A DNA stretch of 64,000 nucleotides from an uncultured Clostridia bacterium (GTDB lineage: Bacteria > Bacillota > Clostridia > Saccharofermentanales > Saccharofermentanaceae), in the NCBI GenBank assembly GCA_946403085.1, contig CAMIYM010000006.1, forward strand, positions 66,131 through 130,130. The letters run 5' to 3'. A program made the position numbers and the translations under genes. Below, piece by piece: positions 1 through 64,000 of the stretch. How positions within the stretch are numbered: position 1 is the first letter of the stretch; each line of letters starts with the position of its first letter. A model generated the notes under the pieces. The model was not told where the DNA came from. It did not search any database and was given only the letters and a program-made list of their open reading frames with translations.

Positions 1-53
1 GCAATGGCTTTACCCATTCTGCCACAACAACCGTTTAAGAAAATATTGACCAT
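1..53 (-). CDS. dapB: 4-hydroxy-tetrahydrodipicolinate reductase; only the first 17 codons are present and the gene runs off the left edge
   Basis: The reverse complement reads AAGGAG-N6-ATG, then MVNIFLNGCCGRMGKAI. This NGxxGrMG dinucleotide-binding N-terminus is typical of DapB. It starts 18 nt downstream of the dapA stop on the same strand. It is absent from the ORF track because it is truncated. Confidence 0.55.
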   Translation of the reverse strand, partial: MVNIFLNGCCGRMGKAI

Positions 54-71
54 TATGAACTCCTTAGACTA

Positions 72-980
72 TTACTTTCCGATATAGCTGTTCATTGCAG
101 AAGTATCGTACTTCTTAAGCACTTCAACAACCTTGTCGTGATTTGCAGCGCTCATCTCACAAAGAGGAAGTCTGCAGGGACCAGCATTCCAGCCAAGGAT
201 ATTCATTGCTTCCTTAACAGGAATAGGATTAACTTCACAGAACATAGCCTTAACGAGAGGAATGAAACCGATCTGGGCATTCTTTGCATCCTCTGTCTTT
301 CCATCGATGTAATCGTGGATCATCTTGGATGTTTCCTTAGGAAGGATGTTAGCAATAACGGAGATTACACCCTTAGCACCAAGTGAGAGCATAGGAACTG
401 CAAGTCCATCCTCGCCTGAATAGAGTGCATATCTGTCACCGCAAAGACTGTAGATCTCAGGAACCTGTGAGAAGTTACACTCCTTAACGCCTATGATGTT
501 CTCGTAAACAGAGAGTCTCTTCAAAAGCTCAGGGCTGATATTAACGTTTGTTCTTGAAGGAACATTGTAAAGGATGATAGGAAGCTCAGGTACAGCCTCA
601 GCGATCTTCGCATAGTGGCGGAAAAGACCTTCCTGTGTGCACTTGTTGTAGTAAGGTGTTACGAGCAAAGCAGCATCAGCACCAAGCTCATAAGCCTTCT
701 TGGTAAGTTCAATTCCGAAAGCAGTATCATTTGAACCTGTTCCGGCAATTACGGGAACACGGCCTGCAACAGTATCTACAGCACACTTGATAGCATCGAT
801 ATGCTCCTGCTCAGTCATAGTAGCAGCTTCACCGGTGGAACCGCAGATAACGATAGCGTCGATGCCCTGCTTGATTTGGAATTCAATAAGCTTCTTGAGC
901 TCTTCGAAATTGATTCCGCCATTTTCAAAAAACGGAGTGACAATAGCAACACCGGCACCAACAAATACAGGCTTGGACAT
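72..980 (-). CDS. dapA: 4-hydroxy-tetrahydrodipicolinate synthase
   Basis: The translation is full-length DapA-like (GVAIVTPF, GSTGEA, TPYYNK, LYNVPSRT). I prefer the internal ATG at 980 (MSKPVF...) because GGGAGG lies 7 nt upstream. The track ORF extends to 995. Confidence 0.9.
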   Translation of the reverse strand: MSKPVFVGAGVAIVTPFFENGGINFEELKKLIEFQIKQGIDAIVICGSTGEAATMTEQEHIDAIKCAVDTVAGRVPVIAGTGSNDTAFGIELTKKAYELGADAALLVTPYYNKCTQEGLFRHYAKIAEAVPELPIILYNVPSRTNVNISPELLKRLSVYENIIGVKECNFSQVPEIYSLCGDRYALYSGEDGLAVPMLSLGAKGVISVIANILPKETSKMIHDYIDGKTEDAKNAQIGFIPLVKAMFCEVNPIPVKEAMNILGWNAGPCRLPLCEMSAANHDKVVEVLKKYDTSAMNSYIGK

Positions 981-1130
981 ATATATGCCTCCCAAAAATA
1001 TTACAAAATAGTGGTTAAAATGCCTGAAAGCGCATTCTGACTAGTGGATTTTATCACCATATATTATAAATAGTCAATTTATACTTCAGGGGTGTACATC
1101 TGTACTTCCACAGTGTACATTTCAGGCTTA

Positions 1131-3395
1131 TCAGCCGTCTTGAGGATCGTTATCAAATGACATCGGATACTTCGTATGATCGAAATCCTCTATAAGCCGT
1201 TTAAACACACCGTTGATGGCTGATTTATTAACAGCTTTGATGACAAATGACATTCTGTACTTGCCTCTAAGCTCATATATAACACAGGGCATAGGACCGA
1301 AGATCTCGAACTGATACCTTTTGTCCTGAAAACCTATAAAGTCGTTCAGATACTTCGCCAGTTCATTAGCTCTCCTGATAAGAAGTTCCTCATCAGCAAG
1401 TGATAAGACTATCTCTCCTATCGCCTTATACGGAGGAAGCTTGAGTTTTTGTCTGTATTCGATCTCCTGATCATAGAAAGCTCTGTAATTCTGAGTACAT
1501 GCAAACCGGAACAATGGCTGGTCAGGTCTGTAACTCTGGATAAACACTTTACCGGGATGATCTCCCCTGCCGGCTCTGCCAGCAGCCTGAGTAATCAGCT
1601 GGAAAGCCCTTTCAGATGCCTTGAAAGAAGATGAAGCAAGCATAAGATCTGCTCCCAGGACGCCGACAACAGTAACATCCGGGAAATCAAGACCTTTGGC
1701 GATCATCTGTGTTCCTATAAGAATAGAGGCTTCTTTTCTAGCAAACTTCTCGATTATCTCTTTATGTGCACCGGGTGTCATCGTTGAATCCTGATCCATT
1801 CTCAGAACATTCTCATGAGGAAACACCTTATGAAGGAACTCTTCCAACTGCTGCGTTCCGAAGCCTGCCTTAGTAAACTTATTGCTGTTGCAGAAAGAAC
1901 ATCTTGCCTCATAAGACGGAATAGTATATCCGCAGTAATGACAGACAAGACTCTGTGTACCGTTTCTTCTGTTGTTATGTAGAGTCATTGCCACAGAACA
2001 GTTTTTACAGACTACAGATTCACCGCAGTCTTCACATACAAGAGTTCTCGAGAATCCTCTTCTGTTAAGGAGAAGGATAACCTGCTTATTCTCAGAAAAA
2101 GCAGCTGACATAGCCTGTCTTAACGGAAGCGAGAGCATATCACCGCTTCCGAGCTTGACCTGTTCTTTCATATCAACAGGGATTATCTCGGGAAGTACTG
2201 CCTCCTGCCTTGCTCTTGTCTTAAGTTCCAGAAGCTTATAAGCACCTGCCTGTGCAGCATAAAAGCTTTCAACAGAAGGGGTTGCCGAACCAAGTACGAC
2301 ACTGCAGCCTGTGATCTTAGCTCTCATTCTTGCGATATCTCTCGCAGAATATCTCGGATGGGATTCAGCCTTATAAGAACCATCATGTTCTTCATCAAGG
2401 ATAATAAGTCTGAGATTAACGGCAGGAGCAAATACGCCGCTTCTAGGACCGACTATAACACGTGCCTTTCCTGTCCTGATGTTATTCCACTGTTCATAAC
2501 GCTGCTTATCAGTAAGTCTGCTGTGCAGAACTGCGACACTGTCGCCTAATCTGCCTTTTATCCAGTTTATGGTCTGAGGTGTTAGCGAGATCTCAGGAAC
2601 CATATAGATGACACTTCCGCCCTCATTGATGACTTTCTTGGCAATATTTAGATAGACTTCCGTCTTACCGCTTCCGGTAATTCCGAAAAGCAGATAGGTG
2701 TTGTCTTTCTTCTCATCAATTCCTTCAAGTATCCTGGCAATTGCATTTTTCTGTTCTTCGCCAAGATCATATTCTTCCGTAAACTTTCCTTCAGGAACAT
2801 CTCCTGTAACAGAAATAACCGGCACCTCACTATCAGAACTTTCCTTGCTAAGGATAACCAAACCTTTATCTTCCAAAGCTTTGATCTGATTGGCCGAACA
2901 GGATAATGAAGACATTATCTCTTTACGTGAACACTTACCTCTTTCGAGAAGATACTCGAGGATATTTATATGAGCGACCGATCTTAAGATCTCACTGTCT
3001 AATACACTCTGTGCGGCATCTTTTGAGACGAGATCCACAAAGACCTCGACAGGGTTCTTGTGATTAACAACACAAGACGGGACCATAAGTTCAACAACAT
3101 CACCTCTGGTGCAGTTAAACCTGTCACTGATCTTGTCTATCAACTGGATCTGGTCACTGTTTAATACTGGCTTGGAGGATATGAGAGAAGCAATATCCTT
3201 TATGCTTCCCTCATCACCTTCAAAGTCATCTTTTAATTCAACTATAACGCCACAGCGTTCAGAATCACCTTTGCCGAAAGGAACTGAAACCAGAGATCCG
3301 GTAAACGTACCTGATCTTAATTCTTCAGGCACACGATAAGTGTATAAATTATCTGTCTGCCTTACGGCTCCTCTAAGGATAACGCTGCAAAACAA
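1131..3395 (-). CDS. priA: primosomal protein N' (replication restart helicase PriA)
   Basis: 754 aa with Walker A GITGSGKT, a DEEHD box and a Cys-rich zinc-binding insert (CEDCG..CKNCS..CHYCG..CSFCNS). The N-terminal YTYRVPEEL motif is present. The start is TTG, with GAGG 8 nt upstream. Confidence 0.9.
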   Translation of the reverse strand: MFCSVILRGAVRQTDNLYTYRVPEELRSGTFTGSLVSVPFGKGDSERCGVIVELKDDFEGDEGSIKDIASLISSKPVLNSDQIQLIDKISDRFNCTRGDVVELMVPSCVVNHKNPVEVFVDLVSKDAAQSVLDSEILRSVAHINILEYLLERGKCSRKEIMSSLSCSANQIKALEDKGLVILSKESSDSEVPVISVTGDVPEGKFTEEYDLGEEQKNAIARILEGIDEKKDNTYLLFGITGSGKTEVYLNIAKKVINEGGSVIYMVPEISLTPQTINWIKGRLGDSVAVLHSRLTDKQRYEQWNNIRTGKARVIVGPRSGVFAPAVNLRLIILDEEHDGSYKAESHPRYSARDIARMRAKITGCSVVLGSATPSVESFYAAQAGAYKLLELKTRARQEAVLPEIIPVDMKEQVKLGSGDMLSLPLRQAMSAAFSENKQVILLLNRRGFSRTLVCEDCGESVVCKNCSVAMTLHNNRRNGTQSLVCHYCGYTIPSYEARCSFCNSNKFTKAGFGTQQLEEFLHKVFPHENVLRMDQDSTMTPGAHKEIIEKFARKEASILIGTQMIAKGLDFPDVTVVGVLGADLMLASSSFKASERAFQLITQAAGRAGRGDHPGKVFIQSYRPDQPLFRFACTQNYRAFYDQEIEYRQKLKLPPYKAIGEIVLSLADEELLIRRANELAKYLNDFIGFQDKRYQFEIFGPMPCVIYELRGKYRMSFVIKAVNKSAINGVFKRLIEDFDHTKYPMSFDNDPQDG

Positions 3396-3405
3396 TGGAC
3401 TAACC

Positions 3406-6400
3406 TCACATCAGATCGAAAAGATTAATCTGGGCACTTTCAGGAAGATCATCAAGAATTCCGCCGTATTCCAGGAGTTTCTGAGTAACGGACTGTCCTA
3501 CACCTGTTCTCTTCATGAAATCATCACGGTTCTTAAAAGCACCGCCCTCTTCACGTGCCTTTTCAATAGCTTCACCGTTGGCCGGAGAGACAGAACTAAT
3601 GGCACAGAAAGGAGGTCTGATAAGCTTATCGCCGGCCTTCGCGAACTTCTTGCCTAAAGACTCATTAAGCGTGATAGGTGCAAAAGTTATTCCTCTCGCA
3701 TACATCTCTTCAACCAGCTCATAGAAATAGTACTTAAGCTTGGTATTAGGATCGCCTTTCGCATGCATCTCATCAGCAAGTTCTATTCTTCTCTTCTTTA
3801 CCTTTTCGGGTCCGTTGCACATGTCTTCAGCATTGAACAATCCTTCACCTCTGTTAGTAAAGAATGAGCAATAGTATTCTTCAGGATAGTAAACCTTAAA
3901 CCATGCGACACGGAGCGTGGAAATTGCATAAGCTGCAGCATGTGCCTTAGGGAACATGTATTTGATCTTCTGACAGGATTCGATATACCAGTCAGGAACA
4001 CCGCACTCTTTCATTTCCTTAACATACTCAGGCCATTTCTCTACTTTGCCGGCTGCAACCTTACCTTTACGCACACCTTCCATGATGTCGAATGCATCCT
4101 TATTGGGAAGTCCCCAGTAGATAAGGCTGGTCATGATGGAGTCACGGCATCCGATTACCGAATTAAGGTCACAAATACCGTCTCTGATAAGATCCTGTGC
4201 ATTTCCGGTCCATACGTCAGTACCATGTGAAAGACCCATCAACTGAACGAGATCGTAGAATCTTGTAGGCTTTGTTTCCTTGATCATGCCACGTGCCATG
4301 TTCGTACCAAGCTCTGAAAGACCTAATGTGGCAGATCCGGCGTCTGTTGCATCTATTGGGAACCCTAATGCATCAGTACCGGTAAGAAGGCTCATGACCT
4401 TCTCGTCAGGGATCGGGATATCTGTGATCGTAACCCCCGTAATATCACTGAGCATTCTTAATACCGTAGGATCAGCGTGGCCTAAGATATCGAGTTTTAA
4501 GATAGTGTCATGCATCGCACGGAAGTCAAAGTGTGTTGTAATGATTCCGCAGTCAGTCTTATTCGCAGGGAACTGGATAGGTGTGAATTCATAGATATCC
4601 ATTTCCTTTGCGATAACGACGATTCCGCCAGGATGCTGTGATGTCGTACGCTTTACACCAATAATATCTCTTGCCATAAATGCAAGATGTGCCTGTGTGA
4701 AAGGTTCTCCCTTCTCCTCACAGATCTTGCGGCAAACACCATATGCGTTCTTATCCTGGTAAGCACCGATAGTACCGGCCTTGAACGTATGTGTACCACC
4801 GAAGAGAACGCCTACATATGCATGCGCTCTCGGCTGATATTCACCTGAGAAGTTAAGGTCGATATCAGGCTGCTTATCACCCTTAAATCCGAGGAATGTC
4901 TCGAAAGGAATATCCTGTCCGTCAGGGATCAGCTTCTCTCCGCACTCAGGACAATTCATCGGAGGAAGATCATAACCGGAACCATACTTACCGCTGTTAT
5001 CAAACTGGGCATAGTTACACTTCGGACACCTGTAATGTGGAGGAAGGGGATTAACTTCAGAAATACCGCACATCGTAGCGGCAAATGAAGAACCTACTGA
5101 ACCTCTGGATCCTACAACATATCCGTCGTTATTGGACTTCTTAACGAGTCTGTAAGCTATGTAATACATGATCGCATAACCGTGACCGATAATGGAATCG
5201 AGTTCTCTGTCGAGTCTTGCCTTAACGACTTCATTAAGGACACCCTTATGACGGTACATCCTGTTCGCTCTGGTATAAGCGATATCTCTAACATCGGCAG
5301 CAGCTCTTGCGATCTGCGGAGGATAAGATCCGTCAGGGAAAGGCTTTATTCCGAATTCGATCATATCAGCGACAGCATTGGTATTATCGATTACAACCTC
5401 TTCTGCCTTCTTTTCACCAAGATAGGAGAATTCGGAAAGCATCTCATCAGTTGTTCTGAAATACAGATCGCTCTGCATCTCAGCGTCACTGAATCCCATG
5501 CTCATCAACATATACTTTCTGTAACGTCCATCCTCTTTATTAAGGAAGTGAGAGTCAGTTGTGGCACAGCACATCATGCCGTGATCATCAGCTGTCTCCA
5601 CGAGGAGTTCATTTATAATGCGGATATCATCCTCATTAAGAGGAACAGTTCCTGTATCAGACTTTGAAGGATCCTGTCTCATTAAGAACATGTTATTGCA
5701 AAGAGGCTGGATCTCAACATAGTCATAAAGGCTCAAGATCTTCTTGAATTCTTCGGACTCTTTCAGGAACTCTCTAGTAGCATTTCTGTCTTTGTTAAGT
5801 CTTCTGTAATTGGTTATTACATAACGGAAGATCTCACCACGCTCGCAAGCACCGCCGACAATGATTCCGGATTTGAAATACTTAAGTAAGCTCTTAGGTG
5901 TTCTTGGTCTTCTTGAATAGTAGTGTATCTGAGACTCTGAAACGATACGGTAAAGGTTATAAAGTCCCATATTAGAACGCACAAGATAGATGATGTGGTA
6001 CAAAGGTGCTTCAGAAACAGCACCATTTTTCTTTGTGGACTTGATCTTTTCAGGCGTGTAATGACCTGCAGAATAGTTAATGGAAAGAGCATCAACCGTT
6101 CCTGCATCAGACAAACACAAAGATAATAATGATGCAGACTTATAACAAGCACTGAACATCTCATCAAATTTGTCACCGCAAGGACTGTAAACAAACTTAG
6201 CCCCTTTCTCTGAAAGCGCCTCGTCTATGTTCTTGTACTGGTTCTTGTAGAATGTCTCAAGAATATCCTCATCTGAAGTTGCAGGCATAAGGAACTTATG
6301 TCTGTAGTAGATCTGGTCTTCTATGTTAATGCCATATCCGGCACGTCTGAGGAATGCCAGAGTAGTAAATATATCCGGACCGGTAATATAAGAATCTCCG

Positions 6401-8355
6401 ATGAATTCAAGGAGTTCTCCCATAGCAAAATATGAATCGCAAGGTTCACCTGTACCGGGATAAATAGCATCATTAAATTCAGCATGAAAATCAGCTACAT
6501 GTTCGAAAACAAGTTCAGAAGGAATAACTTCATCTGTACCGTCAGCATATTCACCATTAATATCAAGATCGACATTAACAGTCATGCCCAATGGTTCATG
6601 CGGATCCAAAGGCTTTTTAGTAATGTTCTCATCTCTTAAACTCTCAGGGATCTCATCCGGATTCCAAAGAGACTTATCAATATCGTGAGAAGCGAATTCC
6701 ATCGCATCCTGATCAGATTCGCCTTCTTCTTCAGGCTTAACGGCTTTAAACCCCTTAAGTCTGAACTTTGAAGCGCATACGGTTGTAAATGTATCGCGCA
6801 GCGCATCATTGCCATTACGTTGAATAACGATAGATACAAAAGAACCGACAGACTTCGGCTTCTCAATAAAATTCAGAGCAGCATCATCATCTGCATCAGA
6901 AGGTTTGACCTTATCATTCTTAACATCATAAGGAAGGTTATAGAAAACCGTAGGACCGTCATCAACAAGATAGCCTTCACATCCGAGAATACACTTAATA
7001 GGTGCCTCTCCTGTATCTTTACGCTTCTTATTAATTCCCTTGGCTGCTTCAAATACATGCGGGAATGCCTGTACAACACCATGGTCAGTAACCGCAACAG
7101 CACTGTGTCCGAAAGAAGCTGCAAGCTTAACAAGATCAGCAGGCTCAGTAGTAGCATCACTCTCACTCATCTTGGTATGCACATGCAGTTCTACTCTCTT
7201 ACGCTCAGCAGTATCTTTTCTCTTAGGAGGCTGCTCAGCACTGAAAAAGCCTGATACTCTCAGTGTCTTATCACCGGTGAAAGAATCATTCTCGACATTA
7301 CCCTGAATGCCGACAAATCCGCCTTTTCCGAACTCTTTCTGGAAACCGTCAGCCTCTTCCGGCTTAAGAAATGCTATGCATGAGATTCCGTCTGTGTCAT
7401 CAAGGCACATGAACTTTACGATAACGCTCTTACCGGTCTTAGCAAGCTTAAAAGAGTCGTCGTTAAATGAGATATTACCTGCAATATTGACATCAAAACA
7501 ACCGACAGTAAGATTAGCTATCTTCATGAAAGTAGCCTGCTTCTTAACACGGCCGTAGAGCTGATTCTCAGCATTTTCTTTTGCTTTATAAAAAGACTGC
7601 TTATCTTCCTGCTTAGCTTCTTTTCTTGCCTGCTCAGCTTTAAATGCCCAGGAATCCTTTCCTGCAGAAGCAGCATCGGACTCCTTGGATTTGTCATCCT
7701 TCTTTTTCTTGGTTCCCTTCTTCGAAGAATCTTCTACGGGTTCTTCTTCAGGGAATTCTATACGGCCTTCCTCTATGGCACGAATGATATCGTCATCAGG
7801 CGACATATCACTTCCTGCCATATCGATATTGCTGATCTTGATCTCGTATGTTCCCTGGAGCTGGTCTCCAATACAGATCTCTGTAGCTTCTCCAACAGAA
7901 TTGATTATTCTCTCCCTGTCTGATTTGCCAAACATATTCGCCCATCCGGAAGGTATATCAATATAGGTGATAAAACCACCTGCAGGGCTGTTGTCATAAT
8001 CAATATCGGCTGTAAGACCAATAAAGTCAGCTATATCACCCGCTCCGTCCTGACTGTCACGGGTAATATAGTACTTGATAAGCTTTGATATCTGTCCGTA
8101 AATGACAGGGAAATTAGTACTGTCAATACCGCTGAACAAAAGATTTACTTTTGTTCCGAAATCCTTCTCGAGTTCTTCTACAAAAGGAACAATGCTGTTA
8201 TTGTCCTTAAGTGAATCTACACCGCCTAATACAAGATTAATTGATTGTTTTGCCTTATAAATATCGACCTTAGTTACTGTAAGGTCACAAAGGTCTTCAA
8301 ATCTGCCGTCTTCTACTTTGAATAACTCAAGTAGCTTTACACTTTTCTTCTCCAA
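3406..8355 (-). CDS. polC: DNA polymerase III alpha subunit, PolC type; unusually long at 1649 aa with a divergent exonuclease insert
   Basis: Contains PHP motifs (HVHTKMS, VTDHG), a zinc module (CPKCNY..CPECGEKL), and palm/fingers regions (GSVGSSF, PDIDLNF, HPGG). It sits in the syntenic position after ispG. The TTG start overlaps the ispG 3' end by 29 nt, so the exact start is uncertain. Confidence 0.9.
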   Translation of the reverse strand: MEKKSVKLLELFKVEDGRFEDLCDLTVTKVDIYKAKQSINLVLGGVDSLKDNNSIVPFVEELEKDFGTKVNLLFSGIDSTNFPVIYGQISKLIKYYITRDSQDGAGDIADFIGLTADIDYDNSPAGGFITYIDIPSGWANMFGKSDRERIINSVGEATEICIGDQLQGTYEIKISNIDMAGSDMSPDDDIIRAIEEGRIEFPEEEPVEDSSKKGTKKKKDDKSKESDAASAGKDSWAFKAEQARKEAKQEDKQSFYKAKENAENQLYGRVKKQATFMKIANLTVGCFDVNIAGNISFNDDSFKLAKTGKSVIVKFMCLDDTDGISCIAFLKPEEADGFQKEFGKGGFVGIQGNVENDSFTGDKTLRVSGFFSAEQPPKRKDTAERKRVELHVHTKMSESDATTEPADLVKLAASFGHSAVAVTDHGVVQAFPHVFEAAKGINKKRKDTGEAPIKCILGCEGYLVDDGPTVFYNLPYDVKNDKVKPSDADDDAALNFIEKPKSVGSFVSIVIQRNGNDALRDTFTTVCASKFRLKGFKAVKPEEEGESDQDAMEFASHDIDKSLWNPDEIPESLRDENITKKPLDPHEPLGMTVNVDLDINGEYADGTDEVIPSELVFEHVADFHAEFNDAIYPGTGEPCDSYFAMGELLEFIGDSYITGPDIFTTLAFLRRAGYGINIEDQIYYRHKFLMPATSDEDILETFYKNQYKNIDEALSEKGAKFVYSPCGDKFDEMFSACYKSASLLSLCLSDAGTVDALSINYSAGHYTPEKIKSTKKNGAVSEAPLYHIIYLVRSNMGLYNLYRIVSESQIHYYSRRPRTPKSLLKYFKSGIIVGGACERGEIFRYVITNYRRLNKDRNATREFLKESEEFKKILSLYDYVEIQPLCNNMFLMRQDPSKSDTGTVPLNEDDIRIINELLVETADDHGMMCCATTDSHFLNKEDGRYRKYMLMSMGFSDAEMQSDLYFRTTDEMLSEFSYLGEKKAEEVVIDNTNAVADMIEFGIKPFPDGSYPPQIARAAADVRDIAYTRANRMYRHKGVLNEVVKARLDRELDSIIGHGYAIMYYIAYRLVKKSNNDGYVVGSRGSVGSSFAATMCGISEVNPLPPHYRCPKCNYAQFDNSGKYGSGYDLPPMNCPECGEKLIPDGQDIPFETFLGFKGDKQPDIDLNFSGEYQPRAHAYVGVLFGGTHTFKAGTIGAYQDKNAYGVCRKICEEKGEPFTQAHLAFMARDIIGVKRTTSQHPGGIVVIAKEMDIYEFTPIQFPANKTDCGIITTHFDFRAMHDTILKLDILGHADPTVLRMLSDITGVTITDIPIPDEKVMSLLTGTDALGFPIDATDAGSATLGLSELGTNMARGMIKETKPTRFYDLVQLMGLSHGTDVWTGNAQDLIRDGICDLNSVIGCRDSIMTSLIYWGLPNKDAFDIMEGVRKGKVAAGKVEKWPEYVKEMKECGVPDWYIESCQKIKYMFPKAHAAAYAISTLRVAWFKVYYPEEYYCSFFTNRGEGLFNAEDMCNGPEKVKKRRIELADEMHAKGDPNTKLKYYFYELVEEMYARGITFAPITLNESLGKKFAKAGDKLIRPPFCAISSVSPANGEAIEKAREEGGAFKNRDDFMKRTGVGQSVTQKLLEYGGILDDLPESAQINLFDLM

Positions 8356-9388
8356 CTCTGATCACTTCCCTTACAAATTCTTCTACTGCCGTTGCTGCCG
8401 GGATCTTTCTTACCGGCACACCCTTCTCAAACAACAGAAATTCATCTTTGCCGCCTGCAAGTCCGATATCACATTCACGGGCTTCGCCGGGTCCGTTAAC
8501 AACACAACCCATTACGGCAACCTTAAGGTTATAGGGAAGCTTGGAGACCTTTTCTTCGATCTGTCCTGCAAGTTCGATAAGAGGAACCTGTGTTCTTCCA
8601 CATGTAGGACATGAAATAAAAGTAACTCCGCCATCTCTAAGATCAAGAGCTTTAAGTATCTGCTTAGCAGTTATTACTTCATCAACAGGATTACCGGTAA
8701 GGGATACTCTTATCGTATCGCCGATACCTTCAGCCAGAAGTGCTCCTATTCCGACAGCAGATTTAATCGCACCTTCACGCACGGTACCTGCTTCTGTGAC
8801 TCCGACATGGAGCGGATAATCGCAAGCTTTTGAAAGGATCCTGTAAGTATCAATAGTAAGCCTGGGAGAAGAAGACTTGATCGAGATAACGATATCATCA
8901 AAGTCCTGATCTTCAAGCAGTTTTACTGCACCTAAAGCACTCTCAGTCATAGCATCGGCATTAACCTCACCATACTTGGCAAGTATCTCACGGGAGATAG
9001 AACCTGAGTTAACACCAACCCTAATCGGAATGCGGCGTTCTTTACACTTGTCGGCAACGAGCTTAACATTCTGTGGACCACCGATATTACCCGGATTGAT
9101 CCTGATCTTTGAAGCTCCGTTATCGGCTGCAGCCAAAGCGAGTCTGTAATCGAAGTGAATGTCGGCAACCACGGGGATCGGAGATTTGGAAGTGATCTCC
9201 TTAAGGCTTTGGGCAGCTTCCATATCAGGAATAGCGACACGTGTGATATCACAGCCGTTATCCGCGAGTTCCCTGATCTGCTCAAGTGTGGCCTTGGCGT
9301 CCCTTGTATCCGTATTATTCATCGACTGGATCTTAACCGAAGATCCTCCGCCGACCTCAACATTACCGATAAAGACTTTCTTTGTCAT
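8327..9388 (-). CDS. ispG: 4-hydroxy-3-methylbut-2-en-1-yl diphosphate synthase (flavodoxin)
   Basis: Full-length GcpE/IspG translation (QSMNNTDT, RINPGNIG, CPTCGR, GCVVNGPGEA). I prefer the ATG at 9388 (MTKKVF), which has a GAGGGAG RBS. The track ORF begins at an upstream TTG (9403). Confidence 0.9.
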   Translation of the reverse strand: MTKKVFIGNVEVGGGSSVKIQSMNNTDTRDAKATLEQIRELADNGCDITRVAIPDMEAAQSLKEITSKSPIPVVADIHFDYRLALAAADNGASKIRINPGNIGGPQNVKLVADKCKERRIPIRVGVNSGSISREILAKYGEVNADAMTESALGAVKLLEDQDFDDIVISIKSSSPRLTIDTYRILSKACDYPLHVGVTEAGTVREGAIKSAVGIGALLAEGIGDTIRVSLTGNPVDEVITAKQILKALDLRDGGVTFISCPTCGRTQVPLIELAGQIEEKVSKLPYNLKVAVMGCVVNGPGEARECDIGLAGGKDEFLLFEKGVPVRKIPAATAVEEFVREVIRVGEEKCKAT

Positions 9389-9407
9389 AAAACGCTCCCT
9401 CAACCGG

Positions 9408-10754
9408 TCAATAGCCGAAAATGATCCTTAAGATATCTGATACAAAAGCAAAGATAAGCAACAATATGATCATCACAAATCCGACGATCGTAAGTCTTCC
9501 TTCAGCCTTCTCAGATAACTTACGTCCGATGATCATCTCAACGACTATAAAGATTATCTGTATGCCGTCCAATCCCGGAATCGGAAGAAGATTCGAGAAT
9601 GCCAAAGCAATAGATATTACAGCGCTCAGCATAATGAGCATGTAAACCTTGTCAGTAACCGAGTCTTCCTCATCCGCAACGACATCATTCACCATAGTGG
9701 TTATTCCTATGGGACCTGATACCAAATTATATGCTTTTACCTTGCCCGCGATAATATCTTTTATGCCTCTTATGGTGATATTTCCGATTGAAGCCGGCAT
9801 TTTGGCCGCATAACTTAACGCATAGAAAAAATGAGGTACAGAATCGATCCTGTAAGCTACAAGACGTACTCCTCTTGAAGAAACATAGTCAACATATTTA
9901 GGAACTAACTCATCTTCATGGGTCTCACCGTCTCTTACATAGGTTACATTTATCTTTTCATCTGTAATGCCAAAGAGATATTCTTCAAAGTCTTCGTCAG
10001 CGACGGATTTTCCATTGACATGAGTTACATAATCGCCTGCTTTGAGGATGGGATTTCCATTATTCTGTTCCTTTTCGACAGAGTATACTTTCCATCCCTT
10101 ATACTCATTATCAGTCTCCTTGGATTCAACAGTGATGAGCATCATCGGCCTGCTTCTGATTACAGGTGTAAGTGTAATATCATAATTCTTGCCGGTCTCT
10201 TTGGACTTAAGAGTAATTGTCATCTCCTTAGACGGATCAGCAGAATCAAGTTCATAATACAAGTCATATGCAGCGTATACCCTTACACCGTTTATGGCTT
10301 TGATCGAATCGCCGGGAGTAAACTCGGAAGCAACAACGCCTGCCTGGGTTCCTTCTACCGTTGGTCCGATATCTGTGCTAGTAAAACCGGTAACCCAGAA
10401 CATAATGAGGAAAATAAGTATACCGAGCACCAGGTTCATCGCAGGACCTGCCAAAGATACGAGAAGCCTCTTAATTCTAGGCTGATTTACAAGAAGATCC
10501 GGATCCTTGCTGTCAACAACATATCCGTCCTGATCGACCTCGGAAAATCTTACGTAAGCACCAATAGGTATCATCCTTAAGGAGAAATCAACATCCTTAT
10601 GCTTCCATTTGAGAAGTTTGGGACCTACAAAGATTGATACTTCAAATACCTTGATCTTAAGAAGTTTTGCAACCCAGAAATGTCCGAGTTCATGCAAAGT
10701 TGCAAGAACTCCGAGCATCAGGATTACAACGATTATGCTTCGAACTATACTCAT
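9408..10754 (-). CDS. rseP: RIP zinc metalloprotease (site-2 protease RseP/RasP family) with a PDZ region
   Basis: HELGHF (HExxH) lies in the first TM helix and NLLPIPGLDG near the C-terminus. The protein has multiple TM segments. The position between dxr and ispG is conserved. Confidence 0.85.
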   Translation of the reverse strand: MSIVRSIIVVILMLGVLATLHELGHFWVAKLLKIKVFEVSIFVGPKLLKWKHKDVDFSLRMIPIGAYVRFSEVDQDGYVVDSKDPDLLVNQPRIKRLLVSLAGPAMNLVLGILIFLIMFWVTGFTSTDIGPTVEGTQAGVVASEFTPGDSIKAINGVRVYAAYDLYYELDSADPSKEMTITLKSKETGKNYDITLTPVIRSRPMMLITVESKETDNEYKGWKVYSVEKEQNNGNPILKAGDYVTHVNGKSVADEDFEEYLFGITDEKINVTYVRDGETHEDELVPKYVDYVSSRGVRLVAYRIDSVPHFFYALSYAAKMPASIGNITIRGIKDIIAGKVKAYNLVSGPIGITTMVNDVVADEEDSVTDKVYMLIMLSAVISIALAFSNLLPIPGLDGIQIIFIVVEMIIGRKLSEKAEGRLTIVGFVMIILLLIFAFVSDILRIIFGY

Positions 10755-10756
10755 TA

Positions 10757-11935
10757 TCAGATCTTACCTGCTATTATCTCGTCTGCGTAAATACGCGCAT
10801 CACTGTCAGCTTTTTCGACTGACTCAATTGTCAGATCAATACCGCTAATTGAGGGTTCCATCTTCTCAACAGTCTCAAAGACAGTTCTCTCGATTCCTAA
10901 GAAATTGATCTTTCCTGAAAGATATGCCCTTACGGCTGATTCATTTGCAGCATTCATAACTGTTGGAACAAGCCCGCCCTTGCGGCCAGCCTCATAAGCA
11001 AGCTTAACAAGCCTGAATACTTCAGTATCACAAGGTTCAAATGTGATATTTGAGCATGCGATATCAAAAGGATCGAATTCCTTAACGATCGATGGACCTC
11101 TGTCAGGATAATAAAGAGCAACTTCAATCGGAAGGACCATGGAAGGCTTTCCCATCTGGGCAAGGACTGAACCGTCCTTAAGCCTGATCATGGAATGAAT
11201 TATGCTCTGGGGATGAACAACAACATCGATCCTGTCACAGTCTATACCGTAAAGATGATGTGCCTCAATGATCTCAAGACCTTTATTCATCATTGTTGCT
11301 GAGTCGATCGTGATCTTGCCGCCCATATTCCATGTCGGATGGTGAAGAGCATCCTGGAGTGTAACATTTTCGAGCTGCTCTCTGGTCATGCCTCTGAAAG
11401 GACCGCCAGAAGCTGTTATAAGGATCCTGTCGAGATCCTCCCTCTTCTCACCTTTAAGGCACTGCCATATAGCAGAATGCTCACTGTCGATAGGAAGCAT
11501 CTTAACGCCCTTTTCTTTAATGAGCGGCATAATGATGTCACCGCCGGCAACAAGAGTCTCTTTATTGGCAAGAGCAATGTCTTTTCCGGCAAGTATTCCG
11601 TGATAAACAGGCTCAAGTCCTGCAAAACCAACGATAGCACCTACGACTGTATCGCAGCTGTCTAATGTGGCACAGGCGATATTGCCTTCCTTACCGGTAA
11701 GTACTTCAGTACCGATGCCGGCTTCCTTCAGTCTAGAACTTAATTGGGCAGCCTTCTGCTCATCAACAACCGAACAGACCTTAGGTCTGAATTCTTCTAT
11801 CTGACTATAAAGGGTATCGATATCACCGCCGCAAGTAAGCGACTCGACAGTAAAGTCGGAAGGCGCTTTTCTTGCAACTTCAAGGGTCTGTTTACCGATA
11901 GAACCCGTAGAACCCAATATAGATAATCTGCGCAT
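10757..11935 (-). CDS. dxr: 1-deoxy-D-xylulose 5-phosphate reductoisomerase
   Basis: Contains ILGSTGSIG, LANKE, PIDSEHSA and ITASGGPFR, and has the full Dxr length of 392 aa. Confidence 0.92.
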   Translation of the reverse strand: MRRLSILGSTGSIGKQTLEVARKAPSDFTVESLTCGGDIDTLYSQIEEFRPKVCSVVDEQKAAQLSSRLKEAGIGTEVLTGKEGNIACATLDSCDTVVGAIVGFAGLEPVYHGILAGKDIALANKETLVAGGDIIMPLIKEKGVKMLPIDSEHSAIWQCLKGEKREDLDRILITASGGPFRGMTREQLENVTLQDALHHPTWNMGGKITIDSATMMNKGLEIIEAHHLYGIDCDRIDVVVHPQSIIHSMIRLKDGSVLAQMGKPSMVLPIEVALYYPDRGPSIVKEFDPFDIACSNITFEPCDTEVFRLVKLAYEAGRKGGLVPTVMNAANESAVRAYLSGKINFLGIERTVFETVEKMEPSISGIDLTIESVEKADSDARIYADEIIAGKI

Positions 11936-11977
11936 AATAATTCTCCTACTAAAGAATAATCAACAGTGCATGAAAAA

Positions 11978-12901
11978 TCAGAATAAATTATAGGCAATTA
12001 AAGCCAGAAGGAGTGCCGTCGGGAGCGTAAAGAAAGCGCTGTCGAACCTGTCGAGCATTCCGCCGTGTCCCGGGAAAAGATTGCTGAAATCTTTGATTCC
12101 GGTTCTTCTCTTGATAACAGAGCAGAACCAGTCGCCTAACTGGGACATTACGGAAATAAGGATTCCCAAAAGGAACATTATTATTCCGTAAGTTACTATA
12201 TTCATCTGAATCTCATCGACCTTATAGATAACGAGGCAGGAATAGACTGTAACTGCAAGCGCACAGAATACAGATCCGCCGATGCATCCTTCCCATGTCT
12301 TCTTGGGCGAGATATGGGGAACTATCTTATGCTTACCCAAGGCTACACCCGTGAAATAAGCAAATGTATCTGTCGCCCAAGGAGCGAAAAGTCCCATCAC
12401 CATGTAATACCATCCATGGGGCAGAAACAGCAACGCGCAGTCAAAACAAAACAGCGGAAATGAGATATAAAAGACCATTCCACCGGTAAAAATACCATTT
12501 AAGAAAGCCTTGTCGTCCTCAGGTCTTACAAGAGGGAGACAAATACCGCATGATACAGAATACATGCAGACAATGATCGAATATAGTGCCAGTGTATTCT
12601 CAGCCTTAAGCTGAAAGAAAAGACCGCAGATCATAACGAGAGTCGCAAGACCCATACCTGTGATCAGGAGAAGTCTTGAAGGATGGTAACCGCCATGCTT
12701 GATGGCTTTATACATTTCAACGCATGAAAACACGCAGATGATAACAGACATTACTACCGCTGTTATCGGCCAAAACAGTGCGGGCAAAAAGAATGACAGC
12801 ACAAGAATGGTAAAGATAATGCCTGTGATAATTCTCTGTTTCAAATCAAGTCTTACTTTCTTTCTTGGATAAACCGCCGAAGCGTCTGTCTCTTCCGGCA
12901 A
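11978..12901 (-). CDS. cdsA: phosphatidate cytidylyltransferase
   Basis: A polytopic membrane protein with the C-terminal CDS signature (SxxKRxxGxKDxxxxxPGHGGxxDRxD: SVIKRRTGIKDFSNLFPGHGGMLDRFD). The track start (TTG at 12901) overlaps uppS by 55 nt. A TTG just after the uppS stop is an alternative start. Confidence 0.8.
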   Translation of the reverse strand: MPEETDASAVYPRKKVRLDLKQRIITGIIFTILVLSFFLPALFWPITAVVMSVIICVFSCVEMYKAIKHGGYHPSRLLLITGMGLATLVMICGLFFQLKAENTLALYSIIVCMYSVSCGICLPLVRPEDDKAFLNGIFTGGMVFYISFPLFCFDCALLFLPHGWYYMVMGLFAPWATDTFAYFTGVALGKHKIVPHISPKKTWEGCIGGSVFCALAVTVYSCLVIYKVDEIQMNIVTYGIIMFLLGILISVMSQLGDWFCSVIKRRTGIKDFSNLFPGHGGMLDRFDSAFFTLPTALLLALIAYNLF

Positions 12902-13613
12902 AATCCCTGAACGCCTGTGTCAGATCTTCATATCCGAAATCAGGCCACAAAGTATCAGAAACCCAGAATTCAGAATATGCGCTTTCCCACAAAAGGAAAT
13001 TCGATAATCTCATCTCTCCGCTGGGTCTGATGATCAGTTCAGGATCAGGTACATCAGGAAGATACATGTTATCAGAGATCATCTTTTCGGTGATATCTGA
13101 AGGCTCAAGATTGCCTGCTTTTACCTGCTCGGCTATATGGCGGCAGCTGTTAAGGATCTCACGTCTTCCGCCGTAATTAAGTGCAACGATAAGCTGCATA
13201 TTGGAACGTTCTTTTGAGCGCTCTTCTGCTGTCTTGCAAACTTCCCTGACCTTAGGCGGAAGTTCACTGTCATCACCGGTAAATCTTACCCTGATGCCTT
13301 CTTGCGCAAGCTCAGCATCATATTTATCAAATAACTCGACAAAGAGCTTCATGAGAAAATCAACTTCAGGCTGGGGTCTTGCCCAGTTCTCTGTCGAAAA
13401 AGCATAGACCGTAAGATACTTAACACCGTATCTAACGCAGTTACGGCAAAGTTCCTTAAGATTCTCTGCTCCTACTTTATGTCCGGCAGATCTGGGAAGA
13501 TGTCTTTGAGTTGCCCATCTTCCGTTGCCGTCCATTATTACACCCAAAGATACGGGGACCTTAAGGTCTCCCGTATCATAAGTCTTTTCCTGTTTATTTC
13601 CGAAAATGGCCAT
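12846..13613 (-). CDS. uppS: isoprenyl transferase (undecaprenyl diphosphate synthase)
   Basis: Contains IMDGNGRWA, YAFSTENW and the RLSNFLLWE cis-prenyltransferase motifs. Confidence 0.9.
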   Translation of the reverse strand: MAIFGNKQEKTYDTGDLKVPVSLGVIMDGNGRWATQRHLPRSAGHKVGAENLKELCRNCVRYGVKYLTVYAFSTENWARPQPEVDFLMKLFVELFDKYDAELAQEGIRVRFTGDDSELPPKVREVCKTAEERSKERSNMQLIVALNYGGRREILNSCRHIAEQVKAGNLEPSDITEKMISDNMYLPDVPDPELIIRPSGEMRLSNFLLWESAYSEFWVSDTLWPDFGYEDLTQAFRDFAGRDRRFGGLSKKESKT

Positions 13614-13617
13614 CGTA

Positions 13618-14190
13618 TCAGATTTCCATCAATTCCTTGTCTTTTGCTTCGCAGACCTTGTCTACTTCTGCTGTGAACTTATCTGTGATCTTCTGGATCT
13701 TCTCTTCGAATTCCTTAAGAAGGTCATCTGTAAGTTCCTTCTTCTTGTTCGCAGCACGCATCTTATCGATAGCATCACGGCGGTTGTTACGGATAACTAC
13801 CTTTGTCTCATCACCGTAAACCTTAACCTGCTTAACAAGATCCTTACGTCTGTCCTCTGTAAGCATAGGGAAAACAAGTCTGATCATCTTACCGTCGTTT
13901 GTAGGATTGATTCCAAGATCAGATGCCTGGATAGCGTGCTCGATCTCCTTGAGCATCTTGGGATCCCAGGGAGTAAGCGTGATCATTCTAGCCTCAGGGA
14001 CCTGAATGTTAGCTACAGCATTAAGTCCTGAAGGAGCACCATAGTAATCAACTGTTATCTTGTCCAGAACATGCGGATTAGCACGTCCGGCACGGATTGT
14101 ATTGAGGTTCTCCTGAAGGTTATCGATGCACTTCTGCATTTTTGCTTCGATATCATCGTAATCTTTCTTTGTGATCTCGATCATAGCCAT
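13618..14190 (-). CDS. frr: ribosome recycling factor
   Basis: 190 aa with LNTIRAGRANP, VDYYG and LTEDRRKDLVK. It sits in the conserved pyrH-frr-uppS order. Confidence 0.92.
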   Translation of the reverse strand: MAMIEITKKDYDDIEAKMQKCIDNLQENLNTIRAGRANPHVLDKITVDYYGAPSGLNAVANIQVPEARMITLTPWDPKMLKEIEHAIQASDLGINPTNDGKMIRLVFPMLTEDRRKDLVKQVKVYGDETKVVIRNNRRDAIDKMRAANKKKELTDDLLKEFEEKIQKITDKFTAEVDKVCEAKDKELMEI

Positions 14191-14218
14191 AATTGTAGCC
14201 TCCCTGTATTAATATTTT

Positions 14219-14926
14219 TTATTCAACGATAGTTCCTAAGTTCTCGCCCTTTGCGATCCTTACGATATTCTCAGGATCTTTCATGGAGAATACGAGGATC
14301 TTTGTATGATTATCACGGCAAAGAGCAGCTGCTGTAGCATCCATAACCTTAAGGTTAAGTCTTAATACTTCATCATGGGATACCTTGTCATACTTCTTGG
14401 CATCAGGATAGACATTAGGATCCTTGTCATATACACCGTCAACCATTGTAGCCTTGAGGAATACATCAGCACCGATCTCTGTAGCTCTCAGAGCAGCACC
14501 TGTGTCTGTGGAGAAATAAGGGTTACCTGTTCCGCATGCAAAGATTACGATCCTTCCCTTCTCCAAGTGTCTTACAGCTCTCTTTCTGATATAAGGTTCA
14601 GCCATCTGTCTGACTTCAATAGCGGACAATACTCTTGTGATGGCACCCTGCTGCTCCAAAGCATCAGAAAGAGCAAGTGAGTTCATAAGTGTGGCAAGCA
14701 TGCCCATATGATCAGCAGTAACTCTGTCCATCTTCTCGGAAGATCTTCCTCTCCAGAAGTTACCTCCGCCTACTACTATCGCGACTTGAACACCAAGATC
14801 TGCTACAGCCTTGATATTAGCGGAAATCTCCTTAAGGACTTCATCATTGATTCCCATCTTGGCATCACCTGCCAAAGCCTCACCGGAAATCTTAAGAAGT
14901 ACTCTCTTATACTTATTCTCACTCAT
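14219..14926 (-). CDS. pyrH: UMP kinase
   Basis: Contains [22 protein letters not shown] and [11 protein letters not shown]. Confidence 0.92.
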
Positions 14927-15042
14927 TTAATCTGATCCTCCAAAAATAACTACATAAGATTTTAACAATAATATCTTCTTATTAAAAGTAAAAAATAGAC
15001 TTTGGTGAGGCTATTACCGCAAATAAACCCACATTTCTTTAC

Positions 15043-15075
15043 TCAAAAAAAAGGCTGTCCATACCGGACAGCCTT
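15043..15075 (-). terminator. rho-independent terminator downstream of tsf
   Basis: On the minus strand, AAGGCTGTCC-GGTAT-GGACAGCCTT (GC-rich 8-10 bp stem) is followed by T8. It lies 32 nt after the tsf stop. Confidence 0.7.
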
Positions 15076-15106
15076 ATAAGTCTGATTAAAAGACCAAGAT
15101 GATCTA

Positions 15107-16045
15107 TTAGAGACCAGCCTGCTTTCTAACTTCCTCAGCGAAGTCATCGACCTTCTTCTCGATACCTTCACCAAGACCGAATCTTGTGAAACGAACGATA
15201 GAAACATCAGCACCGATAGCCTTCTTGGACTGCTCGATGAACTGAGCGATTGTAAGATCGTCATCTCTGAAGAATTCCTGATCTACGAGGCAGTTGAGCT
15301 TATAGAAGTTCTTGATCTGACCGGGAACGATTCTCTCCATAACGATCTTCTCAGGCTTGCCCTCTTCGAGAGCCTTATTCTTGATGATCTCAACTTCCTT
15401 GTCGAGCTCAGCCTGGGGAACGTCTTCCTCGTTAACCCAGTTAGGTCTCATTGAAGCAACCTGCATGCCGATGTTCTTAGCGAAATCAGCGAACTCAGGC
15501 TTTGTGATAACAGAATCATCATCTGTTGTAACTTCAACGAAAACGCCTACCTTACCGCCCATGTGGATGTAAGAAGCAACAGCGCCGTTGCCCTCTACCT
15601 CATAAATAACGAATCTTCTGATTGAAGTATTCTCACCGATGTCAGCGATAGCTTCCTTCTGGAAGATCTCAACTGTCTTGGAATCATCGTTGTAAAGAGT
15701 CTGAGCCATAAGCTCTTCCATATTAGCAGGCTTCTTTGTGAGAATGTGTGTAGCAACAGTCTCTGTGAAAGCCTTGAACTTATCTGTATTAGCAGCAAAG
15801 TCTGTCTCAATGTTGATCTCTACGAGAACACCGGACTTCTTATCGTCAGCGATCTTGCAAACTACTGCACCCTCTGCAGCGATTCTAGCGGACTTCTTCT
15901 CAGCCTTAGCCATACCCTTTTCACGGAGCCAAGCCTTAGCCTTCTCGATATCACCGTCGCACTCGATAAGTGCCTTCTTGCAGTCCATAATACCGCAATC
16001 TGTAAGATCACGGAGTTCTTTAACCTGTTGTGCTGTTACTGCCAT
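15107..16045 (-). CDS. tsf: translation elongation factor Ts
   Basis: Contains VKELRDLTDCGIMDCKKAL (UBA-like N-terminus) and has full-length Ts similarity. It follows rpsB. Confidence 0.92.
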   Translation of the reverse strand: MAVTAQQVKELRDLTDCGIMDCKKALIECDGDIEKAKAWLREKGMAKAEKKSARIAAEGAVVCKIADDKKSGVLVEINIETDFAANTDKFKAFTETVATHILTKKPANMEELMAQTLYNDDSKTVEIFQKEAIADIGENTSIRRFVIYEVEGNGAVASYIHMGGKVGVFVEVTTDDDSVITKPEFADFAKNIGMQVASMRPNWVNEEDVPQAELDKEVEIIKNKALEEGKPEKIVMERIVPGQIKNFYKLNCLVDQEFFRDDDLTIAQFIEQSKKAIGADVSIVRFTRFGLGEGIEKKVDDFAEEVRKQAGL

Positions 16046-16081
16046 ATGTATTCTCCTTTAAGATTATAGTTAAGATTTGAA

Positions 16082-16891
16082 TTAAGACTCAGAAGCGATC
16101 TCTTCGATGGACTTCTCAGCAGCAGCCTCTGTAGCCTGCTCTTCAGCAACTTCTGCTGTAGCAGCCTGAGCTTCTGCGGAATCAAGATCCATACCCTCAG
16201 ATGTAGCATCCTCACCCTGATGAGCTTCGATAACAGCGTCAGCCATCTTAGCTGTGATGAGCTTAACTGCACGGATAGCGTCATCGTTACCAGGGATAAC
16301 ATAATCTACTTCGTCAGGATCGCAGTTTGTATCAACGATAGCAACAATCGGGATACCAAGTCTCTTAGCTTCTGCAACTGCATTGTGCTCCTTCTTTGTA
16401 TCAACGATGAAAAGAGCTGCAGGAAGCTTAACCATACCAACGATACCGCCAAGGTTCTGATCGAGCTTTGTCATCTCGAGCTTAAGCTTAGCAACTTCCT
16501 TCTTTGTTCTGAGTTCGAAAGAACCATCAGCTTCCATTCTGCGGAGCTCTTCAAGTCTTGCAACTCTCTTCTTGATTGTTACGAAGTTTGTGAGAGTACC
16601 ACCAAGCCAACGATAATTAACATAGAACTGTCCGCAACGCTGAGCTTCTTCCTTGATGGAATCCTGAGCCTGCTTCTTTGTACCTACGAAAAGGATATCA
16701 CCCTTCTCAGCGAGCTCACGCATAGCGTCATAGGCCTCGTCGACCTTCTTGACTGTCTTCTGCAAATCGATGATGTGGATTGAGTTACGCTCCGTGAAGA
16801 TGTACTCAGACATCTTAGGGTTCCAACGACGTGTCTGGTGACCGAAGTGAACACCTGCTTCAAGAAGCTGCTTCATTAAAATAACTGGCAT
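16082..16891 (-). CDS. rpsB: 30S ribosomal protein S2 with an acidic C-terminal tail
   Basis: Contains [22 protein letters not shown], a canonical S2 N-terminus. Confidence 0.95.
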
Positions 16892-16985
16892 AAATAAATC
16901 CTCCTGTTTTCTTCCGCATACATCAAGTAATATTCAGCTCAAAATGGCCACAGTCGGAATGTATGCGTGATTTTTATGCCCGAGT

Positions 16986-17014
16986 ATTCTAACAAAAACA
17001 AAAATTCAATGCAA
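16986..17014 (-). promoter_or_regulatory. candidate sigma-70-type promoter for rpsB-tsf
   Basis: The minus strand reads TTGCAT, a 17-nt spacer, then TAGAAT. It lies about 95 nt upstream of the rpsB ATG, just after the folA stop. Confidence 0.45.
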
Positions 17015-17060
17015 GTATGTCTTCGTTAAATCATATTAAAAGATGTGGAATATGAAAAAA

Positions 17061-17561
17061 TCACTTTCTCTTATAGTGTTTTACAGTGAATTCCACGCCT
17101 TTTTCGCTCATTACGGGAGGTTCTTCCTCTTCAAGGATCCAATCAGGATCTTCATCAAGATTCGGGAACCAGCAATCAGCCTCGAATTCAGCCTTAATGC
17201 TTGTGATTATAGCCTTATCGCAAAGACCTATCAGGGAATTATAAAGAGATGCTCCGCCAATGAGATAGACATCATCTGCCGTAAGTGACAGGAAATCCTC
17301 GAGTTCAGAGGCGGAATGAAGGATCATTGCACCCTCCTTCTCGTAATCAAAACTCCTGGACATGATAACATTTACCCTGTTGGGAAGAAGCCTCTGTCCG
17401 GGGAAAGTCTCAAGAGTCTTACGGCCATATACCACAGTATGACCTGCTGTATACTTCTTAAAAACTCCCTTCTGGTCCTCAGGTAAAGAAATAAGGAGTT
17501 TTCCCTGGTTTCCGATTGCCCAATTCTTATCTACAGCTGAAATTGCGATCATGATAATCAC
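17061..17561 (-). CDS. folA: dihydrofolate reductase
   Basis: 166 aa with IAISAVDKNWAIG, GRKTLETFP and YLIGGASLY. Its ATG overlaps the stop of the upstream gene (ATGA). Confidence 0.85.
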   Translation of the reverse strand: MIIMIAISAVDKNWAIGNQGKLLISLPEDQKGVFKKYTAGHTVVYGRKTLETFPGQRLLPNRVNVIMSRSFDYEKEGAMILHSASELEDFLSLTADDVYLIGGASLYNSLIGLCDKAIITSIKAEFEADCWFPNLDEDPDWILEEEEPPVMSEKGVEFTVKHYKRK

Positions 17562-18271
17562 CCCTCAAATAATTCAGTAAAATAGCCCGACTGTGATACC
17601 GGTTCACCGGCTTCCAGTAAATGCCTTGAATCAGCAAATGTCTGTACTCTGAAGCTTGCCTGACCTGGAATCCTCTCTTCAGAGCCCAGTACCGTGATCG
17701 AAGTCGGTGCCATCATCATGCCCTGCCAGATGGAAGGAGCAGCAACACCTATCAGATGGCCCAGGATCAAGGCAGTAACTCCGAAATGGCAGAAGAATAC
17801 GATATTGTCATCATTATGCTCTATAACATCGTAGAAATTTCTGTCGTTTCTTTTATAGCCATGCTTTTCGAGCAAAGCATCAAAGCCTTCATATACTTCT
17901 TTCGCATGTTTTGCGATGTCACCGGATGCCATGATATCGGAATATGCCCACATATCCTTGTCATGAAGATCATCCCTGTAATTGAAATCCTTCGGATAGA
18001 AATCCCAGGCTATAGTCCACTGCTGTTCCTGTTCATCCCATATCCTGTAATAGAATTCCTTAAGCCAGTCACAGGTTATCGCTTCCCTGCCGGTCTTCTT
18101 AAGTGATACGGAACAAGTATCCTGAGCTCTTCCCAAGGGAGAACAGTAGATCTGCTTTATGTCCCACTTGGCAACACGTTCAGCGAGGATCTCCGCTTCG
18201 CGCCAGCCCTTTTCAGTCAAGGAATCCCTCTCGTAATCAGGATCCCCGTGTCTAATGAATATCTGTTTCAT
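17558..18271 (-). CDS. histidine phosphatase family protein (phosphoglycerate-mutase-like)
   Basis: The N-terminal IRHGDPDY (RHG catalytic motif) is present, along with a later HFG histidine. The substrate is unknown. Confidence 0.7.
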   Translation of the reverse strand: MKQIFIRHGDPDYERDSLTEKGWREAEILAERVAKWDIKQIYCSPLGRAQDTCSVSLKKTGREAITCDWLKEFYYRIWDEQEQQWTIAWDFYPKDFNYRDDLHDKDMWAYSDIMASGDIAKHAKEVYEGFDALLEKHGYKRNDRNFYDVIEHNDDNIVFFCHFGVTALILGHLIGVAAPSIWQGMMMAPTSITVLGSEERIPGQASFRVQTFADSRHLLEAGEPVSQSGYFTELFEG

Positions 18272-18284
18272 TCAGGCACCGCCG

Positions 18285-19118
18285 TTAAACAGCTACCGGA
18301 ATGCCCTTGATCTTAGGACCGGACTCGTAGCCTTCAAGTCTTATATTATCTGTGGTGAACTGATAGAAATCAGTTATACCTTCATCGAGAACGAGCTTCG
18401 GTGCAGGATACTTAGGCATCTCAATTAGCTCTTTTACGATATCGACATGTCTGTCATAGATATGAGCATCAGCGATCACATGAACGAACTCACCGACTTC
18501 AAGGCCAGAGCATCTTGCGAAAAGATGTACAAGCACAGCATACTGGCATACGTTCCATGCATTTGCAACGAGCATGTCGTTGCTTCTCTGGTTAAGGATA
18601 GCGTTGAGCTTATTACCCGTTACGTTAAAAGTCATTGAATAAGCGCAGGGATAAAGATGCATCTCGGAAAGATCCTGATGCACATAGATATTTGTCATAA
18701 TTCTTCTTGAGGAAGGATTGTTCTTAAGATCGTATAGGACACGGTCGACCTGGTCGAACTCGCCTTCCTTATACTTATGCTTAACGCCTAACTGGTAGCC
18801 GTATGCCTTGCCGATAGAGCCAGTCTCATCAGCCCATGCATCCCAGATATGTGAATTAAGGTCATTAACATTATTGGATTTCTTCTGCCAGATCCACAAG
18901 AGCTCATCAACTGCAGCTTTGAAATTGATCCAGCGCTGAGTAAACATAGGGAATTCCTCAGCAAGATTATAGCGGTTAACGATAGCAAAAGCCTTGTAAG
19001 TATAAGCAGGTGCACCGTCGTCTGCCCAGTGAGGTCTGACCTTGTCATTGATGGTGGAATAACCTGAGTTAAGGATGGTCTTAATGTTCTCGTCGAAAAT
19101 ATCATCTGCCCGGCTCAT
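18285..19118 (-). CDS. thyA: thymidylate synthase (ThyA type)
   Basis: Contains the catalytic-Cys context LYPCAYSMTF, plus NQRSNDM and DAHIYD. Confidence 0.92.
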   Translation of the reverse strand: MSRADDIFDENIKTILNSGYSTINDKVRPHWADDGAPAYTYKAFAIVNRYNLAEEFPMFTQRWINFKAAVDELLWIWQKKSNNVNDLNSHIWDAWADETGSIGKAYGYQLGVKHKYKEGEFDQVDRVLYDLKNNPSSRRIMTNIYVHQDLSEMHLYPCAYSMTFNVTGNKLNAILNQRSNDMLVANAWNVCQYAVLVHLFARCSGLEVGEFVHVIADAHIYDRHVDIVKELIEMPKYPAPKLVLDEGITDFYQFTTDNIRLEGYESGPKIKGIPVAV

Positions 19119-19181
19119 ATGCAGTCACTCCCTTTGATTTGATAGTTCCGATTATAACATTATGTATACGAATCCTATCAA

Positions 19182-19217
19182 ACAAAAAATGACCTCCGTA
19201 CTTAGTACGAAGGTCAT
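19182..19217 (-). terminator. rho-independent terminator after the tRNA-Pro pair
   Basis: On the minus strand, ATGACCTTCGTAC-TAA-GTACGGAGGTCAT (13-bp stem with one mismatch) is followed by TTTTTTG. Confidence 0.6.
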
Positions 19218-19226
19218 ATTGGTAAT

Positions 19227-19303
19227 TGGTCGGAGTGACGGGACTTGAACCCACGACCTCTTGCTCCCTAAGCAAGCACTCTAGCCACCTGAGCTACACC
19301 CCG
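19227..19303 (-). tRNA. tRNA-Pro with anticodon AGG (A at wobble position 34)
   Basis: Hand-folded 77-nt cloverleaf: CGGGGTG/CACTCCG acceptor (C1:G72, A73, encoded CCA), GCTC/GAGT D stem, CTTGC-TTAGGGA-GCAAG anticodon arm, GTGGG-TTCAAGT-CCCGT T arm. With U33 and G37 in place, the anticodon reads A-G-G. Confidence 0.8.
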
Positions 19304-19330
19304 ATGAACAGCCTCGTTAAGGAAAAATAT

Positions 19331-19406
19331 TGGTCGGAGTGGCGGGACTTGAACCCACGGCCTCCTGCTCCCGAAGCAGGCACTCTACCACCTGAGCCAC
19401 ACCCCG
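19331..19406 (-). tRNA. tRNA-Pro (anticodon CGG)
   Basis: 76-nt cloverleaf with the same acceptor arm as the neighbouring tRNA. The anticodon arm is CCTGC-TTCGGGA-GCAGG, the T arm is GTGGG-TTCAAGT-CCCGC, and CCA is encoded. Confidence 0.85.
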
Positions 19407-19500
19407 ATGGAGTATTTCCTCTAACAAGCCTATAAATCTTATAACAACGGATTAAATTATGCAAGTTAGATTTTCAAACTTATGAAAAAACTTTCAAACA

Positions 19501-19536
19501 AAATAAAAAAAGGGCTGTCCGAAGTGGACAGCCCTC
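19501..19536 (-). terminator. rho-independent terminator after ispH-S1
   Basis: On the minus strand, AGGGCTGTCC-ACTTC-GGACAGCCCT is followed by T7. It lies 19 nt after the stop codon. Confidence 0.7.
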
Positions 19537-19554
19537 TTGAAAACACTGAATAAA

Positions 19555-21567
19555 TTACTCTTCTGTTGACTCAGCTTCTTCTGCAGGAGCTTCCTCAGCT
19601 TCGTCGATCTCAGGATCGATAGGAGCAACTTCCTTGATGGAGATAGATACTCTTCTCTCCTCAGGTTCGATCTTGATGACCTTAGCCTGAACGATCTGAC
19701 CTACGGAAAGAACATCCTCAGGCTTCTCAAGTCTTCTGGAAGAGATCTGAGATACGTGGCAGAGTGCATCGAGATCGGGCTCAAGCTGTACGAAAGCGCC
19801 GAACTTTGTAAGACGGACTACTGTACCCTGAACGATGCAGCCTACAGGCATTCTCTCTTCGATATTGTAGTAAGGATCATCCTCGAGCTTCTTGTAGCCC
19901 AAAGAGATCTTCTTTGTCTCTTTGTCGAAAGACTTAACGTAAACATCAACCTCTTCGCCAACCTTAAGAACATCAGCAGGCTTAGCGTTTCTGCTCCATG
20001 AGAGCTCAGAAACGTGAACGAGTCCGTCAACACCGCCGATATCGATGAATGCACCGAAATCAACAAGGCTTCTTACAACGCCTTTATAGTGCTTGCCTTC
20101 CTCGATGTTGTCCCAGATCTCAGCGGACTTCTTGCGGCGCTCTTCGGAAACGATAACTCTGTGGCTTCCGGAGATTCTAAGACGGCCCTTCTCTGTGTCG
20201 AACTTAGTAACGAGGATCTCAAGGACCTGACCAACATAAGACTCTAAGTCCTTAACTTCGCCGGTCTTGATCTGTGTTCTGTGGATATAGATATCAACGC
20301 CCTTGTAAGAACCGATAACGCCGTCCTTAACTGTGCGTGTGATCTTAACTTCGATAGGAGTCTTGTTCTTGTAAGCTTCCTCGATCTCCGCTCTGCCCTT
20401 CTCGGACTCTACATCATTCTTGGAAAGGATGATCTCCTTACCCTGATCGGAGTTCTTGATGCTTCTTACTTTAACTGTAACTTCTGTGTGCTCGGCAATT
20501 GCCTTGTCAAGATCGAAGTCAGGATCCGAATCAAACTCCTTACGTGAAATTCTTCCTTCGGACTTGTCGTGTACGTCTACATAAACATAGTCGTCATCAG
20601 CAGATGTAATCGTGCCCTTAACAACAGCACCTCTTCTTACCTGCGCAATTAAATCGACAGCATTGGCAAACTCTGTGTCAAAGCCCTGATTTGTGATCTT
20701 CTCTTCTTCGTTCATTTGTTGAACAACCTCCAAAATAATAGCTTCCGGTGTAGATGCACCCGCTGTGATACCGACTTTGTCCTCAGGAAGTATCTTCCCT
20801 TCCGAGATGAGACTTCTGACTTCCTCGCCGGAATTCACAAGGAATGTTCTTGCACAACGACCTTTGCAGATGTCAAAAAGCTTAGTGGTGTTCGAACTGT
20901 GAGCAGAACCGATGACTATCATCGAATCTGAAATCTCAGAGAGCGAAGCGGCTTCCTTTTGCCTACTTTCAGTCGTAATACATATTGTATCAAAAACATT
21001 ATATTTTTCAATTTTATTTTTAACACTTTGGCATATTTTTTTAAAAGTGTTACTCGAAAATGTGGTTTGGGATATCAATATAGCACTTTCAAGAGGAAAA
21101 TCCAGGCTTTCTAGATCCTCAGGAGCCTTTACTACAGCGCATTTTACGCCCGTTCCCTCTGCTTCTCCCAGGATTCCCGTTACCTCAGGATGGCCTTTAG
21201 TACCGGCGATTATGATGTTCTTTCCGTTAAGCGCATTTTCCCGGACGATCTTATGGATCTTGGCCACGAACGGGCACGTCATGTCCCTTATCTCGCAGTT
21301 CTTGGATTTAAGGATGCTGAGTTCATCAGGGGTTACACCGTGTGCCCTGACTATTACTATTGAATCTTCCGGACATTCTTCGGCAGTCTCGCAAATGACA
21401 AAGCCGCCTTTTACAAGTTCGTCCACGACGAATCTGTTATGAACGATCTCACCGAGCATGACAAGCGTCTTTCCTTCAGGACGCTCTGATACAGCATTCT
21501 GTGCTGCCGTTACAGCGTTCTTAACGCCAAAGCAGAAACCTGATGAATGTGCTACGGTTACTTTCAT
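19555..21567 (-). CDS. ispH: bifunctional 4-hydroxy-3-methylbut-2-enyl diphosphate reductase / ribosomal protein S1-like (four S1 repeats)
   Basis: The N-terminal ~285 aa is LytB/IspH (GFCFGV, VHN, CPFV). The C-terminal ~370 aa carries repeated S1 OB motifs (G.V..I...GAFV.., e.g. VDFGAFIDIGGVDGLVHVSE, TKFGAFVQLEPDLDALCHVSQ). It overlaps the cmk stop (ATGA). Confidence 0.85.
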   Translation of the reverse strand: MKVTVAHSSGFCFGVKNAVTAAQNAVSERPEGKTLVMLGEIVHNRFVVDELVKGGFVICETAEECPEDSIVIVRAHGVTPDELSILKSKNCEIRDMTCPFVAKIHKIVRENALNGKNIIIAGTKGHPEVTGILGEAEGTGVKCAVVKAPEDLESLDFPLESAILISQTTFSSNTFKKICQSVKNKIEKYNVFDTICITTESRQKEAASLSEISDSMIVIGSAHSSNTTKLFDICKGRCARTFLVNSGEEVRSLISEGKILPEDKVGITAGASTPEAIILEVVQQMNEEEKITNQGFDTEFANAVDLIAQVRRGAVVKGTITSADDDYVYVDVHDKSEGRISRKEFDSDPDFDLDKAIAEHTEVTVKVRSIKNSDQGKEIILSKNDVESEKGRAEIEEAYKNKTPIEVKITRTVKDGVIGSYKGVDIYIHRTQIKTGEVKDLESYVGQVLEILVTKFDTEKGRLRISGSHRVIVSEERRKKSAEIWDNIEEGKHYKGVVRSLVDFGAFIDIGGVDGLVHVSELSWSRNAKPADVLKVGEEVDVYVKSFDKETKKISLGYKKLEDDPYYNIEERMPVGCIVQGTVVRLTKFGAFVQLEPDLDALCHVSQISSRRLEKPEDVLSVGQIVQAKVIKIEPEERRVSISIKEVAPIDPEIDEAEEAPAEEAESTEE

Positions 21568-22238
21568 TTATCTTCTTCGTCCAGATGGCTTAAAAGGAAT
21601 GCCCTTGTTCCTTCGATATCGTACTTGCCTGTATCGATAACGATTGCTTCAGGAACCTGTACAAGAGGTGATGTTGCTCTTGTGGAATCCTGTTCGTCCC
21701 TATATTTAATATCTTTTAAAACTTCCTCGTAATTCTGTGAGTAATCACCTGCTGCATTAAGCTCAGCAAGTCTTCTCTCAGCTCTTACCTCAGGTGCGCA
21801 TACGACAAAGAACTTGTATTTTGCATCAGGAAGGACTACTGAAGCGATGTCTCTTCCGTCCAGAACGAAGGTCTGGTTCTTGGCAATCTCTCTTTGAAGT
21901 GAGACCATGGCTGTTCTGACAAAAGGAAGTGCTGATATATCAGATGCGGCAATAGATGTCTTAGGGGTTCTTAATTCGCCTGTTACATCCTCACCGTCAA
22001 GGATCATATGCTGAGCACCATCGATGAACTTAACTTCGATCTTGACTTCGTCCATCATCTTCTTAACGGCATCCTTATCCTTGGGATCGATGCCTTTCTT
22101 AATGGATGCTACGGCGCAGGTTCTGTACATTGCACCTGTATCAAGATACATAATGCCAAGCTCTTTTGCGATGCCTTTTGCAAGTGTACTCTTGCCTGAT
22201 CCGGAAGGTCCGTCGATAGCGATCTGATAAATGCCCAT
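21564..22238 (-). CDS. cmk: (d)CMP kinase
   Basis: Contains IAIDGPSGSGKST and DTGAMYR. Confidence 0.9.
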   Translation of the reverse strand: MGIYQIAIDGPSGSGKSTLAKGIAKELGIMYLDTGAMYRTCAVASIKKGIDPKDKDAVKKMMDEVKIEVKFIDGAQHMILDGEDVTGELRTPKTSIAASDISALPFVRTAMVSLQREIAKNQTFVLDGRDIASVVLPDAKYKFFVVCAPEVRAERRLAELNAAGDYSQNYEEVLKDIKYRDEQDSTRATSPLVQVPEAIVIDTGKYDIEGTRAFLLSHLDEEDK

Positions 22239-22250
22239 AATATATCTCCT

Positions 22251-23138
22251 TTACAATATGTCTCCGTCTTCAGTGTTACGGTCTCTGCCTGTCTCATATA
22301 CGCGGTACTGAGACCAGAGAGTCTCGAGTGATTCGAGAGAAGATTCGATGTGTTCTTTCCTGTGCATGCCCAAAGATACAAGCAACGCATTGATAAGAGA
22401 CAAAGGCGCAGTAAGTGAATCAACAAATGATGCCATTGATGACTTGGCGAAAAGCTTGATATCGGCATATTCCGTCATTGCCGTATCATCTTTATCAGTT
22501 ATCGCGATGATCGTAGCGCCCTTTTTCTTGGCATATCCCATTGAGTTAATTGTCCTTGCGGAATATCTTGGGAAAGAGATGCCTATCATGACATCGCCTT
22601 TTCCGATAGGCATGATCTGCTCGAAAAGCTCATTGGTACATGTACTTCTTACGAGCACTACATCATCAAAAAGGAGCGTCATATAAAAGTGCATGAACTC
22701 CGATAACGGAGCAGATGCCCTGATTCCCATGATATAGATCTTTCTGGCTCCGAGAATCGAATTGACTGCCTTATCAAATTCCTTCTCATCTATTGTATTA
22801 AGGGAGTCACGAAGGTTGGCGATATCCTGGGCGACAACTGATCTTAATGCTTCACTGTCACTTTCGAACTTCTCGGTAAGGCCTAATCTCTGCACTGAAG
22901 TAAGCTTTGACTTGAGATCCTCCTGCAATGCCTTCTGGAATTCAGGATAACCCTCGAATCCGAGTTCAGTAGTAAACCTTACAACCGTGGACTCTGATAC
23001 ACCGACTTCTTCGCCGAGTTTAGCAGCAGTCATGTAAGCAGCTTTGTCATAAGATTCCAGGATATAACTGGCAATGGCCTTATGGCCCTTGCTCATATTG
23101 GAGACAGCACTCTCAATAAGCTCAAGCGTCCCCGTCAT
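22251..23138 (-). CDS. MurR/RpiR family transcriptional regulator (HTH plus SIS domain)
   Basis: The HTH region reads AAKLGEEVGVSESTVVRFT, followed by a SIS sugar-phosphate-binding domain. I prefer the ATG at 23138 (AAGGTGA RBS). The track ORF's 24-aa Lys-rich extension overlaps scpB. Confidence 0.75.
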   Translation of the reverse strand: MTGTLELIESAVSNMSKGHKAIASYILESYDKAAYMTAAKLGEEVGVSESTVVRFTTELGFEGYPEFQKALQEDLKSKLTSVQRLGLTEKFESDSEALRSVVAQDIANLRDSLNTIDEKEFDKAVNSILGARKIYIMGIRASAPLSEFMHFYMTLLFDDVVLVRSTCTNELFEQIMPIGKGDVMIGISFPRYSARTINSMGYAKKKGATIIAITDKDDTAMTEYADIKLFAKSSMASFVDSLTAPLSLINALLVSLGMHRKEHIESSLESLETLWSQYRVYETGRDRNTEDGDIL

Positions 23139-23793
23139 CTTCTTCACCTTCTTCTTTTTCTTCCGGCTTAGGAGCCATGAGGCTATCGATAGAGATCTGC
23201 TTATCCTCACCGCCTGCAGCTTCCTTAAGGGAATCTTCCATATCCCTAATTGTCTGATAGCTCATAAGTTCAAGCGGCGGCAGATCTCTTACAGATTCGA
23301 TACCGAACTCTGTAAGGAATTTCTTACTGGTCTTAAATAAGGACGGTCTTCCCGGAGCATCAAGGTTACCTGCCTCTTCGATCCATCCTCTGTCTAAAAG
23401 TCTGGAAATGATCGAATCTGAAGATACACCTCTGACGAGTTCGACCTGCGCTCTGGTGCAAGGCTGGTTATAAGCAATAACTGCCAAAGTCTCATAAGAA
23501 GCCTGTGAAAGCGGCGGAACCTGTCTAGGGCCGAACATCCTGTCAAGGATCTTCTTCTGAGAAGGTCTTGTCATGATGGCATATGAATCTTCAGTCTTTC
23601 TGATCTCAAGGCCGCCCCAGGGGTTTCCTGCGTAACGGTCAACAAGAGACTTCAACGCTTCAATGACAGCATTTTTCGATACATTGCAGATATCTGCCAG
23701 CTTATCAACTGATACGGGATCGCCCGATACAAATAATATCGATTCGATCGCAGCGGGTAATTCCTGGGATGTTATCTTAAAATCGTCTTCCAT
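23122..23793 (-). CDS. scpB: segregation and condensation protein B
   Basis: Contains AIESILFVSGDPV and ETLAVIAYNQPCTRAQVELVRGV (winged-helix repeats). It follows scpA. Confidence 0.85.
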   Translation of the reverse strand: MEDDFKITSQELPAAIESILFVSGDPVSVDKLADICNVSKNAVIEALKSLVDRYAGNPWGGLEIRKTEDSYAIMTRPSQKKILDRMFGPRQVPPLSQASYETLAVIAYNQPCTRAQVELVRGVSSDSIISRLLDRGWIEEAGNLDAPGRPSLFKTSKKFLTEFGIESVRDLPPLELMSYQTIRDMEDSLKEAAGGEDKQISIDSLMAPKPEEKEEGEEDDGDA

Positions 23794-23798
23794 GTATA

Positions 23799-24572
23799 TC
23801 AGCCCTTTTTCTCTTCGATGGAGATCTCACCGAAGTTTCTGTCCTGTTCAACATTTATCTTATTATCTCTTACGAGTTCAAGCACTGCGAGAAAGCTTAC
23901 GACTCTGTCCATCTTCTCGGCCTTTTTACCGAAAAGGCTTGAGAATAGTATCTTTCCTTTGCCGGTGATAGAACGCCAGATCGACTTGATCCTCTCTTTA
24001 ACGGAACGCTTATCCCTCTGTAGGATATGGGTGATCTTAGCAGAGATATCGGTAAAACGCTGCTCGTTACGTTCGTTTATGAGCGCTACGGCATCGTTAA
24101 ACTCTTCCATGGAGAATGTCTGTTCTGCAGGTTTCAGGGATATTCCGAGCTGTTTTGCAGTGGAAGCGTAACGGAATCTGGCACCATCGAACCTGTCTCT
24201 TCTCTCCTTAAGATCCTGAGCGAAAACACGGCACCTCTTATAACGCATCAAAGAGATGACTAGTTCTTCTCTGGGGTCGATAACATCGTCGCCGTTGCCT
24301 AATGCCGCCTGCATACCCGGCAGCATCATCCTGGACTTGATTGATACGAGTGTAGCGCCCATAACGAGGAAATCCGAAGCTATCTCCATGTCGAATTCCT
24401 TCATGGACTCAATATACTGCATATACTGTGCGGTAATCGTACTGATGGGGATATCATAGATATCGACGTCATTCTTTTCGATCAGATGCAAAAGAAGGTC
24501 CAAAGGGCCTTCAAATTGTCTTAATCTGATCTCAGGCTTTACCGCTTGCTCAAGCATAATCTCAGAATCCAA
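23799..24572 (-). CDS. scpA: segregation and condensation protein A (kleisin)
   Basis: Contains FEGPLDLLLHLIEKNDVDIYDIPI, the typical ScpA N-terminus. The alternative start M6 (24557) would remove the 11-nt overlap with the upstream gene. Confidence 0.85.
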   Translation of the reverse strand: MDSEIMLEQAVKPEIRLRQFEGPLDLLLHLIEKNDVDIYDIPISTITAQYMQYIESMKEFDMEIASDFLVMGATLVSIKSRMMLPGMQAALGNGDDVIDPREELVISLMRYKRCRVFAQDLKERRDRFDGARFRYASTAKQLGISLKPAEQTFSMEEFNDAVALINERNEQRFTDISAKITHILQRDKRSVKERIKSIWRSITGKGKILFSSLFGKKAEKMDRVVSFLAVLELVRDNKINVEQDRNFGEISIEEKKG

Positions 24573-25305
24573 GTCCTATCCAGGCGAAAAGCATCGCGAA
24601 AGGAATACTAATCACACTGATTATCCATTTAAACGGAAGCTGAATGAGACCGATTACAAAACTCAGGACCGGTGTATTCGTAAAAGTGCTTACGAGGAAA
24701 ACGATCCATATGATCATCGGAGAGATCTGCTCAAACTTCCTGTAACCATTTGTAGCCTTAAGCCTATAAGGCAGCAGTTCTTCAAGAACATGGAAACCGT
24801 CGAGAGGCGGGATCGGAAGAAGGTTAAATCCGAGAAGAGCCATAGAGAATGAATATGTATAAGTAAACAATTCGCTAAGTGCTTTTAATATTATTCCGGG
24901 GGTTCCTGCTGAGAACCTTATACTGAGACCTGCAAAAAGAAGTCCGATTATGGAACAGACCAGCGAAAGCGCGAAGTTTCCTGTTACACCCGCAAGATGA
25001 ACCATTATGTTCATCCAGCGGCTGCTCTTGAACCTGCGAAGATTAGTCGGATTATAAAGAACCGGCTTACCCCATCCGAATCCTGCAACAAGCAAAAGAA
25101 CCGTTCCCATAGGATCAACATGCGCTGCCGGATTCAGAGTAAGTCTGCCCATATTTTGCGGTGTAGGATCACCCAGCCATACTGCAGTTGCTGCATGCAT
25201 GAACTCATGGATAGAGAATGCAAGCACCATGGCAAAGATATAGATTATTATGTAATAAATAATCTCCTGAGGGCTAAGTCCGCTTCTGAACAGATCTATC
25301 AGCAT
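24562..25305 (-). CDS. site-2 protease family (peptidase M50) membrane protein
   Basis: HEFMHA (HExxH) lies in a TM helix, followed by NLLPIPPLDG. The protein is polytopic. Confidence 0.7.
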   Translation of the reverse strand: MLIDLFRSGLSPQEIIYYIIIYIFAMVLAFSIHEFMHAATAVWLGDPTPQNMGRLTLNPAAHVDPMGTVLLLVAGFGWGKPVLYNPTNLRRFKSSRWMNIMVHLAGVTGNFALSLVCSIIGLLFAGLSIRFSAGTPGIILKALSELFTYTYSFSMALLGFNLLPIPPLDGFHVLEELLPYRLKATNGYRKFEQISPMIIWIVFLVSTFTNTPVLSFVIGLIQLPFKWIISVISIPFAMLFAWIGLGF

Positions 25306-25313
25306 AGATTACC

Positions 25314-28300
25314 TCAAGCTTTTACAACAGAGAATGTGATCTTCTCGCCGTTGACATTCCACTCCTTGGAATTATCACCGGTGCCGTTGGAGATCTCTAC
25401 TGCAAGAACTTCAGATGAAAGATAATCCTTCTTCTTCTCGATTACTTCAGCGAGCTTGTCGTTGCCGGAGTACTTGAGAACGATCCTGTCAGTAACTGTA
25501 AGGCCTTCTGTCTCCTTACGGTGTGTCTGGATCTTCGAGATCATCTCTCTTACAAGACCATCTTCAATAAGCTCTTCAGTAAGGACTGTAGAGATAGATA
25601 CTGTAAGGTTACCTGCAGTCTGTGTGGAGAAACCTTCGGGCTGGGTTGTCTCGATGAGGAAGTCCTCTTCCGTCATCTCATACTCCTCACCGTTTACAGT
25701 GATCTTAACTGAACCGTTCTTAAGAGCTTCGTATGTTTCCTTGCCCGGAAGCTTTGCGATAACTTCCTTGGCATCATTGATATTCTTTCCGAACTTTCTG
25801 CCGCATGTACGGAGCTGGGGCTTGAAGCTGTAATCAACGAGTGTTGATGCATCGCTCAAGACTTCCATCTTACGGATATTGAGCTCGTCCAAAACGATCG
25901 GCTTATATTCATCATCAAGACCGATCTCGGATACGACATAGATCTCAGACAAAGGCTGACGGTTCTTGATGGATGCAGATTCACGGCAGCTGTGGCCTAA
26001 TGTAACGATCTGCTGAACAAGATCCATCTCCTCTTCAAGCTTGCTGTCGATAAGACTCTCATCGGCAACAGGATACTTAGCGAGGTGTACAGAGATAGGC
26101 GCTTCCTTATCAACAGAGCATACGATGTTCTGATAGATCTCTTCTGTCATGAAAGGAACGAAAGGAGCGCAGAGTCTTGTGAGATTATCGAGAACAGTAT
26201 AAAGAGTCATGTAAGCATTGACCTTGTCCTGTGTCTCTTCTGCTCCCCAGTATCTGTCACGGCAGCGTCTTACGTACCAGTTGGAGAGTTCTTCAGTAAA
26301 GTCCTGAATGAGTCTTGCAGACTGGGAGATGTCGTAAGCATCCATCTTCTCGTTTACTACCTTGATGAGAGTATTGAGACGTGAGAGGACCCATCTGTCC
26401 ATAGCGCCTAAAGTAGCCTTATCAAGTGTATGCTTTGTAGGATCAAAGTTATCGATATCGGCATACATAACATAGAATGCATATGTATTCCAGAATGTAC
26501 CGATGAACTTCTTGATGCCGTCATTAACAGCTTCCTTGGAGAATCTTGAAGGAAGCCAGGGCTGGTTAGCTGTATAGAAATACCATCTTGCAGCGTCAGC
26601 ACCCTGGGAATCAAGTACATCCCAAGGATCAACAACGTTGCCTAAGTGCTTACTCATCTTGATACCGTCCTTATCCTGAACGATACCCATTACGATACAG
26701 TTCTCGAAAGGTGCTCTTCCGAAAAGAACTGTAGAGATTGCAATAAGTGAATAGAACCAGCCTCTTGTCTGGTCGATACCCTCAGAGATGAAATTGCAGG
26801 GATAGTGAGATTCGAAGAATTCCTTGTTCTCAAAAGGATAGTGATACTGAGCGAAAGGCATGGAACCGGAGTCGAACCAGCAGTCGATAACCTCTGTAAC
26901 TCTCTTCATCTGGCCGCCGCACTTGGGGCACTTGATGTGGACATTATCAACATAAGGCTTGTGAAGTTCGATGTTATCCGGACAATCGTCAGACATGGAC
27001 TTAAGCTCTTCGATAGAACCGATGCAGTGTCTGTGGCCGCACTCGCACTCCCATACCGGCAAAGGTGTACCCCAGTAACGCTCACGTGAGATACCCCAGT
27101 CGATAACGTTTCTTAAGAAGTCGCCCATACGTCCGTCTCTGATCGTCTCAGGCATCCAGTTGACCATATTGTTGGACTTCAGAAGCTCATCTCTCTTCTT
27201 GCTCATGGCGATGAACCATGTGGATCTGGCGAAATAGATCAAAGGTGTGTCGCATCTCCAGCAGAAAGGATACTCGTGCTCGAACTTGGGAGCAGAGAAA
27301 AGAAGTCCCCTGCCGTCTAAGTCCTTCAATACCTCAGGATCTGCATCCTTAACGAAAAGTCCTGCAAAAGGTGTTTCCTCTGTGAGGTTTCCCCTTGTAT
27401 CAACGAACTGAACCATCGGGAGATCATTATCTCTTCCGACTCTTGCGTCGTCTTCACCGAATGCGGGAGCGATGTGAACGATACCAGTACCGTCTTCCAT
27501 TGTTACGTACTCGTCGCATACTGTGTAGTGAGCCTTTTTCTTCTGCTTAGCAGCTTCATCAGCCGCACCCTGATAAAGAGCAACATAAGATCTGCCTGCG
27601 AGGTCAGTACCCTTATAAGATTCAAGGATCTCATAAGCCTTCTCACCGTCTTTTGCAAGGCTGCCCAATACGGAATCGAGCAAAGCAGTTGCCATGTAGT
27701 ATGTGTAACCGTCGCATGCCTTTACCTTTGAATACTCATCGTTGGGGTTAAGGCACAAAGCAACGTTGGAAGGAAGTGTCCAAGGTGTTGTTGTCCAAGC
27801 GAGGAAGTAAGCATCTTCATCAACGCACTTGAATCTTACGACAGCAGATCTTTCCTTTACTGTCTTATATCCCTGTGCAACTTCGTGTGAAGACAATGCA
27901 GTACCACATCTGGGGCAATAAGGAACGATCTTGTGGCCCTTGTAGATAAGGTCCTTATCCCACATCTGCTTCAAAGCCCACCATTCGGACTCGATGTAGT
28001 TGTTGTCGTATGTGACATAGGGATTTTCCATATCAGCCCAGAAGCCGACACGGTCACTCATGTGCTCCCACTGGTCCTTGTATGTCCAGACAGATTCCTT
28101 GCACTTCTTGATGAAGGGCTCGACACCATAGCCTTCGATCTGAGGCTTGCCGTTGATGCCCAAAGCCTTCTCGACCTCAAGCTCTACAGGAAGTCCGTGT
28201 GTATCCCAGCCAGCCTTAAAGACGATTGTCTCGCCTTTCATTGCATGATATCTCGGGATAACGTCCTTAATGACTCTTGTCTTAATATGACCGATATGAG

Positions 28301-28463
28301 GCTTGCCGTTAGCTGTCGGCGGGCCGTCATAAAGTGTAAAAGTCGGAGCACCGTCAGCCTTGGGCGCAATGCTCTTCTTATAAATGTCGTTCTTCTTCCA
28401 GAAATCGAGAACATTCTTCTCTCTCTCGACGAAATTAAGGTCTTTTGAAACTTTGTTGTACAT
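25314..28463 (-). CDS. ileS: isoleucine--tRNA ligase (long, type 2 architecture)
   Basis: 1049 aa with a HIGH motif (PTANGKPHIGH), KMSKHLGN (KMSKS), a CP1 editing insert and zinc-type Cys pairs. Confidence 0.95.
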   Translation of the reverse strand: MYNKVSKDLNFVEREKNVLDFWKKNDIYKKSIAPKADGAPTFTLYDGPPTANGKPHIGHIKTRVIKDVIPRYHAMKGETIVFKAGWDTHGLPVELEVEKALGINGKPQIEGYGVEPFIKKCKESVWTYKDQWEHMSDRVGFWADMENPYVTYDNNYIESEWWALKQMWDKDLIYKGHKIVPYCPRCGTALSSHEVAQGYKTVKERSAVVRFKCVDEDAYFLAWTTTPWTLPSNVALCLNPNDEYSKVKACDGYTYYMATALLDSVLGSLAKDGEKAYEILESYKGTDLAGRSYVALYQGAADEAAKQKKKAHYTVCDEYVTMEDGTGIVHIAPAFGEDDARVGRDNDLPMVQFVDTRGNLTEETPFAGLFVKDADPEVLKDLDGRGLLFSAPKFEHEYPFCWRCDTPLIYFARSTWFIAMSKKRDELLKSNNMVNWMPETIRDGRMGDFLRNVIDWGISRERYWGTPLPVWECECGHRHCIGSIEELKSMSDDCPDNIELHKPYVDNVHIKCPKCGGQMKRVTEVIDCWFDSGSMPFAQYHYPFENKEFFESHYPCNFISEGIDQTRGWFYSLIAISTVLFGRAPFENCIVMGIVQDKDGIKMSKHLGNVVDPWDVLDSQGADAARWYFYTANQPWLPSRFSKEAVNDGIKKFIGTFWNTYAFYVMYADIDNFDPTKHTLDKATLGAMDRWVLSRLNTLIKVVNEKMDAYDISQSARLIQDFTEELSNWYVRRCRDRYWGAEETQDKVNAYMTLYTVLDNLTRLCAPFVPFMTEEIYQNIVCSVDKEAPISVHLAKYPVADESLIDSKLEEEMDLVQQIVTLGHSCRESASIKNRQPLSEIYVVSEIGLDDEYKPIVLDELNIRKMEVLSDASTLVDYSFKPQLRTCGRKFGKNINDAKEVIAKLPGKETYEALKNGSVKITVNGEEYEMTEEDFLIETTQPEGFSTQTAGNLTVSISTVLTEELIEDGLVREMISKIQTHRKETEGLTVTDRIVLKYSGNDKLAEVIEKKKDYLSSEVLAVEISNGTGDNSKEWNVNGEKITFSVVKA

Positions 28464-28502
28464 AAACCTGCTTCACCTTTATATATAATTTTGCAAGATA
28501 AA

Positions 28503-28530
28503 ATTATATATTAAGGGACTTCAAAGTCAA
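28503..28530 (-). promoter_or_regulatory. candidate promoter for ileS
   Basis: The minus strand reads TTGACT, a 16-nt spacer, then TATAAT. The -35 overlaps the stop of the upstream rluA-like gene. This would leave a leader of only ~35 nt carrying an AAAGGTGAAG RBS. Confidence 0.4.
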
Positions 28531-29219
28531 GCAAACAGGCTCCACGGATAATCAAGGGGAACAGGTGCCTCAAATGTGATAATTTCACGCTTAACAGGGT
28601 GTTCGAAGGATAATTTATAAGCTTCAAGTGCAATATCTTTGACCCTTGAGTCCTTTTTGCCGTATTTCTGGTCTCCTATGAGCGGATAACCGTTATGTGC
28701 CATCTGGGCTCTGATCTGATGTGATCTTCCTGTTCCGAGCCTGACTTCCACCAGTGTAAGTCCGTCCTTTGAAGCAATAGCCTTATAATCCAGATAAGAT
28801 GCTTTATATCCCGGCTTTTCCTTATCTGATACGGTTACGATATTCTTTGATTCATCTTTGCTGATATAGTTTTCGAGCCTTCCGCTTCCCTCAAGGACTC
28901 CTTCTGTTATACAACGGTAGATCTTCTCGACCTTTCTGTTTCTTATCTGTTCAGAAAGTCTTGAAGCCGCTTTACTGGTACGCGCGAAAACCATTAGACC
29001 GGACACAGGCCTGTCGAGTCTGTGAACCAATCCCAGATAGACTTCACCCGGCTTGGAATACTTCTCCTTGATGTATTCCTTAAGGATCGTGAGCATGTCA
29101 GGCGAATTACTGCCGTCACTTTGTGATAAGACGCCGGCAGGCTTGATAGCCACGATAATGTGGTTATCTTCGTATAAGATCTTTACTCCATCACGGATAA
29201 CTGTTACTTCGCTGTCCAT
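28527..29219 (-). CDS. RluA family pseudouridine synthase (no S4 domain)
   Basis: Contains the HRLDRPVSGLMVFAR catalytic-Asp motif and GRSHQIR. I chose the ATG at 29219 (MDSEVTV). The track ORF starts at a TTG at 29249, and neither candidate has a strong SD. Confidence 0.8.
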   Translation of the reverse strand: MDSEVTVIRDGVKILYEDNHIIVAIKPAGVLSQSDGSNSPDMLTILKEYIKEKYSKPGEVYLGLVHRLDRPVSGLMVFARTSKAASRLSEQIRNRKVEKIYRCITEGVLEGSGRLENYISKDESKNIVTVSDKEKPGYKASYLDYKAIASKDGLTLVEVRLGTGRSHQIRAQMAHNGYPLIGDQKYGKKDSRVKDIALEAYKLSFEHPVKREIITFEAPVPLDYPWSLFA

Positions 29220-30112
29220 CTTGCAGTCTGGCCGCACGGGAGCAGGCAATCCATCTTAGACACGGGAAGCATGAGTTCTTCTGCATCTACCTGGCCACCC
29301 GGTATAGCAAGTTTAAGTATCTGGCCTGATGCCTGGGCTGTTATTCCGGTGGCATAAGAACTTGCAATGAAGAACAAAGGATCGTCTGATATGAGGTTGG
29401 CGCAAAGCTTGACCAGATCATAAAAGGAATCCTCAAGCTTCCATAGTTCACCGGACGGGCCCCTTCCATATGAAGGCGGATCCATGATTATGCCGTCATA
29501 CTTACGGCCGCGGCGGATCTCACGCTCTACGAACTTCATGCAGTCTTCAGCAATGAATCTTACATAGCGGTCCTCAAGACCGGACTCTTTGATATTCTCT
29601 TTTGCTCTGGCGATCATGCCTTTGGAAGCATCGACATGAACGACTTCATCTGCGCCGTGAGCAGCACAGGCAAGTGTCTGGGCTCCCGTGTAAGCGAACA
29701 TGTTCAGTATTCTGATATCCTTCTTCCCTGAAGCTTTGGCCTTTTCGATCAGGTCACCGCAGAAATCCCAGTTGGAGGACTGCTCCGGGAAAAGACCCGT
29801 ATGCTTAAATGCCGTAGGTTCAATTATGAATGTAAGTTCCTTGCCAAGCGAATCATACTTTATCTTCCATGTTGAAGGATAACTCTTGAGCTTTGTCCAT
29901 GAGCCTCCGCCCTTGTCACTTCTCGTATAGTAAGCATGGGGCTTATCAAGTCTGTCCATTGAGGTCTCTTTACCGTCTTTTATAACCGGCCAGACTGCCT
30001 GGGGATCGGGACGCCTTAATATAACGTCTCCCCAACGCTCATATTTCTCACCACCGCCAGCATAAAGCAGTTCATAATCTTTCCAGTTGCCGGATACAAA
30101 CATATTACTCAA
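29204..30112 (-). CDS. class I SAM-dependent methyltransferase (RlmI/RlmK-like C-terminal catalytic domain)
   Basis: Contains LNMFAYTGAQTLACA (motif I) and IIMDPPSYGRGP (DPP motif IV), typical of m5C/m2G rRNA methyltransferases. Confidence 0.7.
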   Translation of the reverse strand: MSNMFVSGNWKDYELLYAGGGEKYERWGDVILRRPDPQAVWPVIKDGKETSMDRLDKPHAYYTRSDKGGGSWTKLKSYPSTWKIKYDSLGKELTFIIEPTAFKHTGLFPEQSSNWDFCGDLIEKAKASGKKDIRILNMFAYTGAQTLACAAHGADEVVHVDASKGMIARAKENIKESGLEDRYVRFIAEDCMKFVEREIRRGRKYDGIIMDPPSYGRGPSGELWKLEDSFYDLVKLCANLISDDPLFFIASSYATGITAQASGQILKLAIPGGQVDAEELMLPVSKMDCLLPCGQTARWTAK

Positions 30113-30683
30113 CCCTCATAACGTCAGTCTTAGCGACCTCAATGCCGTCATACAATAATACAACAGTATAACTGCCGGCATCAAAAGTACCAAGTCCTTC
30201 CAGACCTGCGCTGAAATCACATCCGCAGGTCACATCCCTGTCGCTCTTAACTTCACACTTAAGAATCGTCTCTCCGTCCTTGCAAAGCCTTGCTTCAAAG
30301 ACCGCAGTCACAGGTTCCGAAAAATAGAAGACCCCCTTAAGAGCAAACGCCTTTTCCGAAGAGATCGAGTCATAATCAGCGGGATTGCCGCTAACCACAT
30401 CATACCAGACTGAATGAACCAGAATACTTTTAATAAAATCCGCATCAGCAGCTTTGTTATCAAAAGCCTCTGAAGTATAAGATCCTGTTGGCTCCAAGGA
30501 TTCGTATGATGCATCAGGATCACGGCCAAATGGATCATTTGTTGCAGTTGAAGAGTTACCCGGCTCCTTACCGTTAAGAATGTCCTTGAGCATGGAACAG
30601 GAAGTAATCCCGCAAAGGAGCGGCACAAGCACGAGTGCTGCAGCGATCCTTATAAAGATACGGGTATGCTTCTGATTAACCAT
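30105..30683 (-). CDS. hypothetical lipoprotein, short paralog of the two upstream lipoproteins
   Basis: I prefer the ATG at 30683 (GAGAGGA RBS). The signal peptide is MVNQKHTRIFIRIAAALVLVPLLCGITSC. The C-terminus (GSYTVVLLYDGIEVAKTDVMRV) matches the repeat found in the neighbours. Confidence 0.5.
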   Translation of the reverse strand: MVNQKHTRIFIRIAAALVLVPLLCGITSCSMLKDILNGKEPGNSSTATNDPFGRDPDASYESLEPTGSYTSEAFDNKAADADFIKSILVHSVWYDVVSGNPADYDSISSEKAFALKGVFYFSEPVTAVFEARLCKDGETILKCEVKSDRDVTCGCDFSAGLEGLGTFDAGSYTVVLLYDGIEVAKTDVMRVE

Positions 30684-30717
30684 ATATCCTCTCAGAGTGA
30701 ACGGTTGGCCGGCAATA

Positions 30718-32085
30718 TCACTTCTTCTTTCCCAAAACATCCTGGCTCTTTTCCTTAACGACCATACATGCAGCCGTAAGGACAATGTGCTTTTTCGATG
30801 AATCGCTGTAAACTACGACTCCATAGAATCCGGGATTGAACTTATCTGCTTTATAGTCGATGTCATAGCAGGCCTGATCATCATAGATAGTCGGTTTGCA
30901 GGATGAGGAGAATACCGGCTTGGACTTGTTTACATTCTTAAAATCAGCATCCTTACAATAGTAATAATCATAGAAAAGCTCAGTTTCACTATCAGGATTT
31001 ACTGCAAGCGAGAAGCCAAGCGTCTTTGTATTGGAAGCAAAGGCACTCTTTCCTACGGAAGTGCCGTCATAATCCCACCAGCCGGACTTGTCAGCGAAGG
31101 ATATTTCCTTAAGACTGTTATCCTTGATCTCATTTACCTGGTGCGAAAGATAATAGTCGTTCTTGAACTTCTTAAATGCGAATGTCTCCTGCTTTAATTC
31201 AACTGCATTTACCTTGCATTTAAATTCGGCGATCTCATTCTCAGAATCGTCATAGACTGTAAATGTATAATCTCCCGGAAGCAGGAACCCGTCAGCATTA
31301 AACGATGTCTGCTCCGTCATGTCAGAATTGAAATCCAGTCTTACAGTACCGTTATCGAGGCCTAAAGCCTTGGATTCATAAAGGATGTCGTTATCTCTTT
31401 TTACAGAATAGACTATTCCCGGAACGAATCTGTATTTGAAGACATCTTCTTTGAAATTCACCCTTATGCCGATTTCTTTGGTATTCGTATACTCACCATT
31501 GGGGGCAAGGACAAGACTTCCATCAACATAGAAATCAGATAATTTGCCCGGCATGATGCGGTTGTCATCAGATGTGTAAGCATAGACTGCATCAATGACT
31601 TTCTTGGCATCCAGGATCTTGGGAGCTTCACCGCTGAGGTCAACAGTTACGGGAACTGTTATGGTCTTATCCTCGACCTTAGCCATTGCAGAATCAAAAT
31701 CAGCAATAGTAGCCGCACTTCTAACCGGCTCTTGAGAATAATCAGCTTCACGCCAGGACAGATAGACAGTAGCAGTCTTCGTCTGCTTATCAACAACAGG
31801 ATCCTGAACCGTATAACTTATGGTGCTGTTAATAGCCTTAAGGTAATAAAGCTGGGCAGAATTAAGATCTGACGGTTCAATTATCTCCTTCAAAGCTTCT
31901 TCAGTAACATCCGTTCCCTGAAGATATGTCATGAGCTTTGCAGTATCACCGGACTTAACATCTTCACAGAAAGCCTCACAAAGAGCTCTGGAACCGTCAT
32001 CTTTTTCAGGCTCGCAGGCACATACCGAAAAGGCAATGCATACTGTAAGCAAAAGTGCTGTTATAGTTTTTGTATAATTACGCAA
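30718..32085 (-). CDS. hypothetical lipoprotein (455 aa)
   Basis: Signal peptide and lipobox: MRNYTKTITALLLTVCIAFSVCAC. It carries two copies of a G-x-Y-x-hydrophobic-V-Y beta-rich repeat (GDYTFTVYDDSENEIAEFKCKV; GFYGVVVYSDSSKKHIVLTAACMV). I recognise no enzymatic motif. Confidence 0.6.
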   Translation of the reverse strand: MRNYTKTITALLLTVCIAFSVCACEPEKDDGSRALCEAFCEDVKSGDTAKLMTYLQGTDVTEEALKEIIEPSDLNSAQLYYLKAINSTISYTVQDPVVDKQTKTATVYLSWREADYSQEPVRSAATIADFDSAMAKVEDKTITVPVTVDLSGEAPKILDAKKVIDAVYAYTSDDNRIMPGKLSDFYVDGSLVLAPNGEYTNTKEIGIRVNFKEDVFKYRFVPGIVYSVKRDNDILYESKALGLDNGTVRLDFNSDMTEQTSFNADGFLLPGDYTFTVYDDSENEIAEFKCKVNAVELKQETFAFKKFKNDYYLSHQVNEIKDNSLKEISFADKSGWWDYDGTSVGKSAFASNTKTLGFSLAVNPDSETELFYDYYYCKDADFKNVNKSKPVFSSSCKPTIYDDQACYDIDYKADKFNPGFYGVVVYSDSSKKHIVLTAACMVVKEKSQDVLGKKK

Positions 32086-32109
32086 TAAAATACTGATACC
32101 TCACATTTA

Positions 32110-32138
32110 AGTGGCGCCCTCTTTGGAAGGGCGCCACT
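32110..32138 (-). terminator. GC-rich intergenic hairpin between two lipoprotein genes (possible terminator or attenuator)
   Basis: AGTGGCGCCCT-CTTTGGA-AGGGCGCCACT forms a perfect 11-bp stem. The minus-strand tail (TTAAATGTG) is only weakly T-rich. Confidence 0.4.
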
Positions 32139-32185
32139 CTTATTTGACTTATTATATCAAAAACTCTCTTCAGTCAATCTGTAAG

Positions 32186-33523
32186 TTATTTAACTCTGCA
32201 GTAACCTAAAGCAACGATAGTATTTGTACCGGCTTTCGTAACTACGAAGAGATATGTTCCGGTCTTAGGCTGACCATTGAAGCTATATTCAAGATCAATG
32301 TATTTACCATTTGTAAACTGCTTAGGAGCTGCTGATCCTGAGTAGATAGGAGTCTTAAGAGCTGCCTCGAGAGAAGCCGCATCTTCCTTCTCTGCATAGT
32401 AATACTTGTAATCAACAGCGTATGTGCATGTATCAACAACCTGGAATGTGAAAACGACCTTCTTTGCATTTGTATTGTATGTCTTGGCATCAGTTCTTGT
32501 GTTATCAACGTTAAGCCATCCGCATGCAATTACATTGCTCTTAAATTCATCGTTTCTGAAGTTGTAGAAATCGCCTTCACCAGGGAGCTTGCCATTGGTA
32601 TTCTTCTTCGCAGGTGACTGATCAACAGTAACTGAAACAGAATCAACGAGCTTATCACCGTCATCAGCCTTCATATAGAGATCCAGCTTATAGTTACCCT
32701 TCTCAAGATATGAATTCTTCTTGAGACCAAGCTGCTCTTCGGTTACCTTGCACTTATAATTGGTTGTCTCACCGAAAATAGACTCAGGGCTTGTAAATAC
32801 AGCCTTGTCATCCTTGGAAAGAACAAAGTAGATCTTAGTGCCGCGATCCTTATATTCAAGGGCCTCGGATTTGAAGTAGTAGTTATACTCAATGTAGTTA
32901 AGGTCTGTGATCTTGCCGTCCTTTTCGAGCCAGAAACCACACATATTCCTGTCGATAAAGCCCTTGATCATATCAGGTGTAAGGCCAAGCTTGATCTCAG
33001 CAGATCTGTATTCAAAGATCTTAGCGAACTTCTTGCTGGTAAGGTTATCGACAACCCATTCCTTGTCCTGCTTAACGAACTCTGCAGTGAACTTGATCTC
33101 TTTTGTATCAGCCTTCTTAATTGCAGCTGTAAGCTCATCGATCTTTGTATACTTCTCTTTGAGAACTGCAGCATAGTCAGCAATTGTGAATGTGATATCG
33201 ATAGAAGCTTCACCCTTCTTTATAGTCAGGGATTCCTGATCGACCTCATATTCAATAGTCTTCTGCATCGCTTCACAGAAAGCCTTCTGATCATCTGAAA
33301 GATTAGCATCTGACAAGAGATCTGAAATAGTTGAATCATCTTCATCAAGAGAAGAATTCTCGATGAGAGCATCAGCATCAACAGAAGCTACATTGGAAGC
33401 AAATGTTTCTGCAGCTTCAAGAGCTGCTTTCTTGCCGCCAAAATCAAGGCAGCCGGCAAAGCCAAGCATAATTGCACCTGTCATGAAAACAGATACAGCT
33501 TTCTTAAATGTGTACTTTTTCAC
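32186..33523 (-). CDS. hypothetical lipoprotein (445 aa), paralog of 30718..32085
   Basis: Signal peptide and lipobox: MKKYTFKKAVSVFMTGAIMLGFAGC. It has the same two-repeat layout (GNYKLDLYMKADDGDKLVDSVSVTV; GTYLFVVTKAGTNTIVALGYCRV). Confidence 0.6.
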   Translation of the reverse strand: MKKYTFKKAVSVFMTGAIMLGFAGCLDFGGKKAALEAAETFASNVASVDADALIENSSLDEDDSTISDLLSDANLSDDQKAFCEAMQKTIEYEVDQESLTIKKGEASIDITFTIADYAAVLKEKYTKIDELTAAIKKADTKEIKFTAEFVKQDKEWVVDNLTSKKFAKIFEYRSAEIKLGLTPDMIKGFIDRNMCGFWLEKDGKITDLNYIEYNYYFKSEALEYKDRGTKIYFVLSKDDKAVFTSPESIFGETTNYKCKVTEEQLGLKKNSYLEKGNYKLDLYMKADDGDKLVDSVSVTVDQSPAKKNTNGKLPGEGDFYNFRNDEFKSNVIACGWLNVDNTRTDAKTYNTNAKKVVFTFQVVDTCTYAVDYKYYYAEKEDAASLEAALKTPIYSGSAAPKQFTNGKYIDLEYSFNGQPKTGTYLFVVTKAGTNTIVALGYCRVK

Positions 33524-33620
33524 TTAATTACCCTCCCTTAAGTAGGTATTAATCAATTTTATCTTTATTTCGATAAAATAACAACTGAATTCATAATTAT
33601 ATTTGATTTGCCAAATCTGT

Positions 33621-33650
33621 TTGCACAAGTAACTAAAAGAATAATATAAT
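33621..33650 (+). promoter_or_regulatory. candidate promoter for the two-component operon
   Basis: TTGCAC, an 18-nt spacer, then TATAAT. It lies 28 nt upstream of the response-regulator ATG, which has a GGGGGA RBS. Confidence 0.45.
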
Positions 33651-33678
33651 AAATACATTATTACGGGGGAATCTATAT

Positions 33679-34365
33679 ATGGCTTTAGCACCTAATATCT
33701 TAATATGTGACGACGATCCTGTCGTTCACGAATCTTTAGGCTTATATCTCGACAATGATAATTTTACACATTCCGATGCCTATGACGGCAGGGAATCACT
33801 TGAAATGGCTCAGGCAACCAAGCCTGACCTCATTCTTCTTGATGTCATGATGCCTGAGATGAGCGGTCTTGATGTATGCCGAGAGCTTAGAAAGACCATG
33901 GCTACACCTATTATCATGCTTACAGCAAAGGGTGAAGAGATCGACAAGATCGTTGGTCTTGAACTTGGTGCGGATGACTATATCGTTAAGCCCTTCTCTC
34001 CCCGTGAGGTTATTGCCCGAGTTAAAGCCGTTCTCCGCCGTTTTGGCGATACACCCAAGCCCTCTTCTGTTCTTACATTTGAAGGACTTGAGATCAATCT
34101 TAATAACTACGCCGTAAAATCCAATGGAGAAGGCGTTCCCTGCACTCCTAAGGAAGTTGAGATCCTTTATCTCCTAGCTTCTCACCCAGGTCAGGTATTC
34201 GGACGTGACCAGATTCTGGAAGCTGTCTGGGGCGTGGATTACAATGGTGATTCCAGAACCGTTGATACACACATCAAGAGGATCAGACAGAAGATAACCT
34301 ACGATAATGCTCCTTGGGCTATCCAGACGATATACGGTATCGGTTATAAGTTCGAGGTCTCATAA
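33679..34365 (+). CDS. OmpR/PhoB-family response regulator
   Basis: The receiver domain has DD..D57-like LLDVMMP and a conserved K (VKPF). The C-terminus is a winged-helix domain (RTVDTHIKRIRQK). Confidence 0.9.
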   Translation: MALAPNILICDDDPVVHESLGLYLDNDNFTHSDAYDGRESLEMAQATKPDLILLDVMMPEMSGLDVCRELRKTMATPIIMLTAKGEEIDKIVGLELGADDYIVKPFSPREVIARVKAVLRRFGDTPKPSSVLTFEGLEINLNNYAVKSNGEGVPCTPKEVEILYLLASHPGQVFGRDQILEAVWGVDYNGDSRTVDTHIKRIRQKITYDNAPWAIQTIYGIGYKFEVS

Positions 34366-36170
34366 TGTTCCAAAGTACGCTTCTTAAGCGAACAATGTCT
34401 CTTGTCGTCTTGTCACTCGTGGCTTCGGCCATTCTTGCGACGATAGCTTTTATTGTTGCCGGAAGGATGACAACTCTGAGAATTGAAGTTGAGAACGCGA
34501 CCAAACAGGATTACAAATACAAAGACATCTTCACTGCTCACCCTGAGTATTTCGATAATGTAGATTTCAGGCTTTTGTTCTTCAACACCAGTTACGCATC
34601 CGGTCATGATTACTATCTTGTCAACATGAACGGTGAGATATTGAACTGCACAAGTATAGAGAACAGAAATCTCAAAGCAAGCGATACGACTGTCTTCCTG
34701 CCTCTTCTCAACCAACTTAATTATGAAGAGAGCAACGGAATGGAGTTCTATATTGACGATACCCTTAAAGTCGAGGACATGATCATCGTATCAAGGATCC
34801 CCGTAATTATTGATGGAAATCCGTATTATCTCTATTCCCTTTCTTATCTGAATGGATATAACGATCTTATCGTCAAATATCTCAATATACTTCTTCTCTC
34901 GACTTTGATGGCAGCTTGCGCCATGCTCGTTCCTGCATATGCATTCGTCAGCCGAATGGTTCTCCCTATCCAGAAGATCAACGAAGTCGCTATGGAATAC
35001 GGTAAAGGAAACTTCAATGCCAGAGCCGATGAGACACACAAGGGTGAGATCGGTGAGCTCGGTCAGTCCTTCAATTACCTTGCTGACAAGCTCTCCAAAT
35101 CAATCAGCGACCTTACTGCAGAACGTAACCAGCTGCAGGATATTTTCGATATTATTTCTGACGGTATCGTCGTAGTCGACAGTTATTCTGTACCGGTTAC
35201 CACTAATAAAGCCATACATAAGCTTTTCGATCGTGCCGAAAAGAACAACATGTTCACCGAGCGTCTCCAGCTCATTCCTTTCGATGAGGTCTGGGCAGAC
35301 TTTGAAGACTGTATTGCCACAGGTGAGACAAAGACAAGACAGATCGATAACAGAGACTATGCTTACCAGTGCACAATTATTCCTAAGTACGATTCAACAG
35401 ATCCGGAAAAGATCATCGGTGCCACGGGATTCTTCCGTGATATCTTCGAAGAACAGAAGAATGAACGTTTCCGTCAGGACTATGTTGCAAACATCTCTCA
35501 CGAGCTCAGAACTCCGCTTCAGACTCTGAGAGGTCTTATCGAACCTCTTTCTGACGGAATGGTAAAGAAGGAAGCTGACCGTCAGCGTTATTACCAGATC
35601 ATCTTAAACGAGACAATGAGACTGTCACGTCTTATCGACGACATGTTGGAGCTCTCCAAACTACAGTCCAGAACGCTCGCCTTCAAGACATTCCCCTTTA
35701 ATATTAATAACCTTATCTCAAGTATCGAGATCAGATTCAAGCCTATCATGAAGGAGTCAGGCATCAAGTTCTCCGTACAGAACAATTATGGTGAGCTTCC
35801 GACCGTTATGGGTAACCCTGACCGTGTTGAGCAGATTCTCGTCATCCTTCTGGATAATGCAAAGAAATATACTCCTGCAGGAAAGAGCATCACTATCCTG
35901 ACAGACTATATCGAGGCCGAGAAGAAGGTCTATATCTCTGTCGCTGACACAGGACAAGGCATCCACGAATACGATATCGGCCATATCTTCGACAGATTCT
36001 TCAAAGCTGACAGAGCACGTGGTAAGAAGGGTTCCGGATTAGGTCTTTCCATCGCCAAGGAGCTTCTTACCTACATGGGTGAGACAATCACTGTTAACAG
36101 TAAGTATGAGGAAGGTTCCACATTCACCTTCACTTTGACCAAGGCAGAGGTTCCGGATGTCTGGGACTGA
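34365..36170 (+). CDS. sensor histidine kinase (2 TM segments, extracytoplasmic loop, HAMP, PAS-like, HisKA, HATPase_c)
   Basis: The H-box is ANISHELRTPL, the N-box LLDNAKKYT and the G-boxes DTGQGI and GSGLGLSI. The start overlaps the RR stop (TAATG). Confidence 0.9.
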   Translation: MFQSTLLKRTMSLVVLSLVASAILATIAFIVAGRMTTLRIEVENATKQDYKYKDIFTAHPEYFDNVDFRLLFFNTSYASGHDYYLVNMNGEILNCTSIENRNLKASDTTVFLPLLNQLNYEESNGMEFYIDDTLKVEDMIIVSRIPVIIDGNPYYLYSLSYLNGYNDLIVKYLNILLLSTLMAACAMLVPAYAFVSRMVLPIQKINEVAMEYGKGNFNARADETHKGEIGELGQSFNYLADKLSKSISDLTAERNQLQDIFDIISDGIVVVDSYSVPVTTNKAIHKLFDRAEKNNMFTERLQLIPFDEVWADFEDCIATGETKTRQIDNRDYAYQCTIIPKYDSTDPEKIIGATGFFRDIFEEQKNERFRQDYVANISHELRTPLQTLRGLIEPLSDGMVKKEADRQRYYQIILNETMRLSRLIDDMLELSKLQSRTLAFKTFPFNINNLISSIEIRFKPIMKESGIKFSVQNNYGELPTVMGNPDRVEQILVILLDNAKKYTPAGKSITILTDYIEAEKKVYISVADTGQGIHEYDIGHIFDRFFKADRARGKKGSGLGLSIAKELLTYMGETITVNSKYEEGSTFTFTLTKAEVPDVWD

Positions 36171-36867
36171 TTCTGAAGGCATAAGACTCAACAAATATAT
36201 CGCGTCATCAGGACTTTGCTCACGCCGCGAAGCCGATACTCTTATCGAGAACGGCAAAGTAACTGTCAACGGTGAAGTTGCTGTTCAGGGAACCAAAGTT
36301 AATGAGGACGATGTCGTTCTTGTAAACGGCAGGAAGATCACGCCTGACGACGACATGATCTATATAGCCTTTAATAAACCTTTGGGCGTAACCTGTACAA
36401 CAGATAAAAGGGATCCTTCTAACATAATCGACTATATCGGATACAGCGAACGGATCTTCCCTGTAGGACGTCTTGATAAGAATTCATCAGGTCTGATCCT
36501 TCTTACCAATGACGGATCCATAGTAAACAAGCTTCTTCGTGCCGAGAACGGGCATGAAAAGGAATACCTTGTAACGGTAAACCGCCCTTACGACAAGGAT
36601 TTTGTCCGTTCAATGGAAAAGGGTGTTCCTGTATTGGGTCAGCTTACTCTTCCCTGCAAGCTCAAGCCCTGCGGTGAAAAGAGCTTTAAGATAATCCTTC
36701 ACCAGGGATTAAACCGTCAGATCCGCCGCATGTGCGAGTATCTGGGTTATAAAGTCACAAGGCTTAAAAGGATCAGGTTCATGAATATCGAGCTGGGAGA
36801 TCTTGAGACCGGAAAATGGCGTTATCTGACCGCTGCAGAGAAAAAGGAACTTCTGAAGGATATTTAA
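36157..36867 (+). CDS. RsuA/RluB/RluF family rRNA pseudouridine synthase with an S4 domain
   Basis: Contains RLNKYIASSGLCSRREADTLIENGKVTVNG (S4), the VGRLDKNSSGLILLTNDG catalytic motif and NRQIRRM. It overlaps the HK 3' end by 14 nt. Confidence 0.8.
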   Translation: MSGTDSEGIRLNKYIASSGLCSRREADTLIENGKVTVNGEVAVQGTKVNEDDVVLVNGRKITPDDDMIYIAFNKPLGVTCTTDKRDPSNIIDYIGYSERIFPVGRLDKNSSGLILLTNDGSIVNKLLRAENGHEKEYLVTVNRPYDKDFVRSMEKGVPVLGQLTLPCKLKPCGEKSFKIILHQGLNRQIRRMCEYLGYKVTRLKRIRFMNIELGDLETGKWRYLTAAEKKELLKDI

Positions 36868-36880
36868 ATAATGAATGATT

Positions 36881-36907
36881 AAGGGCCGGTTCAAATAACC
36901 GGCCCTT
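36881..36907. terminator. bidirectional hairpin between convergent genes
   Basis: AAGGGCCGGTT-CAAAT-AACCGGCCCTT forms a perfect 11-bp stem. It lies between the + strand pseudouridine synthase and the - strand membrane protein. The U-tracts are short on both sides. Confidence 0.5.
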
Positions 36908-36933
36908 TAAAGTAAAACACATTTAAATACGAA

Positions 36934-37689
36934 TTATTCTTCTGACTTTTCTTCGTCTGCAGATTCTTCCTTGGCAGCTTCAGCAGCTTCATTTGCAGCC
37001 TGCTCTTCAGCTCTCTTCTTAGCCTCAGCTTCTTCATCAGCCTTCTTCTCAGCCTTGGTCTCTTCGATTACAGCATCTATGTCAGTAGAACCTGTATCAG
37101 CTTCGTCCTTCTCATAGTAGAACTTAACCTTGTCTTTGCTGTTCCTTGCACCGTATGCTTCAGCGATTGCAAAGCACTCTTCACGAAGCTGCTTAAAGTC
37201 ATCAACTGATTCAAGATCTGTTGAAGATGTCTGATAGCAAGCATCTTCGAAAACGTCATCAAGTACAAGATAGTATGTTGCATCCTTCTTGAAATTCTTA
37301 TCAATAAGAGCCTCTGCCTGATCAGGTGCACCATCTCTTCCGTCGAAGTTCTCGAAAGGAATTGCGATCTTGCTGTAACGGTATCTGAGTACGACATTCT
37401 TCTCGTTGTAATCAACAGCTACACGGAACTTTGCGATAAGGAAAGACTGAGCAAAAACAAGAAGGCTGATAAGAGCGGAAAGACATCCGACAACCAAAAG
37501 GCCGATCTTGATGATGTAATTGTCATTAACCTTAAGAAATCCTATACCTAAAAGGAATAAACCGATTATGAAGAAGATTACAGAAACGATCCTGTTACGT
37601 GTGATCTTCGAAGGATTTGCAGGATAGCAATGCACACCTTCTTTGGGCAGCTTTTCAATTAGTTCTTTGTTCTCGAGTTCGTTATTCAT
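36934..37689 (-). CDS. hypothetical membrane protein (2 TM segments) with an acidic, Lys/Glu/Ala-rich C-terminal tail
   Basis: Two hydrophobic helices (IVSVIFFIIGLFLLGIGFL and IGLLVVGCLSALISLLVFA) are followed by a soluble domain and a low-complexity KAEKKADEEAEAKKRAEEQAANEAAEAAKEESADEEKSEE tail. I recognise no family. Confidence 0.5.
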   Translation of the reverse strand: MNNELENKELIEKLPKEGVHCYPANPSKITRNRIVSVIFFIIGLFLLGIGFLKVNDNYIIKIGLLVVGCLSALISLLVFAQSFLIAKFRVAVDYNEKNVVLRYRYSKIAIPFENFDGRDGAPDQAEALIDKNFKKDATYYLVLDDVFEDACYQTSSTDLESVDDFKQLREECFAIAEAYGARNSKDKVKFYYEKDEADTGSTDIDAVIEETKAEKKADEEAEAKKRAEEQAANEAAEAAKEESADEEKSEE

Positions 37690-37705
37690 AACAACTCCTC
37701 CTTTT

Positions 37706-40360
37706 TTATTTGCTCAAAACCTCTATTCTATCCGAAAGATTAGCATACATTTCTTCATACTTCGCAAGCTTTGCTCTCTCCTGCTCAACAACTGCAGCGG
37801 GAGCCTTGCTTACAAACGATTCATTGGAGAGCTTGCCGTTAAGACGCTTGATCTCACCATCAAGTTTTGTCTTCTCCTTATCAAGTCTCTCAAGCTCTTT
37901 AGCTATATCAATAAGATCTTCCAAAGGAATGTAGATCTCACCGCCGCCAAATACAGCCTGTACGGCAGTTGAAGGAATACCTTCCTTAGTAGTTCTGGTC
38001 TCAAGGCTGCTTACGGAAGCAAGTCTTTCAAGGAATCCCTCGCCCTGAGTAAACATATCTGCGATCTTATCAGATGAAGTAACGACAATGATATGAGCCT
38101 TTCTGGAAGGTGCAACGTCCATATTCTTACGGACAGCACGGATACCTCTGATAGCATCGATCATGGTGTTCATCATCTCAGCATCTTCTTCGCTGGACAA
38201 TACGTCGGAAGCTTCCGGCCAGTCAGCGATCATGATGGACTCAGCCTTATTTGCTACAACAAGGTTGGAGTATACCTCTTCAGTAATGAAAGGCATGAAA
38301 GGATGAAGGAGCTTCATTGCTTCACCAAGGACATAGTTCAAAAGATAGATTGCATTATCTCTCGTCTTGCAATCCTTATCGTAAAGTCTGCTCTTTGTGA
38401 TCTCGATATACCAGTCGCAGAAGTTATCCCAGAGGAAGTCTACGATCTTGCTCAAAGCAACACCGAACTCATAGCTGTCGATGTTGACTGTAGCTTCAGC
38501 GATAAGATCATGGAGTTCAGAAAGGATCCACTTATCTTCAGTTGTAAAGAGAGATTCATCAGCCTTATCAGGTGTGAAATCATCATCTGTATTCATTACA
38601 ACGAATCTCATGGCATTCCAGATCTTGTTGGAAAGATTACGTCCCATGAGGATCTTATCTTCCTGGAATCTCTGGTCATTACCTGGAGCGTTACCTGTAA
38701 CAAGTGCGAATCTTAAAGCATCACAACCGTTCTGTTCGATTACTTCGAGAGGATCGATACCGTTGCCCAAAGACTTACTCATCTTTCTGCCCTGTGAGTC
38801 TCTTACAAGACCGTGAATAAGAACATCACGGAAAGGAACATCTTTCTTATGAGCAAGACCAGCTACGATCATTCTGGAAACCCAGAATGTGATGATGTCA
38901 TAACCTGTTACGAGCGTATCTGTAGGATAGAACTTAGCAAGATCTTCAGTCTCATTAGGCCAGCCCAGTGTGGAGAAAGGCCAGAGAGCAGATGAGAACC
39001 ATGTATCAAGAGTATCAGGATCCTGACGCATCTCCTTGCCGCACTTAGGGCACTTGCAGGAATCTTCCTTCGTAACTACGAGTTCACCGCAGTCATCACA
39101 GTAGAATGCAGGGATCCTGTGACCCCACCAGAGCTGACGTGAGATACACCAGTCTCTAATATCTTCCATCCAGTTGAAGTAGTTCTTGGAGAATCTTTCA
39201 GGAACGAATCTGATAGAACCGTTTCTTACAGCCTCGATGGCAGGCTTTGCAAGTTCCTCCATCTTAACGAACCACTGGAGTGATACACGGGGCTCAATTG
39301 TAGTACCGCATCTGTAGCAAGTACCGACATTGTGTGAATAGTCCTCGATCTCAGTGAGGAATCCGCCCTCTTCAAGATCCTTTACGATAGCTTCACGGGC
39401 TTCGTATCTGTCCATACCTGCATACTTGGGATAGTCTTCAGTGATCTTTGCATCGGGAGTAAGAACAGTGATTACTTCAAGACCATGACGCTGACCGACT
39501 TCGAAGTCGTTAGGGTCATGAGCAGGAGTGATCTTTACTGCACCAGTACCGAATTCGATATCAACATAATCATCTGCAATTACAGGGATCTTACGACCGA
39601 CAAGAGGCAGAATGAGCATCTTGCCGACAACATCCTTATAACGCTCATCCTTAGGGTTAACAGCTACAGCTGTATCTCCAAGGAGAGTCTCAGGTCTTGT
39701 AGTAGCAAGATCGATATAACCGGAACCATCTTCAAAAGGATATCTTAAATGCCAGAAGTGGCCTGCCTGATCAGCATAATCAACCTCAGCATTGGAGATT
39801 GATGTAAGGCAATGAGGACACCAGTTGATGATCCTCTCACCTCTGTAGATCAAGCCCTGGTTATAGTACTTAACGAAAACTTCCTTAACTGCATCAGAGC
39901 ATCCCTCATCCATTGTGAAACGCTCATGATCCCAATCACATGAAGAACCGATCTTCTTAAGCTGTTCGACGATCCTTCCACCATACTGCTCTTTCCATGC
40001 CCATGCTCTCTCAAGGAACTTGTCACGGCCTAAGTCATCCTTAGTGATGCCTTCCTTACGCATCTGCTCAACGATCTTTGCCTCAGTAGCAATAGATGCA
40101 TGGTCAGTACCCGGAACCCAGAGAGTCTCATAGCCTGCCATTCTCTTATATCTTGTGAGGGTATCCTGGAGTGTATTATCCAGAGCGTGGCCCATATGGA
40201 GCTGACCCGTAATGTTCGGCGGAGGCATAACGATAGAAAACTTCTTTCCTGTCTTGCCTGCCTTGGGCTTAAAGTAACCACTGCTCATCCACTTACCGTA
40301 AAGCCTGTTTTCTGCTTCATTCGGATCAAAAGCTTTACTGATAGAATCAATTCTTGCCAT
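37706..40360 (-). CDS. valS: valine--tRNA ligase
   Basis: 884 aa with PPPNITGQLHMGHA (HIGH), KMSKSLGN and a C-terminal coiled coil. Confidence 0.95.
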   Translation of the reverse strand: MARIDSISKAFDPNEAENRLYGKWMSSGYFKPKAGKTGKKFSIVMPPPNITGQLHMGHALDNTLQDTLTRYKRMAGYETLWVPGTDHASIATEAKIVEQMRKEGITKDDLGRDKFLERAWAWKEQYGGRIVEQLKKIGSSCDWDHERFTMDEGCSDAVKEVFVKYYNQGLIYRGERIINWCPHCLTSISNAEVDYADQAGHFWHLRYPFEDGSGYIDLATTRPETLLGDTAVAVNPKDERYKDVVGKMLILPLVGRKIPVIADDYVDIEFGTGAVKITPAHDPNDFEVGQRHGLEVITVLTPDAKITEDYPKYAGMDRYEAREAIVKDLEEGGFLTEIEDYSHNVGTCYRCGTTIEPRVSLQWFVKMEELAKPAIEAVRNGSIRFVPERFSKNYFNWMEDIRDWCISRQLWWGHRIPAFYCDDCGELVVTKEDSCKCPKCGKEMRQDPDTLDTWFSSALWPFSTLGWPNETEDLAKFYPTDTLVTGYDIITFWVSRMIVAGLAHKKDVPFRDVLIHGLVRDSQGRKMSKSLGNGIDPLEVIEQNGCDALRFALVTGNAPGNDQRFQEDKILMGRNLSNKIWNAMRFVVMNTDDDFTPDKADESLFTTEDKWILSELHDLIAEATVNIDSYEFGVALSKIVDFLWDNFCDWYIEITKSRLYDKDCKTRDNAIYLLNYVLGEAMKLLHPFMPFITEEVYSNLVVANKAESIMIADWPEASDVLSSEEDAEMMNTMIDAIRGIRAVRKNMDVAPSRKAHIIVVTSSDKIADMFTQGEGFLERLASVSSLETRTTKEGIPSTAVQAVFGGGEIYIPLEDLIDIAKELERLDKEKTKLDGEIKRLNGKLSNESFVSKAPAAVVEQERAKLAKYEEMYANLSDRIEVLSK

Positions 40361-40383
40361 AATTAAATCTGATATCCTCTCTC

Positions 40384-41340
40384 TTACTTCTTAATCATAG
40401 AAAGAGCACCATAGAGAATGGAATCATCTCCTAATGCAGCTTTCTTGAATTCAACTGTTTCTCTGATCGAAGGCATGCAGTATCTGTCTACTTCAGACAA
40501 GATCTTCTCGATGAAGATGTCACCTACTGCTTCGATAACTCCGCCGCCATATACTACGATATCCGGGCTGAATGTATTAACGAGATTGCCGGAAGCGATC
40601 GCCAGATAATGACATGCGCGGTTCACGGCTTCACGTGCAACGGCATCGCCGTCTGCAAGAGCATTCTTAAGTGCCTTTGACTTGAAGACGCCATTCTCGA
40701 CTGCTTCAGCCATGGAAGACTTTCTGCCTCTTGATACCTGCTGTCTGATATATGAAGACATTCCCTGTTTGCTTGAGAAAGCTTCAAGACAGCCTCTCTG
40801 TCCGCAATTGCACAAAGGGCCTTCGGGATCAAGGATCATGTGGCCATACTCTGCAGCCTTGAACTTATTGCCGGTGAAAAGCTCACCATTAAGAATAAGA
40901 CCACCGCCCATTCCTGTTCCTACGAAAAGACCTACTACATTCTTGTAGCCCTTGGCAGCACCGAATTTATACTCACCCAGGACTCCGACATTTACATCGT
41001 TGCCGATATAGAAGGGGCAACCGAATTCGTCCTCAATGGGCTTTCTGATGTTGTAATTTCTCCAGGGAAGATTGGGCGAGAAAAGAACTACGCCTGTCTC
41101 CTGGTTGATAACGCCGGGCGCACCGGCAGCTATAGCGTGAATATCGCTCTTCTTAATACCGGAGGTGTTGATAAGCTCTTTAACGACGTTGATGATAACT
41201 TCTTCAACATTCTCTGAAGAATCTCCGCCGGCCTTGGTCTTCTTTTTAAGTCTGTAGACGATTTCTTTCTTGGAATTGAAGACAACACCAAGCACCTTGG
41301 TTCCGCCGATATCCAGACAAAGATTATATGATTCTGCCAT
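40384..41340 (-). CDS. glcK: ROK family glucokinase
   Basis: Contains DIGGTK at the N-terminus, the ROK signature GNDVNVG..GEY and the zinc motif GHMILDPEGPLCNCGQRGCLE. Confidence 0.8.
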   Translation of the reverse strand: MAESYNLCLDIGGTKVLGVVFNSKKEIVYRLKKKTKAGGDSSENVEEVIINVVKELINTSGIKKSDIHAIAAGAPGVINQETGVVLFSPNLPWRNYNIRKPIEDEFGCPFYIGNDVNVGVLGEYKFGAAKGYKNVVGLFVGTGMGGGLILNGELFTGNKFKAAEYGHMILDPEGPLCNCGQRGCLEAFSSKQGMSSYIRQQVSRGRKSSMAEAVENGVFKSKALKNALADGDAVAREAVNRACHYLAIASGNLVNTFSPDIVVYGGGVIEAVGDIFIEKILSEVDRYCMPSIRETVEFKKAALGDDSILYGALSMIKK

Positions 41341-41385
41341 TGCTTATTCCCTCCTCGTAATTAATGATTTTGTTTGTTCTTCTGT

Positions 41386-42711
41386 TCAGCTGACACCCAA
41401 TGCAGTTCCTGTAGCGGATGATTCACCGAACCCTTTTTCCTGAGTTCCGTTCTTATAAATGAGAACAGGCTGTTTACCGTCAACGATGGTCTCTTTCTTG
41501 ATAATGCACTCCTTAACATCCTTCTCGGAAGGAATGTTATACATGACATCTCTCATTGCACTTTCGATGATGGATCTCAGTCCTCTTGCACCGGTGTTCT
41601 GCTCAATTGCCCTGTCTGCAATAGCTCTGATAGCATCCTGCTCGAAAATAAGATCAACATCGTCCATCTTAAGCATCTTCTGATACTGCTTGATGATCGC
41701 ATTCTTAGGTTCTGTAAGGACTTTAACAAGTGCATCTGCATCAAGCTTATCAAGTGCGACTGTAACAGGAAGACGTCCGATGAATTCAGGAATAAGACCG
41801 AACTTCATAAGATCGTCAGGCTTCACATCGTGGAAATAGAAGCCGCTGTTACGGTCTTTCTTGGACTGTACCTCAGCACCGAAGCCGTACTGCTTCTGCT
41901 CAACACGCTGTGCAATGATCTCATCAAGGCCGTCAAATGCACCGCCGACGATGAAGAGGATATTAGTTGTATCGATCTTGATGCACTCTTCATTAGGATG
42001 CTTTCTTCCGCCCTTGGGAGGAACATTAGCGATCGTGCTCTCAAGGATCTTAAGAAGTGCCTGCTGAACGCCTTCACCGCTTACGTCACGTGTAATAGAG
42101 ACATTCTCAGACTTCTTGGTGATCTTATCGATCTCGTCGATATATACGATACCTGTCTGCGCACGCTCAATATCATAATCAGCTGCGATGATGAGCTTCA
42201 AGAGGATATTCTCAACGTCTTCACCGACATAACCTGCCTGTGTAAGGCTTGTGGCATCAGCTACTGCAAAAGGAACATTGAGGATCCTTGCAAGAGTCTG
42301 TGCAAGGAGAGTCTTACCGGAACCTGTAGGTCCGAGAAGGAGAATATTACTCTTGGAGATCTCCGTGTCATCAGCGGGAAGATCTGAATAAACTCTCTTA
42401 TAGTGGTTGTAAACAGCAACAGAAAGAGCGATCTTAGCTTCATCCTGACCGATTACATACCAGTCGAGCTTCTCCTTGATCTCATGAGGAGTTACAAGCT
42501 TCTTAGGCTTGATGCTGCGCATCTTGCGCTTCTTGTTGACCTTCTCTTCCTCTGCAACGATTCCATAAGCCGTACGGATACAGTCGATGCAGATATAGCA
42601 GTTAACTCCCGAGAAAAGTCTGGGTACCTCATATTCGGATTTACCGCAGAAAGAACAACTCAAGACTTCTCTTGAATCACCGCCGTAATTGCCGTTCTTA
42701 GAATTAGCCAT
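41386..42711 (-). CDS. clpX: ATP-dependent Clp protease ATP-binding subunit ClpX
   Basis: The N-terminal zinc module is CSFCGK..CYICIDC. Walker A is GPTGSGKT, Walker [10 protein letters not shown], and the IGF-type loop reads GFGAE. No clpP or tig lies adjacent. Confidence 0.92.
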
Positions 42712-42839
42712 TAAAAATCTCCTAAAAAATCGATATTTTTAGTCATGATATTTTATCACTACCTAGCATTTTAACAAATAATAAATATATAAATATTTCA
42801 AAATAGTGATAATTTAGGCTCAAATAAGATAAATAAGCG

Positions 42840-43286
42840 TTAAATGGCCGCAGAATCAAGAATTACGGTAAAAGGACCGTCATTGATAAGGCTGACCTGC
42901 ATATCAGCGCCAAAAACGCCAAGACCTAAGCTCTTCACCTGCGGTCTGATCTTTTCGGCGACATAATCGTAGAGTTCCTCTGCTCTCTGAGGAGGCATGC
43001 TGTCAGTAAAAGAAGGCCTGTTTCCGTGCTTGCAGTCCGCGTATAAAGTAAACTGTGATACGAGGAGCATCTCCCCTTCAATGTCAGACAGGCTTAAGTT
43101 GGTCTTTCCGTTTTCATCTTCAAATATGCGGAGCTTTAAGAGCTTGGCGATCATCTTATCAGCAACAGTCTCATCATCGTCCTTGCCTACTCCAAGAAGA
43201 ACGAGCATACCGCGTCCTATAGACGCTTTTCTGACGCCTTCTATATCAACAGAAGCCTGCTTAACAACCTGAACACATAAACGCAT
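42840..43286 (-). CDS. dtd: D-aminoacyl-tRNA deacylase
   Basis: 148 aa with VSQFTLYAD, GNRPSF and NDGPFT motifs. Confidence 0.9.
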   Translation of the reverse strand: MRLCVQVVKQASVDIEGVRKASIGRGMLVLLGVGKDDDETVADKMIAKLLKLRIFEDENGKTNLSLSDIEGEMLLVSQFTLYADCKHGNRPSFTDSMPPQRAEELYDYVAEKIRPQVKSLGLGVFGADMQVSLINDGPFTVILDSAAI

Positions 43287-43289
43287 AGA

Positions 43290-43835
43290 TCAGAACTTCA
43301 TCTTTCCGTCATAAGACTCAAGCATGTACCACTTGCCGCCTGTCTTATAGACAACATAATAAAAATCGGAGTTTGCAGTCTCTTCACCGTTCTTAAAGAA
43401 TACGGTTATCTTCTGGAGCTGTATCTGCTCAATGTCCGAGTAGTTTAAGCCGGTCAGGAAGCTGATTCCCGAACGCATGCTTGCAGCATCAAAGCCGTTC
43501 TCAACGGTATACTCCCTGTAATCGTTAGATGCCGTACCTGTAACGGTAGCACTGATGCTCGTAAGCGATGTCTTGTACTCTTCAAATACATTCTTGCCTG
43601 ACTTCTTCTCGATCCTGTCGATAAAACCGTCGAGATAGCATCTTACAAAGAGCTCTCTGTTATTTGAAAAGATCGATTCGAGGTAAGCCCTGGCAACATA
43701 ACGTCCATCTGTATTAACCTGTTCCAACGTAACAGGCTCTTCCGGTTTGTCGATATCCTTGATCTTCTTCGAACATCCGGGAACACAAATAAATATAAGC
43801 ACCAATGAGATGATCAGTGCAAAAGCTTTTCTCAT
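43290..43835 (-). CDS. hypothetical lipoprotein
   Basis: Signal peptide and lipobox: MRKAFALIISLVLIFICVPGC. It is packed between rarA and dtd with 1-3 nt gaps. Confidence 0.5.
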   Translation of the reverse strand: MRKAFALIISLVLIFICVPGCSKKIKDIDKPEEPVTLEQVNTDGRYVARAYLESIFSNNRELFVRCYLDGFIDRIEKKSGKNVFEEYKTSLTSISATVTGTASNDYREYTVENGFDAASMRSGISFLTGLNYSDIEQIQLQKITVFFKNGEETANSDFYYVVYKTGGKWYMLESYDGKMKF

Positions 43836-43836
43836 A

Positions 43837-45135
43837 TTATTCCTCCTGACCGGTCATCTTCTTAACGTAATCAAGGTATTCCTTCACCTTGCGTTCGTAT
43901 CCGATATCCGTAGGTTCATAGTATTTCTTATCGATAGTCTTATCTGTCATATACTGCTGTCTGGTAACATGTCCCGGGAAATCGTGCGGATACTTGTAAC
44001 CGACATGATATCCAAGGTCTTCCATGCCCTTGGCAGGCGCATTACGCAAATGCATCGGGACAACACCCGTATCGGATGTGTTAACGTCGTGAAGAGCCGC
44101 ATCGATCGCAAGATAAGACGCATTAGACTTAGGTGAAGTAGCCACAGTTACGGCAGCTTCGGCCAAAGGTATCCTTGCTTCAGGCATACCGACTGCCCTG
44201 GCACATTCATAAGCGGCTACAGCTACAAGAAGAGCATTGGGATTAGCCATGCCGACATCTTCAGCAGCACAGATCATGATCCTCCTGGCTAGGAATTCAA
44301 TATCTTCACCAGCAGCAAGCGCTCTGGCAAGATACAGGACAGCTGCATCAGGATCAGAGCCTCTCATGGACTTGATCATGGCACTGATATTGTCGTAATG
44401 GTATTCGCCATCCTTATCGAAAAGAACGGTCTTAGTCTGGATGCACTCCTTCATAACCTCGTCAGTAATGACAATAGAGCCGTCTGCCGAAGGCGGGGTG
44501 GTAATTACTGCAAGTTCAAGGCTGTTAAGGGATGATCTGGCATCACCGTTAGATGTCTCTGCGATCTTAAGAAGCGTTCCGTCCGAGATCTTGATATCCA
44601 TCGAACCAAAGCCGCGTTCTTTGTCATTAAGCGCGTTCTTAAGTACCTTTACTATATCACCTGCCTCAAGAGGCTTTAACTGGCAAACTGTAGATCTTGA
44701 TACGAGAGCTTTATTTACTTCAAAGAAAGGATTCTCAGTCGTCGCGCCGATCAATACGACCGTGCCGTCCTCTACATACGGCAAAAGCGCATCCTGCTGG
44801 AGCTTATTGAATCTGTGGATCTCATCAATAAAGAGAACCGTCTTACGACCTTCAGACAGCAGCGGATTAGCCGCATCTGAAACTATCTTCTTAATGTCGG
44901 ACACGCCTGCAGTAACCGCATTCAGCTGTTCGAATCTGGAACTGGTCGTATTGGCTATAACACGGGCAAGAGCCGTTTTGCCGACTCCCGGAGGGCCGAA
45001 CAAAATAATCGAGGACAGACGGTCTGCCTCGATCATTCGTCTGAGCATCTTACCTTTTCCGATAATATGCTCCTGCCCCGCATACTCATCAAGAGTCATG
45101 GGAGACATTCTGTAAGCAAGCGGTTTATTATCCAT
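43837..45135 (-). CDS. rarA: replication-associated recombination protein A (AAA+ ATPase)
   Basis: Walker A is GPPGVGKTA and Walker B FIDEIHRFNK. The C-terminal MgsA domain has RGSDPDAA.YL and MPMHLRNAP. Confidence 0.9.
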   Translation of the reverse strand: MDNKPLAYRMSPMTLDEYAGQEHIIGKGKMLRRMIEADRLSSIILFGPPGVGKTALARVIANTTSSRFEQLNAVTAGVSDIKKIVSDAANPLLSEGRKTVLFIDEIHRFNKLQQDALLPYVEDGTVVLIGATTENPFFEVNKALVSRSTVCQLKPLEAGDIVKVLKNALNDKERGFGSMDIKISDGTLLKIAETSNGDARSSLNSLELAVITTPPSADGSIVITDEVMKECIQTKTVLFDKDGEYHYDNISAMIKSMRGSDPDAAVLYLARALAAGEDIEFLARRIMICAAEDVGMANPNALLVAVAAYECARAVGMPEARIPLAEAAVTVATSPKSNASYLAIDAALHDVNTSDTGVVPMHLRNAPAKGMEDLGYHVGYKYPHDFPGHVTRQQYMTDKTIDKKYYEPTDIGYERKVKEYLDYVKKMTGQEE

Positions 45136-45170
45136 AAACTCCTACGCTTGGGGTATTAGCCCAAAGCTGA

Positions 45171-46412
45171 TCAAACGATATCAGGATATACGGGATACTT
45201 ATCTGTGAGAGCCTTAACTCTCTTGATAGATTCTTCCTTCTTGTTATCGTAATCGAAGATGCAGTCAGCAATGATGTTTGCAACTTCGATGAAGTCATCT
45301 TCCTTGAATCCTCTTGCTGTAGCAGCAGGTGTACCGATACGTACGCCGGATGTTACTGTCGGCTTCTCAGGATCGAAAGGAATAGTATTCTTATTTGCTG
45401 TGATGTTTACATCATCAAGACGCTCCTGGAGCATAGCACCTGTAACGCCTGTACCTCTCAAGTCAATGAGCATGAGGTGGTTATCTGTACCGCCTGAAAC
45501 GAGGTTTACGCCTCTAGCAAGGAGTGCCTCGCTCATAGCCTTTGCATTCTTAACGATCTGCTCTGCATAGCTTCTAAATTCAGGTGAAAGAGCTTCCTTG
45601 AAAGCAACTGCCTTAGCAGCGATGATATGCATGAGAGGGCCGCCCTGCTGGCCGGGGAATACTGCAGAATTGATCTTCTTAGCGTATTCTTCCTTGCACA
45701 TGATGATACCGCCACGGGGACCTCTAAGTGTCTTGTGTGTTGTTGTAGTTACAAAGTCTGCATACGGAACCGGATTCGGGTGAAGTCCTGCTGCAACGAG
45801 GCCTGCGATGTGAGCCATATCTACAAAGAGGTAAGCGCCAACTTCGTCTGCGATCTCTCTGAACTTCTTGAAGTCAATGATCCTGGGGTATGCGGAAGCA
45901 CCTGCTACGATAACCTTAGGCTTGCACTCGAGTGCCTTTGCACGGATTGCATCATAATCGAGCATCTGTGTCTTCTCATCAACCTGATAGAACTCGGAAT
46001 GATATGTTCTTCCGGATACGTTGATCTTCATACCGTGTGTAAGGTGACCACCGTGTGAAAGGTCAAGACCGAGAATAGTATCTCCGGGTTCAAGAATTGC
46101 AAAATATACGGCTGTATTAGCCTGAGCGCCTGAATGAGGCTGTACATTTACATGCTCTGCGCCGAAAAGCTGCTTAGCTCTGTCGATAGCGAGCTGCTCA
46201 ACGATATCCACATACTCACATCCGCCGTAATAACGCTTTCCCGGGTAACCCTCTGCATACTTGTTTGTGAGAGGTGAACCTGCAGCTTCAAGAACTGCCT
46301 CGGAAACCATGTTCTCAGATGCGATAAGCTCGATCTTGCTTCTCTGACGTCCGATTTCCTGCATTATTGCAGAATAGACTTCAGAATCCTCAGCCTTAAT
46401 GTGGTCGTACAT
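45171..46412 (-). CDS. glyA: serine hydroxymethyltransferase
   Basis: Contains [19 protein letters not shown] and [14 protein letters not shown] (the PLP lysine). Confidence 0.95.
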
Positions 46413-46451
46413 ATATAATCCTCCTTCAAGGGGTAGTAATCAACGCGTAAT

Positions 46452-46480
46452 ATTTTATTATAAGGGTCAAGTTCAATCAA
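46452..46480 (-). promoter_or_regulatory. candidate promoter for glyA
   Basis: The minus strand reads TTGATT, a 17-nt spacer, then TAAAAT. It lies about 40 nt upstream of the glyA ATG, which has a GAAGGAGGA RBS. Confidence 0.35.
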
Positions 46481-46570
46481 GCCGAAAAAGGATATAAAGA
46501 AGTATATTTCGTGCATAGATTTTATCTATGTTTCAGCTTGGTTTTTCGGTAAAAAATCACCTGAGTTTCT

Positions 46571-47599
46571 TCAGATCTTGTATATCTCATCTGCAGAAGG
46601 TGCCGGCATAGGTCTGGTAATGCCATCAAGACCTATTGTCTTGGCGCCTTCAGAGGCTTCAGTGAATTCACCGATCACAGTAGCTCTTATGCCCTGCTCT
46701 TCCAAAGCCTTTATGACCTTATCAGGCTCAGGCGAAGCGATCATGAGCGCGCCTGAAGATATAAGCCTGAAAGGATCGAGCTTAAGAGCATCACAAATGG
46801 CCTTTGAGCAGTCAGTAAAAGGAACCAGGCGCTGATCGAGCGTAACACCTGTCTTCGAGAAATCTGCCATCTCAAAAGCAGCACCCTCTACTCCGCCCTC
46901 GGTTACATCGTGCATAAGATTAACGCAGGATCTCGGGAATCCTTCAAATGTAGATGAAGTATCCGATGAAGGCAAAGGACCCAGAATTGTGCCCTCCTTA
47001 ACAACGGAGATCAGTTCGCCATAAGTCTTTGCCTCTTCAATATATTCATCCGGGATCTTCCCAGCGAGCTTATCGCTATGCTCATTGGCTGCAATAAAAC
47101 TGCCTTCAATGGCGGCAGTCTTAGTAATGATCAACTTGTCACCGGGCTTTGCATGTCCCAAAGGAACAGGCGTACCCTTTTCGACGACACCGAATGCCGT
47201 CGATATGACCACAAATCTGTTCACACAGTCAGAAACTTCCGTATGACCGCCGACGATATCAACACCGAGTTTTCCTGCCTCACGGCTCGCCTGGTCGACA
47301 ATAGATACGATCTCATCCTCTGTTGCCGAAGGCGGTGCAATTATAACGATAAGGATACCTGTAGGCTGTATGCCGCAGGCGGCAATATCGTTGCATGATA
47401 CATGAATAGCTAGAGTACCGGATTCGCTTCCTCCGGCGGTGATAGGATCAGATGAAGTAACGAGAAGATTCTCACCGGTCTTGAGCCATGCACAGTCAGC
47501 ACCGATTCCGGCACCGGATAATGTCTTGCTGGATAATTGGGGCAGCCTCGACAGGACAAGAGATTCAAGCTGCTCGTCTGTTAATTTTCCGATTCTCAA
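46571..47599 (-). CDS. AIR synthase-related (PurM/ThiL/HypE-fold) protein of unknown specific function
   Basis: The N-terminal domain has GADCAW..SSDP and NDIAACG. The second domain has GGHTE. The overall two-domain layout matches the PurM superfamily. Confidence 0.65.
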   Translation of the reverse strand: MRIGKLTDEQLESLVLSRLPQLSSKTLSGAGIGADCAWLKTGENLLVTSSDPITAGGSESGTLAIHVSCNDIAACGIQPTGILIVIIAPPSATEDEIVSIVDQASREAGKLGVDIVGGHTEVSDCVNRFVVISTAFGVVEKGTPVPLGHAKPGDKLIITKTAAIEGSFIAANEHSDKLAGKIPDEYIEEAKTYGELISVVKEGTILGPLPSSDTSSTFEGFPRSCVNLMHDVTEGGVEGAAFEMADFSKTGVTLDQRLVPFTDCSKAICDALKLDPFRLISSGALMIASPEPDKVIKALEEQGIRATVIGEFTEASEGAKTIGLDGITRPMPAPSADEIYKI

Positions 47600-47626
47600 A
47601 ACTGCCTTCCCTTCTCCTTTCCAGTA

Positions 47627-48832
47627 TTAATCGAAAGGATTGATAACAATATCTTCTGTTCCCAATACGCCTGCTTCAACAAGCGATTCGATATCAAGGT
47701 CTTTTTCCGCCTCGATTATATCCTCAGGATGAGGATGTGTCTTGGGGTGCTTTGCGACAAATACTGTGCAGCAGTCTTCGTAAGGAAGGATCGAAGTCTC
47801 AAAAGCACCGATATCTCTTGAGATATCACATGTAGCCTGCTTGTCCATACCGATAAGAGGTCTTAAGATCGGCATCTTAACCACTTCATTGGTAGCGGCA
47901 ATAGCTTCCATTGTCTGTGATGCGACCTGTCCTAAGCTCTCACCCGTGATTAGGCACTTGCAGTCATTCTTCTGCGCAAGACGCTCTGCGATCTGGAGCA
48001 TAACACGGCGCATTGTAACTGTAAGCATATCTTGAGGCGAATGCTTGTAAAGGTCCAGCTGGATCTGGGTGAAATTAACGATATGAAGTGTCATACGGCC
48101 CGAATAGCCGGAAACGATCTTAGCAAGATCGATTACCTTCTGCTTGGCAAGATCACTCGTATAAGGATAAGAATGGAAATATACGGCATCGAGAGGCATT
48201 CCGCGGGAAGCCATCATGAAACCAGCGACCGGGCTGTCGATACCGCCTGATAAAAGGAGCATACCCTTTGCACATGTTCCGACAGGAAGACCTCTGTGGG
48301 CCATCATCTTACCTGAATAGATGTAATTGGATTCACGGATCTCGACATTAAGGATAAAGTCAGGATTCTTAACCTTTACGGTAAGTTCAGGATACTTCTG
48401 AAGGATCTGATAGCCGAGTTCTTCACAGATCTCAGGTGATGTCATCGGGAATGTCTTGTTGCCGCGCTTGCTCTCGACCTTAAATGTCTTAAGGTCAGGA
48501 TTACGGGCAAGAAGTTCATCAACGCAGATGAATGCATTCTCCTTAACAGATTCAAAATCACCTTCGAACTTTCTGGCAAGGCTTACGGATACAATACCGA
48601 AAACCTGGCAGACAGCCTTCATTATGTCTTCTGCTGCAGCCATGCTCTGGAAGTTCGGGTTATCCTCCTCCTTGGGTTCGATCCAGATCCTGCTCTGGCT
48701 CTGATAGATCTTAAGATCACCGAACTTTTTAAGTCTGTACTTAAGATTCATCTTGAGCTGGATCTCAAAAGAACCTCTGTTAAGGCCTTTAAGAGTTATC
48801 TCACCCATTCTTGCCAAAAGGACATTAGCCAT
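47627..48832 (-). CDS. thiI: tRNA 4-thiouridine(8) synthase ThiI (no rhodanese domain)
   Basis: A THUMP-type N-terminus (RMGEITLKG) is followed by the PP-loop LLSGGIDSPVA. Confidence 0.88.
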   Translation of the reverse strand: MANVLLARMGEITLKGLNRGSFEIQLKMNLKYRLKKFGDLKIYQSQSRIWIEPKEEDNPNFQSMAAAEDIMKAVCQVFGIVSVSLARKFEGDFESVKENAFICVDELLARNPDLKTFKVESKRGNKTFPMTSPEICEELGYQILQKYPELTVKVKNPDFILNVEIRESNYIYSGKMMAHRGLPVGTCAKGMLLLSGGIDSPVAGFMMASRGMPLDAVYFHSYPYTSDLAKQKVIDLAKIVSGYSGRMTLHIVNFTQIQLDLYKHSPQDMLTVTMRRVMLQIAERLAQKNDCKCLITGESLGQVASQTMEAIAATNEVVKMPILRPLIGMDKQATCDISRDIGAFETSILPYEDCCTVFVAKHPKTHPHPEDIIEAEKDLDIESLVEAGVLGTEDIVINPFD

Positions 48833-48842
48833 ATCTGTCTCC

Positions 48843-49982
48843 TTATCTCACCAGAAATTGATCATAGATCTCATCAACATGTGTGATGAATTCTTTTGCT
48901 TCATCCATCGTATTATATCTGGAGAAGCTGAGTCTTACCGCATTTGCAGCCGTTTTCCTGTCAACGCCCATCTCAAGGAGCACGTAAGATACCTTCTTCT
49001 GCTTGGCTGAACATGCGGAAACGGTCGATACATAAATATCGTATATCTCGAGGCAATGAAGCATCGTCTCGGATTCAAAGCCTTGGAATGAGACATTGAG
49101 TACATAAGGAAGCGCATCATCAGGTGAAAGGATCTTTGCTCCCCTTTCAGATAATTCTTTCCTGAGATAACTGTTGATCTCGCAGGCCTTTTCGCGGGCC
49201 TCCTCAATGCCTTCTGAAACTTCCTTCAAAGCTGCAAGGAAAGCACCAGCAAGCACAGGGCTCTGTGTTCCTGAGCGCATACCGTCCTGCTGTCCGCCTC
49301 CGAGTATCAGCGGATCGACCTTTATGCCCTTTTTGATATAAAGGACACCATTGCCTTTAACAGAGTGGATCTTGTGTCCTGAGAAAGAACACATATCCGC
49401 ACCGAGCTTTGAAAGATCTATCGGCATCTTTCCTAACGCCTGTACGCAGTCAAGATAGATAGCTGTTGAAGGAGAAACTGACCTGATGGTTCTCGAAATA
49501 TCCTCAAACGGAAGGACAGCTCCTGTCTCGTTATTTACAAGTGTGAAGCATGCCAATGCCACATCACCTTTGTTAAGCTCTTCAACGAGACTTGCCTCGA
49601 CAGGTTTTCCATCCATGCCGGCTTTGACATAACGGATCTCATAACCCTGCTTGGCAAGATATTCAAGACATTCCAAAGTAGCCTTGTGTTCAGTCTTTGT
49701 GGAGATAACGGCATTTCCCGCTCTCCTGTTACGGCTCATGTATCCCTTGATAGCAGTGTTGGCACTTTCTGTGGCACAGGACGTGAAAAAGATTTCTTCA
49801 GGCTTAGCGCCAAGAAGTCCTGCTGTCTCTCTTCTTATGCCTTCGTATGTTTCCATGGCCTTATTGCCAAGTTTATGCAGAGCTCCGGGATTCGCTGAAA
49901 CCGGATCTTCCGTAAGCTCGATCATCTTTGCTCTTACCGCTTCTGATACAAAGGTGGTTGCACTGTTATCGAAATAGATCAT
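48843..49982 (-). CDS. cysteine desulfurase (NifS/IscS family)
   Basis: Contains IYFDNSATT, the PLP lysine context FSGHKI and the active-site loop SACS. Confidence 0.85.
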   Translation of the reverse strand: MIYFDNSATTFVSEAVRAKMIELTEDPVSANPGALHKLGNKAMETYEGIRRETAGLLGAKPEEIFFTSCATESANTAIKGYMSRNRRAGNAVISTKTEHKATLECLEYLAKQGYEIRYVKAGMDGKPVEASLVEELNKGDVALACFTLVNNETGAVLPFEDISRTIRSVSPSTAIYLDCVQALGKMPIDLSKLGADMCSFSGHKIHSVKGNGVLYIKKGIKVDPLILGGGQQDGMRSGTQSPVLAGAFLAALKEVSEGIEEAREKACEINSYLRKELSERGAKILSPDDALPYVLNVSFQGFESETMLHCLEIYDIYVSTVSACSAKQKKVSYVLLEMGVDRKTAANAVRLSFSRYNTMDEAKEFITHVDEIYDQFLVR

Positions 49983-50085
49983 GATATGCCTCTTTCAAAA
50001 TGTCCTAAGTATTATATATTAGCGAGGCATTAACGCAACTGATATTTAATGGGCAGGATGAATAATTTTCGCGGAAAATCAGGCT

Positions 50086-51177
50086 TTATGGTCTTATCGC
50101 CGCATTGAGATTACGGATTTTCTTAAGCTCAGCTTTGTCCGAGTACATACGCTGATCTGAGATCTTTATGGATTCAGTAATGGTCTTTCCTTCTGTAACC
50201 ATAGCGTAGCCGTAAGCACATACATATTCAGTCTTATTCATCTCACATCTTATATTCTCTATGGCTTTTCGTATCATGTCTTCTCCAGCACCTATATAAA
50301 AGATCATGAACTCATCGCCTCCGACACGGTAGACCGTGGAATTGCGGCCACTGTTCGCACGTATAGTTTCCGCGACGGTCTTTAACGCATTGTCACCTGC
50401 TTCATGTCCGAAAGTATCATTAAGATACTTAAGGTCATTCATATCGATGGATACAACACCTGTTATGTATTTCTCATCCACCTCAATATCCTGATAGTAA
50501 CTCTGACGGTTAAGCAGGTTCGTCAGAGGATCGATCTTTGCCATATGGATATAGAGATATGTGAAATACAAAAGCGTTCCTGATGTAAATAATGCGCTGT
50601 AGTCCTTATCGATATCAAGAGCCATTATGATCAGAGCGCCTATAAGAGGTCCGAGCGTAATATAAGCAGCCACAACCTTGCTTACTCTTGAAGAATGCTT
50701 AAGGAAAACAAGATTATGGATCAGGAAAACGATTACATAGAATATGAAAAGATTATACGGAAGATAGCTCAAAAACCCGCCAGCATAGTGATTGGATTCA
50801 TGATAATAGAAAACAATATGCGTCCACTGCGACGTATAGAATATGGGAACACAGACAGCTTCCGGTATCAAAAGAAGCGCGAACAGCTTCTTGTTGATAT
50901 TAGTTGATGTAAGCACCATCATCACGATAATTATAGCCGGATATACCGAATATAATGTCGCAGTAAGGATCGGTCTTAAGACAGTATAGGAAGAAAATGT
51001 CTGAGTCCAGCGTTCTGCTATATAACAGACGAGTTCAATTAACATGAGTCCTATGGCGACAAGAGTCTTGCGCTTCATGCTGAAGGATATATGAGCGCTC
51101 ACAAACAAGAGGATCACAAGCCCGCCAAGCTCATAGATCATAACAAAATTATCACTGATGAATTCGTTTATCGTCAT
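50086..51177 (-). CDS. membrane-anchored diguanylate cyclase (GGDEF)
   Basis: About six N-terminal TM helices are followed by DPLTNLLNRQ and RVGGDEFMIF (the GGDEF active site). Confidence 0.8.
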   Translation of the reverse strand: MTINEFISDNFVMIYELGGLVILLFVSAHISFSMKRKTLVAIGLMLIELVCYIAERWTQTFSSYTVLRPILTATLYSVYPAIIIVMMVLTSTNINKKLFALLLIPEAVCVPIFYTSQWTHIVFYYHESNHYAGGFLSYLPYNLFIFYVIVFLIHNLVFLKHSSRVSKVVAAYITLGPLIGALIIMALDIDKDYSALFTSGTLLYFTYLYIHMAKIDPLTNLLNRQSYYQDIEVDEKYITGVVSIDMNDLKYLNDTFGHEAGDNALKTVAETIRANSGRNSTVYRVGGDEFMIFYIGAGEDMIRKAIENIRCEMNKTEYVCAYGYAMVTEGKTITESIKISDQRMYSDKAELKKIRNLNAAIRP

Positions 51178-51272
51178 ACAGGAAATCTCATTTATTCAGG
51201 ATTCATCAAAGAACTTAATATATTATATATTAGCCTGAGCAGATATACGAGCCTGAATTACAAAATAAGTTA

Positions 51273-52028
51273 TCAGAGATTTGCTTCGGGTCCCTTGTAT
51301 CTGGGTTTGCCTTCTGAACCTTTGCCGTATTCGATCGCATCCTTGGGGCACTGGTTGATACAAGCCATGCAGTGCGTACAGTTCTTTCCCCATGACGGCC
51401 TGTTATCAACGATCGTTATATTTGACAGCGGGCATATGCGAGCACATTTACCGCAGGCGATGCACTTATCAGTCGCTCTGAACTTCTTGGTCTTCATGAA
51501 ATCTTTATAGTAAACATCTCTTACCCATCTGGTAACCGAATATTCAAAAGAGCCGATCTTCTTACTGTCCAGCGTATCCCCTGCCATAACAGTATCTGCT
51601 ATCTTTTCTATCACAGGAAGCGCTTCATTTATGATCCTGCTGTTCTCGTCTTTCCCCTTTGTCGTGAATAATGCTATGTAATTCTGCGGCATTACTACCT
51701 GGGCCACTCCCATGAACTCCATGCCTTTCAGCGTGCAAAGATCCATGCTGACATTAGGGGATATCCCCATTGAAGAAGCACAGGTAACAACAAAATATGC
51801 TTTCACACCCTTAGGAAAAGTTGCGGATTCTATGAATTCAGTCATAGTTCTTGCCATGGCAGACATGTAAGAGGGACAACAGAACAGATATACTCCGGTA
51901 TCTTTAAAGACCGGACTTTCATGGTCCTTCGTATACTTTGTGATATCAACAGCTTCCTGCCCTATTGCTCTTGCGATCCTTTCGGCAACGAACCGGCTGT
52001 TACCGGTACCTGAAAAATAAAAGACCAT
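51273..52028 (-). CDS. flavodoxin-like domain fused to a 2x[4Fe-4S] ferredoxin domain (EFR1-type ferredoxin)
   Basis: The N-terminal FYFSGTGNS flavodoxin-like phosphate loop is present. The C-terminus has CIACGKCARICP and CTHCMACINQCP cluster motifs. Confidence 0.7.
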   Translation of the reverse strand: MVFYFSGTGNSRFVAERIARAIGQEAVDITKYTKDHESPVFKDTGVYLFCCPSYMSAMARTMTEFIESATFPKGVKAYFVVTCASSMGISPNVSMDLCTLKGMEFMGVAQVVMPQNYIALFTTKGKDENSRIINEALPVIEKIADTVMAGDTLDSKKIGSFEYSVTRWVRDVYYKDFMKTKKFRATDKCIACGKCARICPLSNITIVDNRPSWGKNCTHCMACINQCPKDAIEYGKGSEGKPRYKGPEANL

Positions 52029-52040
52029 ACATTTCTCCTT

Positions 52041-52694
52041 TTACTTAAGAGGCATTATCACGTTTTCCATGAACTTTCTGGCGCCGTCTTCCTTAAGAAG
52101 CATGTTTAATGTCTTGCTTGAAGGATTGCCATCAACGATCATCCGTTCCCTGAAAGCTTTGAGTTTGTCCTTATACTCAGGAATCACCGAAGAACTCCTT
52201 ACCGATGCCAGATAGGATGTTACTGTATCAAGAGCCATCAATACCAATTCATCTTCCGTACCGGTCTTGATAAGAGAGTAAGGCATTCGTTCTTTTACAT
52301 ACCAGTTATCTTTTTCGTCATAGTCAGGAAGATGCTTATGCTTCTCGAAAACATCTTTAAGAAGCCTGTCGTTTAATCCATCCTGACCGCATCCGTAATA
52401 CTCAGCAAATACGCAGCGTTTCTTCTTCATGCTCATGGCATCGATAAGAAGATAAGGAAGGTTTACAGATTCTGACGGCATAAATGACATCGTTATAAGT
52501 TCCATTCCCATCTTTGTCGTCGTATGCATCAGCATGATATGACCGAATCCAGCTACATCATACTGATCCACGGCAAAACGCATCAGCGGAAGTATTCTCG
52601 GGTATTTCATCCTGGAATACATGTCCTCTTTCTTAAGGACACCGCCGTTACTAAGTATTAGTTCGGATGCACTCTGCTTCAGATTGGCTATCAT
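52041..52694 (-). CDS. hypothetical protein with an unverified remote resemblance to ferredoxin-dependent bilin reductases
   Basis: 217 aa, with a 12-nt gap to the downstream gene and an ATGA overlap with the upstream gene. FGHIMLMH..GMELITMSFMPSESVNLPYLLIDA and the C-terminal DGNPSSKTLNMLLKEDGARKFMENVIMPL line up with PcyA-type motifs as I recall them (see findings). Confidence 0.4.
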   Translation of the reverse strand: MIANLKQSASELILSNGGVLKKEDMYSRMKYPRILPLMRFAVDQYDVAGFGHIMLMHTTTKMGMELITMSFMPSESVNLPYLLIDAMSMKKKRCVFAEYYGCGQDGLNDRLLKDVFEKHKHLPDYDEKDNWYVKERMPYSLIKTGTEDELVLMALDTVTSYLASVRSSSVIPEYKDKLKAFRERMIVDGNPSSKTLNMLLKEDGARKFMENVIMPLK

Positions 52695-53536
52695 TTGCTG
52701 AAACTCTTTTTAATATATTCCTTAAAACTCATATCGCCTGCGACCGTATCGCCGACCATATCATGCGTAAGTGTCCATTTTGAGAATTTGATGATAGCTT
52801 CCTTGCCATTCTTCTTAAGCTTATTGATCCAGGCAAGCATATCGAATATTCCGGGAGATACCATCTTGATCACAGCGGGCTTGCCGGCTGCCTCAAAGCA
52901 CATTTTCGCGATCTCTTCATAAGAATACTTCTCTTTACCACCGACAGAATACATCTTATTCTGATCCAGCATGTGTGAGACGATAAATGCCGCAAAGTCT
53001 TCAGTAGATACGATATTGGCATATACGGGTTCTTTTCCAAGAAGGGTTACCTTACCCTTCTCGATCATAGGCTTGAACACTTTTATGATGTCGTAGAAAT
53101 ATCCGGTCGGACGGTGGATAACATACGTAAGACCGCTCTTTTTCAGTTCTTCCTCGAAAAGATATTTCGCATTGACCATCGGAACATCAGGAGCCTCGTT
53201 GGCTTTAACGACAGAGATATAGACAAAGTTCTTTATTCCGGCTTTTTTCGCTTCATTCAAAAGATTGATATTGCCCTGATAATCAATATCGTAGTTACTT
53301 ACAGTAGCTGAACCCTTGGTAAGACCTACTGTAGTGATCAGGACATCCGCACCGTCGCAAACGCCTTCAAGGGTCTTCGGATCAGTAACATCGATCTTAT
53401 GAAAAACATATCCTGATGAGATACCGATATCTCTTTGGGCTATGTCCAAAGCTATTACTTCATTACCGGATCTGATGAGCTCCCTGAAAACATCAGATCC
53501 AAGATTACCGTAAGCTCCTGCAAGAACAACCTTCAT
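52691..53536 (-). CDS. atypical SDR, NAD(P)H-binding, NmrA/DVR(BciA)-like
   Basis: The N-terminal Rossmann motif is VLAGAYGNLGS. Other matching segments are DYQGNINLLNEAKKAGIKNFVYISV, YVIHRPTGYF, EKGKVTLLG, STEDFAAFI and VGGKEKYSYEEI. Confidence 0.7.
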   Translation of the reverse strand: MKVVLAGAYGNLGSDVFRELIRSGNEVIALDIAQRDIGISSGYVFHKIDVTDPKTLEGVCDGADVLITTVGLTKGSATVSNYDIDYQGNINLLNEAKKAGIKNFVYISVVKANEAPDVPMVNAKYLFEEELKKSGLTYVIHRPTGYFYDIIKVFKPMIEKGKVTLLGKEPVYANIVSTEDFAAFIVSHMLDQNKMYSVGGKEKYSYEEIAKMCFEAAGKPAVIKMVSPGIFDMLAWINKLKKNGKEAIIKFSKWTLTHDMVGDTVAGDMSFKEYIKKSFSK

Positions 53537-53555
53537 AAGCTAAGCCTCCCGAGAT

Positions 53556-54680
53556 TTATTTCATAGTAATCAGTTCATATTCACGTGTGCCTATTCCTAT
53601 CTTCTCAGCATGTTCCAGCGTCTCATTCCAGGAGACATTCGGATTGCTGTTATGCCAGTGATCACCATGATCGTGGAAATGAGGATCTGCCATGTTATCA
53701 CCGAGCTGGCTGTTGCGGATAGGTTCTGCTTTTTGACATAGATCGACACAAGCCTGATCAAGCGCGACCGGATCAAAAGATGCGAGCATTCCGATATCAG
53801 GAAGGATCGGTGCATCATTCTCTCCGTGGCAGTCACAGTTAGGAGATACATCAGTGATAAGGCTTATATGGAAATTCGGTCTGCCGCTGATTACTGCAGC
53901 CGTATATTCAGCCATTCTGCAGCCTAAAAGCTGTGGTGCATCCCAGTTATCGTTCTCTATGGCATCAAAAGCACAAGCTCCGATACAGCGTCCGCACCCT
54001 TTGCACTTATCAGGATCGATCCATGCTTTTTTATTCTCATAGCTTATCGCATCAGATCCGCACTCTTTGGAACATCTCCTGCATCCTCTGCACATATCAG
54101 CAATTACATGCGGATGGCCGCTCTGATGCTGCTGCATCTTTCCGGCACGGCTTCCGCAGCCCATACCGATATTCTTTATAGCTCCGCCGAAGCCTGCCTG
54201 CTCATGTCCTTTGAAATGAGTAAGAGAGATAAAGATATCAGCATCCATTACCGCTCTTCCGATGTAGGCTTCCTTGCAGTACTCTCCGTTCGGAACAGGA
54301 ACGATAATGTCATCTGTACCGCGGAGACCATCAGCAATAAGGATCTGACAGCCTGTAGTTACAGTATTGAATCCGTTCATGTTCGCACAATCAAGGTGCT
54401 CTAATGCATGCTTTCTGCTTCCGGGATAAAGAGTATTGCAGTCAGTAAGGAAAGGAAGACCGCCATTTTCCTTGATGACATCCGCAACTGCCTTGGCATA
54501 GTTTGGTCTCAAATAAGCAAGGTTTCCAAGCTCTCCGAAATGCATCTTGATCGCTACGAACTTACCGTCAAAATCAATTGAACCGATTCCCGCCATCCTG
54601 ATCAGCTTCTGAAGCTTCGCCGTAAGCGATACACCTAAGCCGGTTCTGAAATCGGTGAAATATACCTTTGACTTCTCCAT
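53556..54680 (-). CDS. DUF362-type protein with an inserted 2x[4Fe-4S] ferredoxin module
   Basis: Contains KVYFTDFR..VAIKMHFGE..LTDCNT (DUF362-like), CRGCRRCSKEC and CKGCGRCIGAC cluster motifs, and a downstream CDCHG. Confidence 0.7.
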   Translation of the reverse strand: MEKSKVYFTDFRTGLGVSLTAKLQKLIRMAGIGSIDFDGKFVAIKMHFGELGNLAYLRPNYAKAVADVIKENGGLPFLTDCNTLYPGSRKHALEHLDCANMNGFNTVTTGCQILIADGLRGTDDIIVPVPNGEYCKEAYIGRAVMDADIFISLTHFKGHEQAGFGGAIKNIGMGCGSRAGKMQQHQSGHPHVIADMCRGCRRCSKECGSDAISYENKKAWIDPDKCKGCGRCIGACAFDAIENDNWDAPQLLGCRMAEYTAAVISGRPNFHISLITDVSPNCDCHGENDAPILPDIGMLASFDPVALDQACVDLCQKAEPIRNSQLGDNMADPHFHDHGDHWHNSNPNVSWNETLEHAEKIGIGTREYELITMK

Positions 54681-54881
54681 CGAAAAACTCCTCCTGAAAC
54701 TGTTAAACGGGACTCGAAAAGCACTAAATTATTGGTTTACAACGTCATATTCACATATAAAAGATTCTTATTCAAGACTTGTATTTTGGTAGGTATTGAA
54801 TACACACCCGTTTAATGTACTTATTGTCAGAGCGATAATGTATAATATATTTGATGTTTTATCGGAATGGGAGGATTATTT

Positions 54882-55265
54882 ATGAGTTATTCAGCAAACA
54901 CAGAGCACACACCAATAATCTTTAATGACCATCATGGCGAGAGCCTTGCAGACGCTAACATCCGTATAGGCAACATCAACAGCGAGATCACAGAACTTCA
55001 GATCAAGATCCAGGCTATGTATCAGGTTATGCTCGATCAGGGGATCGATCCACAGGTGTTCGAAGACAAGATAGCGGAGATCATGAAGAACAGAACGCCT
55101 GCTTCTACGATACCCAAAGATTCCCAGCCTTGTCCGAGATGCGGAAGACAGGTTAAGAAATCAACCGTATCCCCGCTTCTTGGAAGATGTCTCTACTGCG
55201 GAAAAGATGTATCGTTCGCACCGACCTTCTTAAGTGGAAACACTCAGGAGAAACCGGCAGAGTAA
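54882..55265 (+). CDS. hypothetical small protein (127 aa) with a coiled-coil segment and a C-terminal zinc ribbon
   Basis: I prefer the ATG at 54882, with GGGAGGA 7 nt upstream. It has CPRCGRQ...CLYCGKD (CxxC-N17-CxxC). A terminator follows. Confidence 0.5.
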   Translation: MSYSANTEHTPIIFNDHHGESLADANIRIGNINSEITELQIKIQAMYQVMLDQGIDPQVFEDKIAEIMKNRTPASTIPKDSQPCPRCGRQVKKSTVSPLLGRCLYCGKDVSFAPTFLSGNTQEKPAE

Positions 55266-55285
55266 TCCATAATTATCACTTAAAC

Positions 55286-55325
55286 AAAAATATCCCCCGT
55301 CTTTATAAGAACGGGGGATTTTTCA
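55286..55325. terminator. bidirectional rho-independent terminator (serves the small + strand ORF and the - strand tRNA-Leu)
   Basis: ATCCCCCGT-N10-ACGGGGGAT is followed by TTTTT on the + strand and preceded by A5 (T-run on the - strand). Confidence 0.65.
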
Positions 55326-55327
55326 TC

Positions 55328-55414
55328 TGGTGCAGATGGCGGGACTTGAACCCGCACGAGATTGCTCCCACTAGCACCTGAAGCTAGCGCGTCTGCCAAT
55401 TCCACCACATCTGC
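55328..55414 (-). tRNA. tRNA-Leu (anticodon CAG)
   Basis: 87-nt class II tRNA with a GCAGATG/CATCTGC acceptor and encoded CCA. The anticodon arm is CTAGC-TTCAGGT-GCTAG, the long variable arm is TGGGAGCAATCTCGT, and the T arm is GCGGG-TTCAAGT-CCCGC. Confidence 0.85.
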
Positions 55415-55490
55415 GTGCGGGATAGATTTTATAACATGAGGCGGTATTTTTCAATAAGAACAAAAAGCCTTGTTAGGTTATAATCTCTTT

Positions 55491-57860
55491 ATGAAAAAAG
55501 TAAATGTTTCCGTTACAGACCTGGCTTCATATATCTCACGCCGCGGTAATCTTTCCGGCGGCTCTTATGGTTCTGTATCAGGAATAGAAGGAACGAGACT
55601 TCACCAGAGAGTCTTTTCGGACCTGAAAAAAGCATACGGAGACATTGTAATTACTGAAGAACCTCTTTGTTTTGACTATATAGCAGATTCCGGTCTTACC
55701 TTATCCGTAAACGGCAGGTTTGATGCCATGATGTTAAAGCCGGGCAAAGCTCCCATGATCTTTGAGATCAAGTCATTTAACTCGACAAGGGAAAGCTTTG
55801 ACGCGCTGGTAAGGCCTGAACATGTAACCCAGCTAAAGCTCTATGGTGCAATGTATCTTCTCACCAATTCAGATGTACTGGATGTCGCTATGACTCTGAG
55901 ATATGTATCCATCACTACTCTGGATAGTTTTGAGAACACATACACCATGTCTTTTGAAGAAGCCGAGAAATTCTGGGAAGAGACATGCGCCGAGTATTGT
56001 GTCTTTGCAAAGACCCTTCTCGATTATCAGACAAGCCTTATAGATTCCACATCACAGATAAGATTTCCTTTCGAGACGATAAGGCCGGGCCAGAAAGAAT
56101 TCATGAAAAAGGCCCTTCTTGCTCTTAATTCGGGAGAAGCCTTTTTCGTTGAAGCTCCTACGGGAATAGGAAAGACAGTATCTGTCCTCTACCCTGCGAT
56201 CAAAGGTCTCGTAAAGAACAGATATGACCAGATCTTCTATCTGACAGCCAAAGAAGCCACCAGAGGAGTTGCCGAAGCGACACTTAATGCGATGAGAAGG
56301 TCAGGTCTCATTATCAGATCCATCACATTACGCTCCAAGGAAAAGATGTGTCCGTTCGGAACTGAATGTGATGCAAAGTTCTGCCCTCTTGCAAAGGACT
56401 ATTACGGCAAGCTCCATGATGCGCTCAAAGAATCTTTGCTGTTAGACGAGATAACTCCGGAACAGATAACCGAGATCGCGTTAAGACATAACATCTGCCC
56501 GCATGAATTCATGATCGACACCATGGAATACTGCACTGTGGTAATTGGAGACTACAATCATATTTTCAGTCCGAGAGTTTCACTCGTGTCCAAGGAACCG
56601 GGGAACCAGCGTGTTGCCGTTCTAGTGGATGAGGCCCATAACATGATCGACAGAGGACGCGATATGTTCTCAGCGTCTTTCTCATTAAGTCTGATAGAAG
56701 AGATGATCAGCGCATTTAAAGGACGAGATACAAAGATCGAGACATATCTCCACCAACTGAGAAACTATTTCATCAATGCAGGGACCTGTTTCGACTCTTC
56801 TTCATCATGCTTTAAACTTCTTGAAGACGCAGACGAACGTAAAGTCCTCATGACAGAGAACTGGGAAGGCATGAGACAGCCGCCAAGACAGCTTTATGCC
56901 AAGCTCTGGTACACGATAAGAAACCTGTCTCCCCTCCTCGACAGCATGGAACAGGGACCCTGCAGAAGAACATCCATGAAGTTCTTCTTCGAGGCAAGAT
57001 ACTTTCTTACTGTCCTTGAGCATTATTTTGACAATGCATATATCACTACAGCTTCAAGAGAGAACGGCGACATTACGATAACACTTGACTGCCTTGACTG
57101 CGCATCCAAGCTTGATTACATAATCAAGGACAGGATGTCGGTCATATTCTTTTCGGCAACATTTACGCCTTACGAGTATTACCGCAATTGTCTGGTGGGA
57201 CCTGATTGTGACTATTCGTCTTTCTTAAGACTGCCTTCGCCATTCCCGCCTGAGAACCTGGAGATCATGATCGACTCAGACATCTCGACAACATATAAGA
57301 ACCGTTCATTAACGCAGGAAGATCTTGCAGTTAGGATCACGGACAGCTTAAACGGCCGCACGGGAAATCACATGATCTTCTTCCCTTCTTTTGAATACAT
57401 GAACCAGATCATGCCAAAGATCGAAAGCGGACTTAAAAGGCTCTCCATAACGGACTATAAGATAATCTCCCAGAATCCTGAGATGACCAACACTGAGAAA
57501 GAAGAATTCCTTGGGAATTTCAATGAACCTTATAACGGTCTTTTGATCGGTGCTGCAGTACTTGGCGGACATTTCGGTGAAGGCATCGACTTAACAGGCG
57601 ACAAACTGACCGGCGTTATAATCGTCGGTGTTGGTCTGCCCAAGATCACACCGGAACGTCAGATACTAAGCAACTACTATTCAGAAAAGTTCGGTGACGG
57701 ATTCGCATTCGCATACAGATTCCCCGGATGGCAGAAAGTCCTTCAGGCAGTGGGCAGAGTTATCCGCACAGAAACTGATACAGGCTTTGCGCTCCTCATA
57801 GATGAAAGACTCGCAAAGCCTGAATATATCATGTTATTTCCTGATCACTGGAAGATCTGA
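55491..57860 (+). CDS. PD-(D/E)xK nuclease domain fused to an XPD/DinG-family Fe-S DNA helicase
   Basis: The N-terminal ~185 aa has GRFDAMM..IFEIKS..QLKLYGAMY (a RecB/Cas4-like D..ExK..QxxxY pattern). Then come Walker A EAPTGIGKT, four Cys (CPFGTECDAKFCP...CPHEF) as in XPD/DinG Fe-S domains, DEAH (VLVDEAHN) and C-terminal helicase motifs (GRVIRTETD). I prefer the ATG at 55491; TATAAT lies 6 nt upstream and no SD is seen, so the mRNA may be leaderless. Confidence 0.8.
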   Translation: MKKVNVSVTDLASYISRRGNLSGGSYGSVSGIEGTRLHQRVFSDLKKAYGDIVITEEPLCFDYIADSGLTLSVNGRFDAMMLKPGKAPMIFEIKSFNSTRESFDALVRPEHVTQLKLYGAMYLLTNSDVLDVAMTLRYVSITTLDSFENTYTMSFEEAEKFWEETCAEYCVFAKTLLDYQTSLIDSTSQIRFPFETIRPGQKEFMKKALLALNSGEAFFVEAPTGIGKTVSVLYPAIKGLVKNRYDQIFYLTAKEATRGVAEATLNAMRRSGLIIRSITLRSKEKMCPFGTECDAKFCPLAKDYYGKLHDALKESLLLDEITPEQITEIALRHNICPHEFMIDTMEYCTVVIGDYNHIFSPRVSLVSKEPGNQRVAVLVDEAHNMIDRGRDMFSASFSLSLIEEMISAFKGRDTKIETYLHQLRNYFINAGTCFDSSSSCFKLLEDADERKVLMTENWEGMRQPPRQLYAKLWYTIRNLSPLLDSMEQGPCRRTSMKFFFEARYFLTVLEHYFDNAYITTASRENGDITITLDCLDCASKLDYIIKDRMSVIFFSATFTPYEYYRNCLVGPDCDYSSFLRLPSPFPPENLEIMIDSDISTTYKNRSLTQEDLAVRITDSLNGRTGNHMIFFPSFEYMNQIMPKIESGLKRLSITDYKIISQNPEMTNTEKEEFLGNFNEPYNGLLIGAAVLGGHFGEGIDLTGDKLTGVIIVGVGLPKITPERQILSNYYSEKFGDGFAFAYRFPGWQKVLQAVGRVIRTETDTGFALLIDERLAKPEYIMLFPDHWKI

Positions 57861-57862
57861 TA

Positions 57863-59068
57863 TCAGATCCTGACCTCTGTCTTTGAAGGCTCATCGCCCA
57901 AAGTAATGACATCATCCGAACCATTTATCTTATAAGTTCCCTTGGTGCCGCTTACAGTTACAAAGCCCTCACTGTTTGTACGGATAATCTGATCTTTTGT
58001 CCACCACTCACCCTTAACCAGACTTAAGAGTCTGTCATAAGCAGGCTTGCATCTGTTGTCTTTTGTTATAAGGCCGCTCGGCGCATTAAGCCAGGCACCG
58101 TCTGCAAAATCCCATCCGGTTATCGCCTTGATATTAGGATCAGCAAATAAGATCCTGTACATCTCTTCCCACTGCTCAGCCTGTCTTGCTTCGCCTTCTT
58201 CAGTGGTAGGCCAATCAGTTACCTGCCAGTCATTGAGATCTTCAATATATTCAGGGATAAGAGTGCCTGATACCAATGTATTCTCAGTAAAATGAATCGG
58301 GAGTCCGAATCTTCCGAAACGCTTTAATACATCGTAAAGCTTTTCTTTGCCCCAATATCCCTGATGCTGATGTGACTGGATGCCGATAGCGGAGATCTCA
58401 ACACCTGCATCGAGGCATTCTTCTATGAGCTGCTCGTATTTAGGTGTCGTATTAAAGTCGTTGATAAGGAAAGTACCGTTAGGGTTGGCAGCCTTAGCAG
58501 CAGCGAAAACTTCCTTTACAAGTCCTACTCTTCCATATCTGTTGCAAAGCCTTGTGACTGCATTATCGTATTTATCGAAAATGGGCATTATTACTACTTC
58601 ATTGATTACATCCCAGATATCGATAACGCCCTTAAAAGCAGTTACATCCCTGTTGATCCTCTCGAGCTGCTTGTCCATTATGACTTCATCGGAATACTTC
58701 AAAAGCCAGTCAGCACATACCGTATGCCAGCAAAGCGGATGTCCTTTTATAGTAACGTTATTATCCCTTAGGATCTTTGCAGCATCCATCCTGCTGTCAA
58801 AGAGCGGATGTCCTTCTTCAGGCTCATATCTTCCCCAGTAAAAAGGAAGTGTTCCATAATCGAAAAGAGAAAGCCACTTGTTAAGTCTGTCAGGATCTAC
58901 CCTCTTTCCTTCATATTCAAGGAAATCAAAAGCACCTGAACCGAAAAGGAACTGATGGGATTTCTGGTTCAATACTAATTCCTTGTCTGAAACAGGATTA
59001 CCGTTCTTATCAACGACTCTGACAAGGCTCTCACCGATACGGTGAGCCGGTGTGGTCTTAATATTCAT
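57863..59068 (-). CDS. glycoside hydrolase family 10-like (endo-1,4-beta-xylanase-like), no signal peptide
   Basis: Shows the GH10 pattern GHPLCWH, WDVINEV (acid/base Glu), INDFN, IGIQSHQ and IHFTENT (nucleophile Glu). There is no N-terminal hydrophobic leader. Confidence 0.75.
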   Translation of the reverse strand: MNIKTTPAHRIGESLVRVVDKNGNPVSDKELVLNQKSHQFLFGSGAFDFLEYEGKRVDPDRLNKWLSLFDYGTLPFYWGRYEPEEGHPLFDSRMDAAKILRDNNVTIKGHPLCWHTVCADWLLKYSDEVIMDKQLERINRDVTAFKGVIDIWDVINEVVIMPIFDKYDNAVTRLCNRYGRVGLVKEVFAAAKAANPNGTFLINDFNTTPKYEQLIEECLDAGVEISAIGIQSHQHQGYWGKEKLYDVLKRFGRFGLPIHFTENTLVSGTLIPEYIEDLNDWQVTDWPTTEEGEARQAEQWEEMYRILFADPNIKAITGWDFADGAWLNAPSGLITKDNRCKPAYDRLLSLVKGEWWTKDQIIRTNSEGFVTVSGTKGTYKINGSDDVITLGDEPSKTEVRI

Positions 59069-59106
59069 GGATCAATACCTTCCTTTATCCTCAAGTATTG
59101 ATCTGA

Positions 59107-59832
59107 TTATAGAGTATTTAAAATCTGGAGCGTGTCATATATCTTATCAAAATGTATTGAAAGATAGTCTGTTGTAAAATCTTTAAGCTCGATTTCAGTT
59201 TTCCTGTCTGCAGTAGCTGTGAAAAGCTTTTTCAGGTCACAGGAAGCGAAATAATTCAGAGCTCTTACTGAAGGTTCCTCAAGAAGCCTGTTAAATGCTT
59301 TGTTACCACCGGCACCTTCACCGCCTGAGATATTGAGCATGTATTTATTCCCTGTCTTGATCAACGGATCTTCAGTATCATACATCACCGTAAAGCCTGC
59401 AATAGTTAAGAGTCTCCAGTTAAAAGCCGAATAGATCAAAAGGTATTTTCCTTTGTTATTTGCGAGCATGTAATATGCATACACTGCAAGTTCATAGGCT
59501 TCTTTGGAGTTCTCGCTCTGAAGCGTGCAGTCCATAAGACAGGAGGATATGTGGGCAGCGACAGTCATCTGCTCCAGACTTTCCATTATCTTTGAATTGC
59601 TCTCGATGATCGACGCATCTTTAAGATAGTAATAGCCATGAGATACAGTTACGACAAAATCACAGAGCATATATGGCATGGAAACAAAGCCCAGTGAACT
59701 TCCGGGTTTTGCAACACCTTTTGCACATATGGTAATAAGTCCCCTGTCAGATGTAAGGACGGATAAGAGTCTGTCCTTCTCCTTATATTCAGCGGAACGG
59801 ATAATAAGTCCCCTGCAGTTAAAAGGATCCAT
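59107..59832 (-). CDS. recO: DNA repair protein RecO
   Basis: The N-terminal OB region is GLIIRSAEYKEKDRLLSVLTSDRGLI. The gene sits in the conserved position immediately after era, and its ATG overlaps the era stop. Confidence 0.8.
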   Translation of the reverse strand: MDPFNCRGLIIRSAEYKEKDRLLSVLTSDRGLITICAKGVAKPGSSLGFVSMPYMLCDFVVTVSHGYYYLKDASIIESNSKIMESLEQMTVAAHISSCLMDCTLQSENSKEAYELAVYAYYMLANNKGKYLLIYSAFNWRLLTIAGFTVMYDTEDPLIKTGNKYMLNISGGEGAGGNKAFNRLLEEPSVRALNYFASCDLKKLFTATADRKTEIELKDFTTDYLSIHFDKIYDTLQILNTL

Positions 59833-61370
59833 TATTCATCGATATCTTTGCCAAGTCCGGTGGAACCTAACATGGCATCATTATTCTGCCAGTCATTTCT
59901 GACCTTAACATAAAGATCAAGATAGACTTTGCAGTCAAGCATCTTCTCGATATTCCTTCTTGCAGCAGTTCCGATACGCTTGATCATCTGTCCGTCTTTA
60001 CCGATGATGATCGCCTTATGTGAATCCCTGCTGCAGATGATATCCGCTTTGATAACAGCTATCGTACGGTCGTCACCTGATGTGACTTCGCCGTCATCGT
60101 TCTTCTCCTTGAACTCATTGATAATGACAGCAGTACCGTGAGGGATCTCCTGATCAGTATAGTGAAGCACCTGCTCGCGGATAAGCTCAGCTGCAATAAC
60201 ACGCTCAGTCTGGTCAGTCATATACTCACTGTCGAAAAGTCTGGGGCCCTCAGGAAGCATTTTCGTAATAACTGAAAGAAGAAGATCGACATTTCTACCT
60301 GTCTTAGCACTGATAGGAACGATATCTTCGAAGTCATAAAGCTCTGAATACTTCTGCGTAAGAGGCAGGAGCTTTTCCTGTCCTGCTTCATCATACTTGT
60401 TGATAGCAAGGATCACCTTCTTATTGCTCTCCTTAAGAAGAGTCATAAGCTTCTTCTCGACAGCACCCGGTTCAGGAAATCTTCCGTCAGCTATAAGTAC
60501 TACACAGTCAGCACCTGTGGCCGCTTTATAAGATCTCTCGACCATAAATTCACCCATCTTGGAAGTCGGCTTGTGGATACCGGGCGTATCAGTAAAGATG
60601 ATCTGTGTATCTTCAGTGTTATATATGGTCCTGATATTAGTTCTTGTCGTCTGAGGCTTATGGGATACGATGGCGATCTTCATGCCGGTAATGTAATTTA
60701 AAAGCGTCGACTTGCCAACATTAGGACGGCCTAAAAGAGCGACCGTACCGCAGTGCTTGCAAGGTGCTCCTGCAGGGATAAGTCCGTCAACATCATTTCC
60801 GTCTCTGTGATTATCCATCTCATAGATATCAGCGATCTCGTCATCAAAAGCAAGGCCCAGTTCCTTCATGAGTCTCTTCTGCTTGTCGATCATGATCTTC
60901 TCATCAGTGGGATCGATATGGTCGTAACCTAAAAGATGCAAAAGAGAATGAGCGATAAGGAACATTGCCTCACGCTCAAATGAATGGCCATAGCTTTCAG
61001 CCTGCTTCTCACATGCAAAGGGATTGATCAGGATATCACCGTAACAGAGGACCTGATTGCCTTCTTCATCTGTCTCAAAATCTCCGCTGTCAGGAATAAT
61101 GCTAAAGCCTCCTTCAGACATTTCCAGCATAGGGAATGACAGACAGTCGGTCTCCTTGTCTATCTCACGGAGCTCATTATTGATCTGCCTGATCTCGTCA
61201 GGAGTTACATATGTAAGCGTGGCATAAGAATCCTTAAGCGTTCTTGTAACCTGGGGTGAAGTATAGTCACCGCTGACAATTGCTTCAGTGAGCTTGACGA
61301 TATAATCATCAAGCTTCACGAGCTTATCTTCCGGAAATCCTTCTGCATTATTAACTACGTCGATTCTCAT
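59832..61370 (-). CDS. era: fusion of rRNA maturation RNase YbeY and GTPase Era
   Basis: The N-terminal ~175 aa carries the YbeY zinc motif HSLLHLLGYDH. The C-terminal part is Era: G1 GRPNVGKSTL, G3 DTPG, G4 NKYD and a KH domain (IIGKDGQMIKRIG). Confidence 0.88.
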   Translation of the reverse strand: MRIDVVNNAEGFPEDKLVKLDDYIVKLTEAIVSGDYTSPQVTRTLKDSYATLTYVTPDEIRQINNELREIDKETDCLSFPMLEMSEGGFSIIPDSGDFETDEEGNQVLCYGDILINPFACEKQAESYGHSFEREAMFLIAHSLLHLLGYDHIDPTDEKIMIDKQKRLMKELGLAFDDEIADIYEMDNHRDGNDVDGLIPAGAPCKHCGTVALLGRPNVGKSTLLNYITGMKIAIVSHKPQTTRTNIRTIYNTEDTQIIFTDTPGIHKPTSKMGEFMVERSYKAATGADCVVLIADGRFPEPGAVEKKLMTLLKESNKKVILAINKYDEAGQEKLLPLTQKYSELYDFEDIVPISAKTGRNVDLLLSVITKMLPEGPRLFDSEYMTDQTERVIAAELIREQVLHYTDQEIPHGTAVIINEFKEKNDDGEVTSGDDRTIAVIKADIICSRDSHKAIIIGKDGQMIKRIGTAARRNIEKMLDCKVYLDLYVKVRNDWQNNDAMLGSTGLGKDIDE

Positions 61371-63436
61371 TCAGGGTATTTGATCCTTTCATGGAAGACA
61401 CCTGCATATACCTGCTTGAATGCAATGATGATCTTCTCAATATCATCAAAAGACAGACCGGAATTGATAAGCTGGTCCTGATCGATCTTATCCTTGATCA
61501 GTACACGTATTAGCTGCTCTGCACCAGCCACATCAGATGTCTTCATCGATCTGACTGCTGCTTCACAAGTATCTGCCATCATTACGATCGCTGATTCTCT
61601 TGAAGACGGTATGTGTCCTCTGTATCTGAAGTTATTTACATCCGGCGGTTCAAGGCCCTTAGCCTTGGCATCCTCTACCGCCTTACGGTAGAAATACGAA
61701 GGATATGTCGTGCCGTGATGCTCATCGATGATCTTGATGATCGCGTTAGGAAGTCTTTCCTTTTTCGCGAGCTTAACACCATCTTCAGGATGCTTTGTGA
61801 TTATTGCAACACTCTCCATGATAGTAAGTCTGTCATGAGGGTTCTCACCGCCATGCTGGTTCTCTGTAAAATACTCGGGATTCTCAAGCTTACCAATGTC
61901 GTGGTAATAAGCTGCAACCTTGCAAAGGAGTGAATCCGCGCCTATAGCTTCAGCAGCAGAGTCAGCAAGATTGGCTACCATCATTGAATGCTGGTGGGTA
62001 CCGGAAGCCTCAAGGAAGAGTCTCTTTAACAGATGCTGTCCGGGCTGGCTGAGCGAGATGAGCTTTACAGGTGAAGCCGCATTGCACAGGAGCTCGAAAA
62101 CCGGTGAAAGACCAATTGCCGCAACGAGAGAAGCAATACAGCTGACAAACGTGAAGATGAAAGAATTTAAGTATTCGTTTCTTGTGTTACCGATGAGGAA
62201 GTTGTATGCAAAGCTCGTTCCGATAGTTGCGATCGTCGGGAAGAAGATCAGATAAGCATTATTGATGATCTTATCCGTTCTGCCTGCGAAAATAGAACAA
62301 AGGATAATGCCGACGAGATTGATGAAGAACATCTCGGAATCGAATCCGTGCATAGGCCAGATAAACATAAGGTTAAGCACAGAAAGGATAATGCCGTTCT
62401 GGGTACCCAGATATGTGGCACAAACAGCAGCAAAGAATATCGTAATGCAAAGAAGATTGGACAGTGTTGAAAGATATACTGATACGCCAATCGTAATAAG
62501 GAAAGTAACGATAAGCAGATAGAATACCGGAGTCTCGACCTTTAACTTTTTACGTTCGATGTTAAGGTAAACAAGTGCAACCGCTGATAAAACAAGAACA
62601 TAGATAACTACTCTCGCCAGGATAACGAAGTCAAATGACGAATCTCTGATGAGCTCAAGTTCGACAAGGTTGCTGTAAACATGAGCATCGATGATCGAAC
62701 CTGATTCTACAAGCTTAGTTCCCTTCTCGACAATGACAGGCTCATTCAAAACGGCAATATAAGCATTATTGGCTGCATCAGCCGTTGCCTTCTCATCGTA
62801 GATAGTGTTTGGTTCAAGAAGAGCCTTAAGTACAGCACTCATTGAATTCGCGAACTTTGAATATGAAGGGCTCGATTCACGGAACGAATTGATCTGTTCA
62901 TCGATCTTGGAAGAAAGCACAGCATCATTAACATCACCAAGCATTACCAGTTCTGCAATAGATGTTGTCTTCTCCCTGATATAAGTAAATGTGGCATTAC
63001 TCATGCCAAGGAAATCATAGACATCAGATGCTTCGAGCTTGACGCCGAGGTTCTTCTCGACACTGGCGGAAAGCTGATAAGCAGCTGCAGATGGAGAAAG
63101 TGGAGCTTCTGTGGATCTTGATTCGGAATAGCTCTTTCTCTCTGTATTGGCGAGATCGAAGAACTCATCAACTTTATCCACACTGAGCTGTGACTGCTTG
63201 TCTGATCTTACGAAAATATCAGCAACAGTATCTCTGGCAATGATAGCTCTTCTTTCTGTCTCATAGGAATCGGCAAAGGATCTGGGCGCATAAATGTCCT
63301 GTCCTGCGATCGATCCGACCTCATAGTCGTATCTTACGGGAAGTGAACCGTAGAAGACGAGGAAAACGATCGTCAGCGCAGCAAGCGCTAATGAAACGAT
63401 CTGATGTGACTTAGGTTTTAAAGCTTTGTTACTCAT
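61367..63436 (-). CDS. pgpH: 7TM-HD membrane phosphohydrolase (PgpH/YqfF family, c-di-AMP phosphodiesterase-type)
   Basis: An extracellular N-terminal domain is followed by seven TM helices and a C-terminal HD domain ([14 protein letters not shown]). It sits in the conserved phoH-pgpH-ybeY order. Confidence 0.8.
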
Positions 63437-64000
63437 AGGTCACCTTGCTTAGCATTCTCATAAGCTCTTACAATTCTTGCAACAAGACTGTTTCTTACAA
63501 TATCCGAATCATTGAGACTTACGATCTTGATACCTTCAACACCGTTAAGGACATTGATGGCATCCTTAAGTCCGTTCGGAACTCCTCTGGGCAGGTCGAT
63601 CTGCGTGAAATCGCCGCAAACACATGCCCTGCAGTTAACACCTAATCTTGTCAGGAACATCTTCATCTGCTCAGGTGTGGTGTTCTGAGCCTCATCAAGT
63701 AGAACAAAACAGTCATCAAGGTTCCTTCCTCGCATAAAAGCGAGCGGAGACACCTCGATCACACCCTTATCGTAATAACGCTCGAACATATCCTGTCCGA
63801 GGAGAGCAGACAAAGCATCGTAGATAGGACGCATGTAAGGGTTTACTTTTTCCTCGATATCACCGGGAAGGAATCCAAGACGTTCACCTGCTTCAATTGC
63901 AGGTCTGGTAAGTATGATCCTCGATACTTCCCTTGCCTTCAGAGCCTTAACGGCCATAGCAACACCAAGGAATGTCTTGCCCGTACCGGCAGGACCGCAG
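63433..64000 (-). CDS. phoH: PhoH family ATPase (C-terminal ~190 codons; the gene continues past the right edge)
   Basis: The track ORF starts at an internal Met. The reading frame stays open to 64000 and includes Walker [18 protein letters not shown], then DEAQN and GDFTQIDLP. Confidence 0.85.

Follow-up and report, generated by a model that had tools for sequence, protein, structure and literature searches.

A very divergent relative of ferredoxin-dependent bilin reductases within a four-gene reductase block of a rumen Clostridiales bacterium

The DNA analysed here (the window, 64,000 nucleotides) comes from a strictly anaerobic, non-phototrophic rumen Clostridiales bacterium and carries a four-gene block that is best explained as a cytoplasmic multi-reductase module. 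One of its products, an orphan protein of 217 aa, belongs to the superfamily of the ferredoxin-dependent bilin reductases (FDBRs) as a very divergent member, as judged from the fold of its AF2 model, transitive profile homology and motif register. The gene for this FDBR-like protein is recurrently linked with SDR-flavoprotein operons, and proteins of its kind make up an anaerobe clade, so far undescribed, within a known enzyme superfamily, and have partners new to it. With middling confidence, the block is read as a module in which the FDBR-like protein, together with an EFR1-family protein and an SDR, reduces double bonds in a pigment, namely a linear tetrapyrrole or something akin to it. An operon of an anaerobic cow-rumen bacterium may in this way process pigment-type molecules in the gut.

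The block (51273-54680) was found in the ORF listing of the window as four co-directional ORFs on the minus strand (Table 1), and the layout given in the original prediction, with its gaps and overlap, was confirmed exactly in coordinates and junctions. Read directly from the sequence, the DUF362/SDR junction consists of TAA, 19 nt with GGGAGG, and ATG; the SDR and FDBR-like genes share a stop/start overlap of 4 nt (ATGA); and the FDBR-like/EFR1 junction consists of TAA, 12 nt with AAGGAG, and ATG. The first (DUF362) gene is preceded by AGGAGG. The intergenic region upstream of it is presumed to be the promoter region of the block; a search there for a sigma-70 consensus or a terminator gave nothing convincing above chance, and an Rfam search of it returned no element. 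The identical four-gene arrangement was found again in independent metagenome contigs from bovine and other ruminant sources, and the four genes are therefore real and conserved rather than chance ORFs. The neighbours that had been named (tRNA-Leu, nifS, thiI and a GGDEF gene, the last directly downstream of the block) were all present. The description of this stretch as accessory was not borne out by composition, since the GC content of the block (0.42-0.47) is the same as that of its flanks and gives no sign of accessory origin.

Table 1 Features of the four-gene block and its upstream region
Feature	Position	Strand	Length	Remark
DUF362-family gene	53556-54680	-	374 aa	First gene of the block
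NmrA-like atypical SDR gene	52691-53536	-	281 aa	
FDBR-like gene	52041-52694	-	217 aa	Formerly 'hypothetical'
EFR1-family gene	51273-52028	-	251 aa	
Upstream intergenic region	54681-54866	-	186 nt	AT-rich; holds the RBS of the first gene

Neither Pfam nor NCBIfam yielded a family for the FDBR-like protein, and PF05996 gave no direct match at E<=1, so that the relation to FDBRs proposed for this orphan was upheld by other routes. Its AF2 model (pLDDT 93.4, pTM 0.91) was compared with the PDB by Foldseek, and the best 46 matches were all FDBR/RCCR family structures (E 1.8e-9 to 1.2e-3, TMq 0.54-0.79, full length), including the PcyA and PebS for which a fold comparison had been suggested as well as PebB, PebA, HY2, RCCR and PcyX; the match that followed them was coproporphyrinogen oxidase (0.058). 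A fold search of BFVD led to a phage PcyA-like protein. The link to PF05996 was obtained through the family profile of the FDBR-like proteins (A1), which found 268 representative clusters: PF05996 matched 46 of the 99 full-length A1 profile matches, and one protein (P0202) bridges both families, matching A1 at E 9.6e-12 and PF05996 at 55.4 bits (cut-off 31). The protein's own family profile found no match among solved FDBRs; the wider A2 profile matched PebB (1e-6), PebA (6e-5) and PcyA (4e-3), and hhalign of A1 against three solved FDBRs gave E 9.5e-4 with the register unchanged.

Alignment and residue mapping showed that the central catalytic Asp is retained (D85, corresponding to PcyA D105). 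To our knowledge, this proton-donating residue is essential in every FDBR studied. The positions of PcyA H88 and E76 are occupied by T68 and M56, and N190 stands where the 'DP' motif of PebA/PebB has Asp (the second, C-terminal Asp of PebA/PebS). Further positions could be mapped (F/M-P73, L79-P80, E98=D119, E127=E150 and W131=W154), and the pocket positions that are kept include E127 and W131. As the central Asp is the only known FDBR proton donor to be kept, the mechanism may be non-canonical, or the protein may do no more than bind. The FDBR-like protein might accordingly be a non-enzymatic carrier, chaperone or sequestering protein, which either feeds a pigment-type substrate to the SDR and flavoprotein reductases or shields the cell from it. 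The lost H88, E76 and C-terminal Asp equivalents would fit such a role, as would the optional presence of the gene in operons, its many stand-alone copies and its faster evolution relative to the SDR (about 70% identity against 85-88% for the SDR in the same relatives). However, D85, like P73, P80, E98 and W131, keeps a conservation of at least 90% throughout the wide FDBR-like family, although this family has otherwise diverged to about 20% identity, which is hard to square with a pure binder, and the tandem paralogue pairs resemble sequential reductases of the PebA/PebB type. We consider the non-enzymatic role rather improbable.

The domain calls made earlier for the DUF362 and flavodoxin/ferredoxin fusion proteins proved correct by Pfam/NCBIfam families. 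The DUF362 protein matches PF04015 at 6.2e-57 (residues 42-313), with a Fer4 dicluster inserted within the domain at residues about 193-242; its two CxxCxxCxxxC motifs correspond to 2x[4Fe-4S], and its PDB matches are limited to the Fer4 module. The EFR1 protein matches NF038196 over its whole length (3.2e-72, 243 bits, cut-off 75). Its N-terminus is flavodoxin-like with an SGTGNS phosphate loop, and its C-terminus is a 2x[4Fe-4S] ferredoxin (Flavodoxin_5 and Fer4 Pfam matches); the N-terminal domain gave no sequence match to FldH and matched classical flavodoxins weakly at residues 2-40. This fusion is likely an electron-transfer or flavin-dependent partner. The SDR is a generic NmrA-like/extended SDR, matching PF13460 (NAD_binding_10) and PF05368 (NmrA), both at about 2e-16, and also 3Beta_HSD (8e-12), with GxxGxxG at residues 7-13 and no YxxxK motif. 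Its PDB sequence neighbours are an NmrA-family regulator, triphenylmethane reductase, SimC7 and YtfG/QOR2; Foldseek returned generic extended SDRs, and the nearest solved relatives also include NDUFA9 and GalE-type proteins. Nothing specific in the sequence or fold searches tied it to BLVRB or ChuY, the kinship that had been suggested, and these searches, run without the BciA sequence itself, gave no specific link to BciA/DVR either.

The conservation of the gene set was surveyed from two sides, namely 52 species-level loci of FDBR-like genes in GTDB and, starting from the SDR in metagenomes, 30 SDR-EFR1 operons (Type I) and 36 TetR/flavin-reductase/SDR/DUF1295 operons. The loci came mostly from ruminant gut samples, with some human-gut contigs, and the cultured Lachnospiraceae bacterium LC2019 is among the carriers of the operon. 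The SDR adjoins the FDBR-like gene in 25 of the 52 loci, in at least five gene orders, in four bacterial families and one Atopobiaceae, and EFR1 adjoins the SDR in 17/52 loci from GTDB and 30 from metagenomes, whether or not the FDBR-like gene is there too. The FDBR-like gene itself occurs in 20/30 SDR-EFR1 operons and 16/36 operons of the second type, at three different positions and from two FDBR-like subfamilies; it is present in two copies in four loci, and in about half of the species loci it stands solitary with housekeeping genes around it. DUF362 adjoins the SDR in only 4/52 GTDB loci and in 9/30 Type I loci. The co-conservation of all four genes across Clostridia that the original prediction called for was thus not found, with DUF362 so rarely adjacent and the FDBR-like gene missing from 10/30 SDR-EFR1 operons. 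Since EFR1 stays beside the SDR in those ten operons, it is not a donor dedicated to the FDBR-like protein, contrary to what had been suggested. The SDR is present in both operon types and forms the hub together with a flavoprotein, which can be EFR1 or else a flavin-reductase-like protein accompanied by a DUF1295 membrane protein. The FDBR-like gene joins this hub often but is optional, and DUF362 is a lineage-specific accessory. Mere adjacency through chance or inherited synteny, without a shared function, would agree with the many solitary FDBR-like genes and with the GTDB loci having DUF362, three of which share the nifS-thiI synteny of the window. It is nevertheless very improbable, given that the SDR/FDBR-like/flavoprotein linkage repeats across gene orders, taxa and flanking contexts and that the genes are translationally coupled by the ATGA overlap in the window. 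The sister operon has a TetR regulator at its head and alpha/beta hydrolases as neighbours, and its DUF1295 membrane protein also matches Steroid_dh (3-oxo-5-alpha-steroid 4-dehydrogenase). The partner families (DUF1295/steroid 5-alpha-reductase-like) and the 3Beta_HSD match of the SDR would also suit a steroid or lipid substrate.

For the enzyme activity, the electron route, the substrate class and a catabolic or detoxifying role we infer the following scheme. The alpha/beta/alpha pocket of the FDBR-like protein would take a large conjugated substrate, the likeliest candidate being a linear tetrapyrrole, or else some related pigment that the cell takes up from the gut; it is the fold that points to a tetrapyrrole. 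One C=C would be reduced in two steps, each with one electron and one proton. D85 would donate the proton, and a low-potential Fe-S/flavin carrier would supply the electrons, a role for which the co-encoded EFR1 fusion is the obvious candidate. The SDR, whose gene is the most conserved of the module, may transfer hydride from NAD(P)H to another double bond or a carbonyl of the same substrate, and the DUF362-2x[4Fe-4S] protein may be an additional redox component in the present lineage only. The TetR-headed sister operon, the absence of heme oxygenase beside those loci whose genes were annotated and the mostly ruminant-gut origin of the loci suggest a catabolic or detoxifying flavour. Alternatively, the module may reduce a lipophilic non-tetrapyrrole (for example a steroid, a bile acid, phytol or another isoprenoid, or an unsaturated lipid), with the SDR and flavoprotein performing the chemistry and the FDBR fold re-used for another large hydrophobic ligand. 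This would suit a hub in which the FDBR-like gene is optional, the mostly substituted canonical catalytic residues, the 3Beta_HSD match and the sister operon with its DUF1295/Steroid_dh protein, TetR and nearby hydrolases. The 3Beta_HSD and Steroid_dh matches are, however, generic Rossmann/membrane-reductase likeness, well under specific assignment; the central Asp and the pocket positions are kept; and all characterised FDBR/RCCR-fold members, as well as the fold neighbour coproporphyrinogen oxidase, use tetrapyrroles (PMC10151467). We regard this alternative as unlikely, though by no means far-fetched.

A biosynthetic FDBR that supplies a sensor, such as the neighbouring GGDEF protein, with a bilin chromophore, in the manner of PcyA/pre-PcyA and biliproteins, is the least probable of the readings. 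Superfamily membership and the downstream GGDEF gene speak for it. However, apart from its GGDEF domain the neighbouring protein offers just a membrane N-terminus, with no GAF, PAS or globin domain, its gene lies beside the module only in close relatives, and the obligately anaerobic hosts would not be expected to form biliverdin by an oxygen-dependent route. Heme oxygenase was found beside none of the loci with annotated genes, and no tetrapyrrole genes (heme oxygenase, ChuW-like radical SAM, transporter) were linked at any locus, which weighs against the pigment-reducing reading too. The lack of linked heme oxygenase and biliprotein genes contrasts with pre-PcyA clusters (PMC10151467).

Returning to the pigment-reducing module, its central protein resembles known FDBRs (PcyA, PebA, PebB, PebS, HY2, PcyX; PF05996) from end to end in its alpha/beta/alpha sandwich (TM 0.7-0.8) and keeps their motif register ('F-P ... 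L-P-x4-D' plus the motif of the C-terminal helix). Also shared are the central Asp that donates a proton, a size within their 210-260 aa without cofactor motifs, and a co-encoded low-potential electron carrier. It differs in its identity of 10-15% without a direct Pfam match, in having T, M and N in place of H88, E76 and the second Asp of PebA/PebS, and in its hosts, anaerobic, non-phototrophic gut Firmicutes with no linked heme oxygenase or biliprotein. Its gene sits within SDR/flavoprotein reductase operons, a setting in which we know of no FDBR. The pre-PcyA FDBRs of heterotrophic bacteria (pre-1 and pre-2, along with pre-3) are likewise metagenome-derived relatives beyond oxygenic phototrophs (Rockwell et al. 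2023, PMC10151467; PMC13446030). Their genes cluster with heme oxygenase, Fe-S, V4R and globin (BBAG) genes, none of which accompanies the FDBR-like family, and their products are phytochromobilin or phycoerythrobilin; these studies mention neither the FDBR-like family nor any Firmicutes or Clostridia (PMC10151467; PMC13446030). RCCR belongs to the same superfamily (Foldseek E 1.5e-6 to 1e-4), with a fold match weaker than that of PebA, PebB or PcyA. It is a plant/plastid enzyme, whereas the FDBR-like protein is bacterial, but as a catabolic member acting on a chlorophyll-derived linear tetrapyrrole it sets an example for a catabolic function directed at plant pigment.

Closest to the role proposed here are BilR and BilV, enzymes of anaerobic gut Firmicutes that reduce methine/vinyl C=C of a host-derived linear tetrapyrrole and carry bilirubin to urobilinogen (PMC10769871, PMC13278186, PMC13252198). 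They belong to the Old Yellow Enzyme family (TIM barrel, flavin, Fe-S), a domain that the four-gene block lacks. Gut vinyl and methine reductions had been described as lacking enzymes; since BilR/BilV cover the step from bilirubin to urobilinogen, no niche is open there, while the enzyme from urobilinogen to stercobilinogen is still unassigned (PMC13278186, Discussion). ChuY (an NmrA-like anaerobilin reductase), BLVRB and BciA/DVR fall with the SDR into one broad class of atypical, NmrA-like reductases, which use NAD(P)H and may have tetrapyrrole C=C bonds as targets. Finally, HmuF/FldH are flavodoxin-superfamily anaerobilin reductases (PMC10404700). Although HmuF lacks the 2x[4Fe-4S] domain of EFR1, a flavodoxin-like FMN protein is in their case encoded beside tetrapyrrole-processing genes in an anaerobe, which sets a precedent for the flavodoxin-like domain of EFR1 acting as a reductase, beyond a carrier role.

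The four genes of the block were found as co-directional minus-strand open reading frames at exactly the coordinates of the original prediction (ORF listing of the window), and its domain descriptions were borne out by domain searches for three of the four proteins. The first protein matched DUF362 (PF04015; 6e-57, 193 bits against a cut-off of 24) over residues 42-313, a span which includes a Fer4 dicluster, namely a 2x[4Fe-4S] module, at residues 193-242. The second is an atypical SDR with NmrA and NAD_binding_10 matches at about 2e-16 and a GxxGxxG motif at residues 7-13, and the fourth, composed of a flavodoxin-like domain and 2x[4Fe-4S], belongs to the EFR1 family (NF038196; 243.4 bits against a cut-off of 75, residues 2-245 of 251). 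An OYE TIM-barrel domain of the BilR/BilV type was absent from all four proteins in Pfam and NCBIfam searches. Reading the junctions directly, an AGGAGG motif precedes the DUF362 gene, whose TAA is separated from the ATG of the SDR gene by 19 nt including GGGAGG; the SDR and the third gene share a stop/start overlap (ATGA); and the TAA of the third gene is followed by 12 nt including AAGGAG and then the ATG of the EFR1 gene. The GC content of the block was indistinguishable from that of its flanks, giving no sign of horizontal transfer, no riboswitch or other Rfam element was detected upstream of it, and promoter and terminator scans performed no better than shuffles. Several independent metagenome contigs of bovine and other ruminant origin carry the same four-gene block with GGDEF, nifS and thiI genes after it, so the host is a rumen Clostridiales bacterium. 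Coordinates are collected in the table below, together with those of features in related loci of other genomes or metagenome contigs (L-numbers).

Coordinates of the block, of its surroundings and of selected related loci
Feature	Sequence	Positions	Strand	Remarks
tRNA-Pro, tandem pair	window	19227-19406	-	anticodons AGG (unusual for Pro among bacteria) and CGG, 27 nt apart
GGDEF protein	window	50086-51177	-	95 nt downstream of block
EFR1 protein	window	51273-52028	-	block, fourth gene
Orphan, FDBR-like	window	52041-52694	-	block, third gene
SDR	window	52691-53536	-	block, second gene
DUF362 protein	window	53556-54680	-	block, first gene
Small zinc-ribbon protein, 132 aa	window	54867-55265	+	upstream of block
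ORF, 64 aa	window	55187-55381		overlaps tRNA-Leu; probably spurious
tRNA-Leu(CAG)	window	55328-55414	-	upstream of block; good intrinsic terminator at 55319-55292
DinG-like DEAD_2 helicase	window	55470-57860	+	upstream of block
Flavodoxin_5 + rubredoxin-like fusion, 208 aa	L001/L032 (Erysipelotrichaceae)	6698-7324	-	convergent to stand-alone FDBR-like gene
FDBR-like paralogue pair	L009/L010	6001-7353		
FDBR-like paralogue pair	L056	6001-6612 and 8592-9200		
Sister operon	L047	4460-8915		followed by alpha/beta hydrolases and a GNAT acetyltransferase
SDR-EFR1 pair lacking FDBR-like gene	L077	4001-5643		flanked by toxin-antitoxin genes (HepT/MNT, BrnT, CdiA_C-like)

The third gene encodes an orphan protein of 217 aa, which had been likened on motifs to ferredoxin-dependent bilin reductases (FDBRs). 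No match to it was found in Pfam, NCBIfam or, by phmmer, the PDB sequences; against the FDBR family PF05996 (Fe_bilin_red) it stayed below the gathering threshold, with no match at E<=1. A P22_AR_N match at 4e-4 was also below threshold and was dismissed as noise. The orphan has 193 close homologues, and among the 120 matches listed all were at least 54% identical, unnamed or 'hypothetical', and devoid of a precomputed Pfam domain; every source name seen for the family was 'hypothetical protein'. An alignment of 35 close homologues (A1) was used as input for an AlphaFold (AF2) model, which reached a pLDDT of 93.4 and a pTM of 0.91. In a Foldseek search of the PDB with this model, the top 46 matches all belonged to the FDBR/RCCR family (PebB, PcyA, PebA, HY2, RCCR, PebS, PcyX and the FDBR-like subunit of the Ycf2-FtsHi motor), at E values from 1.8e-9 to 1.2e-3, TM-scores (TMq) up to 0.79 and full-length coverage; the next match was coproporphyrinogen oxidase at 0.058, and the rest was noise. 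A search of a viral structure library returned a phage PcyA-like protein. The whole orphan is thus modelled as the three-layer alpha/beta/alpha sandwich of the FDBR/RCCR superfamily.

Sequence profiles led to the same family. The A1 profile gave no FDBR match in the PDB, where its matches to CagY and designed repeats were dismissed as low-complexity helix matches, and collected 268 representative clusters (50% identity) among 1.8 billion proteins. Of its full-length matches, which form the wider-family alignment A2, 46 of 99 match PF05996; one of these wider-family proteins, P0202, was matched by A1 at 9.6e-12 and scores 55.4 bits against PF05996 (cut-off 31, profile positions 4-227). The A2 profile in turn retrieved PebB (1e-6), PebA (6e-5), PcyA (4e-3) and PebS (0.015) from the PDB, and hhalign of A1 against three solved FDBRs gave an E value of 9.5e-4 with the register unchanged. 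Judged from these profiles, sequence homology of the orphan to recognised FDBRs is detectable through a transitive link. The orphan is a divergent protein of the FDBR superfamily.

With respect to PcyA, the orphan keeps F71-M72-P73 (M91-F92-P93 in PcyA), L79-P80 (L99-P100), D85 (D105), E98 (D119), E127 (E150) and W131 (W154), while three positions differ: T68 stands for H88, M56 for E76 and N190 for the Asp of the PebA/PebB 'DP' motif. The central beta-sheet Asp of FDBRs (D105 in PcyA, also present in PebA/PebS) is therefore retained as D85, which is invariant in A1. In A2 and a further wider-family alignment (A3), D85, P73, P80, E98 and W131 are at least 90% conserved in a family diverging to about 20% identity. 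No equivalent of the second proton-donating residue (PcyA H88/E76 or the C-terminal-helix 'DP' Asp) was found in the orphan. The motif-based assignment thus stood at the superfamily level, on Foldseek and profile evidence, and fell short at Pfam-level membership and for part of the canonical catalytic set.

Many wider-family members are extended at the N-terminus by 40-100 residues, in which one or two transmembrane helices are predicted (P0183, P0202, P0186, P0215 and P0245; loci L070-L076), and stand alone amid housekeeping genes in rumen metagenomes. To our knowledge, no membrane-anchored FDBR relative has been described. In P0163 (651 aa) a calcineurin-like metallophosphoesterase domain is fused to a C-terminal FDBR-like domain, and P0232 (484 aa) and the rest of its cluster have about 250 extra N-terminal residues of no recognised family.

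Scanning one genome per GTDB species with A1 as query yielded 52 loci, almost all from ruminant gut MAGs of Clostridiales, Oscillospiraceae, Lachnospiraceae and Erysipelotrichaceae, together with one Atopobiaceae and one cultured isolate, Lachnospiraceae bacterium LC2019 (L024). When the neighbours were scored against the window proteins, an SDR gene adjoined the FDBR-like gene at 25 of the 52 loci, EFR1 at 17 and DUF362 at only four; at about 27 loci, some on short contigs, the FDBR-like gene was alone. A search for informative neighbours of stand-alone copies turned up only housekeeping genes (pyrBI, nucleoside hydrolase, chromate transporter, sulfatase). At three of the four DUF362 loci the nifS-thiI synteny is that of the window, so this adjacency may be inherited rather than independently selected. 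The gene orders observed were SDR, FDBR-like, EFR1; FDBR-like, SDR, EFR1; FDBR-like, a second FDBR-like paralogue, SDR, EFR1; TetR, flavin-reductase-like, FDBR-like, SDR, DUF1295, a 200-aa membrane protein; SDR, DUF1295, FDBR-like in the Atopobiaceae MAG; and a divergent arrangement in a Faecalibacterium MAG. Some operons hold two FDBR-like paralogues of different subfamilies ('GNPSS' and 'GGPST'), in tandem or flanking SDR genes (L009/L010, L056, L149, L150, L157, L159), which recalls the PebA/PebB pairs that perform successive two-electron reductions. In the Erysipelotrichaceae flavodoxin fusion next to a stand-alone FDBR-like gene, a rubredoxin-like domain takes the place of the 4Fe-4S domain of EFR1.

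Around the SDR gene, the FDBR-like gene is not a fixed component. In a scan of metagenomes with an SDR alignment, 80 loci were scored and two operon types appeared. Type I, that of the window ([DUF362], SDR, [FDBR-like], EFR1, optional genes in brackets), comprised 30 loci, with the FDBR-like gene in 20 and DUF362 in nine. Type II, the sister operon (TetR, flavin-reductase-like, [FDBR-like], SDR, DUF1295, membrane protein, [FDBR-like of the wider subfamily]), comprised 36 loci, some on contigs labelled human gut metagenome; 16 had an FDBR-like gene and four had two. The two types share the same SDR orthogroup; the flavin-reductase-like protein of Type II has 313 aa, and its DUF1295 membrane protein is steroid-5-alpha-reductase-like. 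Sister operons (L043, L046-L048, L056; metagenome loci L101-L159) occur in Erysipelotrichaceae/Solobacterium, Oscillospiraceae, Faecalibacterium and the Atopobiaceae MAG, and on the human gut contigs L137 and L150.

Two SDR homologues of 78-82% identity adjoin EFR1 and have no FDBR-like gene beside them, with a spacer of 32 nt in L077; such pairs were also seen in L078, L079, L096, L098-L100, L106, L107 and L123, the clean spacer measuring 20-32 nt in L077-L079. Where the two window proteins were compared with one set of relatives, SDR identity is 85-88% against about 70-72% for the FDBR-like protein, whose gene is translationally coupled to that of the SDR; the SDR thus evolves much more slowly. 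Since SDR operons exist with and without the FDBR-like gene, the hub of the system is the SDR plus a flavoprotein, and the FDBR-like gene is a frequent yet dispensable member, drawn from two subfamilies and placed at any of three positions. These frequencies weigh against a fixed four-gene system, and the SDR-EFR1 pairs that lack the FDBR-like gene speak against EFR1 as a donor dedicated to its product. There is strong evidence that the FDBR-like protein is functionally linked to the SDR pathway, and chance adjacency of the genes is unlikely.

For the SDR, the PDB sequence neighbours were an NmrA-family regulator, triphenylmethane reductase, SimC7, YtfG/QOR2 and NDUFA9, and its AF2 model, with a pLDDT of only 69 because of a shallow alignment, led Foldseek to generic extended/atypical SDRs. 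BLVRB and ChuY were absent both from its PDB sequence matches (E<=0.01) and from the top 50 Foldseek matches of this model, and NCBIfam gave no vinyl-reductase family match. Its putative likeness to BciA/DVR draws on joint membership of the very broad NmrA-like class. The N-domain of EFR1 did not match the heme-binding flavodoxins HmuF/FldH, and no specific family or structure was obtained for the flavin-reductase-like protein or DUF1295 of the sister operon. A literature search returned no function for DUF362, DUF1295 or EFR1; DUF362 is an uncharacterised family whose Pfam clan also includes the LarA family, DUF2088 (PMC11770544).

In the best-supported reading, the cell imports a large conjugated molecule from the gut and reduces it in several steps. 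A two-electron reduction driven by ferredoxin/flavodoxin, in which D85 would donate protons, would fall to the FDBR-like protein, and the SDR would add an NAD(P)H-dependent hydride reduction. Electrons would be supplied by EFR1 or, in the sister operon, by the flavin-reductase-like protein, unless these act as a third reductase. Ferredoxin-driven reduction of biliverdin or another bilin by the orphan is predicted, and the adjoining Fe-S/flavodoxin fusion gene supports it indirectly; a second rival has the FDBR-like protein merely bind or deliver its ligand. A tetrapyrrole is favoured as substrate since all characterised members of the fold and its nearest fold neighbour act on tetrapyrroles and the pocket residues are kept. 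The main rival, a lipophilic substrate that is not a tetrapyrrole, draws on the DUF1295/steroid-reductase-like and 3Beta_HSD-like similarities and on the optional presence of the FDBR-like gene in the operons, and we regard it as possible, if somewhat doubtful.

Within the reductive reading, a catabolic or detoxifying role is favoured by the anaerobic hosts, the TetR gene of the sister operon and the lack of linked heme oxygenase or biliprotein genes (globin, phytochrome), none of which was found in the window block or in annotated related loci. A biosynthetic chromophore role is unlikely. Its variant tied to the neighbouring GGDEF gene was rejected, since the GGDEF protein (a multi-pass membrane N-terminus of about 200 residues) has no recognisable sensor domain and the adjacency is not conserved. 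The GGDEF gene is kept in place in the closest relatives of the window and in L012, and is missing from L022 and L023 despite their nifS-thiI genes.

That FDBR-like protein, NmrA-like SDR and flavoprotein make up a hitherto unknown anaerobic route by which gut Firmicutes process exogenous tetrapyrroles is, in our estimate, rather improbable; if it holds, no catabolic FDBR would have been known from anaerobes before, and the family would have gained a deep branch of the 'archae-FDBR' type. One candidate role is the reduction of urobilinogen to stercobilinogen, and another concerns dietary chlorophyll catabolites in the rumen, by conversion of pyropheophorbide to phylloerythrin or by phyllobilin reduction. 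Phylloerythrin is an isomer of pyropheophorbide a with the vinyl group reduced and the chlorin ring oxidised, and its formation from chlorophyll in the rumen is the basis of hepatogenous photosensitisation in livestock. We know of no enzymes assigned to this conversion. For gut and rumen pigment reactions that have long been known yet have no assigned enzyme, the family supplies concrete candidate genes, and the cultured isolate LC2019 makes the hypothesis directly testable.

In cyanobacteria, algae and plants, and in the phages of these organisms, FDBRs are known to make pigments, and lately they have also become known from some heterotrophs with heme oxygenase. Outside phototrophs, pre-PcyA lineages cluster with heme oxygenase, Fe-S, V4R and globin genes, and the two papers defining these FDBRs do not mention Firmicutes or Clostridia (PMC10151467, PMC13446030). 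No description of the orphan's family was found in the literature, although a negative search is not proof. For gut bilins, the view that the reductions lack assigned enzymes is out of date for bilirubin to urobilinogen, which is carried out, vinyl reduction included, by BilR and BilV of the Old Yellow Enzyme family (PMC10769871, PMC13278186, PMC13252198), and holds for urobilinogen to stercobilinogen, explicitly listed as having no enzyme (PMC13278186, Discussion). The orphan's family represents a new branch, not described before, within a known superfamily; its partners are new, and it was not expected in organisms of this type. In contrast to the PcyA/pre-PcyA biosynthetic clusters, the annotated FDBR-like loci lack linked heme oxygenase and biliprotein genes, and their hosts are unable to make biliverdin aerobically, which suggests that the fold serves catabolism or detoxification in them. 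This sizeable unannotated branch of 268 clusters takes the FDBR superfamily into obligately anaerobic gut Firmicutes and bears on the early history of the family, for which the existence of 'archae-FDBR' enzymes has been posed as a question (PMC13446030).

Follow-up and report, generated by a model that had tools for sequence, protein, structure and literature searches.

The window analysed here, a stretch of DNA of 64,000 nucleotides, encodes on its minus strand a 217-residue protein that is genuinely, if very remotely, related to the ferredoxin-dependent bilin reductases (FDBRs). It belongs to a deeply divergent and unannotated clade of the FDBR superfamily, the traceable members of which are found in anaerobic Firmicutes, and its gene lies in a conserved cassette with those of an NmrA-like SDR and of an EFR1 flavodoxin/2x[4Fe-4S] ferredoxin. 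As a whole, the evidence is best explained by the FDBR-like protein being an enzyme that uses ferredoxin to reduce a C=C bond in a tetrapyrrole-like substrate, an assignment that we consider about evenly balanced. That so distant an FDBR relative is encoded in a conserved operon, together with a ferredoxin of its own and an NAD(P)H reductase, points to a probable and hitherto undescribed role of the FDBR fold in the herbivore gut that does not depend on oxygen. The genes of the operon are the following.

53556..54680, minus strand: DUF362 protein of 374 residues that carries a 2x[4Fe-4S] domain as an insertion (Pfam PF04015, E 6e-57)
52691..53536, minus strand: NmrA-like atypical SDR, 281 residues (Pfam NAD_binding_10 and NmrA; GxxGxxG at residues 7-13)
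52041..52694, minus strand: FDBR/RCCR-fold protein, 217 residues, with ATG start and TAA stop, unannotated
51273..52028, minus strand: EFR1-family ferredoxin, 251 residues (NCBIfam NF038196, 243 bits with a cut-off of 75; Pfam Fer4 and Flavodoxin_5)

Fold and Homology to the Bilin Reductases

The preliminary description of this DNA had presented the protein as an orphan with a PcyA-like core, based on an alignment made by eye against PcyA. The PcyA fragments quoted there are exact substrings of the PcyA sequence in the PDB (residues 70-107, 151-167 and 218-246), so that the PcyA sequence used was accurate, and the fragments quoted from the window protein are likewise exact (residues 50-87, 122-144 and 188-216). 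The two ungapped blocks in the by-eye register reach z = 4.3 and 4.5 over residue shuffles, values that are no true p-values because the register was picked after the fact. Pairwise BLASTP of the 217-residue protein against PcyA alone was not significant, and the match by eye thus required independent tests.

Direct annotation comprised Pfam and NCBIfam, each searched with the single sequence and with 32 relatives, as well as phmmer against the PDB and hmmsearch against the PDB with profile A1. The single sequence gave no real match in the Pfam, NCBIfam and PDB sequence searches. The protein is without a PF05996 hit at E<=1 (the gathering threshold being 31 bits), none of its 32 close relatives has one at E<=10, and a 43%-identical relative scores only 17.7 bits against the same threshold. 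A hit to P22_AR_N (20.8 bits, cut-off 30.7) was rejected as compositional, as were matches to Arb1, CagY and designed repeats, all of which fall on the same charged helix formed by residues 126-183.

The AF2 model of the protein (pLDDT 94.3, pTM 0.91) consists of one N-terminal helix, seven main strands and three long C-terminal helices, and together with the Foldseek matches it reveals the alpha/beta/alpha sandwich that had been named as the structure to look for, in which the N- and C-terminal helices lie on either side of a central antiparallel sheet. In the Foldseek search of the PDB, hits 1-46 are all FDBR/RCCR-fold chains, with probability 1.00, TM scores of 0.58-0.79 and E values down to 1.2e-9; they comprise PebB, PcyA, PebA, HY2, RCCR, PebS, PcyX and the FDBR-like subunit of the Ycf2-FtsHi motor (8xqw_H). 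The hit that follows, with E 0.43, is noise, and coproporphyrinogen oxidase is a more distant fold match. The protein has neither a signal peptide nor a TM segment and its N-terminus is predicted to form an amphipathic helix, which is consistent with a cytoplasmic ferredoxin-dependent enzyme.

Homology to the characterised FDBRs is also statistically supported at the level of profiles. HHalign of A3, an alignment restricted to the window protein's own clade, against PebB/PebA/PebS/PcyA gave a probability of 93.4% and an E value of 2.5e-7 over 148 columns, with reversed and shuffled controls at E 0.2-0.7. When the A3 profile was searched against 177,635 PDB sequences, PebS and PebB occupied ranks 1 and 2. 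A transitive link is provided by PF05996, which is matched by 49 of the 85 distant relatives recovered by the family profile; two individually checked relatives, P0204 (55 bits) and P0191 (39 bits), lie above the gathering score. The preliminary description had staked its proposal on a significant resemblance to the FDBR/RCCR fold in profile or structure; this resemblance is present, and the PcyA-like core stands.

The designation as an orphan, on the other hand, has to be abandoned: the protein has 193 homologs at E<=1e-3, and the family profile recovers 261 clusters at 50% identity. Those homologs that carry a name are each called "hypothetical protein", and some relatives are membrane-anchored or fused with other domains. 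The superfamily members that could be placed come from Firmicute MAGs, mostly of ruminant gut, and the hosts of the loci are Clostridia and Erysipelotrichia MAGs, mainly from ruminant guts, which bears out the earlier claim of a non-phototrophic Firmicute host. Judged by their taxonomy and habitat, the hosts of the FDBR-like loci are presumed to be strict anaerobes.

Conserved and Replaced Active-Site Residues

The residue equivalences given below are all HMM-based and the conservation counts refer to 126 superfamily sequences. The principal features, with their positions in the window, are as follows.

52440..52478, minus strand: central-strand motif P73-x6-P80-x4-D85 (PSESVNLPYLLID), from profile alignments, codons checked
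52440-52442, minus strand: D85, corresponding to PcyA's catalytic Asp105, from alignments to FDBRs
52491..52493, minus strand: T68, equivalent of PcyA His88, from the alignment; Thr or Ser throughout the superfamily
52302..52304, minus strand: W131, equivalent of PcyA Trp154 (biliverdin contact); invariant (126/126)
52047..52133, minus strand: C-terminal helix block D188-L216 (DGNPSSKTLNMLLKEDGARKFMENVIMPL), from profile alignments, codons checked

D85 occupies the place of the catalytic Asp on the central strand (Asp105 in both PcyA and PebS), and an Asp is present there in 124 of the 126 sequences; P73 and P80 of the same motif are nearly invariant. The HMM alignments (to PcyA, PebA, PebB and PebS), the A3-versus-PDB alignments and the HHalign alignments agree in setting P73, L79-P80 and D85 on PcyA P93, L99-P100 and D105, and thereby reproduce the register proposed by eye for the block of 38 residues, including the catalytic Asp. 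The same three alignments place the GNPSS...G..FM...MP helix on the C-terminal helix of the FDBRs, again in the register originally given for this block of 29 residues. The match proposed for the mid-region was only approximately right: the profiles align W131 with PcyA W154 rather than LP with LP. Further highly conserved positions are E98, which is invariant (126/126), as well as Ser192 (Thr222-like) and Cys/Thr94 (Ser114-like), both among the most conserved residues of the superfamily.

The second proton donors of the FDBRs are all replaced. The exchange of the PcyA His for Thr noted at the outset is genuine, with T68 on His88 and Thr/Ser conserved across the superfamily; Met56 is found at the position of PcyA Glu76; and N190-P191 occupy the "DP" motif of the FDBRs, with Asn190 in the window protein and Gly in the sister clades, whereas PebS (D206) and HY2 (D256) have a catalytic Asp in this motif (PMC13446030 Table 2). 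It has to be noted that the pre-PcyA enzymes Pre-1 to Pre-3 lack Glu76 and His88 and are nevertheless active (PMC13446030), and that the active Pre-3 FDBRs also carry a Thr at the His88 position (PMC13446030 Table 2). The PcyA biliverdin contacts Val90, Arg149, Asn219 and Lys221 are not conserved. An assignment of K143 to the biliverdin contact Arg149 was rejected since K143 aligns with Arg166 of the "FIRP" strand, and no claim of propionate binding by K143 is made for that reason.

Operon Structure and Recurrence of the Partner Genes

The four genes are tightly packed. DUF362 is the first gene of the operon and ends 19 nt before the start of the SDR gene, the stop codon of which overlaps the start of the FDBR-like gene by 4 nt (ATGA); the EFR1 gene starts 12 nt past the FDBR-like stop and is preceded by an AAGGAG ribosome-binding site. 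The EFR1 protein combines an N-terminal flavodoxin-like domain with two CxxCxxCxxxC [4Fe-4S] motifs, and a literature search on its family returned nothing informative.

Across 38 species-level genome loci, the SDR is the most conserved partner gene (19 loci), followed by EFR1 (18 loci), and both accompany the FDBR-like gene in 17 loci, including Lachnospiraceae with an altered gene order. A single cultured isolate with the cassette was identified, Lachnospiraceae bacterium LC2019 (locus L020). In half of the loci the FDBR-like gene has neither SDR nor EFR1 within 6 kb, and some relatives are found in a non-redox context, for instance directly behind an ArsR/HTH_5 regulator beside a P-type ATPase. 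DUF362 is adjacent (91-93% identical) in only four of the 38 loci and was rejected as a core partner; it also adjoins the FDBR-like gene in the close relatives L045 and L046, and a further locus (L032) has a weak, 26% match 4 kb away. DUF362 is an accessory or lineage-specific gene of the operon. GGDEF was likewise dismissed as a core partner, with a close (69%) homolog in a single one of the 38 loci. The Fe-S/ferredoxin operon of the preliminary description is thus real in the window, and its EFR1 gene is conserved, as is the SDR; DUF362 and GGDEF are not conserved partners.

The association with the SDR extends to a distant clade, c11, the FDBR-like protein of which is only 21% identical to that of the window. 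Metagenome contigs were scanned for this clade with an alignment of 14 closer sequences; the SDR is present in 12 of the 14 c11 loci with enough upstream DNA. The c11 SDRs are of the same subfamily (55-73% identical) and include a 55%-identical ortholog of the window SDR. Further genes of the c11 operon encode an alpha/beta-hydrolase, a TetR regulator, a protein resembling flavin reductases, and a membrane protein of the DUF1295 type, the last being related to steroid 5-alpha-reductases and isoprenylcysteine methyltransferases (ICMT).

In the PDB, the phmmer relatives of the window SDR are NmrA, triphenylmethane reductase, SimC7, QOR2 and NDUFA9-type proteins. Its identification as a bilin or anaerobilin reductase of the BLVRB or ChuY type is unsupported, neither being among the listed hits. 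Distant SDRs are hard to distinguish from one another.

Proposed Reaction and Alternative Readings

In the reaction proposed here, the FDBR-like protein would bind a large conjugated molecule bearing carboxylates, lodged between its C-terminal helices and its central antiparallel sheet. This substrate would most probably be a linear tetrapyrrole, or else a different tetrapyrrole derived from chlorophyll or heme. Single electrons would be supplied by the co-transcribed EFR1 ferredoxin, the presumed electron donor, and protons would be delivered via the invariant Asp85 with assistance from the Thr68 hydroxyl or from water, so that overall one C=C bond would be reduced by two electrons. The NmrA-like SDR, which is translationally coupled, could subject the same substrate to a further hydride reduction that depends on NAD(P)H, either after or before this step. 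The conservation of Asp85, Thr/Ser68, W131 and E98 counts in favor of such a reductase, as do the redox partners, i.e. the packed genes, the recurrence of the SDR and EFR1 and the presence of the SDR in c11. Against a tetrapyrrole reductase count the missing Pfam and NCBIfam hits, the replaced secondary proton donors and lost biliverdin contacts, the half of the loci that are without SDR and EFR1, and the genomic surroundings, in that no heme oxygenase, phycobiliprotein, phytochrome, globin/BBAG, V4R or other tetrapyrrole gene is found within 5-10 kb on either side in the annotated neighborhoods. Moreover, hosts that are presumed to be strict anaerobes would not be expected to possess the ring-opening enzymes, dependent on O2, by which the known substrates are formed (PMC10151467).

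These same observations bear on a second, rather unlikely explanation, in which a reductase or isomerase with the FDBR fold has been recruited, together with an NmrA/PIP-type SDR, to a plant-derived substrate that is not a tetrapyrrole. Candidates are polyphenols or lignans on the one hand and isoprenoids or lipids on the other (for example phytol or unsaturated fatty acids), and the enzyme would then serve in a reductive detoxification or electron-sink pathway of the kind typical of rumen bacteria. The SDR relatives listed above, without BLVRB or ChuY among them, fit with this, as do the neighborhoods free of tetrapyrrole genes, the replaced second proton donors and a distribution strongly skewed to MAGs of the herbivore foregut and gut; a lipophilic non-tetrapyrrole substrate would suit the gene content of the c11 operon equally well. 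However, all characterised fold matches, i.e. the FDBRs, RCCR and the distant coproporphyrinogen oxidase, act on tetrapyrroles (PMC10151467), and the most conserved residues of the superfamily sit at catalytic or biliverdin-contacting positions of the FDBRs, namely those of Asp105, Trp154, Ser192 and Cys/Thr94.

An improbable third reading is that of a non-catalytic tetrapyrrole-binding protein, serving as a carrier, sensor or chaperone, in which the fold persists and the reductase chemistry has been lost, as may have happened in the FDBR-like subunit of the Ycf2-FtsHi motor of chloroplasts, itself among the structural matches. The exchange of Glu76, His88 and the second Asp for the non-ionisable Met56, Thr68 and Asn190 would agree with such a loss, and so would the relatives that are membrane-anchored or domain-fused, or that lie in non-redox contexts. 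This is countered by the near-invariant catalytic Asp (124/126) and the invariant Glu98 (126/126), by the activity of PebS and of Pre-1 to Pre-3 in spite of lacking Glu76 and His88 (PMC13446030), and by the tight linkage to ferredoxin and SDR genes across rearranged gene orders and clades, which argues for redox chemistry. Finally, a chance resemblance to PcyA of a protein with unrelated fold or function, as the single sequence with its lack of Pfam, NCBIfam and PDB hits and its non-significant BLASTP comparison might have suggested, is extremely improbable and already refuted by the 46 Foldseek chains at probability 1.00 with nothing else beside them, by the HHalign E value of 2.5e-7 versus 0.2-0.7 for the controls, and by PF05996 in 49 relatives.

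Relation to Characterised Systems

The closest profile matches of the window protein are PebB, PebA, PebS and HY2, and its best structural matches are 6qx6 (PebB, TM 0.77), 2x9o (PebA, 0.77) and 6kme (HY2, 0.73). It shares with these enzymes the P..(D)LP....D strand as well as, at the C-terminus, the "(D/N)P....G......F...F/M" helix; E98 corresponds to the Asp of their "D-x-Q-P" strand as an acidic residue on the following strand, and K143 to the basic residue of their "xxR" strand. In contrast to them, it has Asn190 in place of the catalytic "DP" Asp, is 20-60 residues shorter, and is only 10-15% identical. The likeness to PcyA itself consists of the fold and of the equivalents of Asp105 and Trp154, whereas Glu76 and His88 are missing, so that the proton relay and the 18-vinyl reduction chemistry of PcyA cannot be the same.

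The pre-PcyA FDBRs, Pre-3 in particular, resemble the window protein in that the FDBR fold occurs in non-phototrophs with its gene beside that of an Fe-S protein, and at the positions of the PcyA triad Pre-3 has Ala/Thr/Asp (PMC13446030) where the window protein has Met/Thr/Asp, both being non-acidic at Glu76. The pre-PcyA genes are, however, recognisable FDBRs, whereas the clade of the window protein lies below Pfam detection and in anaerobic Firmicutes. Pre-1 as well as Pre-3 is encoded in clusters with HO, an Fe-S protein, two V4R proteins and a BBAG globin, and Pre-2 with a B12-binding protein and a globin (PMC10151467); instead of such a stereotyped cluster, the window has a cassette of DUF362, SDR, FDBR-like protein and EFR1. 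The pre-PcyA FDBRs occur in Proteobacteria, Chloroflexi, Acidobacteria, Planctomycetes and other lineages (PMC10151467). The expectation that a Clostridial member would be new is borne out, insofar as Firmicutes or Clostridia are absent from both pre-PcyA papers (PMC10151467, PMC13446030) and a search of the accessible literature found no paper linking FDBRs with rumen or gut anaerobes.

RCCR is matched with probability 1.00 and TM scores of 0.58-0.72 (2zxk and 3agc, 0.68-0.72), and ranks below the FDBRs; RCC_reductase is absent from the Pfam families that are listed for the window protein and for proteins related to it. The ferredoxin-dependent reduction of a chlorophyll-derived linear tetrapyrrole by RCCR is an attractive functional analogy in view of the chlorophyll-rich habitat. 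RCCR acts downstream of an O2-dependent oxygenase (PMC10151467).

A Possible Role in Anaerobic Tetrapyrrole Metabolism

The FDBRs, RCCR and the structurally related CPOX have been regarded as ultimately dependent on molecular oxygen, since their substrates are made by oxygenases (PMC10151467). Their known hosts are oxygenic phototrophs, the phages of these, and a few heterotroph lineages. The FDBR fold now gains a large unannotated branch of 261 clusters, in which the window clade is invisible to Pfam and the traceable members occur in presumably strictly anaerobic gut Firmicutes, with a ferredoxin of their own and a co-evolving NAD(P)H reductase. Either these anaerobes apply the chemistry of the FDBRs to tetrapyrroles that are exogenous or arise anaerobically (chlorophyll catabolites of the diet, bile pigments or anaerobilin-type products), or the fold has been taken over for a new class of substrates; both options would widen the known activities of this enzyme family. 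The three-gene SDR/FDBR-like/EFR1 cassette is compact and directly testable in E. coli, and has practical links to ruminant chlorophyll metabolism, photosensitisation and bilin biotechnology.

The most far-reaching form of the tetrapyrrole proposal, which is speculative and improbable, is that the window clade and its sister clades constitute the first oxygen-independent branch of the FDBR/RCCR superfamily, with rumen enzymes that reduce or isomerise the breakdown products of dietary chlorophyll together with the SDR and the ferredoxin. In clade c11 the alpha/beta-hydrolase, the steroid-reductase-like membrane protein and the flavin-reductase-like protein would join them as further partners. 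Candidate substrates would be the phyllobilins of senescent forage, or else pheophorbide and pyropheophorbide en route to phylloerythrin. If true, this would supply a gene for a step of microbial chlorophyll catabolism in ruminants and bear on the origin of the photosensitiser phylloerythrin; we know of no enzyme for the microbial step leading to it. The route to phylloerythrin requires a vinyl-to-ethyl reduction.

Genomic Context of the FDBR-like Gene

The gene for the window protein, present in one copy within the window and with a G+C content (42%) similar to the window's (44%), is part of a run of four tightly spaced minus-strand genes:

53556-54680, minus strand: DUF362 protein with a 2x[4Fe-4S] insert, 19-nt gap before the SDR gene
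52691-53536, minus strand: NmrA-like atypical SDR, its stop overlapping the FDBR-like start (ATGA)
52041-52694, minus strand: FDBR-like ORF, 217 codons, ATG to TAA
51273-52028, minus strand: EFR1-family ferredoxin (NF038196, 243 bits)

A 12-nt gap containing AAGGAG separates the FDBR-like gene from EFR1, which combines a flavodoxin-like domain with two CxxCxxCxxxC motifs and is followed after 95 nt by a GGDEF gene. Simple promoter and terminator scans gave nothing above chance. The DUF362 protein, in which the insert is a ferredoxin domain, also has a weak match to Lar_N (lactate racemase N-terminal). Downstream of the GGDEF gene lies a sulfur-transfer/thiamine-type cluster (46571-49982, minus strand; cysteine desulfurase (Aminotran_5), ThiI and an AIRS/ThiL-like protein), with conserved synteny in the close relative L045; this represents ordinary housekeeping context.

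Membership in the FDBR/RCCR Superfamily

The preliminary description had aligned three fragments of this ORF by eye with fragments of the bilin reductase PcyA and proposed a ferredoxin-dependent bilin reductase (FDBR) fold. The former are exact substrings of the ORF product (residues 50-87, 122-144, and 188-216), the latter of PDB PcyA (residues 70-107, 151-167, and 218-246), and two ungapped blocks in that register score z = 4.3 and 4.5 over shuffles. Pairwise BLASTP was without significance against PcyA and marginal against PebB (E 0.005, four-sequence database), and the alignment by eye therefore counts as a lead rather than as proof. Pfam and NCBIfam searches with the window protein assigned no family, none of 32 close relatives reached PF05996 (Fe_bilin_red) even at E ≤ 10, and PDB searches with the single sequence or a close-family profile gave no hits other than compositional ones to a charged helix (such as CagY repeats and a designed repeat protein).

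The fold claim is borne out by structure prediction and by more distant sequence comparison. The AlphaFold2 model, calculated from a 32-sequence alignment (pLDDT 94.3, pTM 0.91), shows a sheet of seven strands with one helix at the N-terminus and three long ones at the C-terminus. Foldseek matches to the PDB in places 1-46 are all FDBR, red chlorophyll catabolite reductase (RCCR) or FDBR-like, with probability 1.00: PebB leads (6qx6, E 1.2e-9, TM 0.77), and the others comprise PcyA, PebA, HY2, PebS, and PcyX, together with RCCR and the FDBR-like subunit of the Ycf2-FtsHi motor. At place 47 E rises to 0.43, and coproporphyrinogen oxidase, a distant sharer of the fold (PMC10151467), ranks 50.

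At the sequence level, 85 full-length distant relatives found with the family profile (library-wide E-values ~1e-70 to ~5e-8) were compared with PF05996, and 49 match it independently. P0204 (55 bits) and P0191 (39 bits) exceed the 31-bit gathering score; a Lachnospiraceae relative with 43% identity matches over the full length but below that score. A profile built exclusively from the window protein's own clade ranks PebS first and PebB second among 177,635 PDB sequences, at sub-significant E-values (0.067 and 0.32) and in the expected register. HHalign of the clade-only alignment against PebB, PebA, PebS, and PcyA (four PDB sequences with engineered mutations reverted to the original residues) yields a probability of 93.4% and E 2.5e-7 over 148 columns, compared with E 0.2-0.7 for reversed and 20 column-shuffled controls. 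These three independent lines establish homology to the FDBR superfamily; membership in PF05996 by Pfam's own threshold is not established for the window protein. We regard it as close to certain that the protein truly belongs to the FDBR/RCCR superfamily, within which it is highly divergent.

The label "orphan" does not stand, as the window protein has 193 homologs at E ≤ 1e-3 and a profile run exhaustively against 1.84 billion representatives delineates a superfamily of 261 clusters at 50% identity. All named members are "hypothetical protein" entries from Clostridiales, Oscillospiraceae, Lachnospiraceae, Erysipelotrichaceae or Eubacterium MAGs. Among 38 loci in species-representative genomes, at least 21 have record titles naming a ruminant host (buffalo, sheep, goat, yak, roe deer) and gut compartment (rumen, omasum, abomasum, jejunum, duodenum), 8 further loci belong to the RUG series, which we take to be rumen MAGs, and one comes from a cultured isolate, Lachnospiraceae bacterium LC2019. 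Many c07/c08 sister-clade members (P0179, P0195, P0204, and others, ~260-275 aa) carry a 40-60-residue N-terminal extension weakly matching single-TM families (LHC, DUF4179, 8xMP), an indication that these FDBR-like proteins may be anchored in the membrane. The FDBR-like domain is C-terminal in the fusions P0163 (651 aa), P0240 (484), P0169 (380), and P0257 (333), and in P0163 a calcineurin-like metallophosphoesterase domain (Metallophos, E 4.5e-10) precedes it.

Active-Site Residues

The eleven biliverdin contacts listed for PcyA include Asp105, His88, Glu76, Trp154, Ser114, Thr222, and Phe244 (bioRxiv 10.64898/2026.08.07.743453).

Table. Window-protein equivalents of PcyA residues, from HMM alignments and not structural superposition, with occupancy of the position in 126 superfamily sequences
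PcyA Asp105: window Asp85; Asp in 124/126
PcyA His88: window Thr68; Thr/Ser in nearly all
PcyA Glu76: window Met56; Met, Leu or Ile
PcyA Trp154: window Trp131; 126/126
PcyA Ser114: window Cys94; Thr in most other clades
PcyA Thr222: window Ser192; Ser or Ala
PcyA Phe244: window Met214; Phe in sister clades
PcyA Asp220 (PebS Asp206, HY2 Asp256): window Asn190, in a GNPSS motif; Asn in the window protein's clade, Gly in c07, c08, and c11

Glu98, which aligns to the acidic position in the "D-x-Q-P" strand of FDBRs, is likewise invariant (126/126). With His88 replaced by Thr68 and Glu76 by Met56, the proton relay must differ from that of PcyA, as had been anticipated. Loss of these two residues does not by itself imply inactivity. 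The Met/Thr/Asp triad resembles those of Pre-3 (Ala/Thr/Asp) and PebS (Ala/Asn/Asp), both of which are active reductases (PMC13446030 Table 2).

Conserved Partners

Across the 38 genome loci, the SDR is found in 19, EFR1 in 18, and both in 17, and clustering of all neighbors revealed no further recurrent family. Of the Fe-S proteins encoded in the window's operon, EFR1 is a conserved partner and DUF362 is not, the latter being adjacent in only four loci (a fifth has a weak 26% match 4 kb off); the GGDEF gene has a close homolog (69%) in adjacent position in only one. Where adjacent, the DUF362 protein is 91-93% identical, far better conserved than the neighboring FDBR-like gene. The SDR is the best-conserved partner, at 84-87% identity where the FDBR-like protein shows 67-73%. 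Three Lachnospiraceae loci have the order FDBR-like, SDR, EFR1 instead of SDR, FDBR-like, EFR1, and the trio has thus outlived rearrangement.

The other half of the loci, mostly from Erysipelotrichaceae and Oscillospiraceae relatives of ≤62% identity, are without SDR and EFR1 within 6 kb. In L001 (Erysipelotrichaceae, P0100), which lacks the SDR/EFR1 cassette nearby, a gene for a flavodoxin-rubredoxin fusion (Flavodoxin_5 + RUBY_RBDX, L001:6698-7324) runs convergently to the FDBR-like gene, and its product could supply electrons instead. In two Lachnospiraceae loci of P0270 (L048:5633-6738, L049:371-1476; cluster representative P0121, 43% identical to the window protein), an ArsR-type HTH_5 regulator precedes the FDBR-like gene by 2 nt and an HMA-domain protein and a P-type ATPase lie beside it, a setting that, unlike the SDR/EFR1 cassette, has no obvious redox link. 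The neighborhoods examined contained no gene for a heme oxygenase, a ChuW-type enzyme, a phytochrome, a globin or a V4R protein, in contrast to the pre-PcyA clusters (PMC10151467).

The SDR linkage extends to clade c11. In L052, whose FDBR-like protein is only 21% identical to the window protein, an operon encodes, in this order, an alpha/beta-hydrolase, TetR, a flavin-reductase-like protein, an NmrA-like SDR, DUF1295 (a steroid-5-alpha-reductase/ICMT-like membrane protein), a 205-aa membrane protein, the FDBR-like protein and a [FeFe]-hydrogenase-like protein; its conserved part, which the FDBR-like gene closes, is at L052:398-7183. The SDR shares 55% identity with that of the window (E 1.7e-107). 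In a survey of 80 metagenomic c11 loci (L054-L133), counting those with sufficient upstream DNA, the membrane protein was present in 46/54, DUF1295 in 19/24, the SDR in 12/14 and the flavin-reductase-like gene in 8/10; four loci carry an SDR 73% identical to that of the window. One SDR subfamily is therefore linked to FDBR-like genes over >75% FDBR-like divergence, which is the strongest available functional clue, and the c11 operon resembles a pathway in which several reductases act on a lipophilic compound or a pigment.

Proposed Function

With moderate confidence, we favor a model in which the window protein reduces a tetrapyrrole-type substrate in a ferredoxin-dependent manner: it would receive electrons from EFR1 and donate protons through Asp85, and a second reduction, of the hydride type, would fall to the SDR. 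The chief alternative, recruitment of the fold to a non-tetrapyrrole, plant-derived substrate, is made plausible by the c11 operon and the NmrA/PIP-type SDR, and we consider it rather unlikely. A non-catalytic binding protein is more doubtful still, given that both the catalytic Asp and the redox partners have been kept.

All substrates known for the FDBR fold derive from O2-dependent ring opening (PMC10151467), which is not expected of the presumably strictly anaerobic hosts; exogenous sources, either dietary chlorophyll catabolites or lower-gut bile pigments, are therefore plausible for the tetrapyrrole reductase favored here, anaerobically generated tetrapyrroles being another possibility. 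To our knowledge, no enzyme has been assigned to the conversion of chlorophyll to phylloerythrin, which motivates the speculative, and in our judgment improbable, reading of the window protein as a "rumen chlorophyll-catabolite reductase". Phylloerythrin is formed from chlorophyll in digestion by grazing animals (PMC13030745).

The fold and the probable chemistry are already known; new are the clade, which lies below Pfam detection, the SDR + EFR1 partner set and the presumably oxygen-free ecological setting. Consistent with the novelty claimed for a Clostridial member, Firmicutes/Clostridia are absent from both pre-PcyA papers (PMC10151467, PMC13446030), and the literature searched contained no paper pairing an FDBR with rumen or gut anaerobes.

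Other Features of the Window

Upstream of the operon, a tRNA-Leu(CAG) gene (55328-55414, minus strand) is followed by a strong terminator-like hairpin (55292-55319, minus strand), and the 64-aa ORF overlying them (55187-55381, plus strand) is almost certainly not a real gene. The window also has two tRNA-Pro genes (19227-19406, minus strand).
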